Source: a virus
Virus record (IMG/VR): IMGVR_UViG_3300045988_095676
Span: 26,969-90,968 of that record
Length of the DNA: 64,000 nt
Direction: 5' to 3' (one strand)
Shown here: in pieces, positions 1 through 64,000 of the stretch
How the letters are laid out: every line of letters starts with the position of its first letter
Numbering within the stretch: the stretch's first letter is position 1
Notes under the pieces: generated by a model
Databases searched by the model: none
Told to the model about the DNA's origin: nothing
What the model saw: only the letters and a program-made list of their open reading frames with translations
Translations under genes and position numbers: made by a program

Positions 1-428
1 AAGTTACAGGATTTGATGGCAAGAAAAGCCTCGATTATTCAGCTCAAAACAACTTTACTTATCAGAAGATTACTGAATATTCAAACAGGTTCAATGCTTC
101 TATTAAAGACATCAGAGCCGGTATAATGGCTAAATTAGGTTTAGGAGGAAATACTCAGCAAGAGCCGGTAGCTCCTCAGACTTATACCCAGCAGCCGGCC
201 GCGCCTCAACAGGTTCAACAACCCAAGTCTGTTCCGAGTGCTATTCCGTATCAGAATTACCAACAGCCTGCTCAACAGCCTGCTCAGTATCAGGCCCCGG
301 CTCAGCCGGCTGCACCTGCCCCGGCACCTACTACAAGGAGCACCAAGCCTCAGCATCAGACGCAGCCACAGCCGCAAGCACAGATGCCGAACTTCCCTCC
401 TATGGAAGAAGATGACCTTCCATTTTAA
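1..428 (+). CDS. ssb: single-stranded DNA-binding protein, C-terminal part (ORF open to the window edge)
   Basis: Reading frame open from nt 3 with no stop. Q/P-rich flexible linker followed by an acidic tip ...MEEDDLPF, matching the SSB DDDIPF-type C-terminal tail. The OB fold would lie upstream of the window. Confidence 0.7.
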   Translation, partial: VTGFDGKKSLDYSAQNNFTYQKITEYSNRFNASIKDIRAGIMAKLGLGGNTQQEPVAPQTYTQQPAAPQQVQQPKSVPSAIPYQNYQQPAQQPAQYQAPAQPAAPAPAPTTRSTKPQHQTQPQPQAQMPNFPPMEEDDLPF

Positions 429-474
429 TATAAACATCAGCCCAGGAGAATAACATCTCTTGGGCTTTTAAAGA

Positions 475-732
475 TTGTGTAGAATGATGGTAGAAATAGT
501 TACAAGATTTCCCCTTATTAAACTTCGTAGGAAAGTGACAGAAGAAAGGATTATGGCGAAGCATGGGGATAAATTATGTATGATCTACTCAGAAACCAGA
601 GAAAAATATAAGCAAGGAGATGAGTGGGTCGATGATCCTAATGATGCAGACATAAGTACTTTTCGTGAGTGTTATGAATCAACGAAGGATATAAAAAAAG
701 AAGGTATTGTTTATTGTACTATAAAAATATAA
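475..732 (+). CDS. hypothetical protein (85 aa)
   Basis: ORF track; same strand as neighbours, ends 3 nt before the dUTPase start. Confidence 0.4.
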   Translation: MCRMMVEIVTRFPLIKLRRKVTEERIMAKHGDKLCMIYSETREKYKQGDEWVDDPNDADISTFRECYESTKDIKKEGIVYCTIKI

Positions 733-734
733 TT

Positions 735-1385
735 ATGGACAAGTTAGAAGATATTGAAAGACTTCTTTCTGAAAAAGAAGATAGCAAGAAGGATACTGTT
801 TCTGAAAAGAACAACAAACATAAAAAAGAAGATAAGGTTGTTAATAAAATACCTGAATCGTATTTGACTCCAGGTTATCAGAAGACTGTGCAGGTAGGTA
901 TTAAGAAGCTGTATCCCGATGTCGTGATACCTGAATACAAGCATGATGGTGATGCATGTTGTGATATTCGTGCATATAGAGTGGTGAAGATGGTGAATGA
1001 CATGGGAGTGGAAATAGATGTTCCTTCCGATTTTGAATCAATCACCTTATATCAAGGTTATTCTGTTAGAATCGGAACAGGATTCAAATTGAATATCCCA
1101 GAAGGATGGTGCGTGAATGTAGAAGGAAGATCAGGATTCTCTTTTGACGAGGGAGTGGTAGTTACTAACGCGCCCGGTAAATGCGAATTTACCTACAAAG
1201 GAGAGTATATGGTTAATCTTACTAAAATCAATAAAAAACCGACCGTAATCCATAAAAACGATCGAATAGCTCAGATGGAAATCGTTCCACAATACAAAAT
1301 GGTATTGGAAGAGGTGACAGATATTGAGGTAGAAGACGGAAATGAACGTGGAGAAAAAGGTCTTGGTAGTTCTGGAGTTAAGTAA
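735..1385 (+). CDS. dut: dUTP diphosphatase (dUTPase) with a K/E-rich N-terminal extension
   Basis: dUTPase motifs seen: RSGFSF (motif III RSG), GKCEFTYKGEYMVNL (GxIDxDYRG-like), DRIAQMEI, and C-terminal ERGEKGLGSSGV (RGxxGFGSTG-like). Start placed at the internal Met at 735 after the upstream stop; 714 is an alternative. Confidence 0.75.
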   Translation: MDKLEDIERLLSEKEDSKKDTVSEKNNKHKKEDKVVNKIPESYLTPGYQKTVQVGIKKLYPDVVIPEYKHDGDACCDIRAYRVVKMVNDMGVEIDVPSDFESITLYQGYSVRIGTGFKLNIPEGWCVNVEGRSGFSFDEGVVVTNAPGKCEFTYKGEYMVNLTKINKKPTVIHKNDRIAQMEIVPQYKMVLEEVTDIEVEDGNERGEKGLGSSGVK

Positions 1386-1397
1386 TGTTTAAATATT

Positions 1398-2138
1398 TTG
1401 AAAATGAGCATGTTAGGTTTTACATTCATCACAGACAGCAAGCTGTCAATGTACAGGGAGAAAGCTATTAAATCCGAAAATCTTGCAAAAGAAATTGAGG
1501 AAATGCAGGATAAGGCTGATTTTTACAAGGAAAGGCTTTCCGAACTTAAGTCAGATATCGCTTCAAAGGATAAAGAGATTTTATCTATTGGCAAAGATCT
1601 TTCTGAGTCTAAGGAAAAGATTGACGCCTTGAAGGAAAATCAGAAAAAGCTGATAAAAAGCGTCAAGAAGAAAACGGAAGAACTTGATGCGGCCAAGGCT
1701 GATCTTGACAAAGCTAAGTCTGATCTTGATGAGGCTAATTACAAAATCAGTAACTTGGAAGAAAAGAAAAACAGTATATCATTTGAATTAAAAAAGAAAT
1801 CAAATGCATTGATTGAAGCCAGGATCAGAATCGGAGATTTGGAAAACGAGGTTTCGGTTGGGTCCAAAACAATACAAGAGTTAGAATCGAAGCTGAAATT
1901 AATGCAAGTAGAATTAAGAGGCTACCAGATAGGTATAATCGGTAAAGACAAAAACGATTCCGCTGAGCCGGAATTGGATAAAGATGAGGAGTCAGATAAG
2001 GATGTGGCTGAGTCGGAGAAGTCTGATGTTGTTCCTGAGATGGATGTGATTCAGGAAGAAGCCGGTGATATTGTGGAGCCCGAAAACGAAGCTGAACGAG
2101 TAAAAGACACTAAAAAGAAGAAGAAAAAAAAGAAGTAG
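1398..2138 (+). CDS. coiled-coil protein with poly-lysine C-terminus
   Basis: 246-aa ORF, K/E/L-rich heptad-like text, ends ...KKKKKKKK. Confidence 0.5.
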   Translation: MKMSMLGFTFITDSKLSMYREKAIKSENLAKEIEEMQDKADFYKERLSELKSDIASKDKEILSIGKDLSESKEKIDALKENQKKLIKSVKKKTEELDAAKADLDKAKSDLDEANYKISNLEEKKNSISFELKKKSNALIEARIRIGDLENEVSVGSKTIQELESKLKLMQVELRGYQIGIIGKDKNDSAEPELDKDEESDKDVAESEKSDVVPEMDVIQEEAGDIVEPENEAERVKDTKKKKKKKK

Positions 2139-2282
2139 GTATTTTAATCCTTTTTATATTTTAATGTTTGCCATATTATGGGTTAGTACTTAACTTTGCG
2201 TTGAGAGAGTTTTTAGGATAATTATTGGTTAATATTTAGCTGTTATATGCAGGCGTCTGTTAAGGCTCCTGCATATTTTTAA

Positions 2283-2355
2283 GGTCCTGTAGCTTAGTGG
2301 TGAAAGCAGGCGGCTCATAACCGCAAGATCGTGGGTTCAAATCCCTCTGGGACCA
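2283..2355 (+). tRNA. tRNA-Met/Ile2 (anticodon CAT), no encoded CCA
   Basis: Manual fold: acceptor GGTCCTG/TGGGACC, D-arm GCTT..AAGC, anticodon stem GGCGG/CCGCA with loop CTCATAA, T-loop TTCAAAT. 1:72 is paired, so not a bacterial initiator. Confidence 0.7.
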
Positions 2356-2356
2356 C

Positions 2357-2427
2357 TGTCCAATGGTGTAGTGGTAGCACAACAGATTTTGGTTCTGTTA
2401 GCGGAGGTTCGAATCCTCCTTGGATAA
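2357..2427 (+). tRNA. tRNA-Gln (anticodon TTG), no encoded CCA
   Basis: Acceptor TGTCCAA/TTGGATA, anticodon stem ACAGA/TCTGT with loop TTTTGGT, T-arm GGAGG-TTCGAAT-CCTCC. Confidence 0.65.
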
Positions 2428-2497
2428 CGGTACATATTTTGTGTAAAGTGTTAATTATCTCGGTGTTTGCGGTGTGTGAACATAGCAAACATTAAAT

Positions 2498-2569
2498 AGC
2501 CTGGTAGTTAAACGGATATAACAAAAGTTTCCTAAACTTTAGTTCCGGGTTCGACTCCCGGTTGGGCTA
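2498..2569 (+). tRNA. tRNA-Arg (anticodon CCT), no encoded CCA
   Basis: 72-nt cloverleaf: D-stem GTTA/TAAC, anticodon stem AAAGT/ACTTT with loop TTCCTAA, T-arm CCGGG-TTCGACT-CCCGG. Acceptor stem has three G-U wobbles. Confidence 0.55.
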
Positions 2570-2572
2570 CAT

Positions 2573-2644
2573 GGCTTGTTGGATGAGTGGTTTAGTCAGG
2601 GATCTGCAAAATCTCGTAGGGCGGTTCGATTCCGCCACAAGCCT
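2573..2644 (+). tRNA. tRNA-Cys (anticodon GCA), no encoded CCA
   Basis: Perfect 7-bp acceptor GGCTTGT/ACAAGCC, anticodon stem GGGAT/ATCTC with loop CTGCAAA, T-arm GGCGG-TTCGATT-CCGCC. Confidence 0.65.
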
Positions 2645-2660
2645 CTAAAAAAGTAAGACA

Positions 2661-3353
2661 ATGAACTACCCAGAGCAACAAATGCTTAAGATCCTTAATA
2701 GGGATCTGCTAAGTAATCCGATGTATGTTATTAACAATCTCCATATATATGATTGGGAATCTGACTTCTTGGCCATAACAAGATCATTGTACGCTTATGA
2801 AGTAGAGGTCAAGATGTCTAAACAAGATTTCTTTAACGACTTCAAAAAGGATAAAAAACATAAGGTTCTTAAAGACGGCATTATTAAAGTAGGTGGTGTC
2901 ATAAGCTATCCTCCAAACTATTTCTACTACGCCTGTCCGCCTAATATGATTGACGTAAATGAAGTTCCGTCTTATGCCGGGCTGATTTATGTCGATGTTA
3001 GTAAAAATAGGAAGAACGTCGTTAAGGTCGCACCTTTAATTCATAGACAGAAGTTTGATGTAGTGGGTAGGAAACTGGTGGATAAGTTTTACTACAATAT
3101 GCTTACTTGGAAGAAAAGAGCTATTTCAAACGTGTATGCTGACCCAGCCAAGGAAAGAGAGAAAGGCGTGCGTGCCGGGGCTGAGGCTGTGAGGAAGTCG
3201 GCCTGGGATGCGTTCAGGGCGCAGTGCCCGCACATTGCTTTCCCCTATGGAAAAGAATTTCCGATGTGTGACGATCACGAACAAGATCATCCCATGAGAG
3301 ACTGCATACTTCAGTGTGAAAAAGGTGGAATATTTAAAAACAGATTGAAATGA
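2661..3353 (+). CDS. hypothetical protein, possible PD-(D/E)xK nuclease fold
   Basis: 230-aa ORF. The segment DWESDFLAITRSLYAYEVEVK gives a D..x(12)..E-V-K spacing typical of PD-(D/E)xK (MmcB-like) nucleases. Inference only. Confidence 0.35.
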   Translation: MNYPEQQMLKILNRDLLSNPMYVINNLHIYDWESDFLAITRSLYAYEVEVKMSKQDFFNDFKKDKKHKVLKDGIIKVGGVISYPPNYFYYACPPNMIDVNEVPSYAGLIYVDVSKNRKNVVKVAPLIHRQKFDVVGRKLVDKFYYNMLTWKKRAISNVYADPAKEREKGVRAGAEAVRKSAWDAFRAQCPHIAFPYGKEFPMCDDHEQDHPMRDCILQCEKGGIFKNRLK

Positions 3354-3619
3354 GCACCCCACGTGAATTAAGTAGAATAGCTAATAGGATAGCCGGTAAG
3401 ATGACTGATGATGGATGGGTTAGCCCCGGTAGAAAGAATCTCGTTTCCGATAAGAAGGTTATGGAGTTAATAGATTCGATTTTTAATGAAATTTGGAGAG
3501 AATTAGATGACGGGAAAAGAGTCCATATCAGGAAACAGATGATTTTCAAAAAGATTTTTGTCAGTAGGCAAAAAGATAAATACTATATACAATGCATAGA
3601 AAAAAGGGACGCCAAATAG
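3350..3619 (+). CDS. hypothetical protein (89 aa)
   Basis: ORF track; ATGA overlap with the upstream gene; followed by a terminator. Confidence 0.45.
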   Translation: MSTPRELSRIANRIAGKMTDDGWVSPGRKNLVSDKKVMELIDSIFNEIWRELDDGKRVHIRKQMIFKKIFVSRQKDKYYIQCIEKRDAK

Positions 3620-3637
3620 ACGTCCCTTTTTGTTTTT
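3605..3637. terminator. rho-independent terminator, bidirectional hairpin between convergent genes
   Basis: GGGACG-ccaaatag-CGTCCC stem-loop followed by TTTTTGTTTTTT and preceded by an A-run. Confidence 0.7.
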
Positions 3638-3666
3638 TATAAGCAATACAGACGTGAATAATCACA

Positions 3667-4323
3667 TCACTTCATTACTGTCCTTACCAACTTAGAAACA
3701 GCTTGTGTGATAGTCCACCTGATGTTAGCATTAACATTGATAGTCTGAGGAGTACCGTTTGCATCCAAGTTGATTACCTCCTTGTCTATTTCCAAGAACG
3801 GATCACCTGCTGTCTGGGTAATAACCGTATTAGCTGTCTGACCACCGGCGGCCGTCACCTTAAGAGTATTTACCAGATCATTTACATCAGCGTTTTCTGG
3901 AATACCGGAGAATACGATACTGAAAGCAAATCCCCCTGTTGCACCAGGGTCGTCGGCAATAACAGCACCGTTATTGGTAGCCTTGCCTGCTGCCTGATAG
4001 GAGGCTGGTATTTCCAGCGTCAGAGGATGAGACTCGTCTGGAGTTAAGGAGAACGTTAATTTAGTTGAGTTACTTGTGCCGTTGATTGTTACAGTACCAC
4101 CTTCTTTCCCTACAGATGCAGTAGGATCTATTTTTACGAACTCAGCTACCGGAGCTTGGTTTATGGTAGCACTTTTCTTAACATCCCCGGATTCGGCACC
4201 AAATTCTACTTGTAACGTACGCTGTACACGACCTTCGTATTTTTCACCTGATACGGTAACTGCCTGATCACCGTCACCTGATCCCGGATTGAAGGTTACA
4301 AAACCTATTTTCATTTCTGCCAT
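3667..4323 (-). CDS. hypothetical T/N/G-rich beta-type protein, possibly Ig-like virion or surface protein
   Basis: 218-aa minus-strand ORF isolated in a plus-strand block, with its own terminator and an AT-rich upstream region. Composition typical of Ig-like decoration or fibre proteins. Confidence 0.4.
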   Translation of the reverse strand: MAEMKIGFVTFNPGSGDGDQAVTVSGEKYEGRVQRTLQVEFGAESGDVKKSATINQAPVAEFVKIDPTASVGKEGGTVTINGTSNSTKLTFSLTPDESHPLTLEIPASYQAAGKATNNGAVIADDPGATGGFAFSIVFSGIPENADVNDLVNTLKVTAAGGQTANTVITQTAGDPFLEIDKEVINLDANGTPQTINVNANIRWTITQAVSKLVRTVMK

Positions 4324-4567
4324 GATATAAATGATTTTTTTAGTTAATTAATATCTTGACAAATATAGTTTTATTATACGGAAATCCTATTATTGATCTT
4401 CATAAATTAAAACTATCTTTATCCCAAAATAAGACAATTATGAGAAGAAGATTTTTTAACAAAATAGGGGGGGGTATTTACCTACTGATAATTTTATAGT
4501 TTTTGATAAATCTGTATCAGATCCGGCTAATATAACAATAAGCGAAGACAGTGATTTTTTAAATAGG

Positions 4568-5554
4568 TTGATTACAAGTGGCTTTTATAGAGTTCTTTGC
4601 AAGAGCGCTATGGGAGGAGGAGAGGTTTTTGTATGTAGGTTGAAGGAAGACAACAGCAATTTGTATCTTGATGGTAGTCAGGCTAATCTTACCGGACCAG
4701 AAGGTGATGTGATGGTCGTTTTCTTAGAATTTTGGTATAAATGGTATAAGGTGGATGATAATAGATTTCTTTATCATTTTGCTGATCATGATATTGACGG
4801 CACTTACATCCATGTCCCGGAATCTCTTGTTGGAGCATATAAAGGATATGTATCTTTGAATGGATTATATAGCTGGAGTGGTGTTAGTCCTACAACTTCA
4901 AAATCATTCAACGATTTTGAAGGTTATGCGAAAGCGCGTGGTACCGGGTTTCAGATGATAGATTTTCAACAACATTGCGTGATTGCTATGATGTTGTATG
5001 CTAAGTACAAAACACGTAATATTCAATCTGTATTAGGATTAGGTGGCGCAAATAATAATCCGGCTACAACAACGGGAAGCAGCAACGCAACCGGCGGTGC
5101 GGATACCAAAAACGAAAGTTCAAAGTACGTTTGCGGCTTAGGTTTGGAAGGGGTTTTTGGTGGTATCTATGAATGGGTTGAAGGTGTAGAAATCAACAAC
5201 CGAGTTTGGAAAATCACCGACCCAGACGGATCGACTCGCAATGTGAACGCCGGAACTTCCAATGGCTGGATAACGAATATCGCAGCGGAAAACGGTCCGT
5301 TTTTCGATGTGGTGCCGACAAATGTTGGCGGTAACGATTCCATGCATTATTCAGATTACTATAGTCAGACATCGAGCAACTCCATTGTTTTGGCGCGCTC
5401 CTATAGCGGCTCGGATACGAGTAGTGGCGTGGCGTATGCGTATGCGTCTCGCAACGCGTTGAGCGCGAGTTCGTACTTCGGTTCGCGTCTTGCTTTCCGT
5501 GGAATCATATCCGAGGTGGCTCCAGAGCAGTTCAAAAAATTACCTGTATTATAA
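4568..5554 (+). CDS. putative receptor-binding / tail-fibre-like protein
   Basis: 328 aa. The G/S/T/N-rich C-terminal half ends ...ASRNALSASSYFGSRLAFRG, reminiscent of the Fibrobacter-succinogenes-major-paralogous (FISUMP) domain. The C-terminal 200 nt are markedly GC-rich. Confidence 0.3.
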   Translation: MITSGFYRVLCKSAMGGGEVFVCRLKEDNSNLYLDGSQANLTGPEGDVMVVFLEFWYKWYKVDDNRFLYHFADHDIDGTYIHVPESLVGAYKGYVSLNGLYSWSGVSPTTSKSFNDFEGYAKARGTGFQMIDFQQHCVIAMMLYAKYKTRNIQSVLGLGGANNNPATTTGSSNATGGADTKNESSKYVCGLGLEGVFGGIYEWVEGVEINNRVWKITDPDGSTRNVNAGTSNGWITNIAAENGPFFDVVPTNVGGNDSMHYSDYYSQTSSNSIVLARSYSGSDTSSGVAYAYASRNALSASSYFGSRLAFRGIISEVAPEQFKKLPVL

Positions 5555-5633
5555 TATCATATTTTAATTGTTTTTAAATTGTATTGTTTATATTATTGCG
5601 TATATTTGCGATACAATTTAAAAACATTATATC

Positions 5634-6056
5634 ATGAAGATAAACTTTTTAAGCAGTAAAACCTATGTAGGTTCTAAGACAAAAGAAGCTAAAATCAGAA
5701 AGCTTTCTATTAGCAAAGATCGGATTATGACCATATCGGTGGACAATCTGAAATGGATGGGTATCGAAGATGCGGTTATTATTGGTATGGAAGAAGGAGC
5801 TGAGTTTAAAGGGGTGTTGGATTCTAATTTGTATATAGCTCCTTCTAAGGTAGAAGACGAGAGATCGTTTTTATTAAATAAACAAGGTGAGAAATATAGA
5901 CGTATTTACCTCCGTGATGTACTGTCTTCGTTAGGTTGGGATATCGGTGATAATCAGTATGCGGTTTATGATATTGTGAAGGTTAAGGACGAAGATGGTG
6001 TGTTCTGCCTGGTTCCGAGAGAGATTAAGAAAAGTAAGTTTGAGAAAGGAGAATGA
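5634..6056 (+). CDS. hypothetical protein (140 aa)
   Basis: ORF track; its stop abuts the start of the next gene. Confidence 0.45.
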   Translation: MKINFLSSKTYVGSKTKEAKIRKLSISKDRIMTISVDNLKWMGIEDAVIIGMEEGAEFKGVLDSNLYIAPSKVEDERSFLLNKQGEKYRRIYLRDVLSSLGWDIGDNQYAVYDIVKVKDEDGVFCLVPREIKKSKFEKGE

Positions 6057-6057
6057 T

Positions 6058-6936
6058 ATGGTACAAGATATTGATATAAAATCCAAACGAATATTATTGT
6101 TTGATTTTGATGGAACGCTTATAGAAACCGCTTCTGGGAATACGTTCGCTACAGACTTGACAGATATGAGGATTAAGATGGATGTGGTGAATAAGGCTCT
6201 TGACCTCATGCAGGAGAACGGTGTTAAGGTATTTGCTATCGTAAGCAATCAAGGAGGAGTAGAAGCTGGGTTTGTTTCTGGAGCTGATATTGAAGCTAAG
6301 ATAGAATACGTACTGAGGTCCGTACATGATCTGGCGGTAAAGAGAGGTATAAGAGGCGTCCTATATGAAAAAAGGTTGTGTTATTCAAATGACGAACAAA
6401 ATCCGATGAGGAAGCCTAATACGGGCATGATTGATGATATTCTTATGAAGTGTAAAGACACGGTAATGCGCGGTATGAACTTCAGTCAACTTAAGGGATG
6501 TTCGTTGATGGTCGGGGACGCCAGTGGTCTGCCAGGGCAGTTCTCTGATTCGGATAAGGTATGTGCCTATAATTCCGGTATTAACTATATGGATATTACT
6601 ACATTTTTGGATAAAGATCTTGATTTAGAATATGTATTGTCCAAAGAACATACAAGTGAAGGAATAGTTATTCTAAACAACGATCATATATATATCCTTG
6701 AAAATCCATATGGGGTTGGTCTTAATATAAAAATCACTTTAAAAGATTTTTATAAGATTGAAACCGATGATGGAAAAACTGCAACCGTAGATGATGTGCT
6801 GAATATAAGGATTGATAAAGATCAGAATTTTAATTCATATAGTGATGTTATAAAAATAGAAACATTAAAAGACGGTAGTATCAAATATACAAGCTTATAT
6901 CATGAAAGTAAAGAAAACAGCGATAGTTTATCATAA
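6058..6936 (+). CDS. HAD-superfamily (subfamily IIIA) phosphatase, polynucleotide 3'-phosphatase / GmhB-like
   Basis: Motif I LLFDFDGTLIET (DxDGT), motif II IVSNQGG, motif III RKPNTGM, motif IV MVGDASG..SDSD. Start moved to the ATG at 6058 immediately after the upstream stop. Confidence 0.7.
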   Translation: MVQDIDIKSKRILLFDFDGTLIETASGNTFATDLTDMRIKMDVVNKALDLMQENGVKVFAIVSNQGGVEAGFVSGADIEAKIEYVLRSVHDLAVKRGIRGVLYEKRLCYSNDEQNPMRKPNTGMIDDILMKCKDTVMRGMNFSQLKGCSLMVGDASGLPGQFSDSDKVCAYNSGINYMDITTFLDKDLDLEYVLSKEHTSEGIVILNNDHIYILENPYGVGLNIKITLKDFYKIETDDGKTATVDDVLNIRIDKDQNFNSYSDVIKIETLKDGSIKYTSLYHESKENSDSLS

Positions 6937-7858
6937 ATCGGATTTAGATGGCGTTGTATCGGCAGCCATCGCAACCATGTACGAAAACAGTAAAAACAAG
7001 GATGTTGTTTATATCCCGTATTCGTATGAAGATGATGTTAAGAAAGTTGTTGACCAAGTACGTGACTTAGATGTTGTTTATGTTCTTGACGTGTCTTTTG
7101 GAGCCGATTCTAAAACTGTTTTCAAAAAGTGGCTTGATGAAGGGAAGAGCCTGATGTGGATAGATCACCACAAGGGAATTATTGAGGACAGTAAGACATG
7201 GGGGTTCGTAGTTCCAGGGTTGAGGAGGGTCGGTGTCGGTGCGTGCGCTCTGGCTTCGGACCTGCTTATGGGGAAGGTGCCGGCGATCGTCCGATGCCTG
7301 TCAGACTACGATGTGTGGAATAAAGAATCTGGCTTAGGCTGGGATACGGTAGTAGCTGTCCAGTATGCCTTGAGATCAAAAATAAGACTCAATGTATTGA
7401 TTGCATTGTCGTATTTATATGATCACTTTAAAGAAAACATGAAAGACAATGAAATTGATCTTATTTTTTATGATCTTGCTAAAGAAGGACGTGCTATAAT
7501 TAATTACATGGCTTGTAAAAACGAAGATGAGGTAAGTAGGTACTCGTTCGAAGCTTACGTCGACGAGGTTAAGGTTATGGCTATGAATACCGCTGAATTT
7601 AGCTCTAAGGTATTTGATTCTCTTACACCGGACTGGTTAGACGGTAGAAAAATTAAAGCCCTGATGCCATTTTGTATCATGCCATGTGGAAAAGTTAGGT
7701 TCTCTCTTTACGAATGCGTAGAAGACAGCGTAGATTGCTGTGAGGTAAGTAAGAGATTCGGTGGTGGAGGACATGCTGGTGCTGCTGGATTCGTTATAGA
7801 CGTATCAAGTGACCAGTTTAAGGACTTCCTTGAAAGTAAAAAACTTTTATCGAAATGA
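6902..7858 (+). CDS. DHH/DHHA1-family phosphoesterase (NrnA-like nanoRNase / pAp phosphatase type)
   Basis: HKSDLDGVVSA (DxD motif), VLDVSFG, WIDHHKG (DHH motif), C-terminal GGGGHAGAAGF (DHHA1 GGGH motif). Confidence 0.7.
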   Translation: MKVKKTAIVYHKSDLDGVVSAAIATMYENSKNKDVVYIPYSYEDDVKKVVDQVRDLDVVYVLDVSFGADSKTVFKKWLDEGKSLMWIDHHKGIIEDSKTWGFVVPGLRRVGVGACALASDLLMGKVPAIVRCLSDYDVWNKESGLGWDTVVAVQYALRSKIRLNVLIALSYLYDHFKENMKDNEIDLIFYDLAKEGRAIINYMACKNEDEVSRYSFEAYVDEVKVMAMNTAEFSSKVFDSLTPDWLDGRKIKALMPFCIMPCGKVRFSLYECVEDSVDCCEVSKRFGGGGHAGAAGFVIDVSSDQFKDFLESKKLLSK

Positions 7859-8226
7859 AGCGTGAATTATATCAGTTCTATCCGGAAGTCTATCCTTTTA
7901 ATCTGTGGATATACGTAGGAAAAGATGTATCTGGCATGGTAGAATGTTTCAATAACGATTTTAGTTACGTAGATAATAGCAAGGCTGTAACTGTATCCGT
8001 TCCATACGGAGGGTGTAAATTAAATCCTAATACGGGATTTTTGATATGGTTTCTTAATAAGAAAATAATTGATTTTGAAACAGTTTGCCATGAAGCATCC
8101 CATGTTTCTACTGAAGCTTTTAATTTCTTAGGAGAAGAAGTAAAAAACTTCAGAACCATTCTCGTATCTCAATGGATGGATAGGGAGAAAGTGCGAGGAA
8201 GTAAAGATCGGAATAGCCGAAGATAA
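7855..8226 (+). CDS. hypothetical protein (123 aa)
   Basis: ORF track; ATGA overlap with the DHH gene. Confidence 0.45.
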   Translation: MKRELYQFYPEVYPFNLWIYVGKDVSGMVECFNNDFSYVDNSKAVTVSVPYGGCKLNPNTGFLIWFLNKKIIDFETVCHEASHVSTEAFNFLGEEVKNFRTILVSQWMDREKVRGSKDRNSRR

Positions 8227-8294
8227 ACTAATATGGGAAAGTAAATAATTACCGTCGTAAAATAAGTATGGGGAACTTTGGATAGGTTCCCCAT

Positions 8295-8385
8295 ATTTTT
8301 ATGTGATGAGGGAGAGGAATGGTGAAATGTTTATGTGATGGGAGAGATATGAGAAAGAGGTTTATGTGATGGGAGAGAGGGGGTA
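8295..8385 (+). repeat. three direct iteron-like repeats TTATGTGATGGGAGAGA spaced about 30 bp apart
   Basis: ttatgtgatgagggagagg / tttatgtgatgggagagat / tttatgtgatgggagagag read directly in the sequence. Confidence 0.8.
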
Positions 8386-8540
8386 CCTATCACGAACCTC
8401 CCGCCCCCGAAACGCGTTTTCTCCCCCGCACCCCCCTTCGCTGGAAAACCGGAAACGCGTTTTACCTCAAACCCACAAACTCTCTGATTATCAATCACTT
8501 ATTTAAATTATTGATAATCAATGTGTTATTATAACATATT
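8386..8540. promoter_or_regulatory. GC-rich island with C-tracts, two AACGCGTT palindromes and an 11-bp inverted repeat TGATTATCAAT..ATTGATAATCA
   Basis: cctcccgcccccgaaacgcgttttctcccccgcaccccccttcgctggaaaaccggaaacgcgtttta, then ctgattatcaatcacttatttaaattattgataatcaat. Ori-like or pac-like architecture; function is inferred. Confidence 0.45.
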
Positions 8541-8718
8541 GATTATAAGCCACTTAAATAAGCATATATCCTACATATTAATGTACGCGTATAACACTGC
8601 TCTCGTTCGTTTTATAACTTTCTGATAATCAGATAATATAATCGAAATTAATACAAATTAACAAAAAAAAGATATCATATATATTTGTAGTATTGATAAA
8701 TGTCGTATATTTGCGTCG

Positions 8719-8738
8719 TGATCGAGAGAGATCACGAG
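8719..8738. repeat. perfect palindrome CGTGATC-gagaga-GATCACG
   Basis: Seen directly; lies in the 8.2-8.86 kb non-coding region. Confidence 0.7.
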
Positions 8739-8858
8739 TTAACATAGTGAACCTATATAGTGTACCCGTTGGGCTAACTATATATGTATCTGTAATTGCC
8801 TGCGTTGTGGGTCATTAATTTGAATATCATTTGTTTAACAATTAAAATATATTGGGAT

Positions 8859-9398
8859 ATGATTACGAAAAAAAATGTAAACAAACTACAGAATGCCGTT
8901 ATCAAAGAAAATGCTGCAAATTTGGTAGGTGCTGTTAAACTGTACAACGCTCTATTTGCTAATGGAGCTGATCTAAAGGCTATTTGCAAGGCTTTGGAAA
9001 TACCGGCAGAATACGCCGTAAAGGTTGCAGCCCTCGCCAAGGATAAAAAACGCCTGGTAGCCGTGTGTAGCCAAATGTTACCGAAAGTTGATAATACCTT
9101 TGTTAAATTTGCTTTATACTCTAAAGTATATAAGGATACCAATGCGGACAAAGAAAAAGGAATTGAAGCTAAAACGGCTGATTGGTGCGCTGAGAATGTG
9201 GTTTACGGTAGCGAATATAAAGCATTTGGTTTTACTACTGCCGAATCATTGGAGAATAAAAAAAGTACTAAATGGTTGGTAAAAGAAACCGACGAGTACA
9301 AATCTACTTATGTGGCTGTTAAGATCAAATCTTATTCTATTCGCACTGTGGCAAAGTGTGTAAGTGAATACCTCGCACATGAAAGCAACCAGCAGTAA
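8859..9398 (+). CDS. hypothetical protein (180 aa)
   Basis: Start moved to the internal ATG at 8859, which is preceded by the conserved 19-mer TGTTTAACAATTAAAATAT. The annotated upstream extension would run through the palindrome region. Confidence 0.45.
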   Translation: MITKKNVNKLQNAVIKENAANLVGAVKLYNALFANGADLKAICKALEIPAEYAVKVAALAKDKKRLVAVCSQMLPKVDNTFVKFALYSKVYKDTNADKEKGIEAKTADWCAENVVYGSEYKAFGFTTAESLENKKSTKWLVKETDEYKSTYVAVKIKSYSIRTVAKCVSEYLAHESNQQ

Positions 9399-9983
9399 CA
9401 AGGCACGGAGAGCGCCGTTAAGCTCTCCAAAGGTTTGACGCGTACCGTTAAACGCGTCTGTACGCCGTTGTCAGTGGGTGCACGTCCCGCGTATGCTTTA
9501 GACTGAAGCTGACAAAACAGAGAGTTATTTTACATATTGGAGATAGATATACCGGTATCGAGGCCGTTGGCAATTAAAAATACGGTATTGCTGCATGAAC
9601 TGCACTAAATAAGTGTGGTTTATGTTAGGTATGTTAGTACAGTTTGGAAAACATACCGTTGTACGCGGTTTATCTCCAGACCGAAACGTGTCTTACTTGC
9701 CTACACGTAAAATAGGACAAGGCTGTAGATTAAATTACAGGGTATAAACATGTAGCCTACCATGTAGGAGCGTGATATATCAAAGCGCAAGGACACAATC
9801 GCCTTTATTTGTGGCTAAGTTGTGTAGCAGACGGAAAATATAATAACAACATAGTACGAGCCTGTACGCAAGAACTACGTACTAATTACGGGCTGTTGGT
9901 TGTAGCATAAAATCTCTATAGGATAGGAATGCGTGTCCGGTTCGATTCCGGAGCAACCTCTAAATTATAAATAATATAATAGC
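9399..9983 (+). ncRNA. 585-bp ORF-free, locally GC-rich structured region ending in a tRNA-like T-arm/acceptor minihelix (9897-9960)
   Basis: No ORF of 60 aa or more on either strand. 3' end has TCCGG-TTCGATT-CCGGA (T-loop identical to the tRNA-Cys T-loop) plus a 6-bp acceptor-like pairing GGTTGT/GCAACC. Only about 32 nt lie between the acceptor and the T-arm, so it is not a canonical tRNA. Confidence 0.4.
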
Positions 9984-10154
9984 ATGGAAAAGAAAGCAAT
10001 GATCAACGCTTTAATTGAAGCGTTCAATAAATCTAAAAACAGTTGCGTAAAAATAACATTGCGTAACTATATCGAGACGGTGGAAACATTGAGCGAAAGT
10101 GAGTACAAAGAGGCGGAAGGTTTCTATATCGAAGCACTTAACCGCTGGAGTTAA
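9984..10154 (+). CDS. hypothetical small protein (56 aa)
   Basis: ATG 24 nt after the tRNA-like minihelix; ORF translated by hand (MEKKAMINALIEAF...NRWS). Below the track cutoff. Confidence 0.35.
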   Translation: MEKKAMINALIEAFNKSKNSCVKITLRNYIETVETLSESEYKEAEGFYIEALNRWS

Positions 10155-10176
10155 TCATAATTAAAGCATAAAGAAA

Positions 10177-10383
10177 ATGGAAAGGAAATTTAAATCTTAT
10201 ATGGTAGACGTCCGCGGTCTGTCCAGGAAAGAAGCTAAAGAAAAGCGGAAAAGAGCGTATCGGGAATTTATGTTGTATCGTGATCTCAAAGAAGCGTATC
10301 ATGCCGATACAGGAAAGGACAAATGCAAACGTAAAGTCCATACATCACGAACATACGTGAAAGAAAACATAAACAGTATTTAA
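10177..10383 (+). CDS. small basic protein (68 aa)
   Basis: ORF track; K/R-rich; followed by a strong terminator. Confidence 0.45.
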   Translation: MERKFKSYMVDVRGLSRKEAKEKRKRAYREFMLYRDLKEAYHADTGKDKCKRKVHTSRTYVKENINSI

Positions 10384-10391
10384 ATAGGGAT

Positions 10392-10426
10392 AGGGTTGTT
10401 CCGAATATCGGAGCAGCCCTATTTTT
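10392..10426 (+). terminator. rho-independent terminator
   Basis: 12-bp stem AGGGTTGTTCCG / CGGAGCAGCCCT (includes G-U pairs), loop ATAT, then ATTTTTG. Confidence 0.65.
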
Positions 10427-10488
10427 GTATCCTACTCTTTCTATTTACGGGTAGGATATTCTGAGAGTGAACGGCGGATGTAAGCTAT

Positions 10489-10581
10489 ATTGGTCTAAAA
10501 CGAAACTAAAATATGAGAGTTTGGATACAATGCCGGTATTTTGTCTATATCATGTCGTTGAAATTGGTCTAAAACGAAACT
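10489..10581 (+). repeat. 19-bp direct repeat ATTGGTCTAAAACGAAACT, two copies 74 bp apart
   Basis: Identical copies at 10489-10507 and 10563-10581 in an 850-bp ORF-free region. Confidence 0.8.
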
Positions 10582-11086
10582 TTAGGCGGTTTTCTGACCC
10601 AAAATAGGGCGTCGGATGCCGCCTTTTTCGTCTCTATGGATTGAAAATTAGGCTTATTGTACTTTTCTTAAAAATAAGGTATGCTTGATTATCAATTAGT
10701 TAGGTTTTATGATACCCGTATTTTCGGACACACTTATTGTAAATTTTTTATTTTATGTGGTGGTTTTTATTAGTAGCTGACCTGTATTTTTTATCGGTTG
10801 GAGTAAGGTCTATGTTGGAGTACGGACCGGATCAGTATAATATTGTAATGGTCTTTTGCTTTTCTTTATTGGCTTTGATTATAGGCTTAAATATCTATCT
10901 TGATAGGAGGAGCAGGCGGTAGGGCGTGGGCTGAAGGCTCTCTATTCTCTCTATGGAATGATATTATCTCTAAATACCCCATACTTCATGCCAGAGTATA
11001 AGCTTGTAGCGCTCTCCGTATGCCGGTAGTGAGGCCGAGAGCGCAGGTTCTATGCGGAAAGCCGGAGGATTAGCCGGGGTTGGAGA

Positions 11087-11200
11087 GGGGGAGAGGGAGG
11101 GCACTCCCTACCAACAAAATTCAATAGATAAGCGTTTTAAAACAGTGTTCTGTAGATCATTTCCACAAAATTCAATATGATAAGGGTTTAAAACAGCATT
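11087..11200 (+). repeat. imperfect ~36-bp direct repeat ACAAAATTCAATAgATAAGcGTTTtAAAACAG, two copies
   Basis: ccaacaaaattcaatagataagcgttttaaaacagtgtt versus ccacaaaattcaatatgataagggtttaaaacagcatt. Preceded by the G-rich block GGAGAGGGGGAGAGGGAGGG. Confidence 0.7.
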
Positions 11201-11285
11201 ATATAGGTTCCTTCCAACAGATTAAGGGTTGAGGACTGCATTATGTGAGTATTTTTTTTTAAGCGGGATGTTTAACAATTAAAAT

Positions 11286-11555
11286 ATGGATGGTATGAAC
11301 GTATATGACTTTGCGCCTGACTTAGATTTGAGTAAGGAGGTAGAAGGTTCTATTTTCGGGGTAAAAGGAATAGAAGGCAGTGATGGAATAGTATATGCTA
11401 AGGTAGTTAGCTGTGTAGACGTTAAGGATTACAGTTGTGATAGGTGTATTTTTTATGATTGTTATAAGGATAAATGTTTATTATCGCGTAGTGATAGTTG
11501 TATAGATGGAGATTGGATTTGTAGGTACGAACAGGCTGCCATAGAGGGGGAGTAG
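11286..11555 (+). CDS. small Cys-rich protein (89 aa)
   Basis: ORF track; the conserved 19-mer TGTTTAACAATTAAAATAT ends at the ATG; eight Cys suggest metal binding. Confidence 0.45.
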   Translation: MDGMNVYDFAPDLDLSKEVEGSIFGVKGIEGSDGIVYAKVVSCVDVKDYSCDRCIFYDCYKDKCLLSRSDSCIDGDWICRYEQAAIEGE

Positions 11556-11663
11556 GCGGCGCCTTGGGCTAAGGCCTGCGGTTGTAGGTGGAACGTAGGT
11601 CGGAGCAGAGCCGGAACAGTTTATTGTGGAACTAAAAAAAAATAAAAAGGAGGAGATAGCGAT

Positions 11664-11744
11664 ATGAAAAAGGCATTTAAGATATTTTCTATTATGTTTG
11701 TCATAGAAATAGTGCTGATAGCTATTTTAGATGCTATGGCGTAA
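11664..11744 (+). CDS. 26-aa hydrophobic peptide MKKAFKIFSIMFVIEIVLIAILDAMA (leader or membrane peptide candidate)
   Basis: Strong SD AAAAGGAGG 7 nt upstream of the ATG; its stop codon abuts the 5' end of tRNA-like element A. Confidence 0.35.
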   Translation: MKKAFKIFSIMFVIEIVLIAILDAMA

Positions 11745-11869
11745 GTGAGAAAAATTTCTTCATTAATTTTCTTATGCTTTAGACAGAATGCTCCCATCTG
11801 CGAAGATCGGAGCATTTGCTTTATGGGATTCATGGTGCAGCAAGTCGGTTCGATTCCGGCGATCTCACA
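11745..11869 (+). ncRNA. tRNA-like structured element A (paralogue of element B)
   Basis: 5' GTGAGAA pairs with 3' ATCTCAC. T-arm TCGG-TTCGATT-CCGG. Internal 8-bp hairpin AATGCTCC..GGAGCATT enclosing an ATCT-GCGA-AGAT GNRA tetraloop. The tail ATCTCACAcAACAtTAAAA is shared with element B. Ends 22 nt before the next ATG. Confidence 0.45.
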
Positions 11870-11891
11870 CAACATTAAAATAGGGAAGAAC

Positions 11892-12296
11892 ATGTTAAAA
11901 GAAGAATTTGAAGAACTGATTAAAAGGGAGGTAAACGAAAATCAGTATAAAAACATAGAAACGGCATACGAGGCTTTGCCGGAGTATATGGATAAGATGT
12001 ATTTAGCAAGTGCTATTTCAAATGATATTGGGAAAGCTATTAATGTCTTATCGTTTTTAGGATCGCATATAAGCGAGTTAATGGGTTCGATAATAATCGA
12101 AAGGCAAAAGGTGGAATCATGTGCCTATGATTTAATAAACAAATCGCATGAGGAGGATGACTTGAAAGCAAGAGAGATTGCCGTGCGATTAATAGGAGAG
12201 AGGGAAACAGTGGCATACACAGTAAAAGAAGGGCTGCCATTGTGGGAACAAGATAAAAAGTTTATAATAGAATTAATAAAGGAGGATAGAAAATGA
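11892..12296 (+). CDS. hypothetical protein (134 aa)
   Basis: Start moved to the ATG at 11892. The track's GTG-start extension from 11745 would read through structured element A. Confidence 0.45.
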   Translation: MLKEEFEELIKREVNENQYKNIETAYEALPEYMDKMYLASAISNDIGKAINVLSFLGSHISELMGSIIIERQKVESCAYDLINKSHEEDDLKAREIAVRLIGERETVAYTVKEGLPLWEQDKKFIIELIKEDRK

Positions 12297-12622
12297 AAGA
12301 CGGTATTGTATTGCATCCAGAGCATGGGTTGAATCCATCCATAGAACTATGCATAGTATGCGGTGAAGAGATGGGGATTGCTTTATTAGGGAATAACATC
12401 AAAGGGCAGGCGCCGCATCATATATGCACGGGAGAAATATGTGACAATTGCAAAAAGATAATAGATGACGGAGGTTGTTTTATTATCGAAGTTGAGGATG
12501 GATCAGATCAAAAGAATCCGTATCGTACAGGGAGATATTGCGCGATAAAGAAAGAAGCAGCAAAGAAAATACTTGGACAGGAGCATAGTATTGTGTACAT
12601 GGAAAAGTCTGCGTACAGTTAA
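12293..12622 (+). CDS. hypothetical Cys-rich protein (109 aa)
   Basis: SD AAGGAGG before the ATG; CxxC..C..C pattern. Confidence 0.45.
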   Translation: MKDGIVLHPEHGLNPSIELCIVCGEEMGIALLGNNIKGQAPHHICTGEICDNCKKIIDDGGCFIIEVEDGSDQKNPYRTGRYCAIKKEAAKKILGQEHSIVYMEKSAYS

Positions 12623-12648
12623 ATAATACCACAAAAATAAAGAAAGAT

Positions 12649-12963
12649 ATGTTTGCAAAAGAAGAGCGATTATTCATATGGAAAAAGGTATATGAGATGA
12701 TTGATAGGTTAGAGGATGGGGAATACATATGTGTTGCGTTAAGAAATGTAGTGTTTATGTATTTCAAAACACATAAAAATATCTATGAGTTTCGTTCAGA
12801 CGAAATGGTGAGAATATATTTCCCGGAATTGGAAGAGAAGATAAGTATGGCCACAGAACCAGAGGAAACAAGAACGTTTTATGGGTGGTTTGGTTGTCTT
12901 AGTCCAGAAACGAAGGAGGTAAGGCTGAATATTGTGAAAGATATTATAAAAGAATTAGAATAG
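12649..12963 (+). CDS. hypothetical protein (104 aa)
   Basis: ORF track. Confidence 0.4.
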   Translation: MFAKEERLFIWKKVYEMIDRLEDGEYICVALRNVVFMYFKTHKNIYEFRSDEMVRIYFPELEEKISMATEPEETRTFYGWFGCLSPETKEVRLNIVKDIIKELE

Positions 12964-13022
12964 TATTTTTGTTAATCTATTTTATTCATCAAATTAAGTT
13001 TTGGGTTTTGGCATGTCGGTTC

Positions 13023-13118
13023 GTGAGGATAGGCATGCCTATTTCTGCATCATAGAGGGGATGACGCGGCGTGCCGGTGCGTATGTGCCGGTCCTGGTTC
13101 GATTCTGGGCATCTCACA
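13023..13118 (+). ncRNA. tRNA-like structured element B (paralogue of element A)
   Basis: 5' GTGAGGA pairs with 3' ATCTCAC. D-arm-like hairpin GATAGG-CATG-CCTATT. T-arm CCTGG-TTCGATT-CTGGG. Tail ATCTCACAaAACAaTAAAA. About 96 nt. Ends 20 nt before the next ATG. Confidence 0.45.
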
Positions 13119-13138
13119 AACAATAAAACAAAAAAGTT

Positions 13139-13372
13139 ATGAGAATATATAAGAATGATATTATAAAGGCGTCAGCAATAAGCACCGGAGCCGACAGAGG
13201 CGTGTTGCTGTGTTCAATAACAGATTCAGGCTTTACGTCTATAGCGGGCGTAATATCGGCTGTTAAGGATAGGTTACCAAACGAAGATCACAAGAAGATG
13301 GTTTTTGAAATCTTGAATGATACGAAAAAAGAGTACGGAAGATATAATAATTGCGGAACAAAAGTATTGTAA
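13139..13372 (+). CDS. hypothetical protein (77 aa)
   Basis: ORF track; lies immediately downstream of element B. Confidence 0.4.
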   Translation: MRIYKNDIIKASAISTGADRGVLLCSITDSGFTSIAGVISAVKDRLPNEDHKKMVFEILNDTKKEYGRYNNCGTKVL

Positions 13373-13491
13373 TAAAGAGTAGAAAACAATATGTTTATGT
13401 AATATTAGTTTTTTCATTTTTATTGAAAGGAGCGCCGGCCTGTGAAGGTATGCGCTCTTTGTATTTGTATAATGCATAAAACAATAATAAT

Positions 13492-13746
13492 ATGACAGAG
13501 AATAGTATATACGTAAATATCGTACCTGTAAAGAATGGTATGAAACGTGTTGTGGTATCATATTACCATTATTCACGCAAGGAGAAAGATCGCATGAGTT
13601 CCCAAACGGATTACGTTTGGGAAACAAAGAATGAAGAAATGTTTAAATACTTTGAGGCCAGGAGGACAAAAGTATTTTATAGTCAGATTCGTGCCATGTG
13701 TAGATTCTATGGCAAGAAAAATGTACGTAAATACAAAAAGTTATGA
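13492..13746 (+). CDS. hypothetical protein (84 aa)
   Basis: ORF track; ATGA overlap with the next gene. Confidence 0.4.
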   Translation: MTENSIYVNIVPVKNGMKRVVVSYYHYSRKEKDRMSSQTDYVWETKNEEMFKYFEARRTKVFYSQIRAMCRFYGKKNVRKYKKL

Positions 13747-14552
13747 TATTAAAAACGACAACCAACGAGTTTTGTTTCATTAACGTAAGTTTCTACGAAA
13801 CAATAGCAGATCCTCGTCATTTCTTTGAACAGGATTATGAAGAGATGCCAGAATATGAGGAGGAATCGGATTTTGATTTTGATTCTTATTACAATAAGTT
13901 TATTCCTTTTGTACAGGAATGGGCGAATGAGGTAAGTGAACGCCTTTACGGATATGGCGTGAATAGTATAAAGGTAACATCGGTCGGATATCCGAAAGAA
14001 TATAATTATGGTACTGATTGGATGAACGTAGAGGTAGAGTTTTGTGATGAATGGAGGCAAAAGATGTTATCTAACATTAGTAAGATTGTCAATGATGATA
14101 AATGCAAGAAGTATGCGGAGACTAATTACCGGTCGGTATCAGGATACATCTTTTTAGGACCTGAAGATTTAAAGGAATTTGAAAAGGAAATAATAGAAAG
14201 AAAGTCGGATTCCGGATATGATGTAACAATATTATTAAATATGTATCTAACTTTGGCTTTTGTAAAAGAATTTGGATTTAAAGCCGGAGAAGCATGGAGT
14301 GAAATAACAGAATATGCTTACGGATGTTTATCGTATTCCGATTTTGCAACAACAGAGATGCTTATACCGGAAGGTTCGGAGCATTTATTCAAAGACATTT
14401 ACACGGCAAAGGCCGACGAATTATATCATCATGTCCTGGATAAATTCGGATGGGCGTGGCGTGATCCGAAATATAAGTCAGAAACAGAATTATGCGCGAT
14501 GCTAAAGTGGGCAAAAGAAAAAGGCTTGACCATTGAAGAGTTAAGTATTTAA
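13743..14552 (+). CDS. hypothetical acidic protein (269 aa)
   Basis: ORF track; no motif recognised. Confidence 0.45.
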   Translation: MILKTTTNEFCFINVSFYETIADPRHFFEQDYEEMPEYEEESDFDFDSYYNKFIPFVQEWANEVSERLYGYGVNSIKVTSVGYPKEYNYGTDWMNVEVEFCDEWRQKMLSNISKIVNDDKCKKYAETNYRSVSGYIFLGPEDLKEFEKEIIERKSDSGYDVTILLNMYLTLAFVKEFGFKAGEAWSEITEYAYGCLSYSDFATTEMLIPEGSEHLFKDIYTAKADELYHHVLDKFGWAWRDPKYKSETELCAMLKWAKEKGLTIEELSI

Positions 14553-14579
14553 TTGTTAAACATAAGGCAGTAGTGGTGC

Positions 14580-14864
14580 GTGAGTATAGGTGCTGCCGTT
14601 AAAATATTTTATAAGATGAAAAAAGAAGAGATTCAAACTATTTTATACACAATCAAAGAAGGAGACAGTATTAAAATCAAAGTACAAGACAAAAGTGAAG
14701 AGATAAGACTGCGGGATCATGTAAGAAGAGTACAGAAATACGGATACAGGTTTTGTTTGTCTCATTTACATGATGGAATTTTCTATCTGGAGAAGTTGAA
14801 AGAAGGGGATAAGGATAAATACTATAGAGTAATAAACAGAGGAAATGGAAAGACCGGAGTATAA
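14580..14864 (+). CDS. hypothetical protein (94 aa)
   Basis: ORF track. Confidence 0.4.
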   Translation: MSIGAAVKIFYKMKKEEIQTILYTIKEGDSIKIKVQDKSEEIRLRDHVRRVQKYGYRFCLSHLHDGIFYLEKLKEGDKDKYYRVINRGNGKTGV

Positions 14865-15138
14865 TAAGCTACGCAAAATGGCTAAGACTACTCCAGGTCT
14901 GATAGTGGACGAGGTGCAAAACATGATGCGTGTATCGCTATACGATAATGGGGAACTTAAGAAGGTGGTAGTAGTAATGAAATGCGATTCTTTTTTACAG
15001 TCAAAAAGTAACATAGAAAAGATAATGTTATTATCATCTTCTATAGAAGATAGAAAAAACAAAGAAAAAAATAAAACAAAATCAGAAAATGAACAGAATA
15101 ACAAAAATAAGAGAAGAAATAGGAGGAAAACAGGTTGA
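14845..15138 (+). CDS. hypothetical protein with basic K/N/R-rich tail (97 aa)
   Basis: ORF track. Confidence 0.4.
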   Translation: MERPEYNKLRKMAKTTPGLIVDEVQNMMRVSLYDNGELKKVVVVMKCDSFLQSKSNIEKIMLLSSSIEDRKNKEKNKTKSENEQNNKNKRRNRRKTG

Positions 15139-15472
15139 TTTGACCTTTTACGGGCGCTTTTGCAGCCTTATCGAAGGTGATAGGAAGATAATACTAAGGG
15201 CAATAAAAAACGGTCGTAAAAAAGGCGTAATCGGGGCCATTCAGCCTGGGAGACATGACAGAATTTGGACCACATGGTCTATTGCTTTTGATGATCTGAG
15301 GGTAGGGGATACGGTAGAGTTCAGTACATCTGGAAAATACAATCCCGGATTTCATGCTACGGAAAAGTATGTAGGGTGTGTAGAATGGATAAGGGGATCG
15401 GAATGTGCGATAAAAACCGGCAATGGAATAGCAGTAGTATTAATTAAACATGTAGAAAGGGTGGTAAAATAA
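15089..15472 (+). CDS. hypothetical protein (127 aa)
   Basis: ORF track. Confidence 0.4.
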   Translation: MNRITKIREEIGGKQVDLTFYGRFCSLIEGDRKIILRAIKNGRKKGVIGAIQPGRHDRIWTTWSIAFDDLRVGDTVEFSTSGKYNPGFHATEKYVGCVEWIRGSECAIKTGNGIAVVLIKHVERVVK

Positions 15473-15753
15473 TGGATTTAAGGATGTTTATAGACCTATT
15501 TCAGGAGATTGAGGTAGAGAACTTGTTTAAAGCGTTAGATTTATGTATGGAATATGTAAGATTAGATTTACATGTGTTTAATGTAGGAGCTTATGTAACG
15601 TGTTCATACAGTAATGATCTTGAATCTCTTTCACAGGCAGAAGGTTGTAATGTGAATATGATAATAGAGGTACCCCACTTATTCGAAGCATTCATGGAAT
15701 ATGCTTCACCGGAAATGAAGTTGTATTATGAAAAACTAACAGAGATAGTATAA
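15472..15753 (+). CDS. hypothetical protein (93 aa)
   Basis: ORF track; start and stop overlap the neighbours. Confidence 0.4.
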   Translation: MDLRMFIDLFQEIEVENLFKALDLCMEYVRLDLHVFNVGAYVTCSYSNDLESLSQAEGCNVNMIIEVPHLFEAFMEYASPEMKLYYEKLTEIV

Positions 15754-15754
15754 T

Positions 15755-16228
15755 ATGAAAGAAGAAGTAGAACGGATAAAGAAGTTGGTAGGCATAGATC
15801 ATAACAGATGGGAGCAACCTTGTACATGTGATAAATGCAAGAACATGTGTAAGGTTCCTTGTATTGGTACGCCAAAAGACATAGAGGCTATCATAGATGC
15901 CGGATACGCTGACAGGTTAAAAGAAACAATGTGGATGGTAGGGTATCTTGCAGTGAAAGAAAAACCAATAGCGATGATCCAGCCAACAGAGAAAGACGGG
16001 TGGTGCGCATTCCGCCGGCCGGACGGTCTATGCGAGCTGCATGACCGTGGACTAAAGCCGACTGAAGGAGTTCTGGCTTCTTGTAAGGTGGTTAAAGAAG
16101 ACAATGTCCCAACATATGAAACGTCTGTACTTAGAGCAGTAGCTCATGAGTGGGTTAAGGTAGAGAACTTCGCAACTATAATGAGGGTCGTTTTTAAATT
16201 TTTGCATGAAAATGAACGTAGAAAATAA
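15755..16228 (+). CDS. hypothetical Cys-rich protein (157 aa)
   Basis: CTCDKCKNMCKVPC cluster plus further Cys; putative metal-binding. Confidence 0.45.
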   Translation: MKEEVERIKKLVGIDHNRWEQPCTCDKCKNMCKVPCIGTPKDIEAIIDAGYADRLKETMWMVGYLAVKEKPIAMIQPTEKDGWCAFRRPDGLCELHDRGLKPTEGVLASCKVVKEDNVPTYETSVLRAVAHEWVKVENFATIMRVVFKFLHENERRK

Positions 16229-16616
16229 ATTAGATAAAGTGGTTAATATCCTAAAAGAAAAAGGATTTGTAGTATATAGAAAGGGCGGGAAGGAGCCAGG
16301 TGTGTTTTACGCTAAAGAAGGTGACAGCCGGATAGGATTCGTTTATCCCAACAACGGATATATATATGATAGAATAAAAATGTGGTCTTTTTCAAGGATA
16401 TATAAACCACATAAGAAAACCGGGTCTTCGTGTTTAATGAGCGTCAGCGACGAATTTACGATAGAGAATGCGATTAAGAACATAGAGGATAGACTGTGGG
16501 TGAATTATATAAAAGATGGTAACAGAAAACGACCAGAAGAATATAAAAATATAAGAGAATTTGTTGGTAGCTTCACTAAATTCTACAGCTCTGTAGAATT
16601 AGTTGAGGTTAAGTAG
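16206..16616 (+). CDS. hypothetical protein (136 aa)
   Basis: ORF track; followed by a terminator. Confidence 0.45.
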   Translation: MKMNVENKLDKVVNILKEKGFVVYRKGGKEPGVFYAKEGDSRIGFVYPNNGYIYDRIKMWSFSRIYKPHKKTGSSCLMSVSDEFTIENAIKNIEDRLWVNYIKDGNRKRPEEYKNIREFVGSFTKFYSSVELVEVK

Positions 16617-16635
16617 TTTTCCATGTAAGTTAGTT

Positions 16636-16672
16636 ACCGGCACTGGTCTGCGAAGATAGGCGCCGTTTTTTT
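16636..16672 (+). terminator. rho-independent terminator
   Basis: CCGGCAC..GGCGCCG hairpin with a TCT-GCGA-AGA GNRA loop, then TTTTTTT. Confidence 0.65.
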
Positions 16673-16693
16673 ATTCAAGGAAGGAGGACAAAG

Positions 16694-16945
16694 ATGGGAA
16701 AAAGAGACAAGGAGATACCTTATGAGGTAGTCATACAGGAAAGAAAAAGAGTGGATTTATATGGTAACGTAGTGTATTATATCTATTGGTTTGATAAATA
16801 TGGGTACAATATCACAAACGAATGGAAATTCTGGAGCAAGGGTCCGAAAAAGAAATACGATAGAGTTAATCGTTATCTAACGGATAGTTGGCTGAAGGAA
16901 TACTGTGGGAATAACAATTTAAAGATAAGGAGAATAAAGGAATGA
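16694..16945 (+). CDS. hypothetical protein (83 aa)
   Basis: Strong SD GGAAGGAGG before the ATG. Confidence 0.5.
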   Translation: MGKRDKEIPYEVVIQERKRVDLYGNVVYYIYWFDKYGYNITNEWKFWSKGPKKKYDRVNRYLTDSWLKEYCGNNNLKIRRIKE

Positions 16946-17032
16946 AGCCGGGAAAGTATGTTATGGTAACAAACGAGTGCGGTGCTTTGGATATTATAAA
17001 AGAAAAATTTGACAATATAAATATAGTGGAAT

Positions 17033-17293
17033 ATGGATCTGAATGAATTGTACAAAGAAATAGAAAAAGCAGAGATTGATCTGAATGCAAAAAGATTAAA
17101 GTACATCAAAGAGGCATTAGTGGAGAATGGTGGAAGTATAAAGCTAAAATTTAAAAAATGGGGAGAAGATAATAATGCGTTTGACTTTGATGATCAGTTT
17201 CCGGTGATAATAGAAATTGCTGGGATTCCTATGTTTTTAACGGAGGTGTATGTCAAAAAAAAACGATTTTCGTATGGTTCTGCTGGACTATGA
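17033..17293 (+). CDS. hypothetical protein (86 aa)
   Basis: ORF track. Confidence 0.4.
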   Translation: MDLNELYKEIEKAEIDLNAKRLKYIKEALVENGGSIKLKFKKWGEDNNAFDFDDQFPVIIEIAGIPMFLTEVYVKKKRFSYGSAGL

Positions 17294-17379
17294 TGATATG
17301 ACTTTAGGTGATTTTGATAATACAGGGGAAAATGAACAGGTTGCTTATTTTATTAACTATTGCTTAAATCAAGACAAAG

Positions 17380-17568
17380 ATGGGAAAGAGTAGAAAAGAT
17401 TATGAGAAGTTTCTTAACTCCATATCTCCAGATAGAGACGATGAGGCATGGATCATTGGAGGAAAGAACAGGTATTGCGGTAGAGAGAATTATGGTACTA
17501 TGATCAAAAGGTATGATCCTATTGGTTTTAACGTAGGATACAGGGAGTGGGCAGAGCAGCCAGGGTAA
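17380..17568 (+). CDS. hypothetical protein (62 aa)
   Basis: ORF track; followed by a GC-rich hairpin-like block at 17570-17630. Confidence 0.35.
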   Translation: MGKSRKDYEKFLNSISPDRDDEAWIIGGKNRYCGRENYGTMIKRYDPIGFNVGYREWAEQPG

Positions 17569-17813
17569 GGAGGCGCCCGTCCTGCCATGAGGCCAGCCTG
17601 GCTGTTCGTGGCCAGGGCCATACATTAATCAGATAGTGAACGGCGAAAACAATACATAAAATGGGAAACGAATTAAAACTTAACAGCGCAGAAGAAGCAG
17701 AAGTAATTTTAAGAAATGGTGGCTGATTATAAAGGTCGCATATATGAATATTACGAGTTCAAGAGAGAGGTCATTGATAAGATAAGATAATTATATACCT
17801 AAAATAATAGTTT

Positions 17814-18128
17814 ATGACATTCAAAGAATTTATGAAAGAAGTGGGCTATAACCTACTGACTACCTTTTGGGAAGATTTTAGTATAGCCGACAAGTATGGT
17901 ATAGTAGGTGTCAAAGATACCTACAGACGTGCGTTCAATGAATGGAAAGACGATTATAAGTTCTTCACGGAATTAACGCTCGTATTGAATCATAAAATCT
18001 GGCAGCATTATGAAAGCAATCGTGAACTGGCTGCATTGTATGACCGGTTGTGGCGAGAAGCTGACGAGTATGCCATGAGCAACTTTAAGGGAGAAGAACT
18101 TGATTATTATTACAGAATAACCGATTAG
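17814..18128 (+). CDS. hypothetical protein (104 aa)
   Basis: ORF track. Confidence 0.4.
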   Translation: MTFKEFMKEVGYNLLTTFWEDFSIADKYGIVGVKDTYRRAFNEWKDDYKFFTELTLVLNHKIWQHYESNRELAALYDRLWREADEYAMSNFKGEELDYYYRITD

Positions 18129-18319
18129 CTATGTTATACCCGTTTTCATTGACGCTTGACTTATATATACAAGCCGAATCGTTTGAAGAAGCCAAGAAAT
18201 TAGCAGAAGCATACGTACAAGATGCTTCGTTAGATACAACTGACTATCCGGAAATAGTACAGGATGTGTTGGAAGTGGCAGAGTATGGAATAATTGATGT
18301 AGAATAATAAATTAATATT

Positions 18320-18595
18320 ATGACAGCAGCAGAAAAATTGCGTATGGAAATAGCGCAAGAAGCACCATTTAGTAAGGACGAATTTATTAGTAAAATCTCT
18401 CGTCTAATTAAGGCGTATGGATATGCAAGTTTTATTTGCGACAAGCATATTCGAGAAACCGATGTATCGCCTAACGGTAACACGATTCGTATGGTACATG
18501 AACAGATAGCAATTGATTTTGCTCGTTATGAGGGTTTCTTAGTATCATACAAACATAACAGTTATGGTGTTAGATATATAGTATTCACTCTTTGA
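18320..18595 (+). CDS. hypothetical protein (91 aa)
   Basis: ORF track. Confidence 0.4.
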   Translation: MTAAEKLRMEIAQEAPFSKDEFISKISRLIKAYGYASFICDKHIRETDVSPNGNTIRMVHEQIAIDFARYEGFLVSYKHNSYGVRYIVFTL

Positions 18596-18781
18596 CATAC
18601 TCCCATAGCTAAAGCAAACGGGATTAAAAGAATGTAGCAGGGAAGAGGCATTTGACATCATTCAAGGGTGGGCTAAAGAGTTTGCAGAGGAATATGGGAA
18701 TTGTGATTTTGATGGATCATACTATGATGAAATAGATGCATTTATCGAAGAAAAATTAAGAACTATTTAAAATATAAAGAC

Positions 18782-19591
18782 ATGGAAGACGATCTTATTA
18801 CAACAAAAGAAGTAGGCGATTATCGCATTAAAGTGTATTATTGCCGTGATTCAGAATGTCCTATAACTAATTGGGGTTTGTTTGGGTCATTCTTTTTTGA
18901 ATACTCAGATACACATCGATTACATGATGAATGCAATTGGAAAACTTTCTTCTACGATAACAAGCATGATCTTAGAGATGTTATTGATGCTATTGTAATG
19001 AAGCATATAGAACAGAAAGACATTGTAAAATATTTAAAGAAAGGGGAAGCGAATGGGATCTCATTCACATACAACAGAGGTGGCAATGTATGGGAGTTGA
19101 AACATAAGACAAGTCTATATATAGGTCAAGAGTTTTCACCAGGTGATTTGAAGGACTTTGATTGCAGAGGAGAATTAATAGAGGATCTGGATGATGAAGA
19201 CCTGTTAGATATCATATCCAAATATGGAAAAGATGTGGTAGCTATAGAGTGGTCGACAAGGGGTTATAATCAAGGTGATTATATAAAAGGGATAGCATAC
19301 GTTACAAAAGAAAAATATGATAATGAAGTCTGCAACAAAGAAGGAGACTGGAAAGAAGATTGTGCCAAAATTATAGATAATGAAGTAAAGTCCATAGGTA
19401 TGTGGATGTGGGGAGATGTAAAAGGGTACGTTCTTGAAAAGAAGGTAGCATTTACCAAGAAATACAAAGACGAATCAAGAGAGGATGAAGATTGCGAAGA
19501 ATGGGAAGAGGTTGATTCTTGCTGGGGATGTTACGAGGAGACAGATGAATTGATAAAGGAAGTCATGATAGAGAATGGCTTAGAAGAATAG
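18782..19591 (+). CDS. hypothetical acidic protein (269 aa)
   Basis: ORF track. Confidence 0.45.
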   Translation: MEDDLITTKEVGDYRIKVYYCRDSECPITNWGLFGSFFFEYSDTHRLHDECNWKTFFYDNKHDLRDVIDAIVMKHIEQKDIVKYLKKGEANGISFTYNRGGNVWELKHKTSLYIGQEFSPGDLKDFDCRGELIEDLDDEDLLDIISKYGKDVVAIEWSTRGYNQGDYIKGIAYVTKEKYDNEVCNKEGDWKEDCAKIIDNEVKSIGMWMWGDVKGYVLEKKVAFTKKYKDESREDEDCEEWEEVDSCWGCYEETDELIKEVMIENGLEE

Positions 19592-19735
19592 GTTGTAATG
19601 GCTGATAGTGACGGACGCCGCAGGAGACAGGTGGGTAAAGCGCGAAGAGTTCCGGTTCAGAGGAGACGCGGCCTGCTCTGCGTGGCGTAATGCTACAGTA
19701 GATGAAATTGTTGAACATTTTAAAAACAGATAATT

Positions 19736-20149
19736 ATGGGATATATATGTACAAGATGTGGTGGAACAAATGTTGCCTGTGAAGCCATAGTAAATCCGAA
19801 TACCGGAAAAATAATAGATTATTTTGATGGATCTTTCATGCATGCTATTTGCTCGAATTGTGAAAACGAGGTGATAATATCCAACATTGAAGAAGTCAAA
19901 CATGAAATTGATTTAAGATTTCATGAATTTGTAGAAAGAACAGGGAAGGAGCCTGAATACGTAGAATGTCAGATTGTACGGAAAGAGACAGGAGATGAAC
20001 AAAGAAAGACAATAAAACTATCATTGAGCATCAACGATGATGACAATGATGATGTTTTTTGTGATTGCAATGGGATAGAATCGTTTAAGCAACTTGCTGA
20101 ATACGGAGTGGGAGGATTTATCGTAACATTTTGTTGGAGTTTCTTTTAA
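19736..20149 (+). CDS. hypothetical zinc-ribbon protein (137 aa)
   Basis: CTRCGG..C(x14)..CSNC pattern near the N-terminus. Confidence 0.45.
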   Translation: MGYICTRCGGTNVACEAIVNPNTGKIIDYFDGSFMHAICSNCENEVIISNIEEVKHEIDLRFHEFVERTGKEPEYVECQIVRKETGDEQRKTIKLSLSINDDDNDDVFCDCNGIESFKQLAEYGVGGFIVTFCWSFF

Positions 20150-20162
20150 AACCTATACAGAT

Positions 20163-20528
20163 ATGAAAATAATAAAAATTCCTATTACAGAGCAAAACAG
20201 AGAAGTCTATTGGTCTAGAAACAAAGATAAGAAGGCTTGGGAGAAGTTAATGAGTGAGTGCCCATCCATGACATCAAAAGAGTTTTGGAATAATGAATGG
20301 GAAGAATTTGATAAAGAAGAGATTTCGACGCATTGGTATTTCATTGTTGGCAAACCGGAATCGATAATAGATGAGTTGATTAATTTGGAGATAGGGGACA
20401 CAAACGTATTCTATCCACATATAAAGGAGAATAGACCTTGGGATATTGAAGAAATGGACTGGTATGATCTTAGAGAACATGCCAATACCATGAGTGATTT
20501 TATTCAGAAGTTATATAACTACATTTAA
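20163..20528 (+). CDS. hypothetical protein (121 aa)
   Basis: ORF track. Confidence 0.4.
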   Translation: MKIIKIPITEQNREVYWSRNKDKKAWEKLMSECPSMTSKEFWNNEWEEFDKEEISTHWYFIVGKPESIIDELINLEIGDTNVFYPHIKENRPWDIEEMDWYDLREHANTMSDFIQKLYNYI

Positions 20529-20538
20529 AAAATGCTTT

Positions 20539-21012
20539 ATGAATGGAATAATATTTGAATTAGAAGAAAAGTCGAAATATACAGGGAGATACATGGATGG
20601 GGAAATCTCCTATAATAACACATCTATAGATTACACGAAAGAAATACGAGAATGTGACAGAAAGAGTGAGATCAAGGATTTATTAAATGACCCTTGTCTT
20701 GGTAAAATATTTGAAAAGGGGGAAGTTGATGATGAAATTATATATAATGGTAATATAGAAGATGTAAAAGAGGAATGGATGCGTGCTATACAAAATGGGG
20801 TAGATAAAATGAATGTTAACAAAGATATGAATGGGCATAATCTTATTTATGTAATAAAATATGGGATTTGCAGATACGCGTATCGTATTTGCATTGATTC
20901 ATATCCGGGATATGTTGTAAAAGATCCAATAACACTAATAGAATGGGTTCAAGGTTTAAAGCCTGGAACCGTCATTAAAATAAGAGGAATATTCATTTAT
21001 CATTTTTTATAA
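20539..21012 (+). CDS. hypothetical protein (157 aa)
   Basis: Start moved to the in-frame ATG at 20539, just after the upstream stop. Confidence 0.4.
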   Translation: MNGIIFELEEKSKYTGRYMDGEISYNNTSIDYTKEIRECDRKSEIKDLLNDPCLGKIFEKGEVDDEIIYNGNIEDVKEEWMRAIQNGVDKMNVNKDMNGHNLIYVIKYGICRYAYRICIDSYPGYVVKDPITLIEWVQGLKPGTVIKIRGIFIYHFL

Positions 21013-21020
21013 CATATTTT

Positions 21021-21413
21021 ATGAAAACACAAGAAGAATACGCACTTGAAATTGACGAAATTGTTCGCCGGGATGTGGAGAGTTGCCAGAATGACTGGTT
21101 TAGGATTGACAGGGAGATATTTATGCAACCGGAAAACAGGAATAAGATATTTATTCTTGGAACCCGGAAGACCGGATGTGATTTAATAATACTGGGTGGC
21201 ACTAATTGTAATGAAGGCAGTATGGATTGGCTTTTTGGGAGTCTTGGCAATGAAAATTTCTATGTATGTCAGCCGTTATCTTTCCAAAAATCATCGCAGG
21301 AAATCGAGAAAGTGAATCCCTTGTACGCTTTTAAGTTAGCTACTGCTTATTTCAGGGGACAGGGTATGGTTCCGGTATTTGAAGATTGTCATTGCAGACT
21401 GGTGAAACTATGA
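21021..21413 (+). CDS. hypothetical protein (130 aa)
   Basis: ORF track. Confidence 0.4.
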   Translation: MKTQEEYALEIDEIVRRDVESCQNDWFRIDREIFMQPENRNKIFILGTRKTGCDLIILGGTNCNEGSMDWLFGSLGNENFYVCQPLSFQKSSQEIEKVNPLYAFKLATAYFRGQGMVPVFEDCHCRLVKL

Positions 21414-21646
21414 GTGTAGAAGTGATAAGATATAGGCTTCCGGTTTATTGGGCTTGCGCTCTGATAAATGATGATTATACCGGACTGGAAGATAAAGAAT
21501 GCGAGAAAATAAAACGCTTCTTAGAAATAGCAGAAGGTTATCCGGTAGATGTAGATTGGGAAACACAAGGGTTTTACCATTGTAATGACGCAGGAACACT
21601 TCCCGGAGAGTGTGCAGATTTTATTTTTCATAAGTGTAATGATTAA
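21410..21646 (+). CDS. hypothetical protein (78 aa)
   Basis: Internal ATG forms an ATGA overlap with the upstream stop. Confidence 0.4.
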   Translation: MSVEVIRYRLPVYWACALINDDYTGLEDKECEKIKRFLEIAEGYPVDVDWETQGFYHCNDAGTLPGECADFIFHKCND

Positions 21647-21657
21647 ACTAAAATAAT

Positions 21658-22554
21658 ATGGAAACTACAAACAAACTGTTTTATTCAGGTACAAAATTCT
21701 TTACAGAAAATGAAGAAGATTATAGAATAACAGTTAGAATCTCTTTGGATGATGACTGCAAAAATAACATATGCGACTGGAGCATAACAGCCGACGTTGA
21801 CTGGAAAAACAAGCATGGAAAATATGAGGATTACTTAGGAGGCTGCTGCCATGATGAAGTTGCAAAACATTTTCCGGAATTGGCAAAATTCATATCGTTG
21901 CATCTTTGTAACCATTATGGTGCTCCTATGTATCCGGTGGAAAATGGCATATATCACGTTAGAAGAAGCGGTATGTCTGTGGCAATGGAGTATTTGCGTA
22001 TATCAGAACAAGAATGCGTAGAATTATATAAAGCCTCTGAGGATAAGTTGTATTTCAGGTATATGCTTTTCAATCTGGGGATCGTGGATAGATGGAAAAG
22101 AGAATCAGAAGAACTTATTGCGGAACTTGAAAAATTGTGTGGAAAGAAGTGGGTTAATCCATATAAGCCGGAAGAAGAAAGATTTGTTTTAACACTAACG
22201 GACGAGGAACGATCTCTTATTGAAGAGCGTATTAAAGCCGGGCATTATTCCTCAGAAAATATAGAGAAACGCAGAGTGGAAGCCCATAAAGCAAAGATGG
22301 CGGCAAAACGTGCTGAAATTTGTGAGCGATACGATAAAAAAATCAGACAAGCAGAAGCAGAAAAGAAGATAATACTCTGTGTGTTTGATTATGGATTGCC
22401 AATTAATAATGTTATATATTATCCTCACACGAACACTTTATCTTTCAACTGGAACGATTATGGAGGAAAAATCACACAGGAAGAGTTTGATGATTTTGTG
22501 AATAACGTAGACCGCTCTCAGTTGCCGGAAGGCATCAAGTTTGAACTTAAATAA
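21658..22554 (+). CDS. hypothetical protein (298 aa)
   Basis: ORF track. Confidence 0.45.
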   Translation: METTNKLFYSGTKFFTENEEDYRITVRISLDDDCKNNICDWSITADVDWKNKHGKYEDYLGGCCHDEVAKHFPELAKFISLHLCNHYGAPMYPVENGIYHVRRSGMSVAMEYLRISEQECVELYKASEDKLYFRYMLFNLGIVDRWKRESEELIAELEKLCGKKWVNPYKPEEERFVLTLTDEERSLIEERIKAGHYSSENIEKRRVEAHKAKMAAKRAEICERYDKKIRQAEAEKKIILCVFDYGLPINNVIYYPHTNTLSFNWNDYGGKITQEEFDDFVNNVDRSQLPEGIKFELK

Positions 22555-22562
22555 TACAGGAT

Positions 22563-22853
22563 ATGGAAAGGTTGGATTTTGAAACGTTACTTCGTGTCGT
22601 AATATGGGATTACAACCGTTGTTTTAAAGATGAATCGTTGGACAAGGATTTGTTCATAGAAAAATACGGGAAAGTTATGGGAGAACATTATTACAATAAG
22701 TTTGTCCATGAGTTTAACGGGAATATCCTGAAGATGATCGGTTACTTCAGAGGTTCCGAAAAAGATGGGCAAGTCTTCTGCGATATGATAATCGAACGTA
22801 TTGAAAAATACGAAAAAAGAATGTCATATGATAAAGGTAAGTTAAACAATTAA
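22563..22853 (+). CDS. hypothetical protein (96 aa)
   Basis: ORF track. Confidence 0.4.
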   Translation: MERLDFETLLRVVIWDYNRCFKDESLDKDLFIEKYGKVMGEHYYNKFVHEFNGNILKMIGYFRGSEKDGQVFCDMIIERIEKYEKRMSYDKGKLNN

Positions 22854-22865
22854 AAAGATATTTAT

Positions 22866-23930
22866 ATGAACAATTCAATGGTCGCTCACTTGTGGGCAAA
22901 CGAAAAGCAAGAATCTGCAAATGGTAGTAATTTCTATTTTGAAGGTGAAAGTATTTACTCCTATGGAAGACATTTTGAGGTCGGAAGAATCGTGCGAAAC
23001 AAGCGTGGAGAAAAGGCGTATTTGATTAATGATACATACTATTCTTCTACTACAAGCAAGCATCAATATTATGTTCGTGAAGCAATACCAACTGGCTCAA
23101 AGGTGTTCTATGTTGAATGTAATATATCATATTGTATCGGTAACATGCTCTTTGTTACCAATATGTTGGAATGTATTAAAGATGCTATTGAAAAATACAA
23201 GAAAGCCAGAACCGAATTGTCTTATCGGGATGTTTGGGGGAATTTTAAAAATCTGATGGATTATATTGAGTTCTTCGATATGGGGACTCCCCGGCGTCTT
23301 CTTAAAAAGAGCGCAAACGAATGGCTTGGAACTAACCATGAATTATCATGGAAATCAGATAAGATTAAACGTGAACATGTCCGTGAGTTGAAACGTGTTT
23401 TCCAGATATTATTGAATCATCAAGCACTGGAAGTCCTTGGAACCGTTATTGTGATTGTAGATGAAGTTTGTGGTGAAGGAACTTGGTTGAAATATCGGGA
23501 AAGAGTTGAAAAATATAGAATAAATATAGAAGCAAAACAGGAAAAAAAGCGAAGGGCAAGGGAAGAAGAATTAGACAAATTTCGTAAGGATTTTTATGAA
23601 AAATTAGAAAAATGGAAGTCGGGAGAACTTAATTTCTTGCATTCATATTATTTTATTGATTGTGCTGACGTAAATGCTTGGATGCGCATAAAAGGGGGAA
23701 TTATTGAAACGAGCAAACAAATAAAAATCGGGATAGAAGAAGCCAGAAGGATGTGGCAGATGGTGTCACTGTTGCACCGGGGAGGCCAGTTCCGGCATGG
23801 CCTGGTAGAGGACGTGGGTGGCAATAAGTGGAGCATAAACCGGTATGAAAACGATATACTGACAGCCGGATGTCATCGTATTGCGTATAGTGAGATGGAA
23901 AGTATTGCAAAGCAACTGGGATGGGCGTAA
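22866..23930 (+). CDS. hypothetical protein (354 aa)
   Basis: ORF track. Confidence 0.45.
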   Translation: MNNSMVAHLWANEKQESANGSNFYFEGESIYSYGRHFEVGRIVRNKRGEKAYLINDTYYSSTTSKHQYYVREAIPTGSKVFYVECNISYCIGNMLFVTNMLECIKDAIEKYKKARTELSYRDVWGNFKNLMDYIEFFDMGTPRRLLKKSANEWLGTNHELSWKSDKIKREHVRELKRVFQILLNHQALEVLGTVIVIVDEVCGEGTWLKYRERVEKYRINIEAKQEKKRRAREEELDKFRKDFYEKLEKWKSGELNFLHSYYFIDCADVNAWMRIKGGIIETSKQIKIGIEEARRMWQMVSLLHRGGQFRHGLVEDVGGNKWSINRYENDILTAGCHRIAYSEMESIAKQLGWA

Positions 23931-23971
23931 GTAACCCATCTTATTTTATAACAACTAAAAACAAGAAAAAT

Positions 23972-24712
23972 ATGGAAAATGCAATTATTATTCCGTTTGA
24001 TTTAAATACGGCGAGAAAAATTAAAAGCGGAGAAATAGAAGGTTCGGTATTAATTGATAATATTGAAATAGAATTTGTATATGAGTCGAAAGACTGTGCA
24101 GGTCCTTATAATTTGCTTTTTGTAAAAAAAGATGGATATGGGATAAGTGCTATATATGCCAACACGGAAGGTTGTATTATTGGCGGCACCACTCTGGAAT
24201 TGAGGGTAGAGGCTGGAGCGTATTTTAAGAAAGGAGATGTATTAACAAGCACTAAAGGATGTCAATTTATATATGATGGACTTATTACCAAAGGGGTAAT
24301 GGGAAGTATATGTGGAATGGTAACATCTGGAGATATTAAGTTTGATCATAGCGGATTATGGACTGATGTGTATGATGAAGATAAAAAACGGCATGTAAGA
24401 AAGGCTATAGAAGAAGAGAAGAAATTTTTAGCAGAAAAGATTATAAAAGCCGAAGACAGTAGAAAAATAGATATAATAAAACGATATTTAAGTGAATATG
24501 AGTATCTATTAGATGAGATGCCGAAACGTGACTTCAAACCATTTGAACGAGTGCTGGTGAGAAGAACTAACCAAGAGAGGTGGAAATTGCATCTATTTTC
24601 CAGAGAATCAGTAGGAGATAATAAATACGAATGCTTAGGAGGGGTAGGATTTAGTCAGTGTATCCCATACGAAGGGAACGAACATCTTTTAGGAACCAAT
24701 AAAAACAAATAA
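23972..24712 (+). CDS. hypothetical protein, paralogue 1 of a tandem pair
   Basis: N-terminus MENAIIIPFDLNTARKIKSGE and C-terminus KYECLGGVGFSQCIPYEGNEHLLGT parallel the next gene. Confidence 0.5.
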   Translation: MENAIIIPFDLNTARKIKSGEIEGSVLIDNIEIEFVYESKDCAGPYNLLFVKKDGYGISAIYANTEGCIIGGTTLELRVEAGAYFKKGDVLTSTKGCQFIYDGLITKGVMGSICGMVTSGDIKFDHSGLWTDVYDEDKKRHVRKAIEEEKKFLAEKIIKAEDSRKIDIIKRYLSEYEYLLDEMPKRDFKPFERVLVRRTNQERWKLHLFSRESVGDNKYECLGGVGFSQCIPYEGNEHLLGTNKNK

Positions 24713-24716
24713 GATT

Positions 24717-25451
24717 ATGGAATATAAAATGGTAACAATCCCGTTTGATTTAGAAACGGCGAAAAAAATAAACATAGGGGAAAGAGTAGGTCAGATTGTG
24801 ACAGAGAAAGGACGAAATAGAGCAGAAATAGTATATGAAGACAATTCGTCAATTTGTCCGTTATTGGTTGTAATTCATTCTATTTCTGTATCGGCAGATT
24901 GGTTTTCTGCTACAGGAAAAGCATTTAGCAGCGAAAATCGCCTCCTTCTTGAAGTCCCGGAATATACTACATTTAAAGATGGAGATGTGTTAAGCAGCAA
25001 AGATGGAAGTTATATTTTTATTTTAAATACGCATGGGAAATATTTAACATCTTTTTATGCGAGTCTTGCAGCGGGAAAAAGTCTTAATATATCGGATAAT
25101 TTGGCTGCACACGAAAACCACATAGAATGTTATAGACTTGCAACAGATTCGGAAAAACAGAAGATGATTAAAGCGTTAAAGAAAAGCAAAAATCCTAAAG
25201 CAAAAGAATATCTAAAACGCTTCTTCGGAATTGAAGAAAGGACGAAATATGAGTTTAAGCCGTTTGACAAAGTGTTAGCAAAATATTATGAGGACGATAA
25301 TTGGGAGGCCAGTTTATTCATAAGAACAATTACAGACGATCAGGATGGGGAGATTAAATATGAATGCTTGAATGGAACAGTGTATGTTTATTGCATTCCT
25401 TTTGAGGGCAATGAATATCTTTTAGGAACTGCTGAAAATCCAGAAAAATGA
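24717..25451 (+). CDS. hypothetical protein, paralogue 2 of a tandem pair
   Basis: VTIPFDLETAKKINIGE ... KYECLNGTVYVYCIPFEGNEYLLGT; shares N- and C-terminal motifs with 23972-24712. Confidence 0.5.
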   Translation: MEYKMVTIPFDLETAKKINIGERVGQIVTEKGRNRAEIVYEDNSSICPLLVVIHSISVSADWFSATGKAFSSENRLLLEVPEYTTFKDGDVLSSKDGSYIFILNTHGKYLTSFYASLAAGKSLNISDNLAAHENHIECYRLATDSEKQKMIKALKKSKNPKAKEYLKRFFGIEERTKYEFKPFDKVLAKYYEDDNWEASLFIRTITDDQDGEIKYECLNGTVYVYCIPFEGNEYLLGTAENPEK

Positions 25452-25642
25452 AAACGGTAAAATTATCTGATTTTTCTCCTTATGACAGAAACAAAGGAGG
25501 AATACAAGAATTGCATCATAAAATTGAGCCTAAAACACTTCAGTATTGGGGCGAAGATAGTGGTATTCTGATCGGCATCACTCCGATATATAAGAGACAT
25601 TTGTGGGGCGAAGAAGTAAATGTTATAAATGATAAACAATAA
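25448..25642 (+). CDS. hypothetical protein (64 aa)
   Basis: ORF track. Confidence 0.35.
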   Translation: MKTVKLSDFSPYDRNKGGIQELHHKIEPKTLQYWGEDSGILIGITPIYKRHLWGEEVNVINDKQ

Positions 25643-25644
25643 AT

Positions 25645-25944
25645 ATGAAAACAAGAACATACGAAGGGGTGCAGCATGGAGACTGGGTGAGATGTACTCA
25701 ATGTGGAGTACAAATGCTTCTTCCACGTGGAGCTGACCAATGTCCAGAATGTTATGGATACGACACGTTGGTGTGGGTAGATGAAGATAGGCAAGAAATG
25801 GACACTAAGCATCTGGATTGCCTTGCTCCAATGCGCAAATTGGAGCTACAAGAATATTTGTCTCAAGATGTTTTGGCGATAGAGCATAGCGAATATTATA
25901 AACAATTGATAGGGGAGGATGAATGGTGTGAAGAAGAAATATAA
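25645..25944 (+). CDS. hypothetical zinc-ribbon protein (99 aa)
   Basis: CTQCG...CPEC motif. Confidence 0.4.
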   Translation: MKTRTYEGVQHGDWVRCTQCGVQMLLPRGADQCPECYGYDTLVWVDEDRQEMDTKHLDCLAPMRKLELQEYLSQDVLAIEHSEYYKQLIGEDEWCEEEI

Positions 25945-25978
25945 TAAAGAGTATCATTATTAAAACAATAGAGAAATT

Positions 25979-26233
25979 ATGAACGAGGATATTTTAAGCA
26001 ATATGTTTGGGTGTGATACATATTGCATATGTGACAGTTCTTCAAATAGGTACTGTTTTATTGGGCCTATTGAATGTAACGGGAAGTTAATAGAAGAGTT
26101 TAGGAAGGGAATAATAGTAAAATTGAAACATGTGGAAAAGAGGGTTCTGGATACATTCAAAGAAAATGGGGTTGATCTGGATAACTATACCCACTGTGTT
26201 ATAGTAAAGCGGAATTTTTATCTCGCTTGGTGA
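25979..26233 (+). CDS. hypothetical protein (84 aa)
   Basis: ORF track. Confidence 0.4.
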   Translation: MNEDILSNMFGCDTYCICDSSSNRYCFIGPIECNGKLIEEFRKGIIVKLKHVEKRVLDTFKENGVDLDNYTHCVIVKRNFYLAW

Positions 26234-26251
26234 CAGTAAAATACAAACAAT

Positions 26252-26863
26252 ATGAACAATTTTATAATAGATACTCCAGATAATTTCTGGCAAATAAGAT
26301 GGCTTGACAAATATATGGAAGGTCACAAGGGGTTCATAGCTGGTGGATGTTTTAAGAATATCCTTTCCGGAGAAAAAGTAAAAGATATTGATATTTTCTT
26401 TGAAAGCGAAGACGATTTTCAGGAAGCTGTTGATTTGTTCAATGATGAAAAACATCAGAAAGAAGGATGGAAATTTAAGTACAGGAATGAGAAGGTATGT
26501 GCGTTCCATAAAGAGGGAGAAAGGGTATGGATAGAGTTCATAGAGTCAGAGTTCGGAAAGCCTGAAGAGATTCTCAGGAGCTTCGACTTTACTGTGGCAA
26601 AAATGGCTTACTACAAGGAGCCTAAATACGAAGAAGAGGAAGATGATTATTTTCCATTCTCATCTGCAAGTATAGTAGCATACGAGTACAAACTACTCTA
26701 CCATGAGAAATTCTTTGAACATCTTCATATGAAGAGGCTGGTCATTGATGAAAATATTCCTTTTCCAGTAAGCACATGGGAACGCTCATATCGGTATAAA
26801 GGATATGGTTACAATATGTGCCGGGAGACAAAGAAAAACTTCTACAGGCTCTTAAAGGTGTAA
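26252..26863 (+). CDS. minimal nucleotidyltransferase resembling the tRNA CCA-adding enzyme head domain
   Basis: FIAGGCFKNILSGEKVKDIDIFF matches GGxVRDxLLG..DxD (Pol-beta NTase motif A); RSFDFTVAKMA matches the RDFTINA motif B of class II CCA enzymes. Protein is 203 aa. Confidence 0.5.
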   Translation: MNNFIIDTPDNFWQIRWLDKYMEGHKGFIAGGCFKNILSGEKVKDIDIFFESEDDFQEAVDLFNDEKHQKEGWKFKYRNEKVCAFHKEGERVWIEFIESEFGKPEEILRSFDFTVAKMAYYKEPKYEEEEDDYFPFSSASIVAYEYKLLYHEKFFEHLHMKRLVIDENIPFPVSTWERSYRYKGYGYNMCRETKKNFYRLLKV

Positions 26864-26903
26864 ATGTAGAGGAGGAAGATGTTTCTTTGTATGCTACTGG
26901 AGG

Positions 26904-27371
26904 ATGGGATTAACCTATAAAACAAAATTGCTTATGAAAACATTAGAACAACTTAAAGAATTAACATCAAAATGTTTAGACGGTAGAGATTTTAACAGAC
27001 TGGCTAAATTTGTTCCATATAGCATGATAAAGGATTTCGGTATGGAGCCGAATGAAGAATATGACAACGAGGAAAAGTGGAACAGTACTGTAGTTGAATT
27101 TACCAGAGAAAATGTCCTGAAACAGCTTGAAGAAGACGTAAGATTCGGTTTTGAAAAGGCATTAAATCAGAGAGGAATATCAGCCAGTTTGATGTTTGAA
27201 TGTGTGATGATGTGGAACTACATTCTGGAAGAAGGTCTTGAAGGCTGGGGTGAGGATGATTATGCATTTTATGGACTCCCTCTATTTAAAGCTACGGCTG
27301 TAAAATATGGATGGGACAATCCGATAGGGGAAGACAGCGGGAGAGAAAGAAAATATGATTCACAATATTAA
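26904..27371 (+). CDS. hypothetical protein (155 aa)
   Basis: ORF track. Confidence 0.4.
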   Translation: MGLTYKTKLLMKTLEQLKELTSKCLDGRDFNRLAKFVPYSMIKDFGMEPNEEYDNEEKWNSTVVEFTRENVLKQLEEDVRFGFEKALNQRGISASLMFECVMMWNYILEEGLEGWGEDDYAFYGLPLFKATAVKYGWDNPIGEDSGRERKYDSQY

Positions 27372-27382
27372 ATCGGTATATT

Positions 27383-28237
27383 ATGAGCACAAGTAAAGAA
27401 TACAAGGCAGTAAGGAACTATATATTAAATGAACTTCACCTTACCAAAGAAGATATAATCAAAAACATAGAGCTGTTATTAGAGAAACACGTAAAACGGT
27501 ACATGGTTAATACATATGGAGGTGACAACCAGATAGAAAACTGGATCAGATGCATGGTGAATGATGAACTCAAACAAAGAGATCATGATTTTGTAAGAAG
27601 AGCATGCGAGAGCGTCATCAGGGATCATGTATTAAATGAGTTGAATATAATCGTAAGATCCAAAAGTGAGAAATGTACATGTGAAAACAGAGTACCATCC
27701 GAAGAGGATAAGAAAGAGTCAACTGACGGACTGTATATAATCTACAAAGATGGACATGCAGAGCCGTTTACCGGCGATAACTCCAAAGATTGTGTACGAT
27801 ACATTGGGTTGAAGCACAGATACATGTCATTTGCAATCTCACTGACGGAACATGATATCGTACAATTGCTTGACGATGATAGCCGTGAAGAATCCGGAAG
27901 TGGGACATATTACGAACGTGAATGTGATGCGCTGTTTGACATTGACGGACGCGGCAATACGGAACGCCTTGTAGCCAGAAATCCAAAATTGAGAAATCTG
28001 CTGGAAGATGGCGAGTATATACCATCTCTTGGTCAATTAAATTTAATGGCCCATTATATGGACGAACTAAACAAAGCATTCACTTATGTTTCGGCATCTC
28101 CCCTCTCCTCGACGTGGTATTGGTCCAGCACTGAGAGCAGCCAGGCCGTCGCGTGGTACGTGGTCTTCTCCAGTGGCCTCACGGGCACCGGCAACAAGCA
28201 CATCGGAGACATGGTTCGGACGGTAATTGATTTTTAA
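27383..28237 (+). CDS. hypothetical protein (284 aa)
   Basis: ORF track; the 3' end is GC-rich. Confidence 0.45.
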   Translation: MSTSKEYKAVRNYILNELHLTKEDIIKNIELLLEKHVKRYMVNTYGGDNQIENWIRCMVNDELKQRDHDFVRRACESVIRDHVLNELNIIVRSKSEKCTCENRVPSEEDKKESTDGLYIIYKDGHAEPFTGDNSKDCVRYIGLKHRYMSFAISLTEHDIVQLLDDDSREESGSGTYYERECDALFDIDGRGNTERLVARNPKLRNLLEDGEYIPSLGQLNLMAHYMDELNKAFTYVSASPLSSTWYWSSTESSQAVAWYVVFSSGLTGTGNKHIGDMVRTVIDF

Positions 28238-28248
28238 AAAGGATTACA

Positions 28249-29046
28249 ATGATAACATCAGTAAAAATAAAAGACAATACAAAAACTCCATTTGAATATG
28301 TTTCGGATATAGAAGCATTTGAAAATGGCAGAGAATTTATTTTCAAGTCAGGAGTGAATGTAATTATAGGTAAAAACGGTAGTGGAAAGTCAACTTTGCT
28401 TAACATCATATCAATGTATATGTTATGCGAGAAATCCATGTGCTCTGAAATGCCGACCGAGGCACTGGATTTTCCACCTATATTTGATGACGATGATAAG
28501 GTTTTTGATGGGATTGACATATCATCCGATTATGCAGGGAAAGTATTCCGTTTATTGCCATCGGCGGAGATGAATCGAGATAGCGTATTGAAAAACATCA
28601 GCAATTTCGATTTGTATGTGAATAATATTCGAAGATCTTATGGAGAGAAAGTGGTGTTATCATTGGAATCACTCTTCAATTTAATGTTCGGTCAAAAGGA
28701 TTATACATTTCCAATACAAGATCTTGTAGAATACAAGAAAAAATCAAATGCGTTTTGGATTAAAAGAATTGATAACCTGTTGAAGTATTATGGAAGAAAC
28801 CGCATAACATTAACAGAAAGCAGTTTTGAATACACGGTTCTCATGGATGAGCCAGATAGGAATCTTGACATTGACAACGTAATGCAAATTTATAATGTAT
28901 TGTCATTCCATAAACCACAAACGCAAATTATAGCCATAGTACACAATCCGGCATTGATTTACAAGTTAAGCAAATTAGATTGTGTGAATTTCATAGAGAT
29001 GACAGAAGGATATCTAAACAAAATTAGCATATTTGCATCTAATTAA
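28249..29046 (+). CDS. ABC-type ATPase (AAA_21/OLD-like ATPase core, no nuclease domain)
   Basis: Walker A GKNGSGKST; signature-like SYGEKV; Walker B VLMDEPDRNLD; H-loop IIAIVHNP. Confidence 0.6.
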   Translation: MITSVKIKDNTKTPFEYVSDIEAFENGREFIFKSGVNVIIGKNGSGKSTLLNIISMYMLCEKSMCSEMPTEALDFPPIFDDDDKVFDGIDISSDYAGKVFRLLPSAEMNRDSVLKNISNFDLYVNNIRRSYGEKVVLSLESLFNLMFGQKDYTFPIQDLVEYKKKSNAFWIKRIDNLLKYYGRNRITLTESSFEYTVLMDEPDRNLDIDNVMQIYNVLSFHKPQTQIIAIVHNPALIYKLSKLDCVNFIEMTEGYLNKISIFASN

Positions 29047-29087
29047 TTGAAGTAATTATATACCATTTTTTTTATAAACTTATCACA

Positions 29088-29471
29088 ATGAGCTATTTTA
29101 TATTAATGGGAAGAAGAATCCCCAAGCAAGCCATAACAGGCTTCAAATTTCAAAATGAAACAGATAACATTCGTCCTTTCTTGTCAATCAGGATAAGGGG
29201 AAAGGACGAAATTATACCTTTCAAAGATAAAAAGGAGATACAGTCTGTAAAAGCGCATCTGTGTTCTATCTTTTCTGGGTTTGTAAAAATAGGTGACTGG
29301 TATCTCAAGATGTCGGAAGTTAAGGAATATAAGCCGGTGACTGCCGAAGACATGAATCCTTACATCTTATTCAAGACATCTAAGTTCGGAAACATAAAAG
29401 TTCGTTTTCCGAAAGATGAAGATATGGATGCCGAATTATTGGTGTTAGATCAGCTTTTTGATGTAGAATAA
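29088..29471 (+). CDS. hypothetical protein (127 aa)
   Basis: ORF track. Confidence 0.4.
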   Translation: MSYFILMGRRIPKQAITGFKFQNETDNIRPFLSIRIRGKDEIIPFKDKKEIQSVKAHLCSIFSGFVKIGDWYLKMSEVKEYKPVTAEDMNPYILFKTSKFGNIKVRFPKDEDMDAELLVLDQLFDVE

Positions 29472-29486
29472 ACTATTAATCATCTT

Positions 29487-29747
29487 TTGAAAATCATGAC
29501 TTGGAAAGAATTGAAAGACAAAATATCTCTTATGACAGAAGAAGAGCAACGACAAGAAGTTGCAGTATGGGGAGAAAATATGAATCTAATGAAAGATTGT
29601 TCCTTGGAAAAAACAAACGAGGATATGTACTACAACTCTGAATGGGATTATACTCTTGAAGAGAGCGAATTGGAACCGGAAGACAAGAATGACCCTGATG
29701 TACATAAGGTATATGAAGCAGGAATGCATTATATTTATTCGAATTGA
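29487..29747 (+). CDS. hypothetical protein (86 aa)
   Basis: ORF track. Confidence 0.4.
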   Translation: MKIMTWKELKDKISLMTEEEQRQEVAVWGENMNLMKDCSLEKTNEDMYYNSEWDYTLEESELEPEDKNDPDVHKVYEAGMHYIYSN

Positions 29748-30079
29748 TATTAAAACAAACTAAAGATATGAAACCGATATTAAACATAGAAGACATCCAC
29801 AAATTGAAGATGGATGAAAAGTTAATTGAATGTATAGCAGGGAAAGTGAATTATTACAGATTCTTGTGTTTTCATCCGAGAAATTCCAATTTTGTGATTT
29901 TACTAAATCATTGTGAAGAACCTGTACGGTTTTATTATAATAGCCTGATAGACAGATTTTTTACGGATTATACGCAACGTGATATTATCACCTATCGTAA
30001 GGAATACGCCTTAAAGGAAATAAAGGAATTTGAACAAGTATTATCTGAATTAGAAGGTAAGGATAATTTAGAAGATTAA
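29744..30079 (+). CDS. hypothetical protein (111 aa)
   Basis: ORF track. Confidence 0.4.
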   Translation: MILKQTKDMKPILNIEDIHKLKMDEKLIECIAGKVNYYRFLCFHPRNSNFVILLNHCEEPVRFYYNSLIDRFFTDYTQRDIITYRKEYALKEIKEFEQVLSELEGKDNLED

Positions 30080-30103
30080 ATAACAACTAAAAAGAACTAA
30101 GTC

Positions 30104-30304
30104 ATGGATAACGAGTATGTCTACTACAATAAACTAATACCTAAAGAGCCTATTTTTGTGGATGAAATAGAAGCCAGCCTCCCGATGTGGGAAAATAGAC
30201 CGCCAGCATGTAAAGGTTCTTCTTGCAAATCCGGAAGAAGCGAAAAACAGATCAAGAAAGATCGTAAGAAGAAGAAAATGAATAAACGTAATCGTAAAAA
30301 ATAA
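30104..30304 (+). CDS. hypothetical protein with basic tail (66 aa)
   Basis: ORF track. Confidence 0.35.
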   Translation: MDNEYVYYNKLIPKEPIFVDEIEASLPMWENRPPACKGSSCKSGRSEKQIKKDRKKKKMNKRNRKK

Positions 30305-30756
30305 GTGAGCTATGACAGCCGAGAAGTTTAAATCTATTTGCAAAGAGAAAAGAGAAAGGAATAACTTGGAATGATCTTGTCCGCATTAGGGTTATCAAAC
30401 CAAAGAAATTTCTCGGATTCTTTAGGCAATTAACAGGTATAACAATCGAAGGTGCATTCAATAGATGTTCTGCTTGTGTTGAAATAATGACTGATGATGA
30501 CAACGGTGTTTCAATGATGCACTATATTGATTACGAAAATATTATAGGAGTTGAATTAATTAAAAATTAAAAATAATTGAGTGAACAGTTTGCAAAAATC
30601 AGTACGAATGCGTTGTTAGGATTATCAACATCCGCCACATAAGAACCATCTAATCCCGTAAATATCGTGATGCGTTGGTAGTATGTGTACAGATAGCAAG
30701 CAGGCGTTGGGATAAAGCATTTGGCAAACATTCACTCTAAATAAGAAATAGTAGAT

Positions 30757-31212
30757 ATGAATACAGAATTTGAAAACATGGCTTTGCTGAATATAGAAGA
30801 CTACAATGAGCTTAAAGCTAAAGCCGAAGCAACAGATGAGCAGATAAAGAAACAAGCCGAAGAAATGGCTAAGCCTGAAGTTGTCACATTGAAAGTGTGC
30901 TTTGACACATATGGATTATTATACAGGCCAAATACTTGTGTTGATGTTGAAATACCATTCTATGATGATGAAAAAATCAGAGATATGCTTAACAAAGCAA
31001 GTGCTGATATAATGAAATGGTGCGACAAAAATATGGTAAAATACAACAAAGAACTCAAAGAATCCAAATCTACAAAAAAACATTGCGAAGGACTAAGAAA
31101 GCATATCGCAAATCTCGAAAGGCGCCTCTTAAAGCATGCATTGGCAAACGTTATTTTATCTATTATATCAGTTGCGGCTATAATTGCTCTTTTCACATTA
31201 ATTCAAAACTAA
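30757..31212 (+). CDS. coiled-coil protein with C-terminal transmembrane anchor
   Basis: C-terminus ...ALANVILSIISVAAIIALFTLIQN. Confidence 0.45.
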   Translation: MNTEFENMALLNIEDYNELKAKAEATDEQIKKQAEEMAKPEVVTLKVCFDTYGLLYRPNTCVDVEIPFYDDEKIRDMLNKASADIMKWCDKNMVKYNKELKESKSTKKHCEGLRKHIANLERRLLKHALANVILSIISVAAIIALFTLIQN

Positions 31213-31218
31213 ATAGAC

Positions 31219-31479
31219 ATGGAACAAGAATATGCTATTCCTCTTTTTAAAGCTGGTGCAGAGTGGCGCATTAACAGCGTGTGGCATTCTATAACAGTAA
31301 TTCCAGATTGCCACCGTTTTATTGTGTTTCTCCCTAAGAAATCAACAATAGGATCAAAGAATCCAATTATGGGTATATTGGAAGAGAACAAAACTTTTAT
31401 ATCCAGCCGTCCAGGATGTATTTTATGCAGATTAGATGAAATGGAATCATGGGCTTATTTGGATGATCTATTACCTTAG
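31219..31479 (+). CDS. hypothetical protein (86 aa)
   Basis: ORF track. Confidence 0.4.
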   Translation: MEQEYAIPLFKAGAEWRINSVWHSITVIPDCHRFIVFLPKKSTIGSKNPIMGILEENKTFISSRPGCILCRLDEMESWAYLDDLLP

Positions 31480-31512
31480 GTAATTATATACTCAATTTTA
31501 AAAGTTAGAATT

Positions 31513-31761
31513 ATGAAAAAATATTTAACAGACAAAGAAAAAGAGGAAAGAATGAATTACCTTACCATTCATAAATGTAAAAACGAGGATGAACGTAAAG
31601 AGTTAAAAGAATTATGTGATTGGTATTTTAAGGATACTCCTGTGTTAACTATGTCTTTTTCTTTAACAGAAGAAGATCTTCGGGTAACAATGGAAAGGGA
31701 CGTGGAGTTGTCGGCGGTAGCCGGAGCGGTAAAGAATCAACACCATAAGAAGAAAATTTGA
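31513..31761 (+). CDS. hypothetical protein (82 aa)
   Basis: ORF track. Confidence 0.4.
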   Translation: MKKYLTDKEKEERMNYLTIHKCKNEDERKELKELCDWYFKDTPVLTMSFSLTEEDLRVTMERDVELSAVAGAVKNQHHKKKI

Positions 31762-31767
31762 AAGGTT

Positions 31768-31983
31768 ATGACCGACAGAGAACTTCTTGAAGAAAACAAT
31801 AAGATGTTAAAGGAAATTCTAAGTTTTGTGAGAAAAGTTGATTCTGCTGAATACAGGGATCATCAAGACTTTATGGAATTTCTTAGAAATGTAGCAGCCG
31901 ATATATGGGTGGAATATACGGAGCCCGAACAAAGAGGTAGATTGTTTAATTTAATGAATAAAAGAAATGAAAACAGTTTTTGA
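31768..31983 (+). CDS. hypothetical protein (71 aa)
   Basis: ORF track. Confidence 0.35.
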   Translation: MTDRELLEENNKMLKEILSFVRKVDSAEYRDHQDFMEFLRNVAADIWVEYTEPEQRGRLFNLMNKRNENSF

Positions 31984-32635
31984 TTTAAGCAGAGATGAGA
32001 TTGTGGCATTGACAGACGAAGAGATAAGTCTGTATATAGACAAAGAGCTTGCTGGTAAGGGTATTCCAATTGAAGCTAAAAATTGGAATATAAAGAACGA
32101 AAAGGAAGTTGTGTACCCGGATTGCGGGGTTCCGATATTTGTTATTAAAGACATAGGTGTAGGATTTAGAAAGATAGAGGACGCTACAGAGGTGGTGAAT
32201 TTACTGGTCAGGTCCAGGGCTTTTAAGGTGGGTTCAAAGTATTTAAACCGATCTTATGAGAGGTTAAACGTCATAAACGAGGGCGTCGTGCCGGCAGTAG
32301 AGGGTTGCGTAGGATACACCAATGAAGAATTTGAAAGAGTTAACAAAGAAAACAATGATCCTGAATCAGCAAAAATAGGATCATTTAATAAGACAGTAGA
32401 GGAAGCCAACAACATAAGAAGCCGAGTGTTGAAATACGTGGACAAGATAAAACAGGAGCGTGCGTACAACATCGACCTTTGCATGACTTTCGAGAGATAT
32501 ATTGAGATAGCAGATAAAGATGCGGAGCGGGCTATGGCTTTCTTGAAAGAAGCCTACCCGTTTAATGAAGAAACAGAAGTCTTTATCAGGAAAAGATACA
32601 ATATGTCTATCGATGTTAACCCAGAAGAAAATTAA
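31967..32635 (+). CDS. hypothetical protein (222 aa)
   Basis: ORF track. Confidence 0.45.
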   Translation: MKTVFDLSRDEIVALTDEEISLYIDKELAGKGIPIEAKNWNIKNEKEVVYPDCGVPIFVIKDIGVGFRKIEDATEVVNLLVRSRAFKVGSKYLNRSYERLNVINEGVVPAVEGCVGYTNEEFERVNKENNDPESAKIGSFNKTVEEANNIRSRVLKYVDKIKQERAYNIDLCMTFERYIEIADKDAERAMAFLKEAYPFNEETEVFIRKRYNMSIDVNPEEN

Positions 32636-32703
32636 TTTATATTAAATCATTTTGTTTCTTATTAAGCAACAAAAGACATATCTTTGTCCGAAAAATAAGA
32701 AAC

Positions 32704-32964
32704 ATGAAAGAGGAAGAAGAAAAGATTAAAGAGGCTATGACTGAAGCCCTGATACATTTAGAAGGTTGCAAATATTTTGTGGCCACGATAGTAAACGAAG
32801 AAGAATGTAGGTTTGATATGAGTCAGCGTATGTCTCCTCGTCAACTGGCTTTGGTTATAAAAGGTGTATTATCAAATAATAATATGATGATGATGGATGT
32901 ACTACAATGGTGCTCAGCCAGGCTTCAAACAGAAATAGAAAAAGGAAAGAAATCAACTAATTAA
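32704..32964 (+). CDS. hypothetical protein (86 aa)
   Basis: ORF track. Confidence 0.4.
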   Translation: MKEEEEKIKEAMTEALIHLEGCKYFVATIVNEEECRFDMSQRMSPRQLALVIKGVLSNNNMMMMDVLQWCSARLQTEIEKGKKSTN

Positions 32965-32975
32965 ATATTAATACA

Positions 32976-33446
32976 ATGAATCGCTGGTTTGAAATTACGG
33001 TAAAAGCCGAGATTGATAATATCGAGAACGGCAAAAAAAAGAAAGTAACTGAAAAGTATTTAGTGGATGCCTTGTCTTACACAGAGGCAGAATCAAGATC
33101 GTTGGAGATCTTCAAGGATTTGTACAATTCTTTCGAGGTTGTAAAAATTAATCCTATTAAAGTGTCGGAAATCTTCTTCAACGGAGAAGCTGAGTACTGG
33201 TATAAGTGTAAGGTGAATTACATTACACTGGATGAAAAGAAAGGTAAAGAAAAGAAAACTCCATGCTATATGTATATCCAGGCCGGAAATCCTAAGGATG
33301 CCGAAGCTGTGTTGACTAAAGGTATGCAGGGTACGTTAGGAGACTGGAATTGCGAGTCTATTGTGGAAACGAAAATCATTGAAGTGTTTAAATACGATCT
33401 TCAGAAGGGAGCTGAAAAATTAGGCGAGAAGAAGAGTGAAGAGTAA
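32976..33446 (+). CDS. hypothetical protein (156 aa)
   Basis: ORF track. Confidence 0.4.
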   Translation: MNRWFEITVKAEIDNIENGKKKKVTEKYLVDALSYTEAESRSLEIFKDLYNSFEVVKINPIKVSEIFFNGEAEYWYKCKVNYITLDEKKGKEKKTPCYMYIQAGNPKDAEAVLTKGMQGTLGDWNCESIVETKIIEVFKYDLQKGAEKLGEKKSEE

Positions 33447-33675
33447 GGCTGATGTAGTTTCCAACATAGCGCTTGTTGTGGCGATAATATCATTGCTTTC
33501 AGCAGGCGCTTTCCTTCTGATAGTGATTAAGACAGACGAGGTATCTAAATTATTAATGAACGTACCTTATCTACTGGCTTCAGCGGGATTGTTCTTTTCA
33601 ATAATATCATTATTATTCGAATGGAAAGCAAGGAAAAGAAGCTATACGTCTGCGAACGATGTGGACGAAAAGTGA
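33436..33675 (+). CDS. small two-TM membrane protein (79 aa)
   Basis: Two hydrophobic helices, VVSNIALVVAIISLLSAGAFLLIVI and LLASAGLFFSIISLLF. Confidence 0.4.
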   Translation: MKSKADVVSNIALVVAIISLLSAGAFLLIVIKTDEVSKLLMNVPYLLASAGLFFSIISLLFEWKARKRSYTSANDVDEK

Positions 33676-34145
33676 TGATAAGAAGTCATGGCTTATGCCA
33701 GGCTTGCAGGAGCAAAGAGTTGACTCCGAAGAAAAAAAACAGAATTACATCCATTAAAAACAGCAGCAAGAAGAAAAAGTTAGAGAACCCGGATTTATCC
33801 GGGTTTTTTCGTCTTATGTTGGAGGAGTTGAGTACTATTCGAATGTCTATGACTGGTAAAGCTATTCATTTTCCTACAGTATGTAACGTCTGTCACATAC
33901 TTCCGAAAAGGTTATATAAGTCGGTTGCCACTTGCAGGGATAATATAGTTTTCCTTCATGAATCAGAGCATACGGTATTCGACATGTATCTTGACCGGAT
34001 GGAATTTGATAAACTTGAAACAGAATTTCCTTTTGTGTGGAAGTATGCGGTAAAGAAGGTGCTGGATATGGAAAGCAGGGGAATGATTAAAGAAAGAGGT
34101 AGATTAATTATTGAAATAATTGACAGATATGAGAAAACTTTATAA
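33621..34145 (+). CDS. HNH-like endonuclease with N-terminal zinc ribbon
   Basis: CERCG..CQAC ribbon; VCNVCHILPKR...DNIVFLHESEH resembles the H-N-H spacing. Confidence 0.4.
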   Translation: MESKEKKLYVCERCGRKVMIRSHGLCQACRSKELTPKKKNRITSIKNSSKKKKLENPDLSGFFRLMLEELSTIRMSMTGKAIHFPTVCNVCHILPKRLYKSVATCRDNIVFLHESEHTVFDMYLDRMEFDKLETEFPFVWKYAVKKVLDMESRGMIKERGRLIIEIIDRYEKTL

Positions 34146-34305
34146 AATAAGAATAGAAGCTGACGATGAAACTATCTTTTATGCTCACATACAGAGAGAA
34201 AGTTATGGTAAGGATATAGCTATCGCAGTGAAAGATAGAGATAAAGATGAAGTGGAAACAGTGTTACATTGTATTAAAGAAGAATTGATTAGAGGAAGAT
34301 CATGA
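34120..34305 (+). CDS. hypothetical protein (61 aa)
   Basis: ORF track. Confidence 0.3.
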   Translation: MTDMRKLYKIRIEADDETIFYAHIQRESYGKDIAIAVKDRDKDEVETVLHCIKEELIRGRS

Positions 34306-35618
34306 AAGAGAAAATAAAAATATTGACAGATTTAGGATTTGTCCCTATGGTGGAAGGAGAAGGAAATACGTTGTTTAGAATGAACGATGTTGTGATGTCG
34401 GTGTCAGATCCTAACCAAACACCAGAGCAGTTGAAGAAGGAGGTTATGTCTTTAATAAAGAACAGAGACATAGCAGAAAGAGGCGGACAGGTTCCAGTAG
34501 TTGAAGAGCCGGCGCCTGAGACAGAGCAGGCCCAGAAGGAGGAACCGGAAGCTCCGGCGGAGGAAGCCGCTCCTAACCCTGGAGAAGAGGATTCGAATCC
34601 GTTTACAGAAAATCAGGAAACGTTAGAACCGTTTTATATCTGTGATGAGTTAAAGAAGATTGAGACTCCCAAATTCGTAAGATTGACATTAGACGACAAT
34701 CGTTTTTATGTAAGGAAGATGGATGATGGAACGGCCAAGATATATGCTTCGGTAACAACTTTAATCAAAGATGGGTATGTAGATGATAAGACCGCACTTC
34801 AGGAATGGAAGCAAGAGATGAAGATGCTTGGTCGCAATCCGGAAGAGGTGGCACAGTATGAAGCCGACAGGGGAACGATCATGCACTATCTGTACGGATT
34901 GTACCTAACAGGTAGAGATATGGTCTTAAATCGAAGCTTTGTAGTTAAGACAGTGCAAGAAGGCAAGCTGAAAATATCTAAGAAAAATCTTGATCGGTTT
35001 TTTAACAGTATTGATGATCTTGATGATATGATTGTCAGAATTATGAAGTTTGCCAAATTTTGTTCAGAGTATAAGGTTAAGCCGATGATGATTGAAAGAA
35101 TATTGTCATTAGAAGACTATTTAGTAGCTACGCCGATAGATGCGATGGTTAAAATGACATTCAAATACAAAGAAGAAGGTTATTTTGGAGCCGTGTATCA
35201 AAGGGCTACAGGGCAGTTTAAAAAAGGTGATCCGAAGAAGGAGGTAAGAGACGTGGAGAAGGAAGAAGTGGTTATTCTCGACTTTAAATCAGGGGGAATA
35301 TGGGAATCATACGCATTTCAATTAGAAGCTGAAAGAAGAATGGTTAAAGCATGGTATGGGATTGATGCACGTATTATGAACTTTTCTCCAAAAAGCACGA
35401 GCAGCAAAGGATATACGTTGAAAGAATGGACAGAAGACAGTATAGCACTTGAAAAGGCGGACTGCGTGTTCCAACAAGGTATGTTGAATCACCTTAGAAA
35501 AGATAAGAAGTTCAAAGTGAGAAAAGGAGTGCTGAATATCAATAAGCCGTACAATGAAGAGGATCATACGGTCGTGTATGATATTGCAGAGGAAATGTCT
35601 AAAAGATTCATAATATGA
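34302..35618 (+). CDS. PD-(D/E)xK exonuclease (YqaJ / lambda-Exo / Cas4-like core) with an acidic P/E-rich N-terminal linker
   Basis: ATPIDAMV, VVILDFKSGG (D-x-K) and YAFQLEAERR (QxxxY) motifs in the C-terminal half. Confidence 0.5.
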   Translation: MKEKIKILTDLGFVPMVEGEGNTLFRMNDVVMSVSDPNQTPEQLKKEVMSLIKNRDIAERGGQVPVVEEPAPETEQAQKEEPEAPAEEAAPNPGEEDSNPFTENQETLEPFYICDELKKIETPKFVRLTLDDNRFYVRKMDDGTAKIYASVTTLIKDGYVDDKTALQEWKQEMKMLGRNPEEVAQYEADRGTIMHYLYGLYLTGRDMVLNRSFVVKTVQEGKLKISKKNLDRFFNSIDDLDDMIVRIMKFAKFCSEYKVKPMMIERILSLEDYLVATPIDAMVKMTFKYKEEGYFGAVYQRATGQFKKGDPKKEVRDVEKEEVVILDFKSGGIWESYAFQLEAERRMVKAWYGIDARIMNFSPKSTSSKGYTLKEWTEDSIALEKADCVFQQGMLNHLRKDKKFKVRKGVLNINKPYNEEDHTVVYDIAEEMSKRFII

Positions 35619-35848
35619 ACGATATTGTTATTCCTGAAGGAGATTATATAGAAATCGTAAAACCGATATGCATCAATCCTTTTGGTGGTTATTTTATTAA
35701 CATCAAAAGGGGTTCGAGATTAAGATTATCGAAAGATTTGAAAATAGGAGATAAATATGCAATATGTGTACTTGCATCTCATAAGAAATATGGCAAGACC
35801 ATCGAAATAATAATGCCTATATTGGTCAGAAATACAAGAAGAGTATGA
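35615..35848 (+). CDS. hypothetical protein (77 aa)
   Basis: ORF track. Confidence 0.4.
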   Translation: MNDIVIPEGDYIEIVKPICINPFGGYFINIKRGSRLRLSKDLKIGDKYAICVLASHKKYGKTIEIIMPILVRNTRRV

Positions 35849-36195
35849 AAAGAAAAATTAGAAGAACAGGAGAGATAATAGACGTAATCACTTTCAGTAG
35901 CTCAACTACAAGAAGCGACCATGACAGAATACAGTTCTATGGTGATAATGGGAATGTGATAAGTGAGAGTTTAAATTTTTATCTCGATACCCTTCCTGTA
36001 AATGACGAAAACAAAGATGTAGACTGGGAGCAACGTAGATTCGATCTTATCAAGGCTTATTCTATTGAGTTTGTTAAAGCACAAAATAGAAAAGGTGAAA
36101 TAGATTGCGGAGTATATGTACCAGATGTGGTGTCATGGTCTATAACTATAGCAGATAGAATCATAGAGGCGATGAGAGGAGTTAAAAATGCTTGA
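35845..36195 (+). CDS. hypothetical protein (116 aa)
   Basis: ORF track. Confidence 0.4.
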   Translation: MKRKIRRTGEIIDVITFSSSTTRSDHDRIQFYGDNGNVISESLNFYLDTLPVNDENKDVDWEQRRFDLIKAYSIEFVKAQNRKGEIDCGVYVPDVVSWSITIADRIIEAMRGVKNA

Positions 36196-37201
36196 TTTTA
36201 GAAAATACGAAAACGTACCTCGGTTTCAACTTGACCGCAGGCCGGGCAGGAGCCGACTGAAGCTAACCTGCCCAGCTTGCGGGAAAAGCCGGTGCCTCAC
36301 TCCTTATATTGATGTGGCAACAGGTCAGGTTGTTGGCAACGAGTTCGGAAGATGCGATCATGAACGGACTTGCGGTTACGATAAACGACCTACCGGCAAG
36401 GATGTAGGTGACAAAGATCTTTGGATTTCGGGAAACAAGTGTATAAGAGCTTATCGTCCTCCTGTAAATCCTGACGTTGTAAATTACATACCTTTTAGCG
36501 AGTTTGAGAGGACTGTGGTTCCAGACGATAGAAACACCGTATTTAGATTTTTATCGTCTCTATGGGGAAAAGAAAGGGTATCTGATGTGTTCAGAAGGTA
36601 TCATGTCGGAACAATGGACTTATGGGGATGGAAAGGGTGTTGTATATTCTGGCAGATAGACAAAGATTTTGTATGCAGAACCGGCAAGATCATGGACTTT
36701 TGTATAAAGACCGACAGCCAGGGGAATGAGATTGATGTAAAAAGAGTGAAAGAAAAAGACGGTGACAATGAGCGGCCTCATGTTATGTTTTATCACTCGT
36801 TGCATGCAAGGGACTTCTTGTTTAGACAATGCCTGTTCGGGGAGCATCTTCTAAGCCAGTATCCGGATAAGGTGGTTAATCTGGTGGAATCAGAAAAGAC
36901 GGCTATTATATGCGCTGTGAATAAACCGGATGAGTTATTTGTAGCTACCGGTGGGTTGCAGAATCTAAGACCGGAAGTGATAGATGTTTTAAAAGATAGA
37001 AAGACTGTAGCTTTTCCGGACAAAGGACAAGCATTTGAGACATGGAGTAAAAAGATAGATGGGATGATGATGAAGTCAAGGATAAAAGTATCAGACTATC
37101 TTCAAAATGTTGAAAATGTAGGAGACGGAGATGATGTGGCAGATTTGATAATTAGTAACAAAGTAAAAGAGAAATATTATGAGCCTGGACGTTTATATTA
37201 A
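36188..37201 (+). CDS. DNA primase (zinc ribbon + TOPRIM-like)
   Basis: N-terminal CPACG...CDHERTC zinc ribbon; LVESEKTAIICA ... TVAFPDKGQAF resembles the TOPRIM E and DxD regions. Confidence 0.45.
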   Translation: MLDFRKYENVPRFQLDRRPGRSRLKLTCPACGKSRCLTPYIDVATGQVVGNEFGRCDHERTCGYDKRPTGKDVGDKDLWISGNKCIRAYRPPVNPDVVNYIPFSEFERTVVPDDRNTVFRFLSSLWGKERVSDVFRRYHVGTMDLWGWKGCCIFWQIDKDFVCRTGKIMDFCIKTDSQGNEIDVKRVKEKDGDNERPHVMFYHSLHARDFLFRQCLFGEHLLSQYPDKVVNLVESEKTAIICAVNKPDELFVATGGLQNLRPEVIDVLKDRKTVAFPDKGQAFETWSKKIDGMMMKSRIKVSDYLQNVENVGDGDDVADLIISNKVKEKYYEPGRLY

Positions 37202-37532
37202 GAGCAAGAAGAAAGAAGAGGATCGTAAATGGGTTGCAAACATCACCCACAACATGAACAAGATGGCACAAAAAATATTCGTATCAGAAAACAAAGAAAC
37301 ACTATACGATTATGTTTGGAGACCGGAAGAATTGGGCAGGGAAATAGATACTAAGGAGATGGTGAAGATACTCACAAAAGGTATATATATTATGATCTCC
37401 AAGAGAAAGAGTCTTTTGAGATACGAACCAGAAAACGGATGGGGGTCTTATGATTCATTTCTTAAGTTTCTTATCAAATACAAAGAGGCGTGTGAAGATC
37501 ATCCGGGTTATATAATTGAAGCAAGTAGATAA
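37179..37532 (+). CDS. hypothetical protein (117 aa)
   Basis: ORF track. Confidence 0.4.
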   Translation: MSLDVYIKSKKKEEDRKWVANITHNMNKMAQKIFVSENKETLYDYVWRPEELGREIDTKEMVKILTKGIYIMISKRKSLLRYEPENGWGSYDSFLKFLIKYKEACEDHPGYIIEASR

Positions 37533-37794
37533 CAACATGGAAAATTATAAAAATACTTTAAATGAGGTAGTGGTGATCGAATCGTCACCAGAAACGTATT
37601 TTGTTTACGCTATTCGTAATGCTATTCGTATCTCTAAATGTGCGTATCCGACAGCCAAGAAAGTAATTTTCAAAAGAGAGGACGTAGAGGTAGAGATCTC
37701 AGAAATGGAAACTGAAAGCAGTTTGTATGAAAAGTTTAAAGAAAAACAAAAGAATAGGGTATGGAACTTAATGAGCGCCAACAACGGGTTTTAA
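37516..37794 (+). CDS. hypothetical protein (92 aa)
   Basis: ORF track. Confidence 0.4.
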   Translation: MKQVDNNMENYKNTLNEVVVIESSPETYFVYAIRNAIRISKCAYPTAKKVIFKREDVEVEISEMETESSLYEKFKEKQKNRVWNLMSANNGF

Positions 37795-38327
37795 GAGGCG
37801 AAATTTGTCCTTATTGCGGAAGAGAAACTGAGCTGGTAAATGCCGATAAAATATATAGCAGAAAAGGCTTAGGGATGGTTATGATGTGCAAACCATGCAA
37901 CGCTTATGTCGGTGTTCATGAATCAGGGCCGAATAAGGGAAAAGCTAAAGGCCGGCTTGCGGGGCCATCACTGAGGTCTCTTAAGATAAGAGTCCATGCC
38001 GAACTTGACAGATTATGGTCTACGCCGGAGGAACGGGAAAGGATGTATAAAGATTTATCTGAATTTCTATCTATACCGGAAGAGTACACACATATAGGTA
38101 TGTTTGGCGAGAAGACGATGGGAAAAGTCTTTCAGTTCTGTCATGTAAACAAAGAACGATCAGGTTCGAGAATAGAATGGCATAAGCCTGGAGATAAGTG
38201 CCCTAATAAGAACAATCAAATAGTGTCAGGAAGTAGCGCATGTAGAGGATGTCCTGAGTATCTCCATGATGAGAAAGATGGGTATGTCTGGTGTGATCCT
38301 GATATGAGCTACGGCAGGTTGAAATAG
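37761..38327 (+). CDS. multi-zinc-ribbon protein (188 aa)
   Basis: CPYCG..CKPCN and CRGCPEY..C motifs. Confidence 0.45.
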   Translation: MELNERQQRVLRGEICPYCGRETELVNADKIYSRKGLGMVMMCKPCNAYVGVHESGPNKGKAKGRLAGPSLRSLKIRVHAELDRLWSTPEERERMYKDLSEFLSIPEEYTHIGMFGEKTMGKVFQFCHVNKERSGSRIEWHKPGDKCPNKNNQIVSGSSACRGCPEYLHDEKDGYVWCDPDMSYGRLK

Positions 38328-38379
38328 GGCGCGAATTGCCTATCTTTGTGCTATTATTAATCAAAAAAAATATAAGCAC

Positions 38380-38658
38380 ATGGGCAGATCAACAGAGTAC
38401 TACAGGACTCATCCAGAAGCCAGGAAGAAAAAGGCTAAAAAGGACAAGGAGATAAATGCCAGACCGGAACAGAAAGCCAAACGCCGGGAGCTTGGTCGTA
38501 AAAACTACGAAACGGACAAGAAGAAGGGCAAGGGCTGGAGGAAAGGCAAGGATTGTTCTCATACCAAGAACGGTCTTAGGTATAAATCAGTAAAAGCTAA
38601 TAGGGGATCCAAGTCGGATACGAAAGGTGACAAAAATGCAAGAGGAGATAGCAAATAG
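38380..38658 (+). CDS. highly basic K/R-rich small protein (92 aa)
   Basis: About 40% K+R; overlaps the start of the helicase gene by 32 nt. Confidence 0.4.
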   Translation: MGRSTEYYRTHPEARKKKAKKDKEINARPEQKAKRRELGRKNYETDKKKGKGWRKGKDCSHTKNGLRYKSVKANRGSKSDTKGDKNARGDSK

Positions 38659-39736
38659 GATAGATATAAGAAGGATATTCAAGACCTCTAAACAAGTTAT
38701 GGAAGAGGCGTATGAGAATATCTTGAAATACAGGCGGGGAGAGCTTATCCCCGCTAAAACCGGATACGATTATATTGATGAGGCTTTGCTTGGAGGTATT
38801 TTCCCTCAGCATGCTATTGCCATAGGAGCCCGGCCATCTGTAGGTAAATCGTATGTGGCCCAAAAGATATTGGAAAATGTGATGAATCCGATGATCAACC
38901 CGCAAGCAGAAGATTATTTTCTTGTTAATTGCGAGTTCGAAATGAATCCTCAAGATCTTCTTCTTCGTAGAATGAGCCAGGATATGAAAAAGCGGGCTCC
39001 TGAAATATTAAGAAGGCAAGATTCTAATACAGTAGAAGAGATGAGGATGTTTGAAATCCTTCAAGGTGAAATCAGAAATAATATAATATACATCGATGCT
39101 CCGTGTACGGTAAAAGAGTTTGAGGCGGCTGTGTATCATATAGCTACCAAACATAAAGACAAACGTCTTATAATATTTAAAGTCGATCATATTGCTTTGA
39201 TAAAAAGAATGGGATTAGATCCTAAGTCGGCTATAGATGATTTGGTGGCGGTTATGAATGAGGCTAAATTAGTATATAAAAACATATTTTTCCTCATCAT
39301 ATCCCAATTCAACAGAGAGATAGAAGGAAGGATAAAAAGTCCACAAGAGCAGCCTCCGCGTCTTTCTGATTTTTACCAATCTGATACACTGGGTCAGTTA
39401 TGTACGTTAATGATAGGTTTGCATAATCCTCGTCGGTACGGGCTGGATAAGTATATGATATTTGGGAAAGACTGGTATCAGACTCTTGATCGGTTTAAAA
39501 CTGAAAACAAAACATCATTCAGAACAGCCGGACTGGTGTTTCATCATATACTGAAAGTAAGGCAGGTTAGCATGGAAGAGCTTACTAACACAATCCACCC
39601 AGAGATTCTGCCAGGACATGGATGGATGTACGGGGAGGGCGGGACGAAGTTCGTGAATCCCAACCAGCCGCCGACGCCGCCCAAGCTCTATACTGTGGAA
39701 GACGTTACGGATAATCAAGAACAGTCAGTATATTAA
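38627..39736 (+). CDS. DnaB-family replicative helicase (RecA-like C-terminal domain)
   Basis: Walker A GARPSVGKSY; Walker B IIFKVDHIALI; ISQFNREIE ... RLSDFYQSDTLGQLCTLMIGLHNP matches DnaB SQLnR and SDLReSG...ADlv motifs. Confidence 0.65.
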   Translation: MTKMQEEIANRIDIRRIFKTSKQVMEEAYENILKYRRGELIPAKTGYDYIDEALLGGIFPQHAIAIGARPSVGKSYVAQKILENVMNPMINPQAEDYFLVNCEFEMNPQDLLLRRMSQDMKKRAPEILRRQDSNTVEEMRMFEILQGEIRNNIIYIDAPCTVKEFEAAVYHIATKHKDKRLIIFKVDHIALIKRMGLDPKSAIDDLVAVMNEAKLVYKNIFFLIISQFNREIEGRIKSPQEQPPRLSDFYQSDTLGQLCTLMIGLHNPRRYGLDKYMIFGKDWYQTLDRFKTENKTSFRTAGLVFHHILKVRQVSMEELTNTIHPEILPGHGWMYGEGGTKFVNPNQPPTPPKLYTVEDVTDNQEQSVY

Positions 39737-39774
39737 AAAGGTAATAAAATTGAAATTTCAAATAGTAAAATTGA

Positions 39775-40968
39775 TTGATGAGATTGGTTGAAAAACATAT
39801 TATTAAAGATAACAGATTTGAAGATATTTGCCTCAAATCAGGATTGCTATATAATTATGTCTTGTATAATGCGCGTAAAGGTATCTTCAATAAAGAATAT
39901 CTGAATGAATATGAATTTTCAACCAAACTTTGTAGAGAAAATCAATTTGATTTCAGGAATTTGCCCACTTCTGTTTCTCAACAAGTAGTTGGCCAAGTTT
40001 TTAAAAATATAAAATCATGGATTAGACTCAAGAAGGATTTTGAAAACAATCCTTCCAAATACGATAATTGTTGTCCTCATCTACCTTCGTACAAGAAAGG
40101 CAAGAAACAGAACATGGTTGTGTTCACAACTTCTGCTTGTAGGCTAAAGAAGGATGGTTGTATTCATTTTGTTAAAAATATAATTCAACCAATTAAAACT
40201 GAAATAGGAGATAGTAAATTATGTCAGGTTAGAATCATTCCACAATCTACATGCTATGTGGTTGAAGTAATTTATGAAAAGAAAGAACATAATCTAAGTC
40301 TTGATAAGGATAATGTTCTTTCGATTGATTTAGGATTGAATAATTTATGTTCATGTATCAGCAATGCCGGATTGGTTCCTTTCATTGTAAACGGGCGGAT
40401 TATGAAATCTTTTAATCAGTGGTACAATAAGAGGAAAGCTAAGTTAATGTCTTATGTTGGAGGTAAGGGTACTTCTGAAAGACTTAGACAGCTAAATAAT
40501 TATAGGAATTTTTGGATAGAAGACTACATCCACAAGGTTAGTCGATATATTGTCAATTATTGTATTACTAACAACATTGGTAGTATCGTAATAGGTTTAA
40601 ATAAAGGATGGAAACAAAAGATTAATCTTGGAAAGAAGATTAATCAAAAGTTTGTTGAAATACCTTTTTCAAGACTTATAGACAAAATATCCTATAAATG
40701 TAAGTTGGTAGGTATCAGCTTTCAAATTAATGAAGAATCCTATACATCAAAGGTTGATCATTTAGCTTTTGAGAAATTAGGGAAGCATGATGTTTACTTA
40801 GGCAAAAGAAAGAAACGTGGATTATTCCAAAGCTCAGTTGGAAAGTTGTTAAATGCGGATATCAATGGAGCTATTGGGATAGGTAGAAAAGTATTCGGTG
40901 ATTCATTTGTAAACATGATAATCGATAGTGGGTTTGCGTTTAACCCGATTAGAGTAAACATTTTGTAA
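39775..40968 (+). CDS. TnpB-like (IS200/IS605 OrfB, Cas12 ancestor) protein with degenerate zinc finger and RuvC-II; nuclease-dead candidate
   Basis: RuvC-I VLSIDLGLNN, RuvC-III NADINGAIGIG and YTSK present. RuvC-II reads IVIG-LNKGW (Glu replaced by Gly, one residue shorter). The zinc-finger segment TSKVDHLAFEKLGKHDVYLGKRKKRGLFQSSVGK has no Cys. No TnpA nearby. Confidence 0.7.
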   Translation: MMRLVEKHIIKDNRFEDICLKSGLLYNYVLYNARKGIFNKEYLNEYEFSTKLCRENQFDFRNLPTSVSQQVVGQVFKNIKSWIRLKKDFENNPSKYDNCCPHLPSYKKGKKQNMVVFTTSACRLKKDGCIHFVKNIIQPIKTEIGDSKLCQVRIIPQSTCYVVEVIYEKKEHNLSLDKDNVLSIDLGLNNLCSCISNAGLVPFIVNGRIMKSFNQWYNKRKAKLMSYVGGKGTSERLRQLNNYRNFWIEDYIHKVSRYIVNYCITNNIGSIVIGLNKGWKQKINLGKKINQKFVEIPFSRLIDKISYKCKLVGISFQINEESYTSKVDHLAFEKLGKHDVYLGKRKKRGLFQSSVGKLLNADINGAIGIGRKVFGDSFVNMIIDSGFAFNPIRVNIL

Positions 40969-41011
40969 TATAGATGTGAATTTAATGAATAAAATTTAAA
41001 ATTTTAATAAC

Positions 41012-41614
41012 GTGAGACTTACAGTAGAAGAAAACGAATACCTGATAAGTAAGTTCCTTTTGGTTCTTACTGAGTTTGCAGGGGATGAAAGAGAGATGTT
41101 TTTAATCAACTCCATACATGATAAGGCGGTGGCGGATATGAATTATCGTCTTCCGTCTTTAATAAGCAGAGAACGTAAAAGACGAGTTATTGAACTCCTT
41201 AAAGAAGGAACCAGAATAATCAAGGACTTTTCCGGCTATGCAGGTGATATGGGTATGATTAACGAATACGATCGCCTAAAGAAAGAAATAGGAACCGTCC
41301 AAGATCAGCTTGGCGACGTAGAAGGTCAACTTCGGGCAGCAGGAGAAGTCATAAAAAAAGAACTTGATATGATTGCTGACCGAATCAAAGAAGATCTTCT
41401 TGACCGAGAGCTGGCTAAGAGTAATGCCGAGGCCGAAAGAAAAGCCAAAGTAGATCCGAGATATGAAGTAGCTTTAGGTGATTACAAGGAGATGCTGGAA
41501 GTGATTTTTACAACCAGAAACAAGTATTCTACGGTAGATTCTGTACATGACGATCTTCGACAGTCGGTATCTACCGGTAGAAATTCGATTATCAAAGAAG
41601 GGTACAACAGTTAA
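41012..41614 (+). CDS. hypothetical coiled-coil protein (200 aa)
   Basis: ORF track; non-ATG start. Confidence 0.4.
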   Translation: MRLTVEENEYLISKFLLVLTEFAGDEREMFLINSIHDKAVADMNYRLPSLISRERKRRVIELLKEGTRIIKDFSGYAGDMGMINEYDRLKKEIGTVQDQLGDVEGQLRAAGEVIKKELDMIADRIKEDLLDRELAKSNAEAERKAKVDPRYEVALGDYKEMLEVIFTTRNKYSTVDSVHDDLRQSVSTGRNSIIKEGYNS

Positions 41615-41629
41615 AAACAAGGAGGAAAT

Positions 41630-41839
41630 ATGGAAAAGAAGGAATTTAAAGTAGGAGAAGTGTTTGATGCCGGACTTGTGAGATTAAAATGTGTGGATGC
41701 TCCAGAGCCAGACTTAGGATGTGAAGGATGTATATTTAATGACCACATTACATGCGGGTCGGTAGATGTAGTCGCAGGCCCGTGTAATCACGTAGAGAGG
41801 GAGGATGGTAAGGATGTTATTTTTATTAAAGCTGATTAG
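41630..41839 (+). CDS. hypothetical protein (69 aa)
   Basis: SD AAGGAGG before the ATG. Confidence 0.45.
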   Translation: MEKKEFKVGEVFDAGLVRLKCVDAPEPDLGCEGCIFNDHITCGSVDVVAGPCNHVEREDGKDVIFIKAD

Positions 41840-41841
41840 GC

Positions 41842-42555
41842 ATGTACATCAATTTCAGACAACTTGCAGCATCAGACATGACTCCTAATGATCTGGCTAA
41901 TCTTCTTGCTATAAGACAGAAGGATACGGTTATGATCGAAGCCATGCTGGAAAAAGATGCTGGGAGGTATATAGAGCTTGGCCTGGTTGAGAAATTAAAA
42001 TCAGGCGTGATGAGATTGACCAACAAAGGAACGTCTTTTGTGAATTATATAGAGACACCGGAGATGACAGACGAGGTTCTGGAAACGTTGAAGATTATGA
42101 TAGGAATGTACGAATCGTATTCAAAAGACATAGGTGTCAGCAGAAAAGAAGCGGAATCCAGGTTGTGTTGGTTTATGGGTAACACCTCATTCAAGAAAGA
42201 GGTCATACTTCAGGTAACGGAATCTTATATAGCAGAGTCAGGAGATTATACAATGAGCTTATGTAACTTCATATGGAAACCGCCTTCTCAGGCCTTTTCG
42301 GTCCATATGAACCTTAAAAATTCAAAGCTCTTTGACTTAATAGCTGAAAAATTTAAGATCGCTACCGAGCCTTATTTGGAGTCTAAGAAGAATAAGGAAA
42401 TGGATTGGTTGTTTGCCGTATCTAAATTGCCTACGCCGCCGGCTAAAGGCAATCCGGATTATTTGTTTACCGGAAGTTCTGAAACAGACAAAGAGCGATT
42501 GAAAAACATAAAAACGTATTTATTTAACAAAATTAGAAAGCAATGGAAAAAGTAA
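41842..42555 (+). CDS. hypothetical protein (237 aa)
   Basis: ORF track. Confidence 0.45.
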   Translation: MYINFRQLAASDMTPNDLANLLAIRQKDTVMIEAMLEKDAGRYIELGLVEKLKSGVMRLTNKGTSFVNYIETPEMTDEVLETLKIMIGMYESYSKDIGVSRKEAESRLCWFMGNTSFKKEVILQVTESYIAESGDYTMSLCNFIWKPPSQAFSVHMNLKNSKLFDLIAEKFKIATEPYLESKKNKEMDWLFAVSKLPTPPAKGNPDYLFTGSSETDKERLKNIKTYLFNKIRKQWKK

Positions 42556-42794
42556 GAATCAGAAAGATAATAGAGGATATAATTATTACTCAGTTTCTTA
42601 ATTCGGAAATAGATATAGTTCATGAAGAAGATGTGACGTTTAAAGAACTTGGATTAGATTCTATCGATCAAATTGAACTGGAAGTGATGGTGGAACAAAA
42701 ATTCAATATTGTTATTAATGATTATGATATGGAGACCATCAAAGATATGACTGATCTTGTTTACAAAATAATAACAGAAGGATATGGGAAGTGA
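42543..42794 (+). CDS. acyl carrier protein-like (PP-binding) protein
   Basis: ELGLDSIDQIELEVMVEQKF matches the ACP LGxDSL phosphopantetheine-attachment motif; 83 aa, acidic. Confidence 0.55.
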   Translation: MEKVRIRKIIEDIIITQFLNSEIDIVHEEDVTFKELGLDSIDQIELEVMVEQKFNIVINDYDMETIKDMTDLVYKIITEGYGK

Positions 42795-43278
42795 CATAAT
42801 TTTATGCATGGCTTTAATAGCGTCATTTGCTTTTGTTATACAGTTTTTGTTGTCGATATTAGGATCTGATCTGGATACGGATATTGATATTGATGATGCT
42901 TCTGATTTAAGTATGTCTTTGTCGGACATCATATCATTCAAGGGCATAACACATTTTATTCTTGGATATAGCTGGACTACCTACTTTTCGGGTTCCCATT
43001 TAGTAGGGGTTGTGATAGGGTCGTTTTTCTTTATCGTTTTGTTTTACGTATATAAGTTACTTCTTAAGTTAAAGCAAGAAATGGTGTACGAATGTCCGGA
43101 AGATTTAAATGGCAGAGAGGTGGAGATAGTGTTTAGATCAGGGAAGAATCATTATATGGTAAATATTTCGAAAAATGGAAGACAGGAGCAAATGAGAGTA
43201 AGATGCTTGTCTGGAAAAACTTACAAAAACGGTGACAAGGTGAATATAAAATACGAAGAAGGAGAATTAATTATCTAA
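42784..43278 (+). CDS. NfeD-like membrane protein (short form)
   Basis: N-terminal hydrophobic helices plus a C-terminal beta-rich OB-like domain (REVEIVFRSGKNHYMVNI...GDKVNIKYEEGELII). Immediately precedes an SPFH/flotillin gene, as in bacterial NfeD-flotillin operons. Confidence 0.5.
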   Translation: MGSDIILCMALIASFAFVIQFLLSILGSDLDTDIDIDDASDLSMSLSDIISFKGITHFILGYSWTTYFSGSHLVGVVIGSFFFIVLFYVYKLLLKLKQEMVYECPEDLNGREVEIVFRSGKNHYMVNISKNGRQEQMRVRCLSGKTYKNGDKVNIKYEEGELII

Positions 43279-43309
43279 TTTTTTTATCAACAATTAAATT
43301 TTAAAAGTT

Positions 43310-45010
43310 ATGACAACAATTATGTACGTGTCAGCCATCTTAGCTGTAGTGATTATTTTGACAATCATCGGAGTCTTATCAAGGTATCGTAGATGTAAGC
43401 CTAATCAGGTCTTGGTCGTTTACGGTAAGACAGGTGGGGAAAAGAAGTCGGCAAAATTATATCATGGTGGAGCGGCATTTGTCTTGCCTATTATTCAAAG
43501 CTATGATGTTTTGTCTATGGAGCCTATGCAAATAGATTGTAGGCTTACCGGTGCTTTGTCATCTCAGAATATTAGAGTAGATGTGCCTACAACTATTACA
43601 GTAGCTATCAGTACAAATCCTGAAATCATGCAAAATGCAGCAGAAAGACTTTTGGGGATGGATACCGAATCTACTGAAAATCTTATTACAGACATCGTTT
43701 ACGGTCAGATGCGTTTGATTATTGCCGAAATGACAATCGAAAAACTTAATTCTGATAGGGATGAGTTTTTGGATAAGGCAAGAAAAAACATTGATAACGA
43801 ACTTAATAAATTGGGTCTTTATCTTTTGAACATTAACATCAGTGACATCAGAGATGAAGCCGGCTACATCATGAATCTTGGTAAAGAGGCTGAAAGCAAG
43901 GCTCTGAACGAAGCACAGGCTAATATCGAAGAACAGGAAAAGCTGGGTGCTATTAAGATTGCTGTACAACAGAAGGAAAAAGAAACGGCTGTAGCTAATA
44001 CCCAAAAAGAGCAAGAGATTCAAATTGCCTATACTGAAAAAGAAAAAGAAACGGTAGTAGCTGAAACAAAGAAAGAAAAAGAAGTAGCTTTGGCTTTAAC
44101 CGATAAAGAAAAACAGATCGGTGTAGCTCAAGCCGATAGAGATAGGGCTGCGGCTATAGCAAAGACTTTGGCTGACAAGGAATCAGCGATTGCAAGATCT
44201 AAGGCGGAACTTGAAGTAAACAAAGCTGAAGCCGAAAGAATGGAAGAAGTTGGAAAGAATAAAGCTGAAGCTGACAAACAAGCAGCTATAGCAATACAAG
44301 ACTCTGAAGCTCAGATTAAGAAAGCTGAGGCTGAGAAAAATGCTTCTGTAGGCTACAACAATGCCCAGAAAGAGGTTGCTGTATCAGAATCAGAATTGCA
44401 GGTTATCAAAGCTCAATCAGAAAAGAAAGCCGGAGAAGAGAAAGTTAAATCGGAAGCGGCTGTGAAAACGGCAAAAGAGCTTGCTGATAAAGAAGTGGAA
44501 GAAGCTAAAGCTAAGAAGGTTCAAGCTGCGCTTAAAGCTGAAAAGATTGTGCCGGCTGAAATTCAGAAGCAGGAGGCTATGTTGCAAGCTGATGCCGAGG
44601 CCGAGAAGATCAAACGCCGGGCCGATGCTGAAGCAGCAGCACATTTGGCAAAAGCAGAGGCGGAAGCAAAAGCTATTCAGATGAAGCTGGAAGCGGAAGC
44701 CGAAGGTAAGAAAAAGTCGTTGATGGCAGAAGCCGACGGATTTAAGGCTATGGTGGAAGCAGCAGAATCCAATCCTCAGATCGCCATCCAGTACAAGATG
44801 GTTAATCAGTGGAAAGAAATTGCCGGAGAACAGGTTAAGGCATTTGAGCACATTAACCTCGGAAATATCACGGTATTTGACGGCGGTCAGAACAGTACCG
44901 GTAATTTCCTTAACAATGTTGTTAAGACCGTCGCTCCGGCATTGGGAGTCATTGATCAGCTTCCGATTGCAGATACTTTAAAGAAGCTAAAAGGAGATGA
45001 CAAAAAATAA
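43310..45010 (+). CDS. flotillin-like SPFH/Band-7 protein (FloT/YqiK type)
   Basis: N-terminal TM helix; PNQVLVVYGKTGG...AAFVLPIIQSYDVLSMEP...IRVDV SPFH core; long Ala/Glu/Lys-rich coiled coil (AEAEKIKRRADAEAAAHLAKAEAEAK) typical of the flotillin C-terminus. Confidence 0.7.
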   Translation: MTTIMYVSAILAVVIILTIIGVLSRYRRCKPNQVLVVYGKTGGEKKSAKLYHGGAAFVLPIIQSYDVLSMEPMQIDCRLTGALSSQNIRVDVPTTITVAISTNPEIMQNAAERLLGMDTESTENLITDIVYGQMRLIIAEMTIEKLNSDRDEFLDKARKNIDNELNKLGLYLLNINISDIRDEAGYIMNLGKEAESKALNEAQANIEEQEKLGAIKIAVQQKEKETAVANTQKEQEIQIAYTEKEKETVVAETKKEKEVALALTDKEKQIGVAQADRDRAAAIAKTLADKESAIARSKAELEVNKAEAERMEEVGKNKAEADKQAAIAIQDSEAQIKKAEAEKNASVGYNNAQKEVAVSESELQVIKAQSEKKAGEEKVKSEAAVKTAKELADKEVEEAKAKKVQAALKAEKIVPAEIQKQEAMLQADAEAEKIKRRADAEAAAHLAKAEAEAKAIQMKLEAEAEGKKKSLMAEADGFKAMVEAAESNPQIAIQYKMVNQWKEIAGEQVKAFEHINLGNITVFDGGQNSTGNFLNNVVKTVAPALGVIDQLPIADTLKKLKGDDKK

Positions 45011-45163
45011 ATACAATGGCCCAGGGTTACACTTGGGCCTAATTGAAGAAATAAAAGCAGCATTCATAGATTTCCTGCCGGCAGGAACAGTGCTTTACTA
45101 ATTACGATATTTTTAACATGGATTTTGGACAAGATTTAGAACCAGAAGAACTGACCAAGCATT

Positions 45164-45523
45164 ATGATCAGTATTATGGAATTGATTTTGAAACAGAAGA
45201 AGAGGAGGATGAAGAGTATGACTGACGAGGAATTTGTATTGGATAATAAGAAAAGGGTTGTTGTAAGAAAAAGAATATCTTATTTAAGCAAAGGGGATAA
45301 AGTGTGGATTGTGTCTTCCGACGGGTATCTGCTACACACGGACGTGGTTAGAGCCGACCGCGGCCGATCTTATGTGGATATAGACGGTATCCTGTATTGG
45401 AAACGAGGATTGGATGGCAAGCATCGTAATCGTAATAACTACATGCAGTTTGCCATGACACCAGAAGACGGTAAGAAGTATGTCGTATATTACCCGGAAG
45501 GATTTAAAGACAATGACTTATGA
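45164..45523 (+). CDS. hypothetical protein (119 aa)
   Basis: ORF track. Confidence 0.4.
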   Translation: MISIMELILKQKKRRMKSMTDEEFVLDNKKRVVVRKRISYLSKGDKVWIVSSDGYLLHTDVVRADRGRSYVDIDGILYWKRGLDGKHRNRNNYMQFAMTPEDGKKYVVYYPEGFKDNDL

Positions 45524-46539
45524 TGGTCCCGGAAACGCATTTGCTATATAAGGAGTTTAATGGTGTGAAACGTCTTGCCATATCTTATTCCCAGATAGAT
45601 ACGTTTCTTACTTGTCCAATGAAATGGTATAAAACTTACGTGGAGGGCAAAAGGTCTACGGAAAAACAAGAAGCTACGTCTTATGGTACGGTTATTCATA
45701 AGACACTGGAATACTTCTTCAAGAACGGAAGACAGCCTTCTGGCAAAGACCTGGGGGAAGCTATAAGTTACTATGCTTACCAAGAAGACATACCTTGGCA
45801 ATCACCGGAAAATATGATGATAGCCATGAAGCAATCTGGAGAGCTTCTTGCTTGGATTGTGGATCTGTTCAAAAAAGACGGCAATAGGTTTATGATAGCT
45901 GATAGTGATCTTAATCCCTGCGAGAAACTTATCAGACACGGCGCTATAGTTGGAGTCGAAGAAGATTTTGTGCTGCCGTACCGTCTTCCTAAGCCTGTTA
46001 ACATAAATGGAGTAATTCATACTCATGTGTACATAGTAGGATCGGTAGACCTTCATCTGGCTATAAAAAGCAAGAACGTAGTTCACCATTATGTCATAGA
46101 TTGGAAATCAGGTAATAAGGTTTTTGATTCTAAGAAGTTGGAAACGAATTTACAGCATCCTATATATTCGTTTTACATCTATAGAAAATATGGTGGAGTT
46201 CTGCCAGATATGAACATCTATTTCTTTACCAGGACCAGACAATACCAAAAGGTTAAGGTGGATGAGGAACGTAAAACAAAATCTATAGAGATGCTAAATG
46301 ACACTTTGTCTAAAATGTATGATTTTGAAGATAATAGTGTAAAAACATTTCAGGCATACATCCAGGGAGCAGAAGGAGCCAGGTATAGCAAGCGGCGTGC
46401 CACCCTAAGCCAGCCTGTTCCGCAAAACAAGCTACCCTGCCCGTCAGCACTGTGTTACTATTGTGACTTTGGATTACATAACAAAAACGAATGCCCTTTC
46501 TCTTCGGATTGGGATCCGTCTAAAAAGATAAAACGATGA
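45520..46539 (+). CDS. Cas4-like PD-(D/E)xK nuclease with Fe-S cysteines
   Basis: SYSQIDTFLTCPMKWY; GTVIHKTLE; VIDWKSG; QHPIYSFYIY; C-terminal CPSALCYYCDFG...C gives 4 Cys (one N-terminal, three C-terminal) as in Cas4/AddB. Confidence 0.6.
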   Translation: MMVPETHLLYKEFNGVKRLAISYSQIDTFLTCPMKWYKTYVEGKRSTEKQEATSYGTVIHKTLEYFFKNGRQPSGKDLGEAISYYAYQEDIPWQSPENMMIAMKQSGELLAWIVDLFKKDGNRFMIADSDLNPCEKLIRHGAIVGVEEDFVLPYRLPKPVNINGVIHTHVYIVGSVDLHLAIKSKNVVHHYVIDWKSGNKVFDSKKLETNLQHPIYSFYIYRKYGGVLPDMNIYFFTRTRQYQKVKVDEERKTKSIEMLNDTLSKMYDFEDNSVKTFQAYIQGAEGARYSKRRATLSQPVPQNKLPCPSALCYYCDFGLHNKNECPFSSDWDPSKKIKR

Positions 46540-46705
46540 AATACGAGGACGTTCAAAAGTTAAGAACAAAATACCGGCAAGATCCGGAAGTTATAAACGT
46601 AGAATACATGAGAGACGTTGCTGTAAGATGTGGGAATTTCAAGAAAGCATTTGAACTTCAGGAGAAGCTGGAGGATATATGGTTTAACTACTTAAAGGGA
46701 GTCCA

Positions 46706-47035
46706 ATGAAAGAAGATCTAATATGTGGAGTAGCGATCCTTTTGTATTTAGTTTTATTATACTTGCTCACGACAGCTTTCATAAAAACAGGTAGAGCAGT
46801 AGATCGTTATAAGATGAAGAAGAAAACTGACAAAATCAAAGTAGGTCAAAGATACGAACATAAGAACTACTTTGAGGATCCATTTGAAAGAGGCAAGCAT
46901 GTGATTAAGATATTAGACATAAAAGAAGGGTACGTTCTATATGAGTACGAAGAAAAACCATATATACGTTCTTCTGTGAGTCTTGAAGATATTGTTAAAA
47001 AATACATTTTAATTACTGATGTTAAACACAAGTAA
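46706..47035 (+). CDS. hypothetical protein with N-terminal TM segment (109 aa)
   Basis: ORF track. Confidence 0.4.
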   Translation: MKEDLICGVAILLYLVLLYLLTTAFIKTGRAVDRYKMKKKTDKIKVGQRYEHKNYFEDPFERGKHVIKILDIKEGYVLYEYEEKPYIRSSVSLEDIVKKYILITDVKHK

Positions 47036-47038
47036 GTC

Positions 47039-47416
47039 ATGAAAAAAGAAGTCACAATCAAGGAAGATATGGCTGTGTTTTATAAAAATACAGGAAAAGA
47101 ACTATGGATTTATAACGGACTTTTCAGAAACAAGGTGTTGTCTATAAAAAAAGATAAAGCCATTATCATGTGTGAAACTGATGCTGAATATGCTGTACTG
47201 ATAGAAGATAATCAGTTTATTGCCGTAGCAAAAAACATGGATTATGATTACTGCTGCGCATTCACATTAGGTAATGCCGAGGCTTATGGGGATCGTATGG
47301 GCATATCGTGCAGTGTATGCTTGCTTGAAGATAACGAAGATAAAGCAAGGGAGATGTTGAAAGAGGCGATAATAGAACTTTCAAAAAACAGTAAAATAGA
47401 TTGCGATGGGCTTTGA
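47039..47416 (+). CDS. hypothetical protein (125 aa)
   Basis: ORF track. Confidence 0.4.
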   Translation: MKKEVTIKEDMAVFYKNTGKELWIYNGLFRNKVLSIKKDKAIIMCETDAEYAVLIEDNQFIAVAKNMDYDYCCAFTLGNAEAYGDRMGISCSVCLLEDNEDKAREMLKEAIIELSKNSKIDCDGL

Positions 47417-48827
47417 ACTTAGACCTTACCAAAAAGAGGCAGTAGATGCCGGGCTTAAGTTCCTTACAGGAAGATCTAAGAAGCCTGGCATAGAAGTCTT
47501 GCCGTGTGCAGCGGGGAAGTCTTTGATAATTAGCAAGATAGCTCATGAATTAAAAAGACCTATCCTTGTATTACAGCCATCTAAAGAGATTCTGGAGCAG
47601 AATTATGCGAAGGCTGTATCATTCGGTTCTAAACCTACCATATATTCTGCTTCATGTAAAAAAAAAGAGTTATCGGCTATGACTTATGCTACACTTAAAA
47701 GCATAAAGAAAGACGTAGCAAGGTTGAAAGATATAGGGATAGACACATTATTGATAGATGAGGTGCATAGCGGGTATTCTCCTGAAGAAGGTTCTGAATT
47801 TATGGAGTTTATGAACAGGTTCCCAGAGGCGAAGGTGCTGGGCTTCACCGCCACGCCCTGCCGCCTCCGGACCTACAGCTCCATGCTGGAAGGAAACTAC
47901 AGCAAACTTAATATGCTGACGAAAGACGAGCATAATTTCTTTAAGAAGATAGTTCATGTGACTCAAATACAAGAGCTAACTTCTCAGGGATTTTGGTGCC
48001 CTCTTAAGTACGAACGATGGTCGTTTGATGAATCGGCTCTGATATTAAACAGTACCGGAGCCGAATATACCAACGAATCTATTAAAGAAAGCATCGTACG
48101 AAACGGCTTAAACAACTCTATCTACAAGCGCCTTCTTCAACTTATGAACGAGCGTAAAGCTATTTTGGTTTGCATGGATTCTATCGAATCATGTAATAGA
48201 ATATCAGAGTTCATGAATGCCAGGATGGGAGCCATAACCGGTGTCGTAACATCGCTAACAACCAAAAAGAAAAGAGAGCAAATCATATCCGATTTCAAAG
48301 AAGGTAAGTTGAAGGTGGTTTTTAATTATTCAACGCTTGCTACCGGATTTGATTTTCCCGAACTTGATTGTGTGATGTTTGGACGACCAACATTCTCATA
48401 TTCAACATATTACCAGGTGCTCGGCAGGTGCGTCCGCATCCATCCTGACAAGAAAGAGGCGCTGATAGTTGACTGCTGCGACAACATGAGGCGCTTTGGT
48501 CGGATAGAAGACCTGACAATCGAGCAATTCCCTTCTAAGGGCTGGTGTATGTTTGCCGGCGATCAACTTCTGTCTAATATAAGGATGGGTGATATTATTA
48601 CCAAAGACGAGATCCTTCGTCGGGCAGCCTCGATTAAATCTGTGAATGGAGATGGTAGGAGAGAAGACGATCTTGACAGTATAATAATGTGGTTTGGAAA
48701 ATATGAAGGAATTAGATTCAAGGACATACCGGTGTCGTATTTTAGGTTCTTGGCTGAGAATATGGCGGTAAAACCGGGAGATAGGAAAGAAAAGATTATC
48801 GAATATTATAATAGGATAAAAGCATGA
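47406..48827 (+). CDS. SF2 DEAD/DEAH-box-type helicase
   Basis: Motif I PCAAGKS; motif II LIDEVHSG; motif III FTATP; motif VI QVLGRCVRI. Confidence 0.65.
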   Translation: MGFELRPYQKEAVDAGLKFLTGRSKKPGIEVLPCAAGKSLIISKIAHELKRPILVLQPSKEILEQNYAKAVSFGSKPTIYSASCKKKELSAMTYATLKSIKKDVARLKDIGIDTLLIDEVHSGYSPEEGSEFMEFMNRFPEAKVLGFTATPCRLRTYSSMLEGNYSKLNMLTKDEHNFFKKIVHVTQIQELTSQGFWCPLKYERWSFDESALILNSTGAEYTNESIKESIVRNGLNNSIYKRLLQLMNERKAILVCMDSIESCNRISEFMNARMGAITGVVTSLTTKKKREQIISDFKEGKLKVVFNYSTLATGFDFPELDCVMFGRPTFSYSTYYQVLGRCVRIHPDKKEALIVDCCDNMRRFGRIEDLTIEQFPSKGWCMFAGDQLLSNIRMGDIITKDEILRRAASIKSVNGDGRREDDLDSIIMWFGKYEGIRFKDIPVSYFRFLAENMAVKPGDRKEKIIEYYNRIKA

Positions 48828-49186
48828 ACAGCAAAAGACGTAAGAAAATAGAGGATATTATTTCCAATTTGGAAAAGCATAAAACAGATCTTGAGTTTAT
48901 CAAATCAAAGCTGTTAGAGGTCAGGCATAATTTGGATTCAGCCAAGGATGATGTTGATATGATTTTAGACGAGGAGACAGAAGCAAGAGACAATATGCCG
49001 GAGTCATTACAAGATACAGAAAGATATTATCAATCAGATGAGGCTGTAGCTAATATGGAGGCGGTTGTTGATGATATGGAAAGTATTGTAGGGGATTTAG
49101 AGAATGCGGTTTCAACCATTGATGATAAAATCGATGACATAGAAACTGGTATTATAGGGAATTTAGAGGCAGCGATAGGCGCATAG
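48824..49186 (+). CDS. hypothetical acidic coiled-coil protein (120 aa)
   Basis: ORF track. Confidence 0.4.
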   Translation: MNSKRRKKIEDIISNLEKHKTDLEFIKSKLLEVRHNLDSAKDDVDMILDEETEARDNMPESLQDTERYYQSDEAVANMEAVVDDMESIVGDLENAVSTIDDKIDDIETGIIGNLEAAIGA

Positions 49187-49235
49187 TATAAAAAATACAA
49201 TAATAAAATTTAACACAGTATATTTGTATAAGTAT

Positions 49236-49270
49236 AATACGATACATATTTTTGTATCGTATTATTTTTT
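49236..49270 (+). terminator. rho-independent terminator
   Basis: 11-bp stem AATACGATACA / TGTATCGTATT followed by TTTTTT. Confidence 0.65.
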
Positions 49271-49284
49271 ATGTGTTATATTTT

Positions 49285-50019
49285 ATGAAAACAAATGTTA
49301 CAATGGTATCAAAAGACCGAGAATTATTTGGCGTAATAATTAAGCAGGACACTAAAACTTCGTTTATGTCCTTAACAGACCTTCAGGAAGCCTATACGAA
49401 GAAGAGGGTTGAGATGGGGTGGAATGAAAAGAGAATAGAGAATATCCTATCTAATAAGGAGAGTGCGGAACGTGTTTACTATATCCTTGAAAAACAAGGA
49501 TATAAGATAGAATCAGGATTTCCTGGTTTTATACAATCTGTTGAAAAAGAGTCACTTATAAAAGTGATGAAAAAAATGGGAGCTTATAAGACAATGGGTA
49601 GAGGAGAGAATAGGAGAACTATGTGTAATCCATATATATGGGTGCTTGTAGCTATGGAACTAAACCCTATGTTGTATGCTGAGGTTGTTACGTGGTTAAC
49701 AGATAAGCTTATCTTAAACCGAATAGAGGCAGGTGATAAATACAATGTCCTATCAAGAGCTATATCAAGATTTCCGGATGCCGATTACTCCAAGATGGCT
49801 AAAGGCTTAAATTGGATTGTATTTAATGAGCATGAAAGCATGATAAGAAATAGGGCTACACAGGAGCAGTTGAAAGAACTTGAAACCCTACAGTCTAATC
49901 TTGCATTCTGCATAGAGATGGGAACCATCTCTTCTTTCTCTAATTTAATGAACATGATGAGATCTATATATGTAAAGAAATGGGGAGAAGAGGCTGTAAC
50001 TTCTAAAAACGTAAAATAA
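49285..50019 (+). CDS. KilA-N domain DNA-binding protein
   Basis: RRTMCNPYIWVLVAMELNPMLYAEVVTWL resembles the KilA-N C-terminal signature. Start moved to the internal ATG at 49285 because the track start lies inside the terminator hairpin. Confidence 0.45.
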   Translation: MKTNVTMVSKDRELFGVIIKQDTKTSFMSLTDLQEAYTKKRVEMGWNEKRIENILSNKESAERVYYILEKQGYKIESGFPGFIQSVEKESLIKVMKKMGAYKTMGRGENRRTMCNPYIWVLVAMELNPMLYAEVVTWLTDKLILNRIEAGDKYNVLSRAISRFPDADYSKMAKGLNWIVFNEHESMIRNRATQEQLKELETLQSNLAFCIEMGTISSFSNLMNMMRSIYVKKWGEEAVTSKNVK

Positions 50020-50020
50020 T

Positions 50021-50308
50021 ATGGGAGTAAAAGAAATAAGAGAACTACTTAGACTCTACAATCTCGAACATAGTGTCGTCCAGAACAAAAACTCTGGGCG
50101 GTATTCTATTATTCTCCATAACAACATCATAGGAACGAACGTAGATGGAGAGAAGGTAGTTGTGTTCAGAACCATTCCGGATGGAAGCAATACGTTCTCT
50201 ATGGAGCGAAATAGATTCTATGAGGGGTTTGTAGAGGCTTTTGATGACGATAAGGCGATTGAAGCCGTAAAACAGTATTTTGAGAAAAACAGAAATGATA
50301 GGGTATAA
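50021..50308 (+). CDS. hypothetical protein (95 aa)
   Basis: ORF track. Confidence 0.4.
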   Translation: MGVKEIRELLRLYNLEHSVVQNKNSGRYSIILHNNIIGTNVDGEKVVVFRTIPDGSNTFSMERNRFYEGFVEAFDDDKAIEAVKQYFEKNRNDRV

Positions 50309-50360
50309 GACGAAGATGGATTATATTGCTATCGAAATGAGGTAAAACAACGATAAAGCA

Positions 50361-50918
50361 ATGGAAAAGATGGATGATAATACTAAAAATATCCTTTATC
50401 CAAAAGGATCTATTTTTCGCATATTAAAAGATGATATAATCAGTGCCGAATTTAAAATCGTCAAAGGAGCTATAGCGGAGGCAGTATCAGACATAGAAGT
50501 AAATGATAAATATGCTGAGGTTTGTTGCAATGGGGAGACGTTCGTCATAGAAACGGATATTATGGATATTATTCTTACCAAAGACCCCATAGAAAACAAA
50601 TCGGTGAAAAATGACATCATTGACGACAAACTACGATGGGATTTGCTTCCAATGAAAGAGATTGAGGATATTGTAAGAGTCTATCATGCTGGTGCAAAGA
50701 AGTACGGACCCAATAAATGGCAGAACCTTGACAACGGGTTTGAACGGTATCGTGCTGCGGCTGCCAGACACCTAATGGAATACATGAAAGGGGAAAGAGT
50801 GGATTCCGATACAGGATGTTTTCATCTTGCACAATGTGCATGGAACTGTATAGCTATGCTGTGGTATGATAAGCATGGAAAAGGGTTGATACCATTAAAC
50901 AAGGAGGAAAAGAAATGA
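50361..50918 (+). CDS. putative dATP/dGTP diphosphohydrolase-domain protein
   Basis: KKYGPNKWQN...RYRAAAARHLMEY...DSDTGCFHLAQCAWN resembles the phage dGTP-diphosphohydrolase N-terminal domain. Recognised from memory only. Confidence 0.35.
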   Translation: MEKMDDNTKNILYPKGSIFRILKDDIISAEFKIVKGAIAEAVSDIEVNDKYAEVCCNGETFVIETDIMDIILTKDPIENKSVKNDIIDDKLRWDLLPMKEIEDIVRVYHAGAKKYGPNKWQNLDNGFERYRAAAARHLMEYMKGERVDSDTGCFHLAQCAWNCIAMLWYDKHGKGLIPLNKEEKK

Positions 50919-51223
50919 CAATAGAACAACTAAATTATTTATTAAGAAACGAGCTTTATGCTATAAAAAATCATAAAGACAATATTGATAGAATCAAAAA
51001 AGAATACTTTGATTCCAATTATGGGTTAAAAGAAGGAGATAAGATCCGTATTTTACACGAAACAGGAGATGAAATGATAGGCTTCTTGAAAAAAGTTGAA
51101 GTATGTGAAGACGGAGATCTGTACTTGACAATCCAAAAACAAAACGAAAAAGGTGACAGAGGCAGAGGAAAATGGAATATGTATCTATCATCAAAATCAA
51201 TTAAAATTGAAAAATGTGTATAA
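50915..51223 (+). CDS. hypothetical protein (102 aa)
   Basis: SD AAGGAGG before the ATG. Confidence 0.45.
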   Translation: MTIEQLNYLLRNELYAIKNHKDNIDRIKKEYFDSNYGLKEGDKIRILHETGDEMIGFLKKVEVCEDGDLYLTIQKQNEKGDRGRGKWNMYLSSKSIKIEKCV

Positions 51224-51227
51224 TGCC

Positions 51228-52304
51228 ATGAGAGTGTTAAGTTTATTTGACGGAATGTCATGTGGTCAAATAGCGCTAAAAGAAATAGGGATCACACCTG
51301 AAGTATATTATGCTTCCGAGATAGACAAGTTTGCTATTAAACAAACTCAACTAAATTTCCCGAATACAATACAGGTGGGAGATGTTAGGAAAGTAAATGT
51401 ATTGGATTTACAACCCATTGATTTATTAATAGGAGGGTCGCCATGTACCAACCTATCTTCCATAGGGTCAAGAAAAGGTCTTTGCACAAAAGAAAATATT
51501 GAAATCCTATCGCTCGATCAATACATTGAACTAAAAGAACAAGGCTTTGAATTTGAAGGGCAATCCTATTTATTTTGGGAGTACATGAGAATACTTACAG
51601 AAATAAGAGAATACAACCCCAATATATTGTTTCTATTGGAAAATGTAGAAATGGGAAAGAAATGGGAGTCTGTTTTTAATAAAGCCATTGGAACGCAAGG
51701 AATCCATATTAATTCATCTCTTGTATCTGCTCAAAGCAGGAAAAGGATATATTGGACGAACATAAATGGCGGAAACATTCCGCAACCTAAAGATGAAGGA
51801 TTGTTTTTAAGAGATATATTGGAAGATGAAGTGGATGAACACTTCTTTCTTTCTGAAAAGGCTCTTAAAGGGATCGAACTTCACAAAGAAAGAAACAAAG
51901 AAAAGAAAAACGGGTTCGGTGCAGACATAAGAAAACCTTCTGACAAATTCCAAACCATACGAGTAGGTGGAAAAGGCGTATATGATTTGGTAAGTATTCC
52001 TTCAAGAAAAGTAATCCAGTTGAACAAAACAAATGAATTTGGGAAACAACCAAGACAACAGAACAGGATATATGATCCACAAGGAATATCCCCTGCGGTT
52101 TTGGCAAACATGAGTTGCGGAAGCCATGCTATATTAGATAATTTCCGCATACGAAGACTTACTCCTACTGAATGTGCAAAATTGCAAACCATTCCTGAGT
52201 GGTACAAATGGCAATGCAGCAACACTCAACAGTACAAGATGTTGGGAAACGGGTGGACTATTAAAGTGATTGAACATATACTTAAAAGAATAAAAGAATC
52301 ATGA
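51228..52304 (+). CDS. DNA (cytosine-5)-methyltransferase
   Basis: Motif I LFDGMSCG; motif IV GGSPCTNLS; motif VI LLENV; motif VIII QSRKRIYW; motif X GNGW. Start at the ATG at 51228. Confidence 0.7.
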   Translation: MRVLSLFDGMSCGQIALKEIGITPEVYYASEIDKFAIKQTQLNFPNTIQVGDVRKVNVLDLQPIDLLIGGSPCTNLSSIGSRKGLCTKENIEILSLDQYIELKEQGFEFEGQSYLFWEYMRILTEIREYNPNILFLLENVEMGKKWESVFNKAIGTQGIHINSSLVSAQSRKRIYWTNINGGNIPQPKDEGLFLRDILEDEVDEHFFLSEKALKGIELHKERNKEKKNGFGADIRKPSDKFQTIRVGGKGVYDLVSIPSRKVIQLNKTNEFGKQPRQQNRIYDPQGISPAVLANMSCGSHAILDNFRIRRLTPTECAKLQTIPEWYKWQCSNTQQYKMLGNGWTIKVIEHILKRIKES

Positions 52305-52843
52305 TTAAAGCAAGATTTTACATTAAAAAATCCGATTGCGGTAACGACTACCGTCCAGTCAAATGGCCTATAAAATATCCATATTGGTGTAGTGGTGAAT
52401 CCGATGATTCATTCATACTTGTAGTGTATGCCGAAGACGAAGACAGCATAAAAGAGCTGTGGCCGGAAGCATACGATATTAATGTCTTAGAAAAAGATAC
52501 TGAGGTTAAATTCACATTAAGATTTCCTAAGCCTAAATGGTATGAATTGCAAGAAGAGAGATTAGAAGAGTATGATAAATTATATGGTAAATTCGTATGG
52601 GTTACGGACATGTGTCTAAAAGATGGGAAAATAAGAAAGGTAAAAGCCAGAATAGAAGATTGTGGTGGTCTTTTATTAGCCGACACTCCTGGTCGTTACA
52701 CCCCTTATCAGATAGGGGATTGTGCTTTTGAAAGCAAGGAAGAGGCTTTAAAACATGCAGAGGAACAGAGAACGGATTTAATTAAGTCTCTTAGGTTACA
52801 AATACTCGAACTTGAAAATCTAAAATTTGAATGCGATGATTAA
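52301..52843 (+). CDS. hypothetical protein (180 aa)
   Basis: ORF track. Confidence 0.4.
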   Translation: MIKARFYIKKSDCGNDYRPVKWPIKYPYWCSGESDDSFILVVYAEDEDSIKELWPEAYDINVLEKDTEVKFTLRFPKPKWYELQEERLEEYDKLYGKFVWVTDMCLKDGKIRKVKARIEDCGGLLLADTPGRYTPYQIGDCAFESKEEALKHAEEQRTDLIKSLRLQILELENLKFECDD

Positions 52844-53549
52844 TTACGCGGCAAAAGCCAGAAAAGCTTATTTGATAAACAATTTCGATAAGATTCTTAA
52901 CAGTCTTAACACGCTTCATTCAACGGTTGAGACCATGACGTTGTTCGTAAACGACCAGGCTTATAATTACATTCTTAAGCTAAAGGAAGTAATTAAAACC
53001 AGTCCTATGTATAAGCACAATATCAAGCGTCTTTTAAATGACATGGACAAAGAGATAAAGAGGTACAATGCTTCTATCTACTACATAAATAAAGAGCGTA
53101 GTGAGGTTATAGCTGATATAACACAAGCGATGGAGGATTGCCTCATGCCATACATAGACGACCTGGCCGGCGCTATAAGGGCAGCCGTGTGGTCGAGGGG
53201 TGTGTCCGAGGAGCGGACGGAAGCGGCGGTACTGTCCCTAATCGTATCCTCCTTGGCCACGACATCAGGCAGACTTATCTCAGGTGGATATCAGATCATG
53301 AAAGAAATGGGTGGTGGCTGGGGTGGTAATCCATTTACGTTTATGAGCATTGATAAGATAAGACACTTATCTACATCATTATCTGATGCTATTACCGGTG
53401 GGGAAATAGCTCTTGAAGAAAAAGAAGCCAATGATATAACTAAGGCAATGGATGTTTTTATTGAGAAAATGTCTGATTCGGATATTGTCGATAAGGTAAT
53501 TAGCATACTCGAAGAGGCAGAATCTAAAAATAAGGAGGAACGATCATGA
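52827..53549 (+). CDS. hypothetical protein (240 aa)
   Basis: ORF track. Confidence 0.4.
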   Translation: MNAMINYAAKARKAYLINNFDKILNSLNTLHSTVETMTLFVNDQAYNYILKLKEVIKTSPMYKHNIKRLLNDMDKEIKRYNASIYYINKERSEVIADITQAMEDCLMPYIDDLAGAIRAAVWSRGVSEERTEAAVLSLIVSSLATTSGRLISGGYQIMKEMGGGWGGNPFTFMSIDKIRHLSTSLSDAITGGEIALEEKEANDITKAMDVFIEKMSDSDIVDKVISILEEAESKNKEERS

Positions 53550-53737
53550 ATTACTTAGATGGGTACGTAGAAGAGGTTCTTTCCGAGCCGTACTATGATG
53601 ATTACGGTTCTGGTATTTTTAGGTGGTGGGTGAAAGTGTCTTACATTTGCGAAGGCATAGGAGCTGTCACTACCTTAATGTTTGATACGAGAGAAGAAGC
53701 AGAGGCAGTAAAACCAGGTTACAAATTTTTATGTTGA
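53546..53737 (+). CDS. hypothetical protein (63 aa)
   Basis: SD AAGGAGG before the ATG. Confidence 0.4.
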   Translation: MNYLDGYVEEVLSEPYYDDYGSGIFRWWVKVSYICEGIGAVTTLMFDTREEAEAVKPGYKFLC

Positions 53738-53744
53738 AAATAAT

Positions 53745-53978
53745 ATGAAGTATTTTATTTTATTGATGACATTAGTATTATCATCATGTTCAAATAATCA
53801 TCAGGTTAATGACGGATGGGTTATATATGATCTACGTCCTTTACAGGGTGGACGTGTGATGTATTATGCTGAAGACGAAAGAATTTCAATATTTAAACAT
53901 AATAGAATCATAAAATTCGTTGGATACCAAGGAGAATACAATATCGGAGATTCTATTAAGATCGTAAAAGTTAAATAA
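53745..53978 (+). CDS. small lipoprotein
   Basis: Signal peptide MKYFILLMTLVLSSC with lipobox L-S-S-C. Confidence 0.5.
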   Translation: MKYFILLMTLVLSSCSNNHQVNDGWVIYDLRPLQGGRVMYYAEDERISIFKHNRIIKFVGYQGEYNIGDSIKIVKVK

Positions 53979-53979
53979 T

Positions 53980-54468
53980 ATGGAAAAGAATTTAAAACTC
54001 ATATGTCCAAAATGTGGCACCCCTCACCAGCCTCATTCTCCGCACACGATGGATGCAGATGGATTTGAAAGGAGTGAGATAAGAACTGTCATGGAAGACA
54101 GGGGATGGTGCTACGAATGCTCTTTTTGGCAAAACTTGTACGACAAGCACAAAGACGATCCTGGATGGGTTAGGATAGACGGTGTAAGCTGGGTGCTTAA
54201 GCCTATGGTGGAAAACGTACCGAGCGGATGGAACAGCCTTGGATGTGGTGGAAGAAAAATGTATATCAATATCGAAGGGAAAGGCATTGTTACATCAAAT
54301 AACTGCTGGTGTCAAGGTGATGTTTCGGGCGCATTCAAGGATCTTATGCCTGATAATGCTACTTGGGCTACGAAGGAGGAATTTGACAAAGCTCCTGTAG
54401 TAGGACATATCATAGAAGGTATTGGTTTAGTTTTCACAGATAGGGGAGGTCATGAAGTTAATGCTTAG
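53980..54468 (+). CDS. hypothetical Cys/His-rich protein (162 aa)
   Basis: CPKCG...H..H..C pattern; last plus-strand gene before the strand switch. Confidence 0.4.
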   Translation: MEKNLKLICPKCGTPHQPHSPHTMDADGFERSEIRTVMEDRGWCYECSFWQNLYDKHKDDPGWVRIDGVSWVLKPMVENVPSGWNSLGCGGRKMYINIEGKGIVTSNNCWCQGDVSGAFKDLMPDNATWATKEEFDKAPVVGHIIEGIGLVFTDRGGHEVNA

Positions 54469-54511
54469 AAACTTATTTCATGTTCTGCTTATACAAGAAA
54501 AGATGGTAACT

Positions 54512-54558
54512 ACAACAATCCCCAACCATACAATAGGCGTACGGTTGGGGATTGTTGT
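54512..54558. terminator. perfect 15-bp hairpin at the strand switch (bidirectional terminator candidate)
   Basis: ACAACAATCCCCAACC-atacaataggcgtac-GGTTGGGGATTGTTGT between convergent genes. No clean T-run. Confidence 0.5.
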
Positions 54559-55115
54559 CATATCGTAAAATTAAGTGTTTTTTCTAATATCAGATATTCA
54601 GTATGAACTTTACTTCCGCCATCATTTATCAAGTCCAAATTAATATAAGCTGTATATGATACATGATGATCACCAGGAGCAAGACGTTTCATATCTGATA
54701 AGAACATAGAATTTAAACCTTGGCCAGACCATGATTCTGGATATGGCAAAGGTTTAAAGTCGGCGTCTGTACATCTTACAACCCAAGTAAGATTAGGATC
54801 TGCCCTAACTATTCTATCATGAGGTCCATCAATTACAAGATCTGGCATCTCATATTGGTAACTATCATAATTAAGGACAATAGGATCACCAAAGTTTACA
54901 CCGTATATAGCAGCAGGTGGAGTAAAGCTTGTTATTAAAAAGGTTCTATTAATCCTATTGGTTGTTCTTAGCGTAAACTCATCAGGTGCTATCACACTTA
55001 CTCTAAATCCATAATAAGGAGAGGTTGTTAAAGCAATAGCAAGAACCACCGAATCCTGTTCAAGCAATTCCTCTGTCGTATCAACCTGACTATCGATCTC
55101 TTGCCTATCTTCCAT
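54558..55115 (-). CDS. hypothetical protein. Its 5' part is probably separated by a frameshift at the C8/G8 tract and extends to an ATG at 55293
   Basis: 185-aa ORF. Removing one G from the G8 run at 55223-55230 fuses MRRRFENNAKLYEYKIVSDCIGG... in frame to MEDRQEID... Confidence 0.4.
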   Translation of the reverse strand: MEDRQEIDSQVDTTEELLEQDSVVLAIALTTSPYYGFRVSVIAPDEFTLRTTNRINRTFLITSFTPPAAIYGVNFGDPIVLNYDSYQYEMPDLVIDGPHDRIVRADPNLTWVVRCTDADFKPLPYPESWSGQGLNSMFLSDMKRLAPGDHHVSYTAYINLDLINDGGSKVHTEYLILEKTLNFTI

Positions 55116-55297
55116 TGGAACACCGCCTTGGACACTTATGGAATCCAGCCGTTCTTTTTTAGACAGAAAGATAAATTGCCCGCCCTGTGGAATGGTGCCT
55201 ACTTTCTTTCCTTCTACGATTACCCCCCCCTATACAATCGCTAACTATCTTATACTCATATAGTTTAGCATTATTTTCAAATCTTCTTCTCATAATT

Positions 55298-55525
55298 TCA
55301 TAAAATTAATTCGGTAAAGGGGCGGACATAACGTGGATTACTCCTTGTACTTGTATCCAAATGATCTCCTTGGATGTTTATATCATAATACCACGAATAG
55401 GTAAATTGTGTAGATTGAGTGGATGTCCACATTTTATTACTCATTATCGTACCTCCTACCATTAAAAGGCATTCGTTTATTTCATTCGCATACAATGATA
55501 TCAAAAAAAAACTCTCCGGCGCCAC
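55298..55525 (-). CDS. hypothetical protein (75 aa). Its 5' end overlaps the upstream gene across a T9 tract
   Basis: ORF track; overlaps 55482-56003 by 44 nt in another frame. Confidence 0.35.
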   Translation of the reverse strand: MAPESFFLISLYANEINECLLMVGGTIMSNKMWTSTQSTQFTYSWYYDINIQGDHLDTSTRSNPRYVRPFTELIL

Positions 55526-56003
55526 CTACATATCCATTTTGACCATTTTTAAATAAATAGCTATTAGCTTTATTAAAAGCGTAATTTTCATTACTGGTAT
55601 CATATTCAAGATACGCATTCTGATTTTCACGCCCCCAATAATCCTTTTTAACGGTCTTCATATAAGAACTATTTTGTGCAAATACATTGTCTACTCTTCC
55701 ATCCTTACCCCAACTAAATGTGCCAATATATTCGGTGGCTATAACAAAACACACTTTATCTACAAGAGCTATTCCATTGCATAGATCATTGGAATATCCT
55801 TTATTAGACCAATTTTCTTTTGTATATAATCCTCCATCTACATGTTGGATGTATATGCCTTTATTGATTATAAGCGAGGGATTTACCCCCATCCCTATTT
55901 GAAATCTTCGTCTCATGATTTTTGTTTGCAAGATAGCAATAATTGACAACATAAAAGAAACCGGTTCTCTATCATCTCTGACTGAGAACCGGTAAGAAAA
56001 CAA
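55482..56003 (-). CDS. hypothetical N/G/Y-rich protein (173 aa), structural or fibre-like composition
   Basis: ORF track; first gene downstream of the giant minus-strand gene. Confidence 0.4.
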   Translation of the reverse strand: MFSYRFSVRDDREPVSFMLSIIAILQTKIMRRRFQIGMGVNPSLIINKGIYIQHVDGGLYTKENWSNKGYSNDLCNGIALVDKVCFVIATEYIGTFSWGKDGRVDNVFAQNSSYMKTVKKDYWGRENQNAYLEYDTSNENYAFNKANSYLFKNGQNGYVGGAGEFFFDIIVCE

Positions 56004-56130
56004 TTTCAGAAAAAATTAAACCTACATAATCTTTCAAGTAAGAACAAAAAAACGTACAATCTACTCTTTGACGATGCTAATATAACATATTGGAATCATA
56101 CAAAAACAATGCAAGTCCGATATTCTTCGT

Positions 56131-59100
56131 CTATTTGTAACTAACGTCATCGTCTCCTTCCGAATCAGGAGTAGCGCCGATGAAGAACATCATTGACTTG
56201 TTGTTCGTCTGCTGCCACCAATTATAGGCGCGCGCTACGTCTTCCGGCGTCTTGATATTATACCATTGTTTGATAAACGTCTGTTTGGCGAGTTGCCTAA
56301 ATAACTTAGACTCTCCCTTGTATGTACCGGATGTTACTTTATCAAGTGAATAATTCCTAAGATCGGTAAGATCCTTCAGTTTTCGCCCCATAACAAACGG
56401 ATCGTTAATGATATCTACCACGTTAAGCTCCATAATAAACGGCATCTGTGAAGCTATTTCGTTTATGGTTCTGAATCCGACATAGGATCCAAATTGAGTA
56501 AGCCAACTTTCTTCGTTTTCATCATCATCACGCCATCCGGCAAGAAGCATAGATACGGCCTGCATGATAAGGAACGTGCCGGCATAGACACTGAGGCGTT
56601 TGAGATTAGTTTTTTCTACCTCATTCATATTGTCTTTATTTTCGTTCCAGGCATCTATGATGTTTTTCATACCAGACTCGGAAGCCAGGCTAAATGTTTT
56701 GGCTATCATATTCTTTAACGTAATTGACAACCCTTCCTCTTCTTGCATTGTCTGGAAATTGAAGCCACGTCTTTTCCACAGACGTTGAGCTGCCAGCACC
56801 AGCCAGCCTCGGTGGGCGGTCATGAACCTGGCTATCCAGTTGCGCGATGCGGCAGTTCGGTTTTCTTCATTCAAAGATCCGTTACATATCTGCGACAAGC
56901 TACGGACTTGATTCCTGGTTATAGCCATCTGGGTTTCAACTTCCTCAACAGTAACACCCGATCCCGGCTTTACAACCACCTTTCCATCCACGACGTCTAC
57001 CATACTCCATAAAGTACGATCTTTTAATGCGTTCCATTCTCTTTTTATGGTACTCTGTTCTTTATTGCGTTCTTTTTCCATCTTGAAATCTTGGAACGTG
57101 TAGAACCGGCCTTTGTAATAACGAACATTGTCCATAGTAGCAATCATAACCTGCGGATCAAGAGGGTAGTTCAGGATTTCCATAAAAGCATACATAGGCG
57201 AACGCATTAAGGTCCTGGCCGCTCTATTGTATCCGGCACCATACATACGATTTCGGATATTGAATATCCCCATTCTCTCACCTATGACATATAATTTGCT
57301 TTTCCTATCTATGTCTCCGGTTTCTGCTATACAAGATGGCGCAAGACGGGAAAACTCAGCCGATGCGTATTTAAGGGAATCTTTGCTTATATACTGTCCT
57401 ACGGCTGATTCCATGATGAGGTTGATATGGCCTGTCAGGGCGCCGGTAGCTGCCACAAACGGAGACAGTGCCAAGTTCATAACCGACATAAATCTTTCAA
57501 CAGCCATCATAATTCTTGTAAGGTCTACCGTATATCCTCCGATGTTCACCGTAAGTTTTTTGGTGTTCATCCTAATGCCATAATAATGATCGTTGAAGAA
57601 GTCCCTGAACATCTGATATGCTTGGGTTGCTTCAGCCTTTTTACCACCTTCAAATTGTTTATTTAGTAACATCTGCTCCAGTCCTTGGGCAAGCTCTATA
57701 GACTTCTGCTTTTCGTTGTATAACGATGATTGCATCATAAGCATCGAATAAGAGTAGCCAAAATCGTGAGATACATCATCTTGGTTCTCCAATTCATATA
57801 TGTAGTATTTAGGTATAGACCTAAGCCTGTCTTCTGGATCATACACTTCTCCTTGCCTGGTCTTACCATATAGAGAATCGTCTACTCTGTCCAGGCACAG
57901 ATCTGATACAAAATTACGAACCGTATTTTTGAAGTTAATACCCAATCCTTCTACACGTTCTATATCTTGTTTGGATATCTGTGGAATAGCATACAGGTTC
58001 GGGCTCTGCTCTTTGTATAGATCAAGGGATTGTCTTTTTATTTCCTTGAGTTTTTGAATCATATTCCACTGCTCTACGTTTTTAGTAGCAACCTCATTAC
58101 CGTCAGCATCATACTTGATACCAAAGTCATTGAAATACGATTCGTCACGATACAGGCTTTTCTTAGGCATTCGATGACCATACCCATGATCTTTTACATA
58201 ATCAGGATTACGACCGCTATTTTCGGCTTCAGATTCAGCCACCCATGCCCTTGCAGGGTCGAAAGACAAGTACGATATGTCCATGCCATAATCTTGGGTG
58301 GATGTACCGTTTTGTACGTCCTTAACCATTTGCGCCACATCTATCTCACCTCGACCGATTTTGTCGATCATAGCTGCATATCCGGTAGGCGCCATGCGTT
58401 TATAGTACGAAAAAACCTGGCTTCTGGCAAATTCATTAACAATAGCATTAGCTTCTTCTACGCCCTCTTCTCTTGTATTATTTAAAAATAAGCTGGCCAT
58501 CTTAGCATTAACAGCATTCCTGAAATCTCTACCGTCTAATTCTTTGCTTATACCAAGCTTTTCTGACAGGTAGTTGGTTTCAGATACGGTAAACAGATAT
58601 CGGTTATCAGCAGCCTTAAACAGCTTATCCCTTAAAGCCTGAATCCTTTTTGCTTTCTTCGCCGTAGTATGACGTTGTACGAACTTCCATTCCACTTCCT
58701 TGGAGTCAGCAAGAGCATTTAAATAAGACTGATTTACTTCGTTTTCAGCCTTACTGCTTTTAGTAAGGTACTTATCAATATCTTCAAGACCCACCATCTT
58801 AGCATAATCTATCAAAATAGCGTAATCGGCTTCAATAGCTTCAGATGCGGCCCTAAAAGCATCTCTTTCGGATGAGGTAAATGTCGCTTCGTTAATTTCT
58901 CCGATATCAGCCACATCGCGATTGTTTCCGATTATTTCCTTGATAATAGCCTTATTTTTTTCTATATCTTTCACAATAGAATCCACGTCAGTCGCATCTC
59001 TATCACTTGTCGTAGAACTAATGATATCATGCGCCATTTTAAGATACGAAGCCTTGTTATTTGATTCGGTACGTGCCGACTGTTCTGATTCTACATCATT

Positions 59101-62100
59101 CCAAAACCGATCGTTGAATGACAGGTGACCTCCCAACATAAGTGTCTTCAGCGCAGCTTCTCCTCCAGACTCGCTCTGAATCGTTCTTAATTTTTGCAAA
59201 AACGATTCTGATACGGCATTAGTGGCATTATTTGATTCCTTTCTCCAAACTTCATTTATAGCTTGTATTTCTTTGGCCATCTTAAGTTGGTCGCCGGTTT
59301 TTTCCACTCTCCTGGTTCCTACATATATGTATTCTGAAGCTGCTTCCTTACGTTGTTTACGAAGCAGTCCTTCTTCTTCGTAATTGCTGCTTTTAAAATA
59401 GGCAACCTCATCAAAATTACCACCGCTATCAATAAAAGGCTGCCTCAATATCCGTTTTTGCCGGGATAGGGCATTAAGATATTCTTTGGTTGTTTGAGAA
59501 ACCGGATACCCTAATTCTTCTTCAGCCTTTTTGTATATGGATTCCATTCTTGTGGCATAACTTTCGCTAAATTCCAATTCCGAATTTTCAGCATCCCACT
59601 TTTCCATCTGCTCTGTATAGATCTTTTCCTGCTCGATGGTAAAAATATCGGTATTAACCCTATCAGACGATGGTTTGAATTTAGCGTTTTCAGTAACCGT
59701 ATTTCCATCCTTGTCAACTACTTCTCTTTTAAATACGTAATTACGGTTATTGTCAACCACATCACCAATTTCTTCTTCTGATATCTCTATGTTCATGGCA
59801 GTCGCAAACGCTCGCATCTGCGCCAGCTTCTTATTACGATCGTATTTAGCCATATCAAGAGCACTACGAAGGTAATTAGAAGTTTTGCCGTCTACTTTCT
59901 GAAGCAGTTTTTCAAATTCAGATTTGTTAAAACCATGCTTTTTCGCATATGCCAGGAAATCGGATATGGCGGGCTGGGCATTCACCATCGCATTGTAATT
60001 GTCTTTGGCAATCATAGCTCCAAGAGCGTTATTGAACGGACTGGAAGAATGCTCTAATATACCGAACCACCTACTTATCCAAGAAACATCGTGTTGAACC
60101 TTGTCGAAAAATTCTTTTACTCTCTTTACCTTATCTGCCGGCACATGAAGTTCGTTCATTAACTTATCAAGCAACGTACTTTCATCAAGGTCTTGTACTG
60201 ATTTAATATCAGACTGAATACCATTGATGTCGGCAATGACGGTATTGATCCTATTTGTATAATCCTGCTTTTCACGTTCATCAAATTCGGTACTTCTGTT
60301 ACGGATATATCCTCGAAGATCGTTCATGATCGGAAGAACCTGATTGTTGATAATATCTACGTTCTTTCGATCATTGGTATTGAAGTGAAGCTTACCGTCT
60401 TTGGTATCACCATGAAGGATGGTGTTCACCACATTGCTTAAGTATCTGACCTGAGCTTCGGCTGTAGAGATCATGCTGTTCATGGCAGCCGCCATCTCAT
60501 TCTTGTCTATTTCGGTCTCTACCTTATTTATCTTATCTTCTATGGTCTTAAGCTGAGCAAGGGTCATAGACGTAGTTACAGCCCTATCAGAGCTTATCTG
60601 ACGTAAGTCTCTTAATGTTTTCCTTAATGCCAGGATCTTAGACTCAAGAAACTTGTTCTTGTTCATAGAAGAAAGGGAGTATAATGTAAAGTCATTATCC
60701 TTTAACAGAGAGGTGTCAAATCCTTTATCTATGTCAGTAATGGCAAGATCACGAATGTTTTTAATAACGTTATTCAAATCTTGTCTTTGGGTTGATAAAG
60801 CTGATTTAAGCCAGCTTACGATTCCAGAGAAAAGCTGCCGGACGCGCCCCAGGAAGGAGGTGGGCTCTACCGGCGCCTGTGCTGTGCCGGTCTGCATCTC
60901 CCTGGCGAGGATCTTTCCAAGAATTTCTCTCCTAACAGCATTATCAAGCTCAGCTCCTTCATATACTTTACCGTATGTATTATAATACTGACCTGCATAT
61001 TGGTTCCACTCTTCCGTACCTTCCACATCTTGCAGAACAGCCTCAACAGCATTCTGATCTCTGTATGCCTCTACAAGGAAGTGGGCTGTTTCTTCTACTA
61101 AATCAGATAAAGTAGCATCTTCACCAACTGCTATTACGTTATTGGCAATATCCGCCAATGCCTTAGCAGAAGGTTCGTGCCCGTATTTGGTTTGGTACTT
61201 CTCTATATAATCGGTCATACCTATGACACTAACGCCAAGAGTTTTCAGTATCTCGACAATAGAATTTCGTTGGTCACGTTCCTGCCTGCTATAATCTGAT
61301 ACGATCTTAGCTTTAGTATCAGCATAAAGATCGTTGTCTTCTAATATGAATGAAACTACAAGCGCATCAAAATGATCGTACTTGGCGTCCAATTCATTGT
61401 ATCTTCCTGACTTGAGATCGTTCTTTATCTGTTCCCTACTAATCCTTTCCGTTCCTCCGGTGGCGAGTCTCATAGTTACCTTACTGTTATCCAACGAGCT
61501 TATGGTTATCATACCTTGGTCGTTCATGGAAACATCGGAACCAAAATGATTACGGAGCTCGGTGTAGGATAAGGCTGAATTGAAAAGTCTAATTTGTCCT
61601 GTATGACCTTCTCCTGTAAGATAATAGCTTCTTGTTTCAGGATCGAATATCTTAGATCCGGACAAAAGACCTTTCTTTATAAGGTAGTTAATTATACCAC
61701 CTTTTGTTGATAAAGAAGTAGAAGCAGAAGCGGTCATGACCGGTATAAAAGATTTGGGATTATTAAGAACATACTTTCCAGCCTTGTAAGTAATGTCTGC
61801 CACGCCATCCACGGCAGATTCTTGAACGGTGCCGGATAAGAATCCTATTCTAATATCATTCCCGCCAGAGCGAAGAGCTTCTCCGTAATCTTCAAATAAT
61901 TGATTACGATCATTCATGAAAAACAAACGAGGCTCTCCGGTCTGATACGTTACACCCACAGGATTAGAATCTGTCTGTGGTAACTCCTCTGGGCTAAATA
62001 TCTTAAGACCGTCTTTTATAACCATATAATTAACACCCTTATCCTGTACCATAGATACGGGAGTAAAGTCCGAAGATATAGCATCTTGTAGATACTGCCC

Positions 62101-62553
62101 GGCGTCTATTCCCGGTCCTTCCGGTACGGAAATACTTGACGGGACCATAGCATCTACCAACATAATATTATCACCCAGATCTTGGCTGTAGAATCCAAAG
62201 CCTGATTCTTGGATTTCATAAGGTGCATCTGATTTTGACACAAGAACAGGGTTACTCATCTTAGAAGCCTTATCCAGCACCCTTTCTCTATAGGCTTCCG
62301 GAATAAGATCGATGTTGGATTTCACCTTATTGTAGGCCGGTTTATTAACAGGTACATTCCTTCTCCAGTCGCCAAAAGCCTTCAAGAACTTATTAGAAAA
62401 TACGGTTTTAAAAACAGTAGTAGCCCGTTCCCTGTTCTCCATAAGAGGAATAGATGCTATCTTATCAAACAACATAGACCTGTCCCCTGATCTGGTAGAG
62501 ACAGAAACAACTTTCTTTTTATTATCTCTTTTAATAATACACGTTGATGTCAT
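56131..62553 (-). CDS. giant 2140-aa virion-associated protein (tape-measure-like or ejected/polyvalent protein; function unknown)
   Basis: Uninterrupted 6.4-kb ORF. Largely alpha-helical, charge-rich composition with hydrophobic segments near the C-terminus (AVSMLLAGW, LALSPFVAATGAL). Flanked upstream by small minus-strand genes and downstream by small N/G-rich genes. Confidence 0.4.
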   Translation of the reverse strand: MTSTCIIKRDNKKKVVSVSTRSGDRSMLFDKIASIPLMENRERATTVFKTVFSNKFLKAFGDWRRNVPVNKPAYNKVKSNIDLIPEAYRERVLDKASKMSNPVLVSKSDAPYEIQESGFGFYSQDLGDNIMLVDAMVPSSISVPEGPGIDAGQYLQDAISSDFTPVSMVQDKGVNYMVIKDGLKIFSPEELPQTDSNPVGVTYQTGEPRLFFMNDRNQLFEDYGEALRSGGNDIRIGFLSGTVQESAVDGVADITYKAGKYVLNNPKSFIPVMTASASTSLSTKGGIINYLIKKGLLSGSKIFDPETRSYYLTGEGHTGQIRLFNSALSYTELRNHFGSDVSMNDQGMITISSLDNSKVTMRLATGGTERISREQIKNDLKSGRYNELDAKYDHFDALVVSFILEDNDLYADTKAKIVSDYSRQERDQRNSIVEILKTLGVSVIGMTDYIEKYQTKYGHEPSAKALADIANNVIAVGEDATLSDLVEETAHFLVEAYRDQNAVEAVLQDVEGTEEWNQYAGQYYNTYGKVYEGAELDNAVRREILGKILAREMQTGTAQAPVEPTSFLGRVRQLFSGIVSWLKSALSTQRQDLNNVIKNIRDLAITDIDKGFDTSLLKDNDFTLYSLSSMNKNKFLESKILALRKTLRDLRQISSDRAVTTSMTLAQLKTIEDKINKVETEIDKNEMAAAMNSMISTAEAQVRYLSNVVNTILHGDTKDGKLHFNTNDRKNVDIINNQVLPIMNDLRGYIRNRSTEFDEREKQDYTNRINTVIADINGIQSDIKSVQDLDESTLLDKLMNELHVPADKVKRVKEFFDKVQHDVSWISRWFGILEHSSSPFNNALGAMIAKDNYNAMVNAQPAISDFLAYAKKHGFNKSEFEKLLQKVDGKTSNYLRSALDMAKYDRNKKLAQMRAFATAMNIEISEEEIGDVVDNNRNYVFKREVVDKDGNTVTENAKFKPSSDRVNTDIFTIEQEKIYTEQMEKWDAENSELEFSESYATRMESIYKKAEEELGYPVSQTTKEYLNALSRQKRILRQPFIDSGGNFDEVAYFKSSNYEEEGLLRKQRKEAASEYIYVGTRRVEKTGDQLKMAKEIQAINEVWRKESNNATNAVSESFLQKLRTIQSESGGEAALKTLMLGGHLSFNDRFWNDVESEQSARTESNNKASYLKMAHDIISSTTSDRDATDVDSIVKDIEKNKAIIKEIIGNNRDVADIGEINEATFTSSERDAFRAASEAIEADYAILIDYAKMVGLEDIDKYLTKSSKAENEVNQSYLNALADSKEVEWKFVQRHTTAKKAKRIQALRDKLFKAADNRYLFTVSETNYLSEKLGISKELDGRDFRNAVNAKMASLFLNNTREEGVEEANAIVNEFARSQVFSYYKRMAPTGYAAMIDKIGRGEIDVAQMVKDVQNGTSTQDYGMDISYLSFDPARAWVAESEAENSGRNPDYVKDHGYGHRMPKKSLYRDESYFNDFGIKYDADGNEVATKNVEQWNMIQKLKEIKRQSLDLYKEQSPNLYAIPQISKQDIERVEGLGINFKNTVRNFVSDLCLDRVDDSLYGKTRQGEVYDPEDRLRSIPKYYIYELENQDDVSHDFGYSYSMLMMQSSLYNEKQKSIELAQGLEQMLLNKQFEGGKKAEATQAYQMFRDFFNDHYYGIRMNTKKLTVNIGGYTVDLTRIMMAVERFMSVMNLALSPFVAATGALTGHINLIMESAVGQYISKDSLKYASAEFSRLAPSCIAETGDIDRKSKLYVIGERMGIFNIRNRMYGAGYNRAARTLMRSPMYAFMEILNYPLDPQVMIATMDNVRYYKGRFYTFQDFKMEKERNKEQSTIKREWNALKDRTLWSMVDVVDGKVVVKPGSGVTVEEVETQMAITRNQVRSLSQICNGSLNEENRTAASRNWIARFMTAHRGWLVLAAQRLWKRRGFNFQTMQEEEGLSITLKNMIAKTFSLASESGMKNIIDAWNENKDNMNEVEKTNLKRLSVYAGTFLIMQAVSMLLAGWRDDDENEESWLTQFGSYVGFRTINEIASQMPFIMELNVVDIINDPFVMGRKLKDLTDLRNYSLDKVTSGTYKGESKLFRQLAKQTFIKQWYNIKTPEDVARAYNWWQQTNNKSMMFFIGATPDSEGDDDVSYK

Positions 62554-62613
62554 AGTAAAACATTTTTGTTATGAGACAAAGGTAGTTAAAAATCAAGCAT
62601 ATCATAGAAAATA

Positions 62614-62643
62614 AAGCCATCTAACTTCTCAGTCTGATGGCTT
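62614..62643 (-). terminator. hairpin terminator for the upstream minus-strand gene
   Basis: AAGCCATC..GATGGCTT stem, followed on the minus strand by TATTTTC. Confidence 0.4.
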
Positions 62644-62695
62644 AAAAATAATATGAAAAAAAATTATAATCTGACGAAAAATCGTCAAGTTCAGC

Positions 62696-63023
62696 TTATA
62701 TGTAATGCATGTACCCATCTCGGTGTATAAACCTTCCCGATTCAAAGCGCTCAATATCTTCAGGGCAAATAGAGCCTGAATCTTCTCTCCTGGCTTCAAA
62801 CCAAAGCCCTGGCTTGCGAAGTCGGCAAGTTATGATATAATTGAAGCAATTGTGCGTAAAATGGAAAACAGATCCTACAGGGAAATACCTATCAGCTTGA
62901 AATACGATTCTTTTTCGTTTAGTATCAAACGTGATATCCCCTACTATCTTAGCCACGTAATAGCTTCTGCCATTTAACGTTTCATCTGTTTGTGGTATCC
63001 AATAATAACCTCTTGCCATGCCA
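62696..63023 (-). CDS. hypothetical protein (about 109 aa)
   Basis: Start moved to the internal Met (MARGYYWIP...). The track's N-terminal extension would cover a terminator hairpin. Confidence 0.4.
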
Positions 63024-63032
63024 CAAATATAT

Positions 63033-63070
63033 AAAAAAAAGTCGGACAAGATACATGTCCGACTTTTTTT
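63033..63070 (-). terminator. rho-independent terminator, bidirectional (A-run / hairpin / T-run)
   Basis: AAAAAAAA-GTCGGACA-agatacatg-TGTCCGAC-TTTTTTT. Confidence 0.65.
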
Positions 63071-63239
63071 ACTTTGATTCGTTTTCAAACCGCTTTATAA
63101 GAGAAGCAATATCATCACCACAAACAAACATCATTCGACGTTCTTCTTTTGGTTTATGAGACACTGGGATGGTTTTGTTTATCTTAATCTGATTCGCCAG
63201 ACCTCTGCCTAAACGAATATCAACTTTTTTACCTTTCAT
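63069..63239 (-). CDS. hypothetical small basic protein (56 aa)
   Basis: Hand-translated MKGKKVDIRLGRGLANQIK...; start overlaps the upstream stop; below the track cutoff. Confidence 0.3.
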   Translation of the reverse strand: MKGKKVDIRLGRGLANQIKINKTIPVSHKPKEERRMMFVCGDDIASLIKRFENESK

Positions 63240-63546
63240 GAATTATTTGTTTAAAAAGACCAATTCCATCTATTATAATATGACCGCTTTGCATACGACC
63301 ATTATTAGGATTGTGTAGAAAATTGAAACCACTTTCTTTTTCCTGTCTTTCAAAAGAACTGATATCCTTTCCTCTACGGGCTCTTTCAAAAGCTTTCTTG
63401 AACAACTTGCCTCTAAAGGTCTTGACGAGGATCTTGGTAGCGTTATTGCCGACTCTTACTATTGCTTTCCTTGCCTGGTCCTCCGAGACAAAACTGCTTC
63501 GGAAAATATACGATGCTGCTGCTTGTATATCTTGTTTAGTAATCAT
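63229..63546 (-). CDS. hypothetical protein (105 aa)
   Basis: ORF track. Confidence 0.4.
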   Translation of the reverse strand: MITKQDIQAAASYIFRSSFVSEDQARKAIVRVGNNATKILVKTFRGKLFKKAFERARRGKDISSFERQEKESGFNFLHNPNNGRMQSGHIIIDGIGLFKQIIHER

Positions 63547-63893
63547 ATGACAAACATTTCTTTCAAGATACTATTTTGTATGCTATATATCAATTTCATC
63601 CCATCTCTATCATATACGTCAAAAAAGGATTCACTTAAGTTCTTTGGATTTACATTCAGTTGAATTATGCAATTACCGGTATAAACCTTAATTCCGTAAT
63701 TATCAGAGTATATATCTTGCATAGTCTCAAATGTCTCAATTAAATTTTCAACAAGGACTCTGTTAAATGAAAAAGGTTCTTTACCATTACCTTTAAATGT
63801 GATATGATCTAAATTTATGTTGTCAAATTCATACTCTAACTGATTGCCGTCCATCATATTATAAATGATTGACTTTCTGATTATAAATCCCAT
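63543..63893 (-). CDS. hypothetical protein (116 aa)
   Basis: ORF track; ATGA-type overlap with the next gene. Confidence 0.4.
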   Translation of the reverse strand: MGFIIRKSIIYNMMDGNQLEYEFDNINLDHITFKGNGKEPFSFNRVLVENLIETFETMQDIYSDNYGIKVYTGNCIIQLNVNPKNLSESFFDVYDRDGMKLIYSIQNSILKEMFVI

Positions 63894-64000
63894 ATTGTTT
63901 TATTTTTTAGTTAATACAAATCTTCTGAATACAACTGTTCTCTAATGGCATTCCTATCTACCACCATCTCCTGATTATTGTTTCTAACAAGTTCAGACGC

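Follow-up and report, generated by a model that had tools for sequence, protein, structure and literature searches.

A gene-poor island in a crAss-like phage genome

The window analysed here, a 64-kb stretch of DNA, derives from an Epsilonunovirus crAss-like phage that is abundant in the human gut and is 94% identical to crAssE-Sib. Its island at positions 8227-13138 is only ~50% coding, as compared with ~90% across the window, and this holds for the standard code and for both stop-reassigned codes, which bears out the sequence-only reading that the island is about half non-coding. The island's share (~49-51%) is our own sum over only those genes that pass a codon-position test; a greedy ORF call covers 90.5% of the whole window and places five of the seven largest ORF gaps (at least 297 nt) within 8.2-13.3 kb. 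Four ORF-free stretches had been listed and all persist under the standard, TAG-sense and TGA-sense codes, but two of them each hold a real small gene: a 55-aa gene within 10430-11285 (variable sites by codon position, 13/6/26; intact in 39 of 40 relatives) and a 26-aa micro-ORF within 11556-11891. The repeats, GC-rich patches, purine-rich motifs and terminators described earlier are likewise all present (Table 1). Hairpins followed by U-tracts lie at about 8266-8300, 10387-10427 and 10606-10630, the first overlapped by a weak ctRNA-like hairpin match; the promoters and terminators of the island are candidates read from consensus matches only.

Dense coding in relatives, which had been named beforehand as evidence that would count against the island, is not what we find. 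GenBank record OR575929 does place hypothetical CDSs on parts of the A RNA described below, on element C and on both GC-rich blocks, but these ORFs lack third-position bias and each is frameshifted in 5 to 21 relatives. The ORF overlapping C, for example, is frameshifted in 21 of 42, and codon bias was sought in the ORF at 8366-8506, over the left GC-rich block, and none was found. With the gaps filled by neither stop-reassigned reading and the same sequence recurring in >100 independent assemblies, it is highly improbable that these stretches are hidden genes or assembly artefacts. A search for homologues of the island outside this phage lineage found none. The non-coding half looks functional from its sequence, and much of it looks RNA-like.

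Table 1. Features of the island, in window coordinates
Feature	Position	Strand	Basis
Intrinsic terminator, GGGGAAC..GTTCCCC + U-tract, after gene 7855-8226	8266-8300	+	read from sequence
Repeat array 1, three ~31-nt units (TGTTTATGTGATGGGAGAGAG), ending GGGAGAGAGGGGG	8297-8378	+	repeat family D3
Conserved C-rich/GC-rich block, two copies of CC(C/G)GAAACGCGTTTT	8379-8470		repeat family D5; most columns at least 90% conserved
AT-rich block, 21.5% GC, nested palindromes including TTGATNATCAA sites	8478-8640		inverted repeats I1, I4, I6
Two candidate Bacteroides-type -7 boxes (TATATTTG), the second with -33 TTTG	8680-8713	+	consensus scan only
Gene P179, 179 aa, no known family	8859-9398	+	codon-position bias 66/43/156
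A RNA, structured, ~500 nt	9463-9958	+	alignment covariation, conservation
Small genes, 56 aa (orf56) and 68 aa (orf68), 3' of A RNA	9984-10383	+	third-position bias 7/6/17 and 18/7/45
Strong intrinsic terminator	10387-10427	+	read from sequence; stem kept in alignment fold
Hairpin ATCCTAC..GTAGGAT, then mapped position of the predicted terminus, 10465|10466	10429-10466		crAssE-Sib record end/start junction mapped on window
Exact 19-nt direct repeat (ATTGGTCTAAAACGAAACT) in two copies at a distance of 74 nt	10489-10581	+	0.01 expected by chance
Small hydrophobic gene, 55 aa	10755-10922	+	codon-position bias
GC-rich conserved block ending in GGGGTTGGAGAGGGGGAGAGGGAGGG (11076-11101), right module boundary	10923-11101	+	conservation
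Repeat array 2, 21-nt unit (ACTCCCTACCAACAAAATTCA) and ~51-nt units	11103-11262	+	repeat family D2
19-mer TGTTTAACAATTAAAATAT abutting start codon	11269-11287	+	repeat family D9
Hydrophobic micro-ORF, 26 aa, GGAGG ribosome-binding site	11664-11744	+	intact in 57 of 60 relatives
Element B	11745-11869	+	alignment fold
Swappable gene cassette directly 3' of B	11892-12296	+	comparison of relatives
Element C	13011-13118	+	alignment fold

A structured RNA of about 500 nucleotides

The P179 gene always adjoins the A RNA; its product has no match in Pfam, PHROG or NCBIfam, and its AlphaFold2 model has a pLDDT of 40. The two boxes upstream form a candidate promoter for a unit comprising P179, A RNA, orf56 and orf68, which the terminator that follows orf68 would end. 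Host-type -7 boxes (TAnnTTTG) are enriched in the island, at 1.84 per kb versus 0.44 per kb outside it, and the crAss RNA polymerase block is absent from the epsilon group (PMC7886860). An exact copy of the 19-mer TGTTTAACAATTAAAATAT lies at 8832-8850, 8 nt upstream of the P179 start codon; with the second exact copy and one match at three mismatches, this compares with 0.19 matches expected when up to three mismatches are allowed.

The A RNA has a predicted core (9483-9833) with a pseudoknot between 9696-9699 and 9718-9721, a further hairpin (9859-9894) and a 3' module (9898-9958) that is tRNA-like but without a D-arm, its acceptor being GGUUGU/GCAACC and its T-arm UCCGG-UUCGAUU-CCGGA. When 43 relatives were aligned, 99.4% of cells at the 123 predicted pairs were paired, and 21 pairs had changed on both sides, as compared with 10.5 +/- 1.9 in shuffles (none of 500 reached 21) and 1-6 in slid controls; the close relationship among the 43 sequences (89% mean column identity) inflates these statistics to some degree. 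Entire helices have been replaced in compensatory fashion among relatives, and in the pseudoknot two pairs covary and none of the outer 4 bp is broken. The core is closed by a long-range helix that is invariant and competes with a local stem bearing one compensatory change. Divergence across the region is 3.5-6% (9451-9550 and 9801-10000) versus 10-18% in the adjacent gene.

No family in Rfam 15 matches the A RNA, even at E<=10 with lax filters. It is scarcely plausible that the A RNA is a group I/II intron or other known ribozyme, or that the island supplies omega or guide RNAs for the TnpB protein encoded at 39.8 kb. Introns are common in some crAss-like families and a tnpB gene is indeed present in the window (39775-40968), but the ORF on either side is a complete gene that has a start and a stop codon of its own, and the tnpB locus, 27 kb away, shares no k-mer of at least 16 nt with the island. 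The nine 12-nt matches between the two are within the range of shuffled sequence (mean 3.4, maximum 14). Thus, of the RNA-based hub proposed in the sequence-only reading, the guide RNAs are unsupported, whereas conserved RNA elements with compensatory changes are found.

The closest known parallels are ROOL and GOLLD, phage-encoded RNAs of hundreds of nucleotides with many helices and pseudoknots, usually beside tRNA genes; the GOLLD linker can hold tRNAs covalently (PMC12286853). The A RNA is similarly a multi-helix, pseudoknotted phage RNA, joined by an A-rich linker to a tRNA-like module and ~7 kb from the phage tRNA cluster. However, it matches neither Rfam model even at the lax threshold given above, it belongs to a Bacteroidota phage whereas ROOL and GOLLD come mostly from Firmicutes, Actinobacteria or marine sources, it is found in one phage lineage only, and what is attached to it is a tRNA mimic rather than a tRNA. 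The resemblance is one of size and phage/tRNA context only and the A RNA is not related to either; we regard it as a large non-coding phage RNA that is new and specific to this lineage.

T-arm elements ahead of start codons

The consensus GGTTCRANTCY occurs seven times in the window, with 0.49 copies expected by chance. Four copies belong to true tRNAs at 2283-2645, and the other three, at 9939, 11847 and 13096, lie in the A RNA and in elements B and C. The three tRNA-like elements of the sequence-only reading are hence real as canonical T-arms but are not tRNAs: neither ARAGORN nor Rfam makes a tRNA call at any of them. B and C are smaller structured leaders, as judged from their folds. In B, a GUGAGA/UCUCAC closing stem is combined with a canonical T-arm and with a hairpin, AAUGCUCC..GGAGCAUU, whose loop is GCGA. 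The alignment fold of B has six compensatory pairs, distributed over the hairpin, T-arm and upstream region, and 0.3% of its cells are broken. C begins with a hairpin (13011-13041) followed by the GUGAG../..UCUCAC frame shared with B and the T-arm; its 5' GUGAG falls within the loop of a competing hairpin. The 3' motif common to B and C is found in >114 IMG/VR contigs.

All three elements terminate 20-25 nt 5' of a start codon (B, 22 nt ahead of the ATG at 11892; C, 20 nt ahead of that at 13139). The T-loop lies 43-45 nt from the ATG in A, B and C and 42-51 nt from it in alternative cassettes. The layout is the same as that of the phage's genuine tRNA-Cys, which ends 16 nt ahead of ORF 2661. 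By our count on the alignment, the 3' 27 nt of the A module are ~85% identical to the T-arm, acceptor and trailer of tRNA-Cys. This likeness, together with the temperate behaviour suggested for the genus (PMC11054128), would suit attP-like fragments of host tRNA genes or tRNA pseudogenes in decay that serve no function themselves. We consider this very unlikely, as the T-stems covary among phage variants, the elements are conserved as well as genes or better, integration would not be expected to involve three different sites, and the crAssE-Sib authors found no integrase (PMC11054128).

All three elements might instead act only in cis, as attenuators or ribo-regulators in the 5' leaders of the small genes that follow, with neither processing nor a trans-acting RNA and with the T-arm as a structural scaffold or a handle for a protein or the ribosome. 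Their position would fit this, as would the conserved micro-ORF ahead of B, its stop codon touching or overlapping the 5' closing strand of B as in leader-peptide attenuation. Candidate promoters just 5' of B and of C (a -7 box at 12964) are consistent with such leaders. We nevertheless hold this reading to be doubtful. The A RNA, at ~500 nt, has a gene rather than a promoter box in front of it, no riboswitch or leader family matches, and B is kept although the gene downstream is swapped: the cassette is present in ~40 of ~100 relatives and a different gene stands there in the remainder, which argues against a gene-specific sensor.

In tRNA punctuation, plant-mitochondrial t-elements and the mascRNA of MALAT1, tRNA-like structures mark the ends of mRNAs for processing by RNase P/Z. 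Like these, A, B and C mimic an acceptor and T-arm, have no decoding capacity and sit precisely where genes meet; a true tRNA of this phage is placed in the same way relative to an ORF. They differ in that their acceptor-like stems are shorter or interrupted (6 bp in A; in B and C, 6 bp with two mismatches and an offset relative to the T-stem), so that recognition by RNase P is not assured and cleavage here is putative. We know of no bacteriophage or Bacteroidota example of such punctuation, and a literature search for one found none. The exchange of genes behind B also recalls the PeSL cassettes of T4-type phages, modular shuffling units with a promoter-plus-stem-loop motif. In both cases small early genes of no assigned function follow a conserved structured motif and cassettes are exchanged between relatives, but here the motif is a tRNA-like RNA element, and there is only one clear swap junction (after B) and one chimera of B with the flank of C (contig L045).

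Repeat arrays, the predicted genome terminus and a reading of the island

The two GGGAGAG motifs singled out in the sequence-only reading mark the ends of a real module of 2.74 kb, bounded by two arrays of variable copy number. Array 1, the left boundary, has 1-9 copies among relatives, and one Logan contig (L117) begins within it, at 8360. Array 2 has 1-7 copies of its 21-nt unit and 2-4 of its ~51-nt unit, each of the latter bearing a GTTTTAAAAC-type palindrome. The units of the two arrays are unrelated. GGGGTTGGAGAGGGGGAGAGGGAGGG is the sole canonical G-quadruplex motif of the window, and the left GC-rich block carries its G-runs on the minus strand. Exact TTGATNATCAA palindromes occur only twice in the window (8511 and 10685), and at one mismatch their count is not above chance.

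The start of the crAssE-Sib genome as predicted with PhageTerm (PMC11054128) corresponds to 10465|10466, within the module; a single paper, concerning a relative, is the source of this prediction and does not give the end type. The ends of IMG/VR loci pile up not there but at the arrays (8250-8500 and 11000-11250). Neither this terminus nor the placement of T-arms just 5' of start codons had been mentioned in the sequence-only reading. Comparable regions are the repeat-flanked genome ends and concatemer junctions of T7-like phages, and pac regions. Here too, arrays and hairpins surround the predicted DNA end, with candidate early promoters just inside, but no terminal direct repeat is in evidence, and 2.1 kb and 0.6 kb separate the two arrays from the mapped position.

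These features would also suit a replication or plasmid-maintenance module, with iterons or centromere-like sites in the arrays, a DNA-unwinding element in the AT-rich palindromic block, P179 as initiator or site-binding protein, and RNAs of secondary importance, e.g. for priming or copy control. The ~31-nt and the palindromic ~51-nt units, and the juxtaposition of an AT-rich palindromic block with GC-rich, G4-prone flanks, fit this view, as do the minimal replication set of the epsilon group, which lacks a DNA polymerase (PMC7886860), and the plasmid-like temperate lifestyle raised by the crAssE-Sib authors (PMC11054128). However, P179 fits no Rep, Par or helix-turn-helix family and its structure could not be modelled, the array units are not shared, GC skew does not turn here, no PLSDB plasmid is similar, and the RNA covariation is left unexplained. 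Such a module is possible, though not the reading we would back, and a replication origin at the arrays and AT-rich block is likewise possible; the decoys also suggested for the island are pure speculation.

We favour, at odds only slightly better than even (roughly 0.55), the reading that the island is a terminus-proximal control region combining RNA elements with DNA cis sites. The arrays, each beside a G-rich motif, bracket the module that holds the palindromic block and the mapped start, and these repeats, motifs and palindromes may be bound by packaging, genome-end or replication proteins as cis-acting sites. Polycistronic transcripts would be synthesised by the host RNA polymerase, and the tRNA-derived T-arm/acceptor modules of A, B and C may punctuate them as processing or stability signals. 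Cleavage of the RNase P/RNase Z type would provide the gene that follows with a short A/U-rich leader, and the RNA on the 5' side would keep a tRNA-like structure protecting its 3' end. In A the module is tethered to a predicted multi-helix, pseudoknotted RNA of ~400 nt; B and C would be shorter versions of the same arrangement with their own candidate promoters, B following a leader-like micro-ORF and marking a junction at which gene cassettes are exchanged.

Coding and non-coding DNA of the island

The island comprises a ~500-nt RNA supported by covariation and ending in a tRNA mimic, two related leaders at cassette junctions, and repeat arrays that bracket a likely genome end (see table). 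Window positions 10466-13400 match the end of GenBank OR575929, the 151-kb genome of the human-gut phage crAssE-Sib (epsilon crAss-like group, genus Epsilonunovirus; PMC11054128), at 93.9% identity. Close relatives are numerous, with more than 100 contigs in IMG/VR and protein clusters from metagenomes in the hundreds. Within human gut viromes, 13-18% of the crAss-like reads come from epsilon phages, which encode neither a DNA polymerase nor the crAss RNA polymerase gene block (Yutin et al. 2021, PMC7886860); promoters of the host RNA polymerase type are expected from the absence of that block.

A greedy ORF call covered 90.5% of the window, and five of its seven largest gaps (at least 297 nt) fall within 8.2-13.3 kb. 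The ORF-free stretches described in the sequence-only reading are present under the standard code and also when TAG or TGA is read as sense, and an alternative genetic code was rejected on this ground. Genes were told from chance ORFs by the codon position of variable sites and by frame retention in 24-80 distinct relatives. The ORFs that passed sum to about half of the island, whereas those lying over the gaps have no third-position bias and are each frameshifted in 5-21 relatives, which rejects hidden coding sequence; nor is the region densely coding in close relatives. In the crAssE-Sib record (OR575929.1), "hypothetical protein" CDSs overlie the structured RNA at 9463-9958 (the A RNA), the tRNA-like element C and both GC-rich blocks. 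Given that the equivalent ORFs are without codon bias and carry frameshifts in relatives, these annotations are probably spurious.

Searches of the island proteins against Pfam, PHROGs and NCBIfam returned nothing informative: the PHROG matches (15742 and 11852) are both families of unknown function, and a DUF6241 match fell below threshold. Upstream of the island there are two more ORF-free gaps, 4324-4567 (244 nt, with a G8 run at 4467) and 5555-5994 (440 nt), and GC content reaches ~50% around 5200-5500. Genes for a polynucleotide kinase/phosphatase and a DHH (NrnA-like) phosphoesterase overlap by 35 nt at 5995-7858 and are fused in some relatives (e.g. P0124, 536 aa, PF08645 + PF02272); this RNA-end-healing pair lies 0.4 kb 5' of the island and ~1.6 kb 5' of the A RNA.

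Features of the island and related loci (window coordinates unless stated)
Feature	Position	Description
True tRNAs Met, Gln, Arg, Cys	2283-2645	called by ARAGORN/Rfam
Left array	8297-8378	units of 29-33 nt, TGTTTATGTGATGGGAGAGAG; 3 copies here, 1-9 in relatives
Right array, 21-nt unit	within 11103-11262	1-7 copies in relatives
Right array, ~51-nt unit	within 11103-11262	GTTTTAAAAC-type palindrome in each; 2-4 copies in relatives
A RNA	9463-9958	plus strand
A RNA, predicted core	9483-9833	~350 nt
A RNA, predicted linker		invariant, A-rich
A RNA, predicted hairpin	9859-9894	
A RNA, predicted tRNA-like module	9898-9958	no D-arm; T-arm UCCGG-UUCGAUU-CCGGA, stem covaries
Element B	11745-11869	plus strand; closing stem GUGAGA/UCUCAC; hairpin AAUGCUCC..GGAGCAUU with GCGA loop; T-arm GUCGG-UUCGAUU-CCGGC, stem covaries
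Element C	13011-13118	plus strand; closing-stem sequences and T-arm as in B, interior different; T-arm CCUGG-UUCGAUU-CUGGG, stem covaries
Genes passing codon-position/frame tests	8859-9398 (P179), 9984-10154 (orf56), 10177-10383 (orf68), 10755-10922, 11286-11555, 11664-11744 (micro-ORF, 26 aa), 11892-12296, 12293-12622, 12649-12963	
ORFs failing these tests	8366-8506, 9613-9910, 11052-11180, 13001-13126	
Overlying CDSs in OR575929.1	556-843, 1938-2105, 150547-150669, 148558-148716	record coordinates

A large structured RNA

The RNA-level findings are the best-supported part of the analysis. Along the gap 9399-9983, the blocks 9451-9550 and 9801-10000 diverge by only 3.5-6% among 43-45 relatives, compared with 10-18% for the protein gene immediately upstream. 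The more variable stretches of the A RNA between these blocks form helices in which both strands vary in concert: GUAUC/GAUAC, for instance, is exchanged for GCCCUU/AAGGGC around an invariant GCCGUUGGC hairpin, and CUGUA/UACAG for CUACG/CGUAG or CUGCG/CGCAG. The fold predicted by RNAalifold has 123 pairs in 22 helices, and 99.4% of the 5289 sequence-by-pair cells show standard pairing. In this alignment, which comprises close relatives only, 21 pairs have changed on both sides; column shuffles gave 10.5 +/- 1.9 such pairs, none of 500 reaching 21, and a control in which the 3' partners were slid by 1-3 columns gave 1-6 two-sided pairs and 33-43% pairing. A predicted pseudoknot joins the loop of helix 11 (9696-9699) to 9718-9721 downstream, with two covarying pairs and no broken cells. 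No variation is seen in the long-range helix that closes the core, and a local stem (9463-9468/9489-9494) with one compensatory change competes with it; the 5' end and core closure are therefore provisional.

The A RNA had no match in Rfam 15, either at gathering thresholds or in two lax scans at E<=10. Apart from the four true tRNAs elsewhere in the window, the Rfam/Infernal comparison proposed earlier yielded chance-level matches only, and other Rfam families were rejected as the identity of the A RNA. A group I intron was likewise rejected: there is no Intron_gpI match in Rfam, P179 (the 179-aa gene 5' of the RNA) has its own stop codon, and orf56, immediately 3', starts at an ATG of its own and can be swapped. 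By context, the closest analogues are ROOL and GOLLD, with which the A RNA shares the traits of being phage-encoded, tRNA-associated, longer than 400 nt and, by prediction, pseudoknotted (PMC12286853). However, their Rfam covariance models gave no match, and because it fails these defining sequence and structure models we place the A RNA outside both families; homo-oligomeric cage assembly is a further criterion of those families. With its body of ~400 nt, the A RNA exceeds in size and intricacy what a processing signal alone would call for, and we treat it as a new lineage-specific large phage RNA.

Among GenBank phages, blastn and tblastn found relatives of the A RNA, and the other island elements, in crAssE-Sib only, and PLSDB plasmids had no match to any of them. 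All proteins listed in a P179 homologue search are at least 87% identical. Three distant phage contigs with a 35-41% identical DHH protein are gene-dense, without similarity to the island and without its elements within +/-10 kb. A scan of GTDB genomes with a short, unspecific 17-mer pattern gave at least 120 chance matches, none confirmed by blastn among the matches listed. Non-coding RNAs of epsilon phages have no mention in the two genome papers (PMC11054128, PMC7886860).

The proposal that the island encodes guide RNAs for the TnpB-like protein did not hold. The tnpB gene lies at 39775-40968; 12-mers common to its locus and the island are within the chance range, and no k-mer of at least 16 nt is shared. 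An omega or guide RNA was rejected by this k-mer comparison, the island RNAs being neither at the 3' end of tnpB nor sharing sequence with it.

tRNA-like modules and gene cassettes

There are seven occurrences of the T-loop consensus GGTTCRANTCY in the window, where 0.49 would be expected. Four belong to the true tRNAs; the other three lie in the island, all on the plus strand. The sequence-only reading had called the island copies tRNA-like, and in all three a canonical T-arm (5-bp stem, 7-nt UUCRANY loop), with covarying stems, is followed by an acceptor-like 3' strand, but they are not tRNAs. Taking an ARAGORN cloverleaf or an Rfam RF00005 score of at least 29 bits as the criterion, tRNAs were called within the window only at 2283-2645, and neither program gave a call at 9.9, 11.85 and 13.1 kb, nor did relaxing the cut-off to E<=10 produce one. 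There is no D-arm in A, whose middle arm has a variable 5-nt loop in place of a 7-nt anticodon loop, and B and C carry long, unrelated inserts. No tmRNA was called by ARAGORN, and the sole tmRNA-type match, in Rfam, was that of a 17-nt T-arm to beta_tmRNA (9.9 bits). Neutral decay of tRNA genes is rejected by the conservation and covariation of the T-arm elements.

The 3' ends of A, B and C lie 20-25 nt ahead of the start codons at 9984, 11892 and 13139, with a T-loop-to-ATG spacing of 43-45 nt. This layout matches that of the genuine tRNA-Cys (2573-2661 region), which ends 16 nt 5' of the ATG of an ORF at 2661-3353. CCA is not encoded in this tRNA, and its trailer, TCTAAAAAAG, is similar to that of A; over 27 nt, counted on the alignment, the T-arm, acceptor strand and trailer of A are ~85% identical to tRNA-Cys, which points to a tRNA origin of the A module. 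B and C have a common 3' motif, GGTTCGATTCYGGNNATCTCACA, that is found in more than 114 IMG/VR contigs, mostly in two copies each. As in t-elements and tRNA punctuation, an acceptor-plus-T-arm mimic stands at an mRNA boundary in A, B and C, and the tRNA-Cys layout is alike. Given such a mimic before a start codon at three places and a true tRNA placed in the same way, we propose tRNA-type processing or stabilisation. RNase P on the 5' side and RNase Z on the 3' side would be the obvious candidates for cleaving the modules, and cleavage would free short A/U-rich leaders for the downstream genes. Short A/U-rich leaders suit Bacteroidota translation.

In the alignment fold for the B region, based on 60 sequences, 0.3% of cells are broken and six pairs are compensatory; these pairs fall in the hairpin, in the T-arm and in the upstream region. 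A conserved hydrophobic micro-ORF of 26 aa with a GGAGG ribosome-binding site precedes B, and its stop codon abuts or overlaps the 5' strand of the element, an arrangement also compatible with leader-peptide control. In C, a competing hairpin supported by one-sided changes holds the 5' GUGAG in its loop. The A RNA (9492-9507) and B (11773-11788) have in common a 16-mer, TATGCTTTAGAC(T/A)GAA, that is exact only at these sites, with near-matches at chance level. It is invariant in relatives, and the same hairpin is not possible at both positions; a protein site, a promoter or a tertiary contact are candidate roles.

The gene 3' of B is present in ~40 of ~100 relatives and has another gene in its place elsewhere, the flanks after B and after C each come in two versions, and in one contig (L045) B is joined to a C-type flank. 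On these grounds we regard B and C as cassette boundaries. In the close relative L120 (JGI 3300029692), a TnpB gene (OrfB_IS605 + Cas12f1-like TNB) is inserted ~0.9 kb 3' of C and an HNH endonuclease gene lies within the tRNA cluster; the two occupy L120:15896-17035 and L120:5030-5722. These insertions indicate that mobile elements are active around C and the tRNA cluster.

Judged from sequence comparison, the non-coding DNA of the island is under selection, which in A and B, and less so in C, acts on base pairing. To this extent the suggestion of a regulatory or RNA-based hub stands; the functions and mechanisms of the elements we infer. It is possible, at a probability of about 0.3, that with 9463-9958 Epsilonunovirus provides the first representative of a new class of trans-acting large phage non-coding RNA, one with a covalent tRNA-mimic handle. 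Such an RNA would either work as an assembly of RNA alone, in the manner of ROOL and GOLLD, or use its tRNA mimicry as a decoy or sponge against tRNA-directed enzymes or defences of the host, and B and C would be reduced paralogues doubling as recombination joints for early-gene shuffling.

Repeat arrays and a likely genome end

Two purine-rich motifs picked out in the initial inspection proved to mark both ends of a module of 2.74 kb (8360-11100) that lies between the repeat arrays. The module is recurrently assembled as a stand-alone contig of ~2.75 kb (Logan contigs L117, 2752 bp, and L118, 2766 bp, equivalent to window 8349-11101); several P179 protein clusters, of 2010, 1707 and 2680 member sequences, also have a longest contig of ~2.75 kb. 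IMG/VR locus ends cluster at both arrays, and these breaks presumably arise from repeats that exceed the assembler k-mer. The right-hand motif (11076-11101) is the sole canonical G-quadruplex motif in the 64-kb window.

From its 5' end, the module contains a conserved C-rich block, a nested-palindrome block of 21.5% GC, two Bacteroides-type -7 boxes, P179, the A RNA and two small genes, followed by a strong terminator, a hairpin, two exact 19-nt repeats, a terminator-like hairpin (10606-10630), a 55-aa gene and a conserved GC-rich block. Both exact copies of the TTGATNATCAA palindrome in the window sit in the island, and its one-mismatch count is not enriched. An identical 19-mer, TGTTTAACAATTAAAATAT, at 8832-8850 and 11269-11287, stands 5' of the first gene after each array, 8 nt before the P179 start in one case and overlapping the orf89 start codon in the other. 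TAnnTTTG boxes, as consensus matches only, are fourfold denser in the island than elsewhere and occur 5' of P179, B and C.

The genome start of crAssE-Sib was set by PhageTerm (p = 1.5e-22; PMC11054128), and the end/start junction of its record, the predicted terminus of this relative, corresponds to window 10465|10466, directly 3' of the module hairpin. The arrays, together with the palindromic block and the predicted end, are most likely cis-acting sites for packaging, genome-end or replication proteins. An iteron-type replication origin is a live alternative, favoured by direct repeats that adjoin an AT-rich block resembling an unwinding element; GC skew stays positive across the region, but all genes are on one strand, and P179, as candidate initiator, has no family match (Pfam, PHROGs, NCBIfam) and an AlphaFold2 model from a shallow alignment (pLDDT 40.5) without a usable fold.

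In the human gut, epsilon crAss-like phages rank with the most abundant viruses, and most of their genes lack an assigned function. The repeat arrays would account for the assembly breaks of these phages here. The A RNA would add a Bacteroidota-phage example to the few large structured RNAs on record from phages, among them ROOL and GOLLD, neither of which has an assigned function yet. If cleaved, the tRNA-like modules before start codons would parallel, in a bacterial virus, the tRNA punctuation of organelles, and they offer a concrete mechanism for the exchange of gene cassettes.

Follow-up and report, generated by a model that had tools for sequence, protein, structure and literature searches.

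A conserved, highly structured non-coding RNA with a tRNA-like 3' end in a human-gut phage

The window analysed here is a stretch of 64,000 nucleotides (positions 26,969 to 90,968 of IMG/VR virus record IMGVR_UViG_3300045988_095676). The phage belongs to a human-gut lineage of about 150 kb, relatives of "phage csAssE-Sib", and its host is probably a member of the Bacteroidota. The lineage is extremely common in human-gut metagenomes, and single clusters of the protein of the neighbouring gene, at 90% identity, comprise thousands of member sequences. A preliminary description had pointed to positions 9399-9983, between the gene of a 179-aa protein and two small genes, as a candidate structured RNA (Table 1). 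As claimed there, no ORF of 60 codons or more was present on either strand, the longest ones encoding 44, 41, 33, 31 and 31 aa, and a 56-codon ORF begins at 9984, some 24–25 nt past the tRNA-like module. The region was also said to be locally GC-rich; the G + C content was indeed raised, to 0.475-0.48 in 200-nt windows at 9300-9599, but only modestly so, with flanks of approximately 0.33-0.43. The statement that the genome is otherwise densely coding holds in part, but two more ORF-poor, repeat-rich gaps lie nearby, at 8227-8858 and 10429-11285.

Table 1. Position and properties of the features at the RNA locus (coordinates of the window)
Feature	Position	Strand	Remarks
Promoter/leader-like motif TGTTTAACAATTAAAATAT	8832-8850	+	19 nt; just 5' of the 179-aa gene; putative start of the unit
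Upstream gene	8859-9398	+	179-aa protein; always precedes the RNA
Optional G+C-rich hairpin, GGAGAGC...GCUCUCC	9407-9428	+	Between stop codon and RNA; outside the conserved RNA
Conserved structured ncRNA gene	9431-9960	+	About 530 nt, between genes of the human-gut phage
P1, 5' hairpin, GACGCGU/ACGCGUC	9437-9458	+	7 bp, 95.7% paired, 1 compensatory pair
Pseudoknot PK1	9459-9515	+	Stem 9459-9465/9489-9495 crosses P2, 9468-9475/9508-9515
Conserved single-stranded segment (…UAUUUUACAUAUU…)	9516-9537	+	Nearly invariant in clade 1
P3-closed domain	9538-9678	+	P3 is an 11-bp long-range helix, 9538-9548/9668-9678
Hairpin arms in the P3 domain	P4 9549-9588; P5 9593-9625; P6 9628-9657	+	
Pseudoknot PK2	9687-9721	+	Stem 9687-9691/9703-9707 crosses 9696-9699/9718-9721
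Central core	9723-9825	+	P7 9723-9740; P8 9741-9745/9777-9781 with P8a and P8b; motif CAAAGCGCAAGG; P9 9793-9799/9819-9825
A-rich linker (GCAGACGGAAAAUAUAAUAACAACA)	9826-9851	+	Invariant in clade 1
H-type pseudoknot PK3	9852-9893	+	S1 9852-9858/9878-9884; S2 9860-9866/9887-9893; directly 5' of the tRNA-like module
tRNA-like module	9897-9960	+	6-bp acceptor, one extended arm, canonical T arm
Acceptor	9898-9903/9953-9958	+	6 bp, GGTTGT/GCAACC; 9897·9959 is U·U, U-A in some relatives
Extended arm	9905-9908/9929-9932 and 9912-9915/9921-9924	+	
T stem and T loop	9936-9940/9948-9952 and 9941-9947	+	TCCGG/CCGGA; UUCGAUU
Two small downstream genes	9984-10154; 10177-10383	+	56 aa; 68 aa
Intrinsic-terminator-like hairpin and U tract	10384-10428	+	21 bp, -29.8 kcal/mol, z = -7.8; putative end of the unit

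A full-length copy of the RNA was found in 190 of the 197 related loci, giving 110 distinct sequences. Conservation of 9431-9960 was higher than that of the neighbouring CDSs. In the 110 sequences no reading frame was conserved across the family: indels that are not multiples of three were polymorphic, 1-nt indels occurring at no fewer than four sites, and a stop-free stretch of at least 90 aa was present in just 23. The csAssE-Sib deposit annotates a protein (WOZ57218.1) over the RNA region, where that genome has a 95/123-aa ORF. This ORF is what could be said for a coding gene hidden by frameshifts, a reading we consider extremely improbable, as neither the window nor most relatives have the ORF uninterrupted (the 95-aa frame is broken by indels and stops), the polymorphic indels disregard the frame, and the substitutions in the helices follow a compensatory pattern. 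At least one deposited genome thus carries a spurious protein gene annotated on top of the RNA. A protein-coding gene at this place in homologous phages had been named beforehand as grounds for refuting a structured RNA; the csAssE-Sib annotation does not refute it.

Based on the alignment of these relatives, 25 helices (135 bp) were 99.4% paired when read as plus-strand RNA, against 87.5% as minus-strand RNA. Because 12% of the paired cells were G·U, the strand of the RNA is fixed as plus. Fifty-nine pairs varied over a set of 26 helices (132 bp) among the 110 distinct relatives, and approximately 31 of these were compensatory. The first pairwise covariation screens were too permissive, since shared ancestry yields many spurious pairs; only stacked helices with slide controls were relied upon. 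The 3' domain was 97.1% paired, with seven pairs changed on both sides, while slid controls reached 34-42%. The comparison with related phages that had been suggested for detecting covariation revealed compensatory changes, and the proposal of a structured ncRNA is backed by covariation in some 25 helices and three pseudoknots. We conclude that 9431-9960 of the plus strand is a conserved, non-coding, highly structured RNA with three H-type pseudoknots.

The GC-rich palindromic blocks noted previously proved to be genuine helices: gcgcgtaccgttaaacgcgtc is hairpin P1 and gtacgagcctgtacgcaagaactacgtac belongs to PK3. Within PK1, the 8-bp helix P2 was 99.9% paired with three compensatory pairs (GUCAG/CUGAC, GUUGG/CCGAC, GGUAG/CUACC). 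The 7-bp stem that crosses it was 100% paired with four varying pairs, and sliding it by one position reduced pairing to 0-1%; the GGG/CCC hairpin inside the pseudoknot (9476-9488) was invariant. The single-stranded segment that follows has a recognisable counterpart in clade 2, UAUUUAACAUAUU. P3 was 99.4% paired with seven varying pairs, and in the domain that it closes P5a and P5b together had four compensatory pairs, P6 was 99.9% paired, and P4a had GUAU/AUAC swapped for GCCC/GGGC among relatives. The stems of PK2, of 5 bp and 4 bp, had three and two compensatory pairs, respectively, and both were at least 99.6% paired. P7 and the junction helix P8 had three compensatory pairs apiece. Of the A-rich linker, clade 3 retains GACGGRAAAU and clade 2 retains AAAAUAACAAC. 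In PK3, S1 was 100% and S2 99.5% paired, with two pairs changed on both sides in each.

The T-arm/acceptor minihelix described at 9897-9960 could be recognised as such, the T arm TCCGG-TTCGATT-CCGGA abutting GCAACC, which pairs with GGTTGT. The module has the characteristics of a tRNA-like structure: its acceptor helix stacks directly on a T stem of 5 bp, the T loop follows UUCRANN, and G53-C61 is the closing pair. The same applies to clade 3. That it is not a complete tRNA was equally correct: the distance from the acceptor 5' strand to the T stem is only 32 nt, and neither ARAGORN nor the Rfam tRNA models make a call. The D arm and the 7-nt anticodon loop are missing, the one arm present ending in a 5-nt loop, and the 3' end encodes no CCA. 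Minimum free energy folds of the module in the window and of its clade-3 counterpart had identical topology, matching the tRNA-like layout; the thermodynamic z-scores of the module alone were unremarkable (-1.3 and -0.5). The T stem and inner arm covary, and of the 26 sequences examined, six had U-A and one had C-G in place of the closing acceptor pair U·G. The acceptor helix itself is nearly invariant in clade 1, its support consisting of one-sided changes and a single distant clade represented by two near-identical contigs. Two competing pairings also fit the data, of the acceptor 3' strand with AGGUU at 9431-9435 and of GGUUGU with ACAAC at 9846-9850.

Besides itself, covariance model R1 matched solely the phage tRNA-Cys (2573-2645), a canonical tRNA (RF00005). 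The 3' part and trailer of the module resemble this gene, with the common sequence GGTTCGATTCCG…CAA(G)CC-TCTAA: the two agree in T stem and loop, in the geometry of the acceptor and in the TCTAA trailer, whereas the module has a 6-bp acceptor, lacks the D arm and 7-nt anticodon loop, and goes undetected by tRNA finders. The resemblance suggests a phage tRNA gene of the tRNA-Cys type as the most probable ancestor of the module.

Protein-guided searches for distant relatives returned overwhelmingly near-identical ones. In clade 3, where the neighbouring protein is 45% identical, both covariance models had a match that was syntenic and of the same orientation. R1 did so with an E value of 0.015, and R2, built on 9717-9851, found the central core with E values of 6e-7 (L279) and 6e-5 (L285). 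Across clades, the 31 pairs of this core were 94.6% paired and 14 were changed on both sides, against 28-46% pairing in slid controls. In PK3 of clade 3, GUCACG/CGUGAC and CUAUAUC/GAUAUAG cross each other, and the loops have the lengths seen in the window, 1 nt and 11 nt; its S1 (6 bp, against 7 bp in the window) was found although it lies outside the model that located it. Reading the two sequences by hand, we counted approximately 14 two-sided compensatory changes in PK3, acceptor and T stem and, for the stems that were compared, no disruption. Core, pseudoknot and tRNA-like module are made of almost entirely different bases in clade 3; both the covariation of the helices and the recurrence of the module in so distant a clade exceed chance.

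The sister clade, clade 2, retains the 5' and central architecture with covariation of its own, including a counterpart of P3, likewise an 11-bp long-range helix, with four compensatory pairs. It lacks the tRNA-like module, which is for that reason not essential to the core. Similarity between clades 1 and 2 by nhmmer was marginal only; their homology is suggested by marginal R2 matches where synteny would place the RNA (E 0.1-0.7), by motifs in common and by helices that covary in parallel. In L281-L283 there is a gap 3' of the homologous protein that neither covariance model matches. The P0126 clade was absent from IMG/VR. When genomes were scanned with an 18-mer of the A-rich linker, 29 of the 30 loci obtained were chance matches; the one genuine locus is a phage contig of 3.9 kb that had been assigned to a Veillonella MAG, an assignment that is uninformative on the host. 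The sole match of a clade-3-specific pattern in a metagenome scan (L286) was also due to chance.

The Infernal/Rfam scan that had been proposed matched no family at the RNA locus, whether tmRNA, RNase P, group I intron or tRNA. With Rfam 15 at gathering thresholds, the whole window contained just four tRNAs (2283-2645). Under permissive settings no match with E up to 10 was found in 9200-10200, nor up to 1 in the loci of clades 2 and 3, and the same limits applied to the ROOL and GOLLD models (RF03087 and RF01998), which matched nothing. ARAGORN reported no tRNA or tmRNA at the RNA locus or in L118 and L279-L283. Group I and II introns and RNase P RNA were rejected, having no Rfam match, and the upstream gene has its own stop codon and the downstream gene its own start codon. 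Nothing relevant on ncRNAs of crAss-like phages was found in the limited literature collection searched, and the RNA could still be described outside it. The RNA is a new family absent from Rfam, closest in kind to ROOL and GOLLD.

Large, intricately folded and functionally unassigned RNAs of bacteria and phages are rare (OLE, GOLLD, ROOL, raiA, HEARO), and each has opened new biology. ROOL and GOLLD are large "ornate" RNAs of phages and prophages, typically near tRNA genes, and in GOLLD a linker sometimes carries tRNAs that are covalently attached (Kretsch et al. 2025, PMC12286853). Like them, the RNA is phage-encoded and multi-domain, in their size range of 500–800 nt, with several pseudoknots and tRNA genes in its vicinity: the phage has a tRNA cluster 7 kb upstream of the RNA, which itself bears a fused, tRNA-derived module. 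These are traits of the same kind and do not imply membership (large, pseudoknotted, phage-borne, tRNA-associated). The attached element differs from that of GOLLD in being a truncated tRNA mimic at the 3' terminus and not a complete tRNA in a linker, and the host range differs from both, the present phage being a human-gut one of about 150 kb that probably infects Bacteroidota. For MALAT1/mascRNA and NEAT1/menRNA, RNase P cleavage at a tRNA-like element is reported to define the 3' end of a long ncRNA (PMC8457004, PMC9777231). This order of a long structured ncRNA and a reduced tRNA-like element served as template for the processing proposed below. Those RNAs are eukaryotic and nuclear, have upstream 3' ends protected by a triple helix and not a pseudoknot, and are not homologous. 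The position of PK3 immediately upstream of the tRNA mimic is also reminiscent of plant viruses. In tymoviruses and tobamoviruses, for example, a pseudoknot directly precedes a 3' tRNA mimic with which tRNA enzymes of the host interact; such structures terminate RNA genomes, their last bases are CCA or CC, and a pseudoknot forms their acceptor. Here, in contrast, the element lies inside an operon of a DNA phage and has an ordinary acceptor helix.

The 19-nt motif upstream of the 179-aa gene occurs as two exact copies in the 64 kb, at 8832 and 11269, each before the first ATG past a long ORF-poor gap. It overlaps a sigma-70-like match and may act as a promoter; this assignment and that of the putative terminator are at the level of the consensus. 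Inside the RNA, a scan for promoters and terminators gave nothing above shuffled expectation, and between the RNA and the two small downstream genes no terminator was found. These signals are consistent with one transcription unit consisting of promoter-like motif, 179-aa gene, RNA, 56-aa and 68-aa genes and terminator. Iteron-like repeats flank a 2.8-kb block here, and contig ends cluster on both sides of it.

The explanation that we favour for the whole, with somewhat better than even confidence, is a stable, folded, trans-acting ncRNA with a tRNA-like end that is processed by host tRNA enzymes. The whole unit would be transcribed as a single RNA, in which the minihelix and elbow of the module would be recognised by the tRNA-maturation enzymes of the host. 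RNase P would cut 5' of G9898 and a 3' tRNase would trim after about 9959, possibly followed by CCA addition, and this processing would separate the ncRNA from the downstream mRNA. The product would be either the core, with PK3 shielding its 3' end, or the RNA in full length with the tRNA-like fold as its cap. Our best guess is that the tRNA-like end lets the host enzymes cut out and cap a stable RNA. By analogy with ROOL and GOLLD, the core is expected to form an abundant particle, of RNA alone or of RNA and protein, that would act in trans at an early stage of infection and possibly include the co-inherited 179-aa protein; this protein is a possible partner of the RNA, or merely a co-transcribed upstream cistron. 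A bolder version, which we put forward tentatively and hold to be doubtful, is that the RNA represents an independent class of "ornate" phage RNA, the third after ROOL and GOLLD and confined to abundant phages of the human gut, in which the tRNA mimic recruits the host tRNA machinery and the core and 179-aa protein form a higher-order RNA or RNP particle. If true, the recruited machinery would be RNase P, the CCA-adding enzyme and perhaps a synthetase or EF-Tu, and the phage would have built a tRNA-tagged RNA machine with a swappable 3' module, tRNA-like in clades 1 and 3 and G + C-rich in clade 2.

Several other readings were weighed against this one. It is unlikely, in our opinion, that the unit yields two products, an effector of about 65 nt released from the tRNA-like end, perhaps a decoy or competitor for the tRNA-targeting nucleases, the modification enzymes or the synthetases of the host, and a core that is either an RNA in its own right or a long leader. 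The complete geometry of minihelix and elbow, with a canonical T loop, would suit such an effector, as would the tRNA cluster and the genes of a polynucleotide kinase/phosphatase and a DHH phosphoesterase 1.5–3.5 kb upstream, which suggest a context of tRNA or RNA repair. However, the arm ends in a variable 5-nt loop and does not mimic an anticodon loop, PK3 and the module are conserved together as a unit in clades 1 and 3, and clade 2 has the core without the module. An origin of the tRNA-like end as a decaying tRNA pseudogene or attP-type tRNA fragment, beside the structured region by chance, is very improbable despite the likeness to the 3' part and trailer of tRNA-Cys: the topology is retained in clade 3 with compensatory changes in acceptor and T stem, in over 100 relatives the module either does not vary or covaries, its exact 24-mer had no match in 185,579 bacterial and archaeal species genomes, and none of the neighbouring genes encodes an integrase. 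We also think it rather improbable that the RNA is an element acting in cis, as a structured 3' UTR or intercistronic control of the flanking genes or as a replication-priming transcript near the repeat-rich gaps. Its place within an apparent operon and the repeats and contig ends mentioned above would agree with this, but approximately 500 nt with some 25 covarying helices and three pseudoknots far exceed the needs of known cis regulators, and the architecture is retained while the neighbouring genes diverge to 21-45% identity.

The preliminary description had also compared the arrangement with tmRNA (SsrA). The likeness extends to the pseudoknots, to an acceptor/T-arm domain without anticodon arm and to a possible helix closing the 5' and 3' ends, but not to the other features that define tmRNA. 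The acceptor 5' strand is local, 32 nt upstream, and there is neither a conserved tag ORF nor an encoded CCA. The G3·U70 pair is absent, 3:70 being U-A if the acceptor is read as 6 bp, G-C if it is read as 7 bp or as the closure, and G-C or C-G in clade 3; no tag frame is conserved, the only candidate after PK1 being disrupted by a 1-nt indel (9514-9518). Closure of the RNA by the 5-bp pairing of AGGUU 9431-9435 with AACCU 9955-9959, alone or as a switch with the local tRNA-like fold, is quite improbable. RNAalifold chose this helix, it was 98% paired in clade 1, clade 3 has an equivalent 5-bp option (UACGU 729-733 with ACGUA), and three pseudoknots with a tRNA-like domain do recall tmRNA. Yet the local partner fits the variation better: seven relatives break A9431-U9959 and improve the local U9897-A9959, and the accompanying pair 9934-9953 is broken in 7 of the 26 sequences, while both ARAGORN and the Rfam tmRNA models are silent.

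The ncRNA with a tRNA-like end is notable for its unusually rich covariation and three pseudoknots, and at about 530 nt it is compact enough to be a tractable target for structure determination. GOLLD and ROOL show no more than an association with tRNAs. Here the RNA and a tRNA-like element are covalently joined, and the link between RNA and tRNA is therefore directly testable. Just upstream of the RNA, the optional hairpin at 9407-9428 has a folding energy of -14 kcal/mol and is present or absent as a 28-nt indel in close relatives.

The region between the gene of a 179-aa protein (8859-9398) and the next ATG, which is indeed the start of the 56-aa gene at 9984, contained no ORF that reached 60 codons in either orientation, in agreement with the preliminary description; the longest ORFs in 9399-9983 were 44 and 41 aa. 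The local G + C enrichment described for it is real and modest (0.475-0.48 at the 5' end versus approximately 0.33-0.43 around it). ARAGORN called four ordinary tRNAs in the window, all at 2283-2645 (Met, Gln, Arg and Cys), and no tmRNA, consistent with the view that the T-arm/acceptor structure is not a complete tRNA. The proposed Infernal scan against Rfam 15 at gathering thresholds likewise returned only the tRNAs at 2283-2645, and a permissive scan of 9200-10200 gave nothing better than E = 6. We consider it very likely that the region encodes a real, functional, structured ncRNA family (here 9431-9960, + strand), and this family is new to Rfam. A limited literature search found no description of it.

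Among 50,697 phage genomes, the window had a single close record, phage csAssE-Sib (OR575929.1, 151 kb, human gut), at 86.6% identity. In metagenomes, this lineage is very common: the exact 24-mer of T arm and acceptor is present in 63 IMG/VR contigs, a central 18-mer in at least 113, and the upstream 179-aa protein is encoded on 255 contigs, with single clusters at 90% identity holding thousands of members. The ncRNA was also present, at 170 bits, in a 3.9-kb contig of a Veillonella MAG (NZ_DXLG01000138.1), probably a phage contig that was wrongly assigned to this MAG; it should not be taken as evidence on the host. Of 197 related loci, 190 had the full-length region, yielding 110 distinct sequences.

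In csAssE-Sib a CDS for a hypothetical protein of 95 aa (WOZ57218.1, OR575929.1 556-843) overlies window 9623-9910. Two 1-nt indels separate the two genomes within this ORF, the relatives are polymorphic, at no fewer than four sites, for indels of a length other than 3n, and a stop-free stretch of at least 90 aa is kept in only 23 of the 110 distinct sequences. The protein-coding reading was therefore rejected, and WOZ57218.1 is probably a spurious gene call, judging from its unconserved frame. Because of these indels and the few stop-free frames, the proposed structured ncRNA held against a coding gene in its homologues. Positions 9435-9975 are more conserved than the flanking CDSs, with majority frequencies per 20 nt of mostly 0.93-1.0 versus 0.85-0.95, and a hairpin in the first 30 nt past the stop codon (9407-9428) is an indel among relatives.

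Substitutions in the ncRNA group as compensatory pairs. A search for stacked helices, followed by curation, gave 26 helices with 132 bp, and the covariation that the preliminary description had asked for was found in the window and its close relatives (clade 1): 31 of the 59 varying pairs changed on both sides. Most curated helices were at least 99% paired, and shifting one strand by one position usually cut pairing to 0-60%. In a revised set (25 helices, 135 bp) the paired cells were 87.1% Watson-Crick, 12.2% G·U and 0.35% A·C, so that 99.4% are paired on the + strand versus only 87.5% if the - strand is assumed. Three pairs of supported helices cross, forming H-type pseudoknots (PK1-PK3). 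For 9828-9964, 97.1% of the cells in an alignment of 26 sequences were paired and 7 pairs changed on both sides; none of 500 shuffles matched the observed percentage or covariation score, and slid controls were 34-42% paired.

Helices, pseudoknots and tRNA-like elements of the ncRNA (window coordinates)
Feature	Position	Strand	Basis or remark
PK1	9459-9465/9489-9495 crossing 9468-9475/9508-9515	+	supported helices
Long-range helix, 11 bp	9538-9548/9668-9678	+	closes three-arm domain
PK2	9687-9691/9703-9707 crossing 9696-9699/9718-9721	+	supported helices
PK3	9852-9858/9878-9884 crossing 9860-9866/9887-9893	+	supported helices
Acceptor	GGTTGT 9898-9903 / GCAACC 9953-9958, latter abutting T stem	+	window sequence
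T stem/loop	TCCGG 9936-9940, T loop TTCGATT, CCGGA 9948-9952	+	window sequence

The T-arm and acceptor motifs lie where the preliminary description had placed them, with 32 nt separating the strands of the module. In its MFE fold (9897-9960), the 6-bp acceptor is followed by one unpaired nucleotide, a single arm of two 4-bp helices, separated by an internal loop and capped by a loop of 5 nt, a linker of 3 nt and the T arm. The T arm has a stem of 5 bp and a loop of 7 nt and stacks on the 3' strand of the acceptor. RNAalifold prefers another arrangement, in which AGGUU (9431-9435) pairs with AACCU (9955-9959) and ACAAC (9846-9850) with GUUGU (9899-9903). The variation data largely fit this arrangement too, but 7 of the 26 sequences disrupt its pair 9934-9953, and the sequences that lose A9431-U9959 are exactly those that gain the local pair. 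Covariation is seen in the T stem and the inner arm of the module. Among the 26 sequences, the pair that closes the acceptor, U9903·G9953, is replaced by U-A in six cases and by C-G in one; some relatives have U-A in place of U9897·U9959 and with it a perfect stem of 7 bp. We favour the local tRNA-like fold; a switch, or a closing helix, is possible in the ncRNA.

The 179-aa protein family is small (38 clusters at 50% identity), and a gene-free gap of at least 410 nt follows its gene in every clade fetched. In clade 3 (loci L279 and L280), whose neighbouring protein is 45% identical, the covariance model of the central core (9717-9851) matched at E 6e-7 and that of 9828-9964 at E 0.015, the latter at the 3' end of the gap and both on the same strand. 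The PK3 equivalent there is GUCACG/CGUGAC crossing CUAUAUC/GAUAUAG, with the 1-nt and 11-nt loops of the window; its first stem, which lay outside the model that detected it, has 6 bp versus 7. The tRNA-like module is represented by ACGUAU/GUACGU and AACGG-UUCAAGC-CCGUU, with a predicted topology matching that of the window. By hand count, approximately 14 two-sided compensatory changes and 0 disruptions were found within the compared stems. A locus from a further sub-clade (L285) had the core at E 6e-5, on a contig that stops short of the module. In the cross-clade core alignment, which had been fitted to the model, 31 pairs were 94.6% paired and 14 changed on both sides (slid controls 28-46%). 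The tRNA-like module is conserved in at least two clades.

Clade 2 (MT836733.1 and 80 IMG/VR contigs; protein 33% identical) is only marginally similar to clade 1 in sequence and by covariance model. It retains the 5' part and central core (L118 5532-6203, L199-L278), shares a UAGACU loop, UAUUUNACAUAUU, GGC-hairpin-GGG, GGUAC…GUAUC and AAAAUAACAAC with clade 1, and has its own strongly covarying helices at parallel positions, one of them a long-range helix of 11 bp. A different, G + C-rich module of approximately 200 nt replaces PK3 and the tRNA-like end, and no T arm was found in this 3' part. Since clades 1 and 3 differ from clade 2 there, the tRNA-like end has the appearance of an exchangeable 3' module, attached to a core of wider conservation.

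In the window, the model of 9828-9964 had two matches, itself (173 bits) and the phage tRNA-Cys (E 0.02). The 3' part of the module, GGTTCGATTCCG-GAG-CAA-CC-TCTAA, aligns with GGTTCGATTCCG-CCA-CAAGCC-TCTAA of the tRNA-Cys, trailer included, which suggests that the module descended from a tRNA gene by loss of the D arm, the anticodon arm and one acceptor base pair. Confidence in this is moderate because the match is partly generic T-loop sequence. The 24-mer of the module occurred in 0 of 185,579 bacterial and archaeal species genomes, which rules out a host tRNA end or attP core.

ROOL and GOLLD come closest in kind: they are large pseudoknotted phage or prophage RNAs that often lie near tRNA islands, both form RNA-only cages, and GOLLD in some cases has covalently linked tRNAs (PMC12286853); membership fails, since the ncRNA matches neither model. 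The suggested resemblance to tmRNA stands for the pseudoknots and the tRNA-like domain, whereas the G3·U70 pair, the tag frame and detection all speak against identity with tmRNA. The analogy with plant-virus tRNA-like structures and with MALAT1/mascRNA is restricted to mechanism.

The + strand has just two exact copies of a 19-mer, TGTTTAACAATTAAAATAT, at 8832-8850 and 11269-11287, each directly before the first ATG or gene beyond a long ORF-poor, repeat-rich gap; a role of this motif as a phage promoter or leader is possible. No terminator was found between the ncRNA and the 56-aa and 68-aa genes, and directly 3' of the 68-aa gene lies a very stable terminator-like hairpin (10384-10428; 21 bp, -29.8 kcal/mol, z -7.8, U tract). 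From these three features we infer a single transcription unit with the ncRNA in an intercistronic position. In tRNA maturation, RNase P, 3' tRNases and the CCA-adding enzyme need no more of their substrate than an acceptor/T-arm minihelix with an elbow, so that tRNA-style punctuation would be the most economical mechanism: the ncRNA would be cut out of the mRNA by tRNA-maturation enzymes, which would also set its protected 3' end. This end would be the tRNA-like cap or, where RNase P has cleaved, PK3. Such a processing role is plausible, with the chances about even. The 179-aa neighbour had no family or fold match.

The ORF-poor gap at 8227-8858 has iteron-like features, with GTTTATGTGATGGGAGAGA three times at 31-32-nt spacing (8297-8378), CCSGAAACGCGTTTT twice (8406 and 8449) and a palindrome around 8478-8527, and could be an origin or regulatory region. 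A second gap (10429-11285) has two copies of ATTGGTCTAAAACGAAACT (10489 and 10563), a G + C-rich block (10900-11100) and a 51-nt tandem repeat (11114-11215). IMG/VR contig ends cluster at approximately 8200-8350 and 11100-11165, and very many Logan contigs with the 179-aa gene have a length of 2.75-2.8 kb. The ncRNA thus lies in a 2.8-kb block flanked by assembly break points; this block may represent a terminal repeat, or else an island of conservation with hypervariable sequence on both sides. Upstream, the tRNA cluster at 2283-2645 (its Arg tRNA being Arg-CCU) is followed by a polynucleotide kinase 3'-phosphatase (5995-6936) and a DHH/DHHA1 phosphoesterase (6902-7858), forming an RNA-repair or tRNA-metabolism neighbourhood; a DHH gene is also upstream in a distant locus (L281). 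Within the replication-gene region, a 397-aa ORF (39775-40968) matches a transposase family (phrog_506, E 1e-35); it may belong to a mobile element that carries a guide or end RNA of its own. On the - strand, almost the whole of a 2140-aa ORF (56131-62553) is covered by a match to phrog_37651, 'virion structural protein'.

Follow-up and report, generated by a model that had tools for sequence, protein, structure and literature searches.

Elements A and B are composite RNA elements located between the genes of a co-directional array of small phage genes, in a window of 64,000 nucleotides (the whole stretch of DNA that was analysed). They are non-coding and they are not tRNA genes, and their sequence features are real and go beyond chance. 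The two elements have the same layout: a hairpin capped by a GNRA tetraloop, a minihelix derived from a tRNA, an A-rich single-stranded leader and the ATG of the next gene. The hairpin, which is very stable, consists of 8–9 bp, a 1x1 internal loop, 4 bp and the tetraloop. In the minihelix, a putative acceptor-like helix of 5–7 bp, hereafter P1, would stack directly on a canonical 5-bp T-stem which carries the T-loop TTCGATT, while the D arm and the anticodon arm are gone or substituted. This layout takes the place of the cloverleaf-like anatomy drawn in a previous sequence-only reading (GTGAG as acceptor strand, then a D-arm-like hairpin, with inserts separating the D-like arm from the T-arm), which was not upheld on 40–42 variants.

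When a covariance model made from B is used for the search, A is matched at 39.5 bits (E ~5e-5); the two are paralogues, and the homology spans the hairpin, P1, the T-arm and the tail. The 23-mer GGTTCGATTCYGGSNATCTCACA, common to both, has two exact occurrences in the 64-kb window, for zero expected. The paralogy proposed in the sequence-only reading is therefore correct, but its count of two elements is not, since a third T-arm (9936-9952), that of element C, had been overlooked. The order is always C-A-B in the more than 114 viral contigs that have the elements. A and B are both conserved in over 100 contigs of human-gut phages that are related to phage csAssE-Sib.

Structures of the elements

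Table 1. Positions of the elements, of their parts and of related features in the window.
Feature	Position	Strand	Basis or remark
C, structured RNA of ~530 nt; its 3' end is the third tRNA-derived module	9429-9959	+	predicted pairs and covariation
A, conserved AU-rich 5' segment	11745-11785	+	nearly invariant, 40 distinct variants; holds GTGAGA and the 12-mer TATGCTTTAGAC
A, long GNRA hairpin GAATGCTCC-C-ATCT-GCGA-AGAT-C-GGAGCATTT	11786-11817	+	covariation
A, P1 5' strand (T)GGGATT	11824-11830	+	pairs with 11861-11867, adjoining the T-stem
A, T-arm GTCGG-TTCGATT-CCGGC	11844-11860	+	sequence
A, P1 3' strand GATCTC(A)	11861-11867	+	pairing with 11824-11830
A, single-stranded tail and leader (CACAACATTAAAA...) to ATG 11892	11868-11891	+	conserved up to ...TTAAAA
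B, AT-rich 5' box (GTTAATCTATTTTATTCATCAAATTAAGTTTTGGGTTTT)	12971-13009	+	almost invariant in 42 variants, though non-coding
B, long GNRA hairpin GGCATGTC-G-GTTC-GTGA-GGAT-A-GGCATGCC	13010-13039	+	12-bp, built like the GCGA hairpin of A
B, P1 5' strand GGGATG	13058-13063	+	pairs with 13110-13115
B, optional hairpin GCCGGTGC-GTAT-GTGCCGGT	13073-13092	+	7/8 pairs vary yet stay paired (98.8% of cells)
B, T-arm CCTGG-TTCGATT-CTGGG	13093-13109	+	sequence; 99.5% of cells paired
B, P1 3' strand CATCTC (13110-13115), then tail ACAAACAATAAAAC and leader to ATG 13139	13110-13138	+	sequence, conservation
Genuine phage tRNA-Cys(GCA), comparator	2573-2645	+	T-arm 2620-2636, T-loop as in A and B, CCA not encoded
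GNRA hairpin of the same design, GGTGTTTGC-G-GTGT-GTGA-ACAT-A-GCAAACATT	2462-2493	+	ends 4 nt before tRNA-Arg
Related intergenic GNRA hairpin without T-arm	13427-13460	+	upstream of ATG 13492
Similar T-arm-less hairpin elements	14566-14597; 16637-16666	+	model search

The helix of A capped by GCGA, which the sequence-only reading had described, is real. Three of its pairs show compensatory double changes (AU/GC n=13, UA/CG n=3, CG/AU n=1), and none of 500 shuffles matched this covariation. The long hairpin of B is paired in 99.8% of cells over 42 variants, and its five varying pairs all change via G.U intermediates. Two parts of B that had been given tRNA-like roles belong to this hairpin: the GTGA of the supposed acceptor strand (13023-13026) is its tetraloop, and the supposed D-arm-like hairpin is its 3' half, which taken alone is broken in 8 variant cells versus 1 for the long hairpin. 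The boundaries first given for B, 13023-13118, were also wrong, as conservation and the covariance model both span about 12971-13131. In the covariance model search, the 5' box of B aligns with the 5' segment of A. The 12-mer TATGCTTTAGAC of A recurs at 9492-9503 (two occurrences in the window), and the GTGAG of A overlaps the stop codon of a 26-aa ORF, 11665-11745 (TAA-GTGAG; GCG-TGA-G in variants).

The pairing of GTGAGA with ATCTCAC, formerly taken as the acceptor stem of A, is disfavoured. It is broken in variants L036 (GTAAT) and L062 (3' strand AATTCC), both of which leave P1 essentially intact; the sole loss is the outermost U:A pair in L062, where all six core P1 pairs are kept despite three changes in the 3' strand. 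P1 of A is paired in 99.6% of variant cells. The isolated A module folds with P1, and the B model aligns the GGGATT of A with the GGGATG of B. P1 competes in A with a local hairpin and with the GTGAGA/ATCTCAC stem, and on longer sequence RNAalifold and RNAfold prefer both over P1. An extended rod in which TATGCTTTAGAC pairs with TTTATGGGAT shows one-sided changes only and conflicts with P1.

In B, P1 is present in the MFE folds of the isolated module and of 13010-13117. Variant L018 carries a compensatory G:C to A:U change in this helix, and L009 and L025 turn a G.U pair into A:U. Another closing helix of B, GTTTTGGG with CTCA-C-AAAC, is compatible with the variants, but it leaves a gap of 3 nt to the T-stem; with one pair broken by L018, and not being general across the elements, it was set aside. 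The duplicated GTGCCGG noticed earlier in B is present and forms the optional hairpin, which is cleanly deleted in variants L041 and L072.

The predicted fold of C has 149 pairs, 23 of which show compensatory changes among 38 sequences. Its T-arm (TCCGG-TTCGATT-CCGGA) is followed by the 3' strand GCAACC(T) at 9953-9959, and the candidate 5' partners of this strand are GGTTGT (9898-9903), which would form a local P1, or AGGTT (9429-9433), which would form a long-range closing helix. RNAalifold prefers the latter, and the conservation of C starts at the 5' strand of the outer helix.

Two further families of elements that end with a T-arm, D and E, were observed in other viral contigs. All five families allow a short helix to be drawn right beside the T-stem (A GGGATT/GATCTC, B GGGATG/CATCTC, C GGTTGT/GCAACC, D GGGACG/CGTCCC, E GAAATG/CATTTC), and each module folded in isolation has it in its MFE structure. 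It is kept in all of the rare variants L062, L018, L009 and L025. No other helix agrees as well as P1 with the variants and with the full set of paralogues; P1 is short, and its shuffle p-values are weak, from 0.04 to 0.47 per family, with a Fisher combination of ~0.02. P1 and the T-stem add up to 11–12 bp in A, B and C, the full tRNA length of 12 bp being attained in A alone. The stretch between P1 and the T-arm (13–34 nt) is unrelated in sequence and length between families.

The T-arms of A and B, with a loop identical to that of tRNA-Cys, are present as reported in the sequence-only reading. These two T-arms and that of C are canonical, with a 5-bp stem, the loop T54-T55-C56-R57-A58-N-Y and the pair G53:C61. 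In more than 190 copies, the variation of the T-arm is confined to compensated stem pairs and to positions 57 (G/A), 59 and 60 of the loop, which are degenerate positions in the tRNA consensus GGTTCRANYCC. Outside canonical tRNA genes, this motif reads GGTTCGATTCC in A and C, and GGTTCGATTCT in B, where the closing pair in the stem is G.U. The T-stem of A varies as UG/CG/UA and CG/UG and is paired in 100% of cells, and the variants of that of B include TCTGG/CCAGG and CCCGG/CCGGG. In A, B and C, the changes in stems are compensatory or occur via G.U, and are specific to the + strand as RNA. Chimeras and deletions have also been observed among the variants (L096, L047, L013, L041, L072), their junctions falling within the T-loop that the elements share or within repeats.

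Relation to tRNAs and to known RNA families

ARAGORN identifies only four true tRNAs in the whole window (2283-2645) and no tRNA for A or B. With Rfam 15, no family besides the true tRNAs reaches the gathering threshold in the window or at the D and E loci. The earlier remark that A and B have neither a standard cloverleaf nor an encoded CCA is in line with these searches. The suggestion that they are unusual long-arm tRNAs fails: they have no anticodon arm, and the tRNA-clan models of Rfam, including tRNA-Sec, do not match A or B even at E<=10. In the tmRNA mode of ARAGORN, no tmRNA was found with a lowered threshold, and the tmRNA models of Rfam match the T-arm only, over 15–17 nt, at ~10 bits compared to gathering thresholds of 47–84 bits.

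It is extremely unlikely that the elements are functional aberrant tRNAs (long-arm, intron-containing or suppressor) or attP copies of the 3' end of a host tRNA, and this reading is effectively refuted already. When introns are allowed and the threshold is lowered, ARAGORN can be forced to call B a "tRNA-Val with intron" and A a "tRNA-Ser with intron", but the boundaries of these calls are ad hoc, and the Rfam tRNA, tRNA-Sec and tmRNA models match nothing beyond the T-arm at E<=10. Phage attP sites often carry tRNA 3' ends. However, a scan of 185,579 species genomes revealed no tRNA with such a 3' end, and three copies in one phage do not fit an attP site. The scan gave one true copy, on a 3.9-kb contig that is binned to a Veillonella MAG but probably comes from the phage; the other 22 matches are chance matches, which lie outside ARAGORN tRNA calls and, by eye, look like coding sequence.

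We also considered whether A and B come from one given phage tRNA and rejected this, as nothing beyond the T-arm is significantly similar. GGGAT/ATCTC is identical to the anticodon stem of tRNA-Cys, but the match is not collinear and was taken as a coincidence.

Genomic context and possible functions

The real phage tRNAs, none of which (0/4) encodes CCA, sit in the same kind of position as the elements: tRNA-Cys, for example, ends 15 nt ahead of ATG 2661. The combination of an AT-rich box, a GNRA hairpin and an A-rich tail recurs without a T-arm in at least three more intergenic regions, and model R1 scores three such T-arm-less elements at 27, 19.6 and 15.9 bits. The T-arm minihelix is thus an optional module on a commoner intergenic hairpin element, and is dispensable for whatever the hairpin does.

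The similar 3' tails noted earlier in A and B, each leading to an ATG (11892 and 13139), are seen in the sequence. The concern raised with them, that the tail might be a generic box upstream of many genes, proved unfounded: it has no other close copy, and A-rich near-matches are enriched 2-fold only. In every cassette type the start codon lies 20–32 nt past the element, and this spacing is conserved. The elements are near-invariant (40 A variants, 42 B variants) while the neighbouring cassettes swap. Indeed, the gene content differs directly after the A and B tails: cassette types diverge past the ...TTAAAA of A, and phage csAssE-Sib has an extra gene inserted directly after the B tail.

This change of gene content right past the tails is what would be expected if the elements were decaying tRNA pseudogenes or DNA-level junctions, that is, remnants of duplicated tRNAs at cassette boundaries that provide at most short recombination homology. 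The chimeras and deletions, and the resemblance of the flanks of C to the phage tRNA-Cys (3' side, p=0.004; 5' side, p=0.04), point in the same direction. In T4-type phages, PeSL cassettes, which consist of a repeated early promoter and a terminator stem-loop, have been reported to flank mobile ORFs. In comparison, a repeated hairpin family and cassette indels at the tails are seen here, but a promoter consensus was not detected, promoter-like matches being as numerous as expected from shuffled sequences. We nevertheless consider this explanation quite unlikely, because near-invariant elements beside swapped cassettes indicate strong purifying selection, the compensatory and G.U-tolerant changes are specific to the + strand RNA, and the T-loop changes only where tRNAs tolerate it. 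The L096 chimera has a broken T-stem, and therefore looks like an accident rather than the function.

The GNRA hairpins might instead be intrinsic terminators or attenuators between early genes, the tRNA-like module being involved in read-through or antitermination. Three hairpins built in this way, 16637-16666 and, on the - strand, 55960-55993 and 62614-62643, are followed by T-runs, and U-rich stretches follow the hairpins of A and B. However, the U-rich stretches past A and B are interrupted and were not flagged by the terminator scan, the hairpin 2462-2493, between two tRNAs, has no U-tract, and we know of no antitermination system that uses a T-arm. Such control of transcription is very unlikely to be the role of the elements. 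Hairpins followed by U-rich runs could act as terminators, in which case the minihelix would lie in a leader and not between cistrons.

Sigma-70 promoters and intrinsic terminators were scanned for and are as numerous as in shuffled sequences, and no convincing sigma-70 promoter is found upstream of the elements. The lack of such a promoter argues against an uncleaved leader, in which the hairpin and the minihelix would stay on the downstream mRNA, either to stabilise its 5' end (RNase J and RNase Y being examples of what it would resist) or to enhance translation or offer a standby site for the ORF that starts 20–30 nt further on. Such a role would agree with the position of the element, always directly upstream of an ATG, with the A-rich leader and lack of a Shine-Dalgarno sequence of some downstream genes (the gene of B, 13492), and with the retention of the hairpin and the A-rich tail in the T-arm-less relatives. 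On the other hand, relatives with a strong Shine-Dalgarno sequence have the same element, and a T-loop exactly like that of tRNAs, with a stacked acceptor-like stem, is left unexplained. The uncleaved leader therefore seems unlikely.

A role in trans, as mimics of tRNAs, would account for the tRNA-like constraint on the T-loop. The minihelices, or larger RNAs, would be excised, perhaps CCA-tailed, and would accumulate as decoys or sponges. They would bind factors that recognise the acceptor/T-arm half of tRNA, for which the candidates are defence toxins directed at the 3' end or the acceptor stem of tRNAs, or else modification enzymes, EF-Tu and the ribosome; anticodon nucleases are excluded, since the elements have no mimic of an anticodon loop. 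Each genome has three copies, in a gene array that looks early; this is consistent with such a role, as is the stand-alone appearance of the ~530-nt C RNA, with its acceptor-like closing helix beside the T-arm. The phage also invests in tRNA biology, as four tRNAs and a protein with a polynucleotide kinase-phosphatase domain are encoded near the elements. But the elements have no CCA, and no CCA-adding enzyme was identified: the ORF 26252-26863, proposed in the sequence-only reading as an NTase of this type and a partner of the elements, has no match in Pfam and no sequence match in the PDB; its one match, to a PHROG nucleotidyltransferase family, is weak and partial. The tight and conserved coupling to the next start codon is better suited to a role in cis, and mimicry in trans is, in our view, an unlikely explanation.

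The explanation that we tentatively prefer, as a real possibility that falls short of being probable, is that A and B are processing signals cut by RNase P and RNase Z, like the t-elements of plant mitochondria. The minihelix would retain exactly the part of a tRNA that is recognised by RNase P, RNase Z and the CCA-adding enzyme, and it is proposed that, this part being retained, the tRNA-processing enzymes of the host would make two cuts in the polycistronic transcript, one at the 5' end of P1 and the other immediately past its 3' end. The upstream message would be left ending in a protective GNRA hairpin, the downstream message would begin 20–30 nt before its ATG, and a small RNA of ~45–60 nt would be released. 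The real phage tRNAs would have to cause the same cuts where they are in the same transcripts. The context agrees with this reading in several points: the place of tRNA-Cys 15 nt ahead of an ATG, the lack of an encoded CCA in all four phage tRNAs, the like-built hairpin next to tRNA-Arg and the resemblance of the flanks of C to tRNA-Cys. The absence from the elements of a 3' CCA or RCCA, which would aid bacterial RNase P, counts against cleavage, and so do the shortness and weak shuffle statistics of P1, the helices that compete with it in A and C, the 11–12 bp of P1 and T-stem, the hairpin relatives that have no T-arm and the possibility that several hairpins are terminators. Among the options listed in the sequence-only reading, a tRNA-like structure marking transcript ends comes close to this explanation. 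The literature search found nothing on phage csAssE-Sib or on t-element-like signals in phages.

A broader, speculative scheme, which we regard as highly improbable, is that duplicated tRNA genes have become, in this gut phage lineage, a modular punctuation system made of RNA. The modules, each a GNRA hairpin with a tRNA-derived minihelix, would define the ends of mRNAs and those of the ~530-nt non-coding C RNA, with a topology like that of tmRNA, and the excised minihelices would serve in trans as decoys of the acceptor/T-arm type for tRNA-targeting host factors. If true, this would be the first counterpart in a bacterial virus of the logic of MALAT1-mascRNA and t-elements, and a new class of phage tRNA mimics.

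If RNase P and RNase Z do cut the elements, phages would use degenerate copies of tRNAs, and not just real tRNAs, to shape their transcripts. This would affect the annotation of "tRNA-like" matches and tRNA fragments in phages, as well as the predicted operon structure and gene dosage in early regions, and might possibly help in designing compact signals for the processing of synthetic operons in hosts of the Firmicutes type. Relative to Rfam, the large and well-supported structured RNA C, the phage-wide hairpin family and the families D and E are new. Even if the elements are merely conserved junctions, their likeness to tRNA consists of a 17-nt T-arm and a short stem, and the hand-drawn cloverleaf should not be propagated.

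Comparison with known systems

The tRNA-like structures of plant RNA viruses are at the 3' terminus of the genomic RNA, have a CCA end and are aminoacylated. A and B, on the contrary, are internal to the genome of a dsDNA phage, with ORFs after them; they lack CCA and match none of the Rfam models of viral tRNA-like structures. Phages also produce RNAs that are not tRNAs and yet have tRNA-like termini and need tRNA-processing enzymes: the stable RNAs C and D of T4 (species 1 and 2), P1 C4 and P4 CI. To our knowledge, none of them is related in sequence to the elements. The T4 RNAs are stand-alone and located inside a tRNA cluster, whereas the elements described here are directly upstream of ORFs.

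In tmRNA, the 5' and 3' ends form a tRNA-like domain with a 3' CCA and a G3:U70 pair, and the molecule also includes a tag frame and pseudoknots. The elements resemble it in that they combine a putative acceptor-like helix with a T-arm, while normal D and anticodon arms are missing, and the 5' and 3' ends of the large structured RNA C may similarly pair beside the T-arm. They differ from tmRNA in their scores (~10 bits, no ARAGORN call) and in having no identified tag ORF, no CCA and no conserved G3:U70.

The 3' end of MALAT1 and MEN-beta consists of a stabilising triple helix followed by the tRNA-like mascRNA. mascRNA is eukaryotic and forms a full cloverleaf, with no ORF downstream. The order of the parts is the same in A and B, where a stable, putatively protective structure lies directly upstream of a tRNA-like element, so that a cut by RNase P would generate a protected 3' end and one by RNase Z would free a small tRNA-like RNA, but this structure is a GNRA hairpin and not a triple helix, there is no full cloverleaf, and an ORF follows.

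YrlA, a bacterial Y-RNA-like non-coding RNA that is encoded by some phages, has a module which mimics the T-arm, D-arm and acceptor stem of tRNA (PMC4201824). Unlike YrlA, the phage elements have no match in Rfam and no identified Ro-binding stem.

The t-elements of plant mitochondria were found by screening for GGTTCRANYCC outside canonical tRNAs, and the ends of mRNAs fall at the ends of these elements (Forner et al. 2007, PMC1920247). They have been proposed, and in part shown, to direct cuts by RNase P and RNase Z that make the 5' and 3' ends of mRNAs (PMC1920247). A, B and C share with t-elements the GGTTCRANYCC signature and a position beside protein-coding genes, in putative polycistronic transcripts, and they may also share a non-canonical cloverleaf around an acceptor-like stem and a T-arm (PMC1920247). 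The phage elements differ in that they belong to a bacterial virus and would encounter a ribozyme-type RNase P, in the smaller size of the modules (~45–60 nt), in the dedicated GNRA hairpin upstream and in the conserved three-member array.

T-arms, hairpins and paralogy of elements A and B

The letters which the sequence-only reading gave for elements A and B, two intergenic phage RNA elements with a tRNA-type T-arm, are borne out on reading 11500-13400. The 23-mer GGTTCGATTCYGGSNATCTCACA, common to both, occurs exactly twice in the window (0 expected). The tail is not a generic box upstream of many genes, an outcome that would have told against the first reading: its near-matches are A-rich and just 2-fold enriched. 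A stem-checked scan of the window reveals three T-arms on the + strand beyond the pattern-fitting tRNA T-arms, and none on the - strand; Those of A and B had been recognized, and the third, that of element C, overlooked.

Feature coordinates in the window (elements D and E lie in other viral contigs)
Feature	Position	Strand	Details
GNRA-design hairpin	2462-2493	+	between tRNA-Gln and tRNA-Arg, 4 nt upstream of tRNA-Arg
C RNA	9429-9959	+	conserved, non-coding, ~530 nt, T-arm at end
C T-arm	9936-9952	+	stem-checked scan
A hairpin	11786-11817	+	GAATGCTCC-C-ATCT-GCGA-AGAT-C-GGAGCATTT; design as in B hairpin
A T-arm	11844-11860	+	GTCGG-TTCGATT-CCGGC, then GATCTCACACAACATTAAAA, then ATG at 11892
B hairpin	13010-13039	+	GGCATGTC-G-GTTC-GTGA-GGAT-A-GGCATGCC; 99.8% paired over 42 variants
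B T-arm	13093-13109	+	CCTGG-TTCGATT-CTGGG, then CATCTCACAAACAATAAAAC, then ATG at 13139
GNRA-design hairpin, T-arm-less	13427-13460	+	match to R1 (search model for related hairpin elements) 13399-13492
GNRA-design hairpin, T-arm-less	14566-14597	+	R1 match 14540-14660
GNRA-design hairpin, T-arm-less	16637-16666	+	R1 match 16608-16703
GNRA-design hairpins	55960-55993, 62614-62643	-	
C P1-like pairing			GGTTGT/GCAACC
D P1-like pairing			GGGACG/CGTCCC; D is B-like, 27 other gut viral contigs
E P1-like pairing			GAAATG/CATTTC; E unrelated-looking, 22 environmental viral contigs

In the window, ARAGORN and Rfam recognize only tRNA-Met, Gln, Arg and Cys (2283-2645), none of which encodes CCA (0/4). 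In Rfam, A and B give no tRNA-clan match at E<=10 beyond a 17-nt T-arm match to a tmRNA model. "tRNAs" are called there only with ARAGORN intron mode and a lowered threshold, and these ad hoc calls were rejected. A rival explanation, on which these searches bear, is that the elements are aberrant tRNAs or attP sites. Two proteins encoded close to the tRNA cluster, one with a polynucleotide kinase 3'-phosphatase domain (5995-6936) and the other a DHH/DHHA1 phosphoesterase (6902-7858), suggest RNA or tRNA repair.

B was analysed on 42 distinct variants with RNAalifold and explicit pair counts. Five pairs of its hairpin vary, all via G.U intermediates. The GTGAGG of B, previously taken for a free 5' acceptor strand, contains the GNRA tetraloop of this hairpin (GTGA, 13023-13026), and the "D-like" hairpin is its 3' half and is broken in 8 cells. 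The A hairpin has true compensatory changes at three pairs, a covariation matched by 0/500 shuffles. A covariance model built from B matches A with 39.5 bits (E ~5e-5), aligning hairpin with hairpin, GGGAUU with GGGAUG, T-arm with T-arm and tail with tail. A and B are therefore paralogues, as had been proposed, with an architecture other than the proposed one.

The hairpins form a phage-wide family with one design (8-10-bp outer stem, 1x1 purine-rich internal loop, 4-bp stem usually starting with G.U, GNRA loop); the window has nine of them in the direction of transcription, compared to ~1.9 expected. Given these hairpins and the T-arm-less relatives, A and B belong to a larger set of intergenic hairpin elements and have gained a tRNA-derived minihelix. 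Some of the hairpins precede T-runs and may be transcription terminators; control linked to terminators is among the rival explanations.

The probable closing helix P1 and the conserved minihelix

Pairing is possible between the (G/C)ATCTC found 3' of the T-stem and a GGGAT(T/G) located upstream of the T-arm, by 13 nt in A and by 29 nt in B. The resulting helix, P1, has 6-7 bp and is stacked directly on the T-stem, like a tRNA acceptor stem; it is present in the MFE fold of every isolated module. The acceptor stem proposed earlier for A (GTGAG(A/G)A/ATCTCAC) is disfavoured by natural variants: L062, with three changed bases in the A 3' strand, acquires an A:C mismatch in that stem and retains all six core P1 pairs, and L036 carries GTAAT instead of GTGAG. 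In the P1 of B, L018 replaces a G:C pair by A:U, a compensatory change. These informative variant sequences favour P1. Shuffling gives p-values of 0.04-0.47 per family (~0.02 combined), and for a longer A sequence folding programs favour the earlier stem plus a local hairpin, not P1. On balance, P1 is likely to be real for A and B. A 26-aa hydrophobic ORF (MKKAFKIFSIMFVIEIVLIAILDAMA; 11665-11745) with a strong SD and synonymous changes in relatives has a stop codon which overlaps the GTGAG.

R57 (G/A), N59 and Y60 are the only T-loop positions that vary among the copies, and the T-stems evolve through compensated or G.U steps. The 3' flank of C, GCAA-CCTCTAAA, resembles that of the phage tRNA-Cys, ACAAGCCTCTAAA (p=0.004), as does its 5' side (p=0.04). 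Beyond the T-arm, neither A nor B is significantly similar to any of the phage's four tRNAs, and the segments from P1 to the T-arm are mutually unrelated among elements. Conservation thus lies in the acceptor/T minihelix and does not extend to D and anticodon arms.

Element C RNA, elements D and E, and relatives

Of the 149 pairs predicted for C RNA, 23 show compensatory changes (38 sequences). Rather than with a local P1, RNAalifold closes the whole RNA by AGGUU (9429-9433)/AACCU (9955-9959), and conservation starts exactly at the 5' strand of this helix; in this model the two ends may pair. No Rfam family matched C RNA, which may represent a large phage ncRNA of a new kind, similar to tmRNA in topology. 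The 12-mer TATGCTTTAGAC, near-invariant in relatives, is exact at 9492-9503, in the 5' part of C RNA, where it overlaps a weak promoter-like match (TTGTCA-18-TATGCT), and at 11773-11784 in element A.

Element D (L039 10896-11052, and 26 other viral contigs, L158-L183) comprises a GUCC-GUGA-GGAU hairpin like that of B and, after it, the minihelix GGGACG...T-arm...CGTCCC. Its middle hairpin has a 7-nt loop, CACAUAA, like a Met anticodon loop. The whole element is near-identical across contigs of 5-170 kb. Element E (L015 6956-7057, and 21 other viral contigs, L139-L157) looks like a miniature cloverleaf of ~62 nt, with GTTGG-TTCGATT-CCAAC-CATTTC at its end, and lies 3' of a stop codon. The sequence downstream differs among cassettes; in L015 it contains a gene that looks like a DNA methyltransferase, judging from a DPPY motif near its start.

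Phage csAssE-Sib, from human gut (151 kb, 94% identity), has the nearest deposited genome. Scanning viral contigs for exact patterns gave >114 loci, mostly in contigs of 80-170 kb, with 91 distinct sequence variants. The order C-A-B is kept throughout relatives, and the A-to-B spacing varies with gene content (504, ~853, 1066, ~1194, ~1249 or 2209 nt). Extra genes are inserted directly 3' of the A/B tails: L039 lacks gene 11892-12296, and csAssE-Sib has ~400 extra nt directly after B. Recombinants are occasional: in L096, the 5' part of A is fused to the 3' part of B within the T-loop; L013 lacks the 5' half of B, and L041 and L072 lack its GC-rich hairpin. Such loci would fit the rival explanation that the elements are neutral pseudogenes or recombination junctions; the compensatory changes in the stems speak against it.

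Among 185,579 species (one genome each), there is a single true copy; the 3.9-kb contig that carries it was assigned to a Veillonella MAG. The remaining 22 matches are due to chance (0/22 inside an ARAGORN tRNA call; coding sequence by eye). It follows that these elements were not copied from the 3' end of a host tRNA. The host may be of Firmicutes type, as AAGGAGG ribosome-binding sites are frequent.

A 19-nt exact direct repeat, ATTGGTCTAAAACGAAACT (10489-10507 and 10563-10581, spacing 74 nt), and a tandem duplication of 51 nt (11114-11215, 71% identity) sit in a gene-poor stretch, and it is near window 10466 that the linear csAssE-Sib record stops. The stretch is a candidate origin or terminus. 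The phage also encodes a 566-aa SPFH/Band-7 and flotillin domain protein (43310-45010).

Possible role and comparison with known systems

The elements are a real, conserved phage RNA family with a genuine tRNA-derived module, previously undescribed in that Rfam has no match. The initial observation was partly right: its cloverleaf-like reading was right in spirit and wrong in its details.

The genes around A and B are all on the + strand with short spacers, and true tRNAs are placed equivalently (15 nt separate the end of tRNA-Cys from ATG 2661). A leader left uncleaved, with a stabilising or translational role, is a rival explanation for this arrangement. The acceptor/T-arm parts kept here are those which RNase P, RNase Z and CCA-adding enzymes recognize; trans-acting decoy RNAs are a further rival. 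The CCA-adding-enzyme-like partner suggested earlier, ORF 26252-26863, finds no Pfam domain and no PDB sequence relative, its sole match being a partial one to a PHROG nucleotidyltransferase; its 203 aa fall short of the usual size of CCA-adding enzymes.

The elements are best classed as tRNA-like processing or mimicry elements. Going beyond the conserved minihelix, we tentatively infer, at somewhat less than even chances, that the elements are tRNA-mimic processing signals, whose minihelix would be read by tRNA-processing enzymes. This reading is favoured by the retained tRNA parts, the tRNA-equivalent position, the order of hairpin then module, and the precedent of t-elements. Known 3'-end-forming systems likewise place a tRNA-like module after a stable hairpin. 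Among described concepts, the nearest is that of the plant-mitochondrial t-elements, which were found via a GGTTCRANYCC screen and are linked to mRNA ends (PMC1920247); the phage elements carry the same signature.
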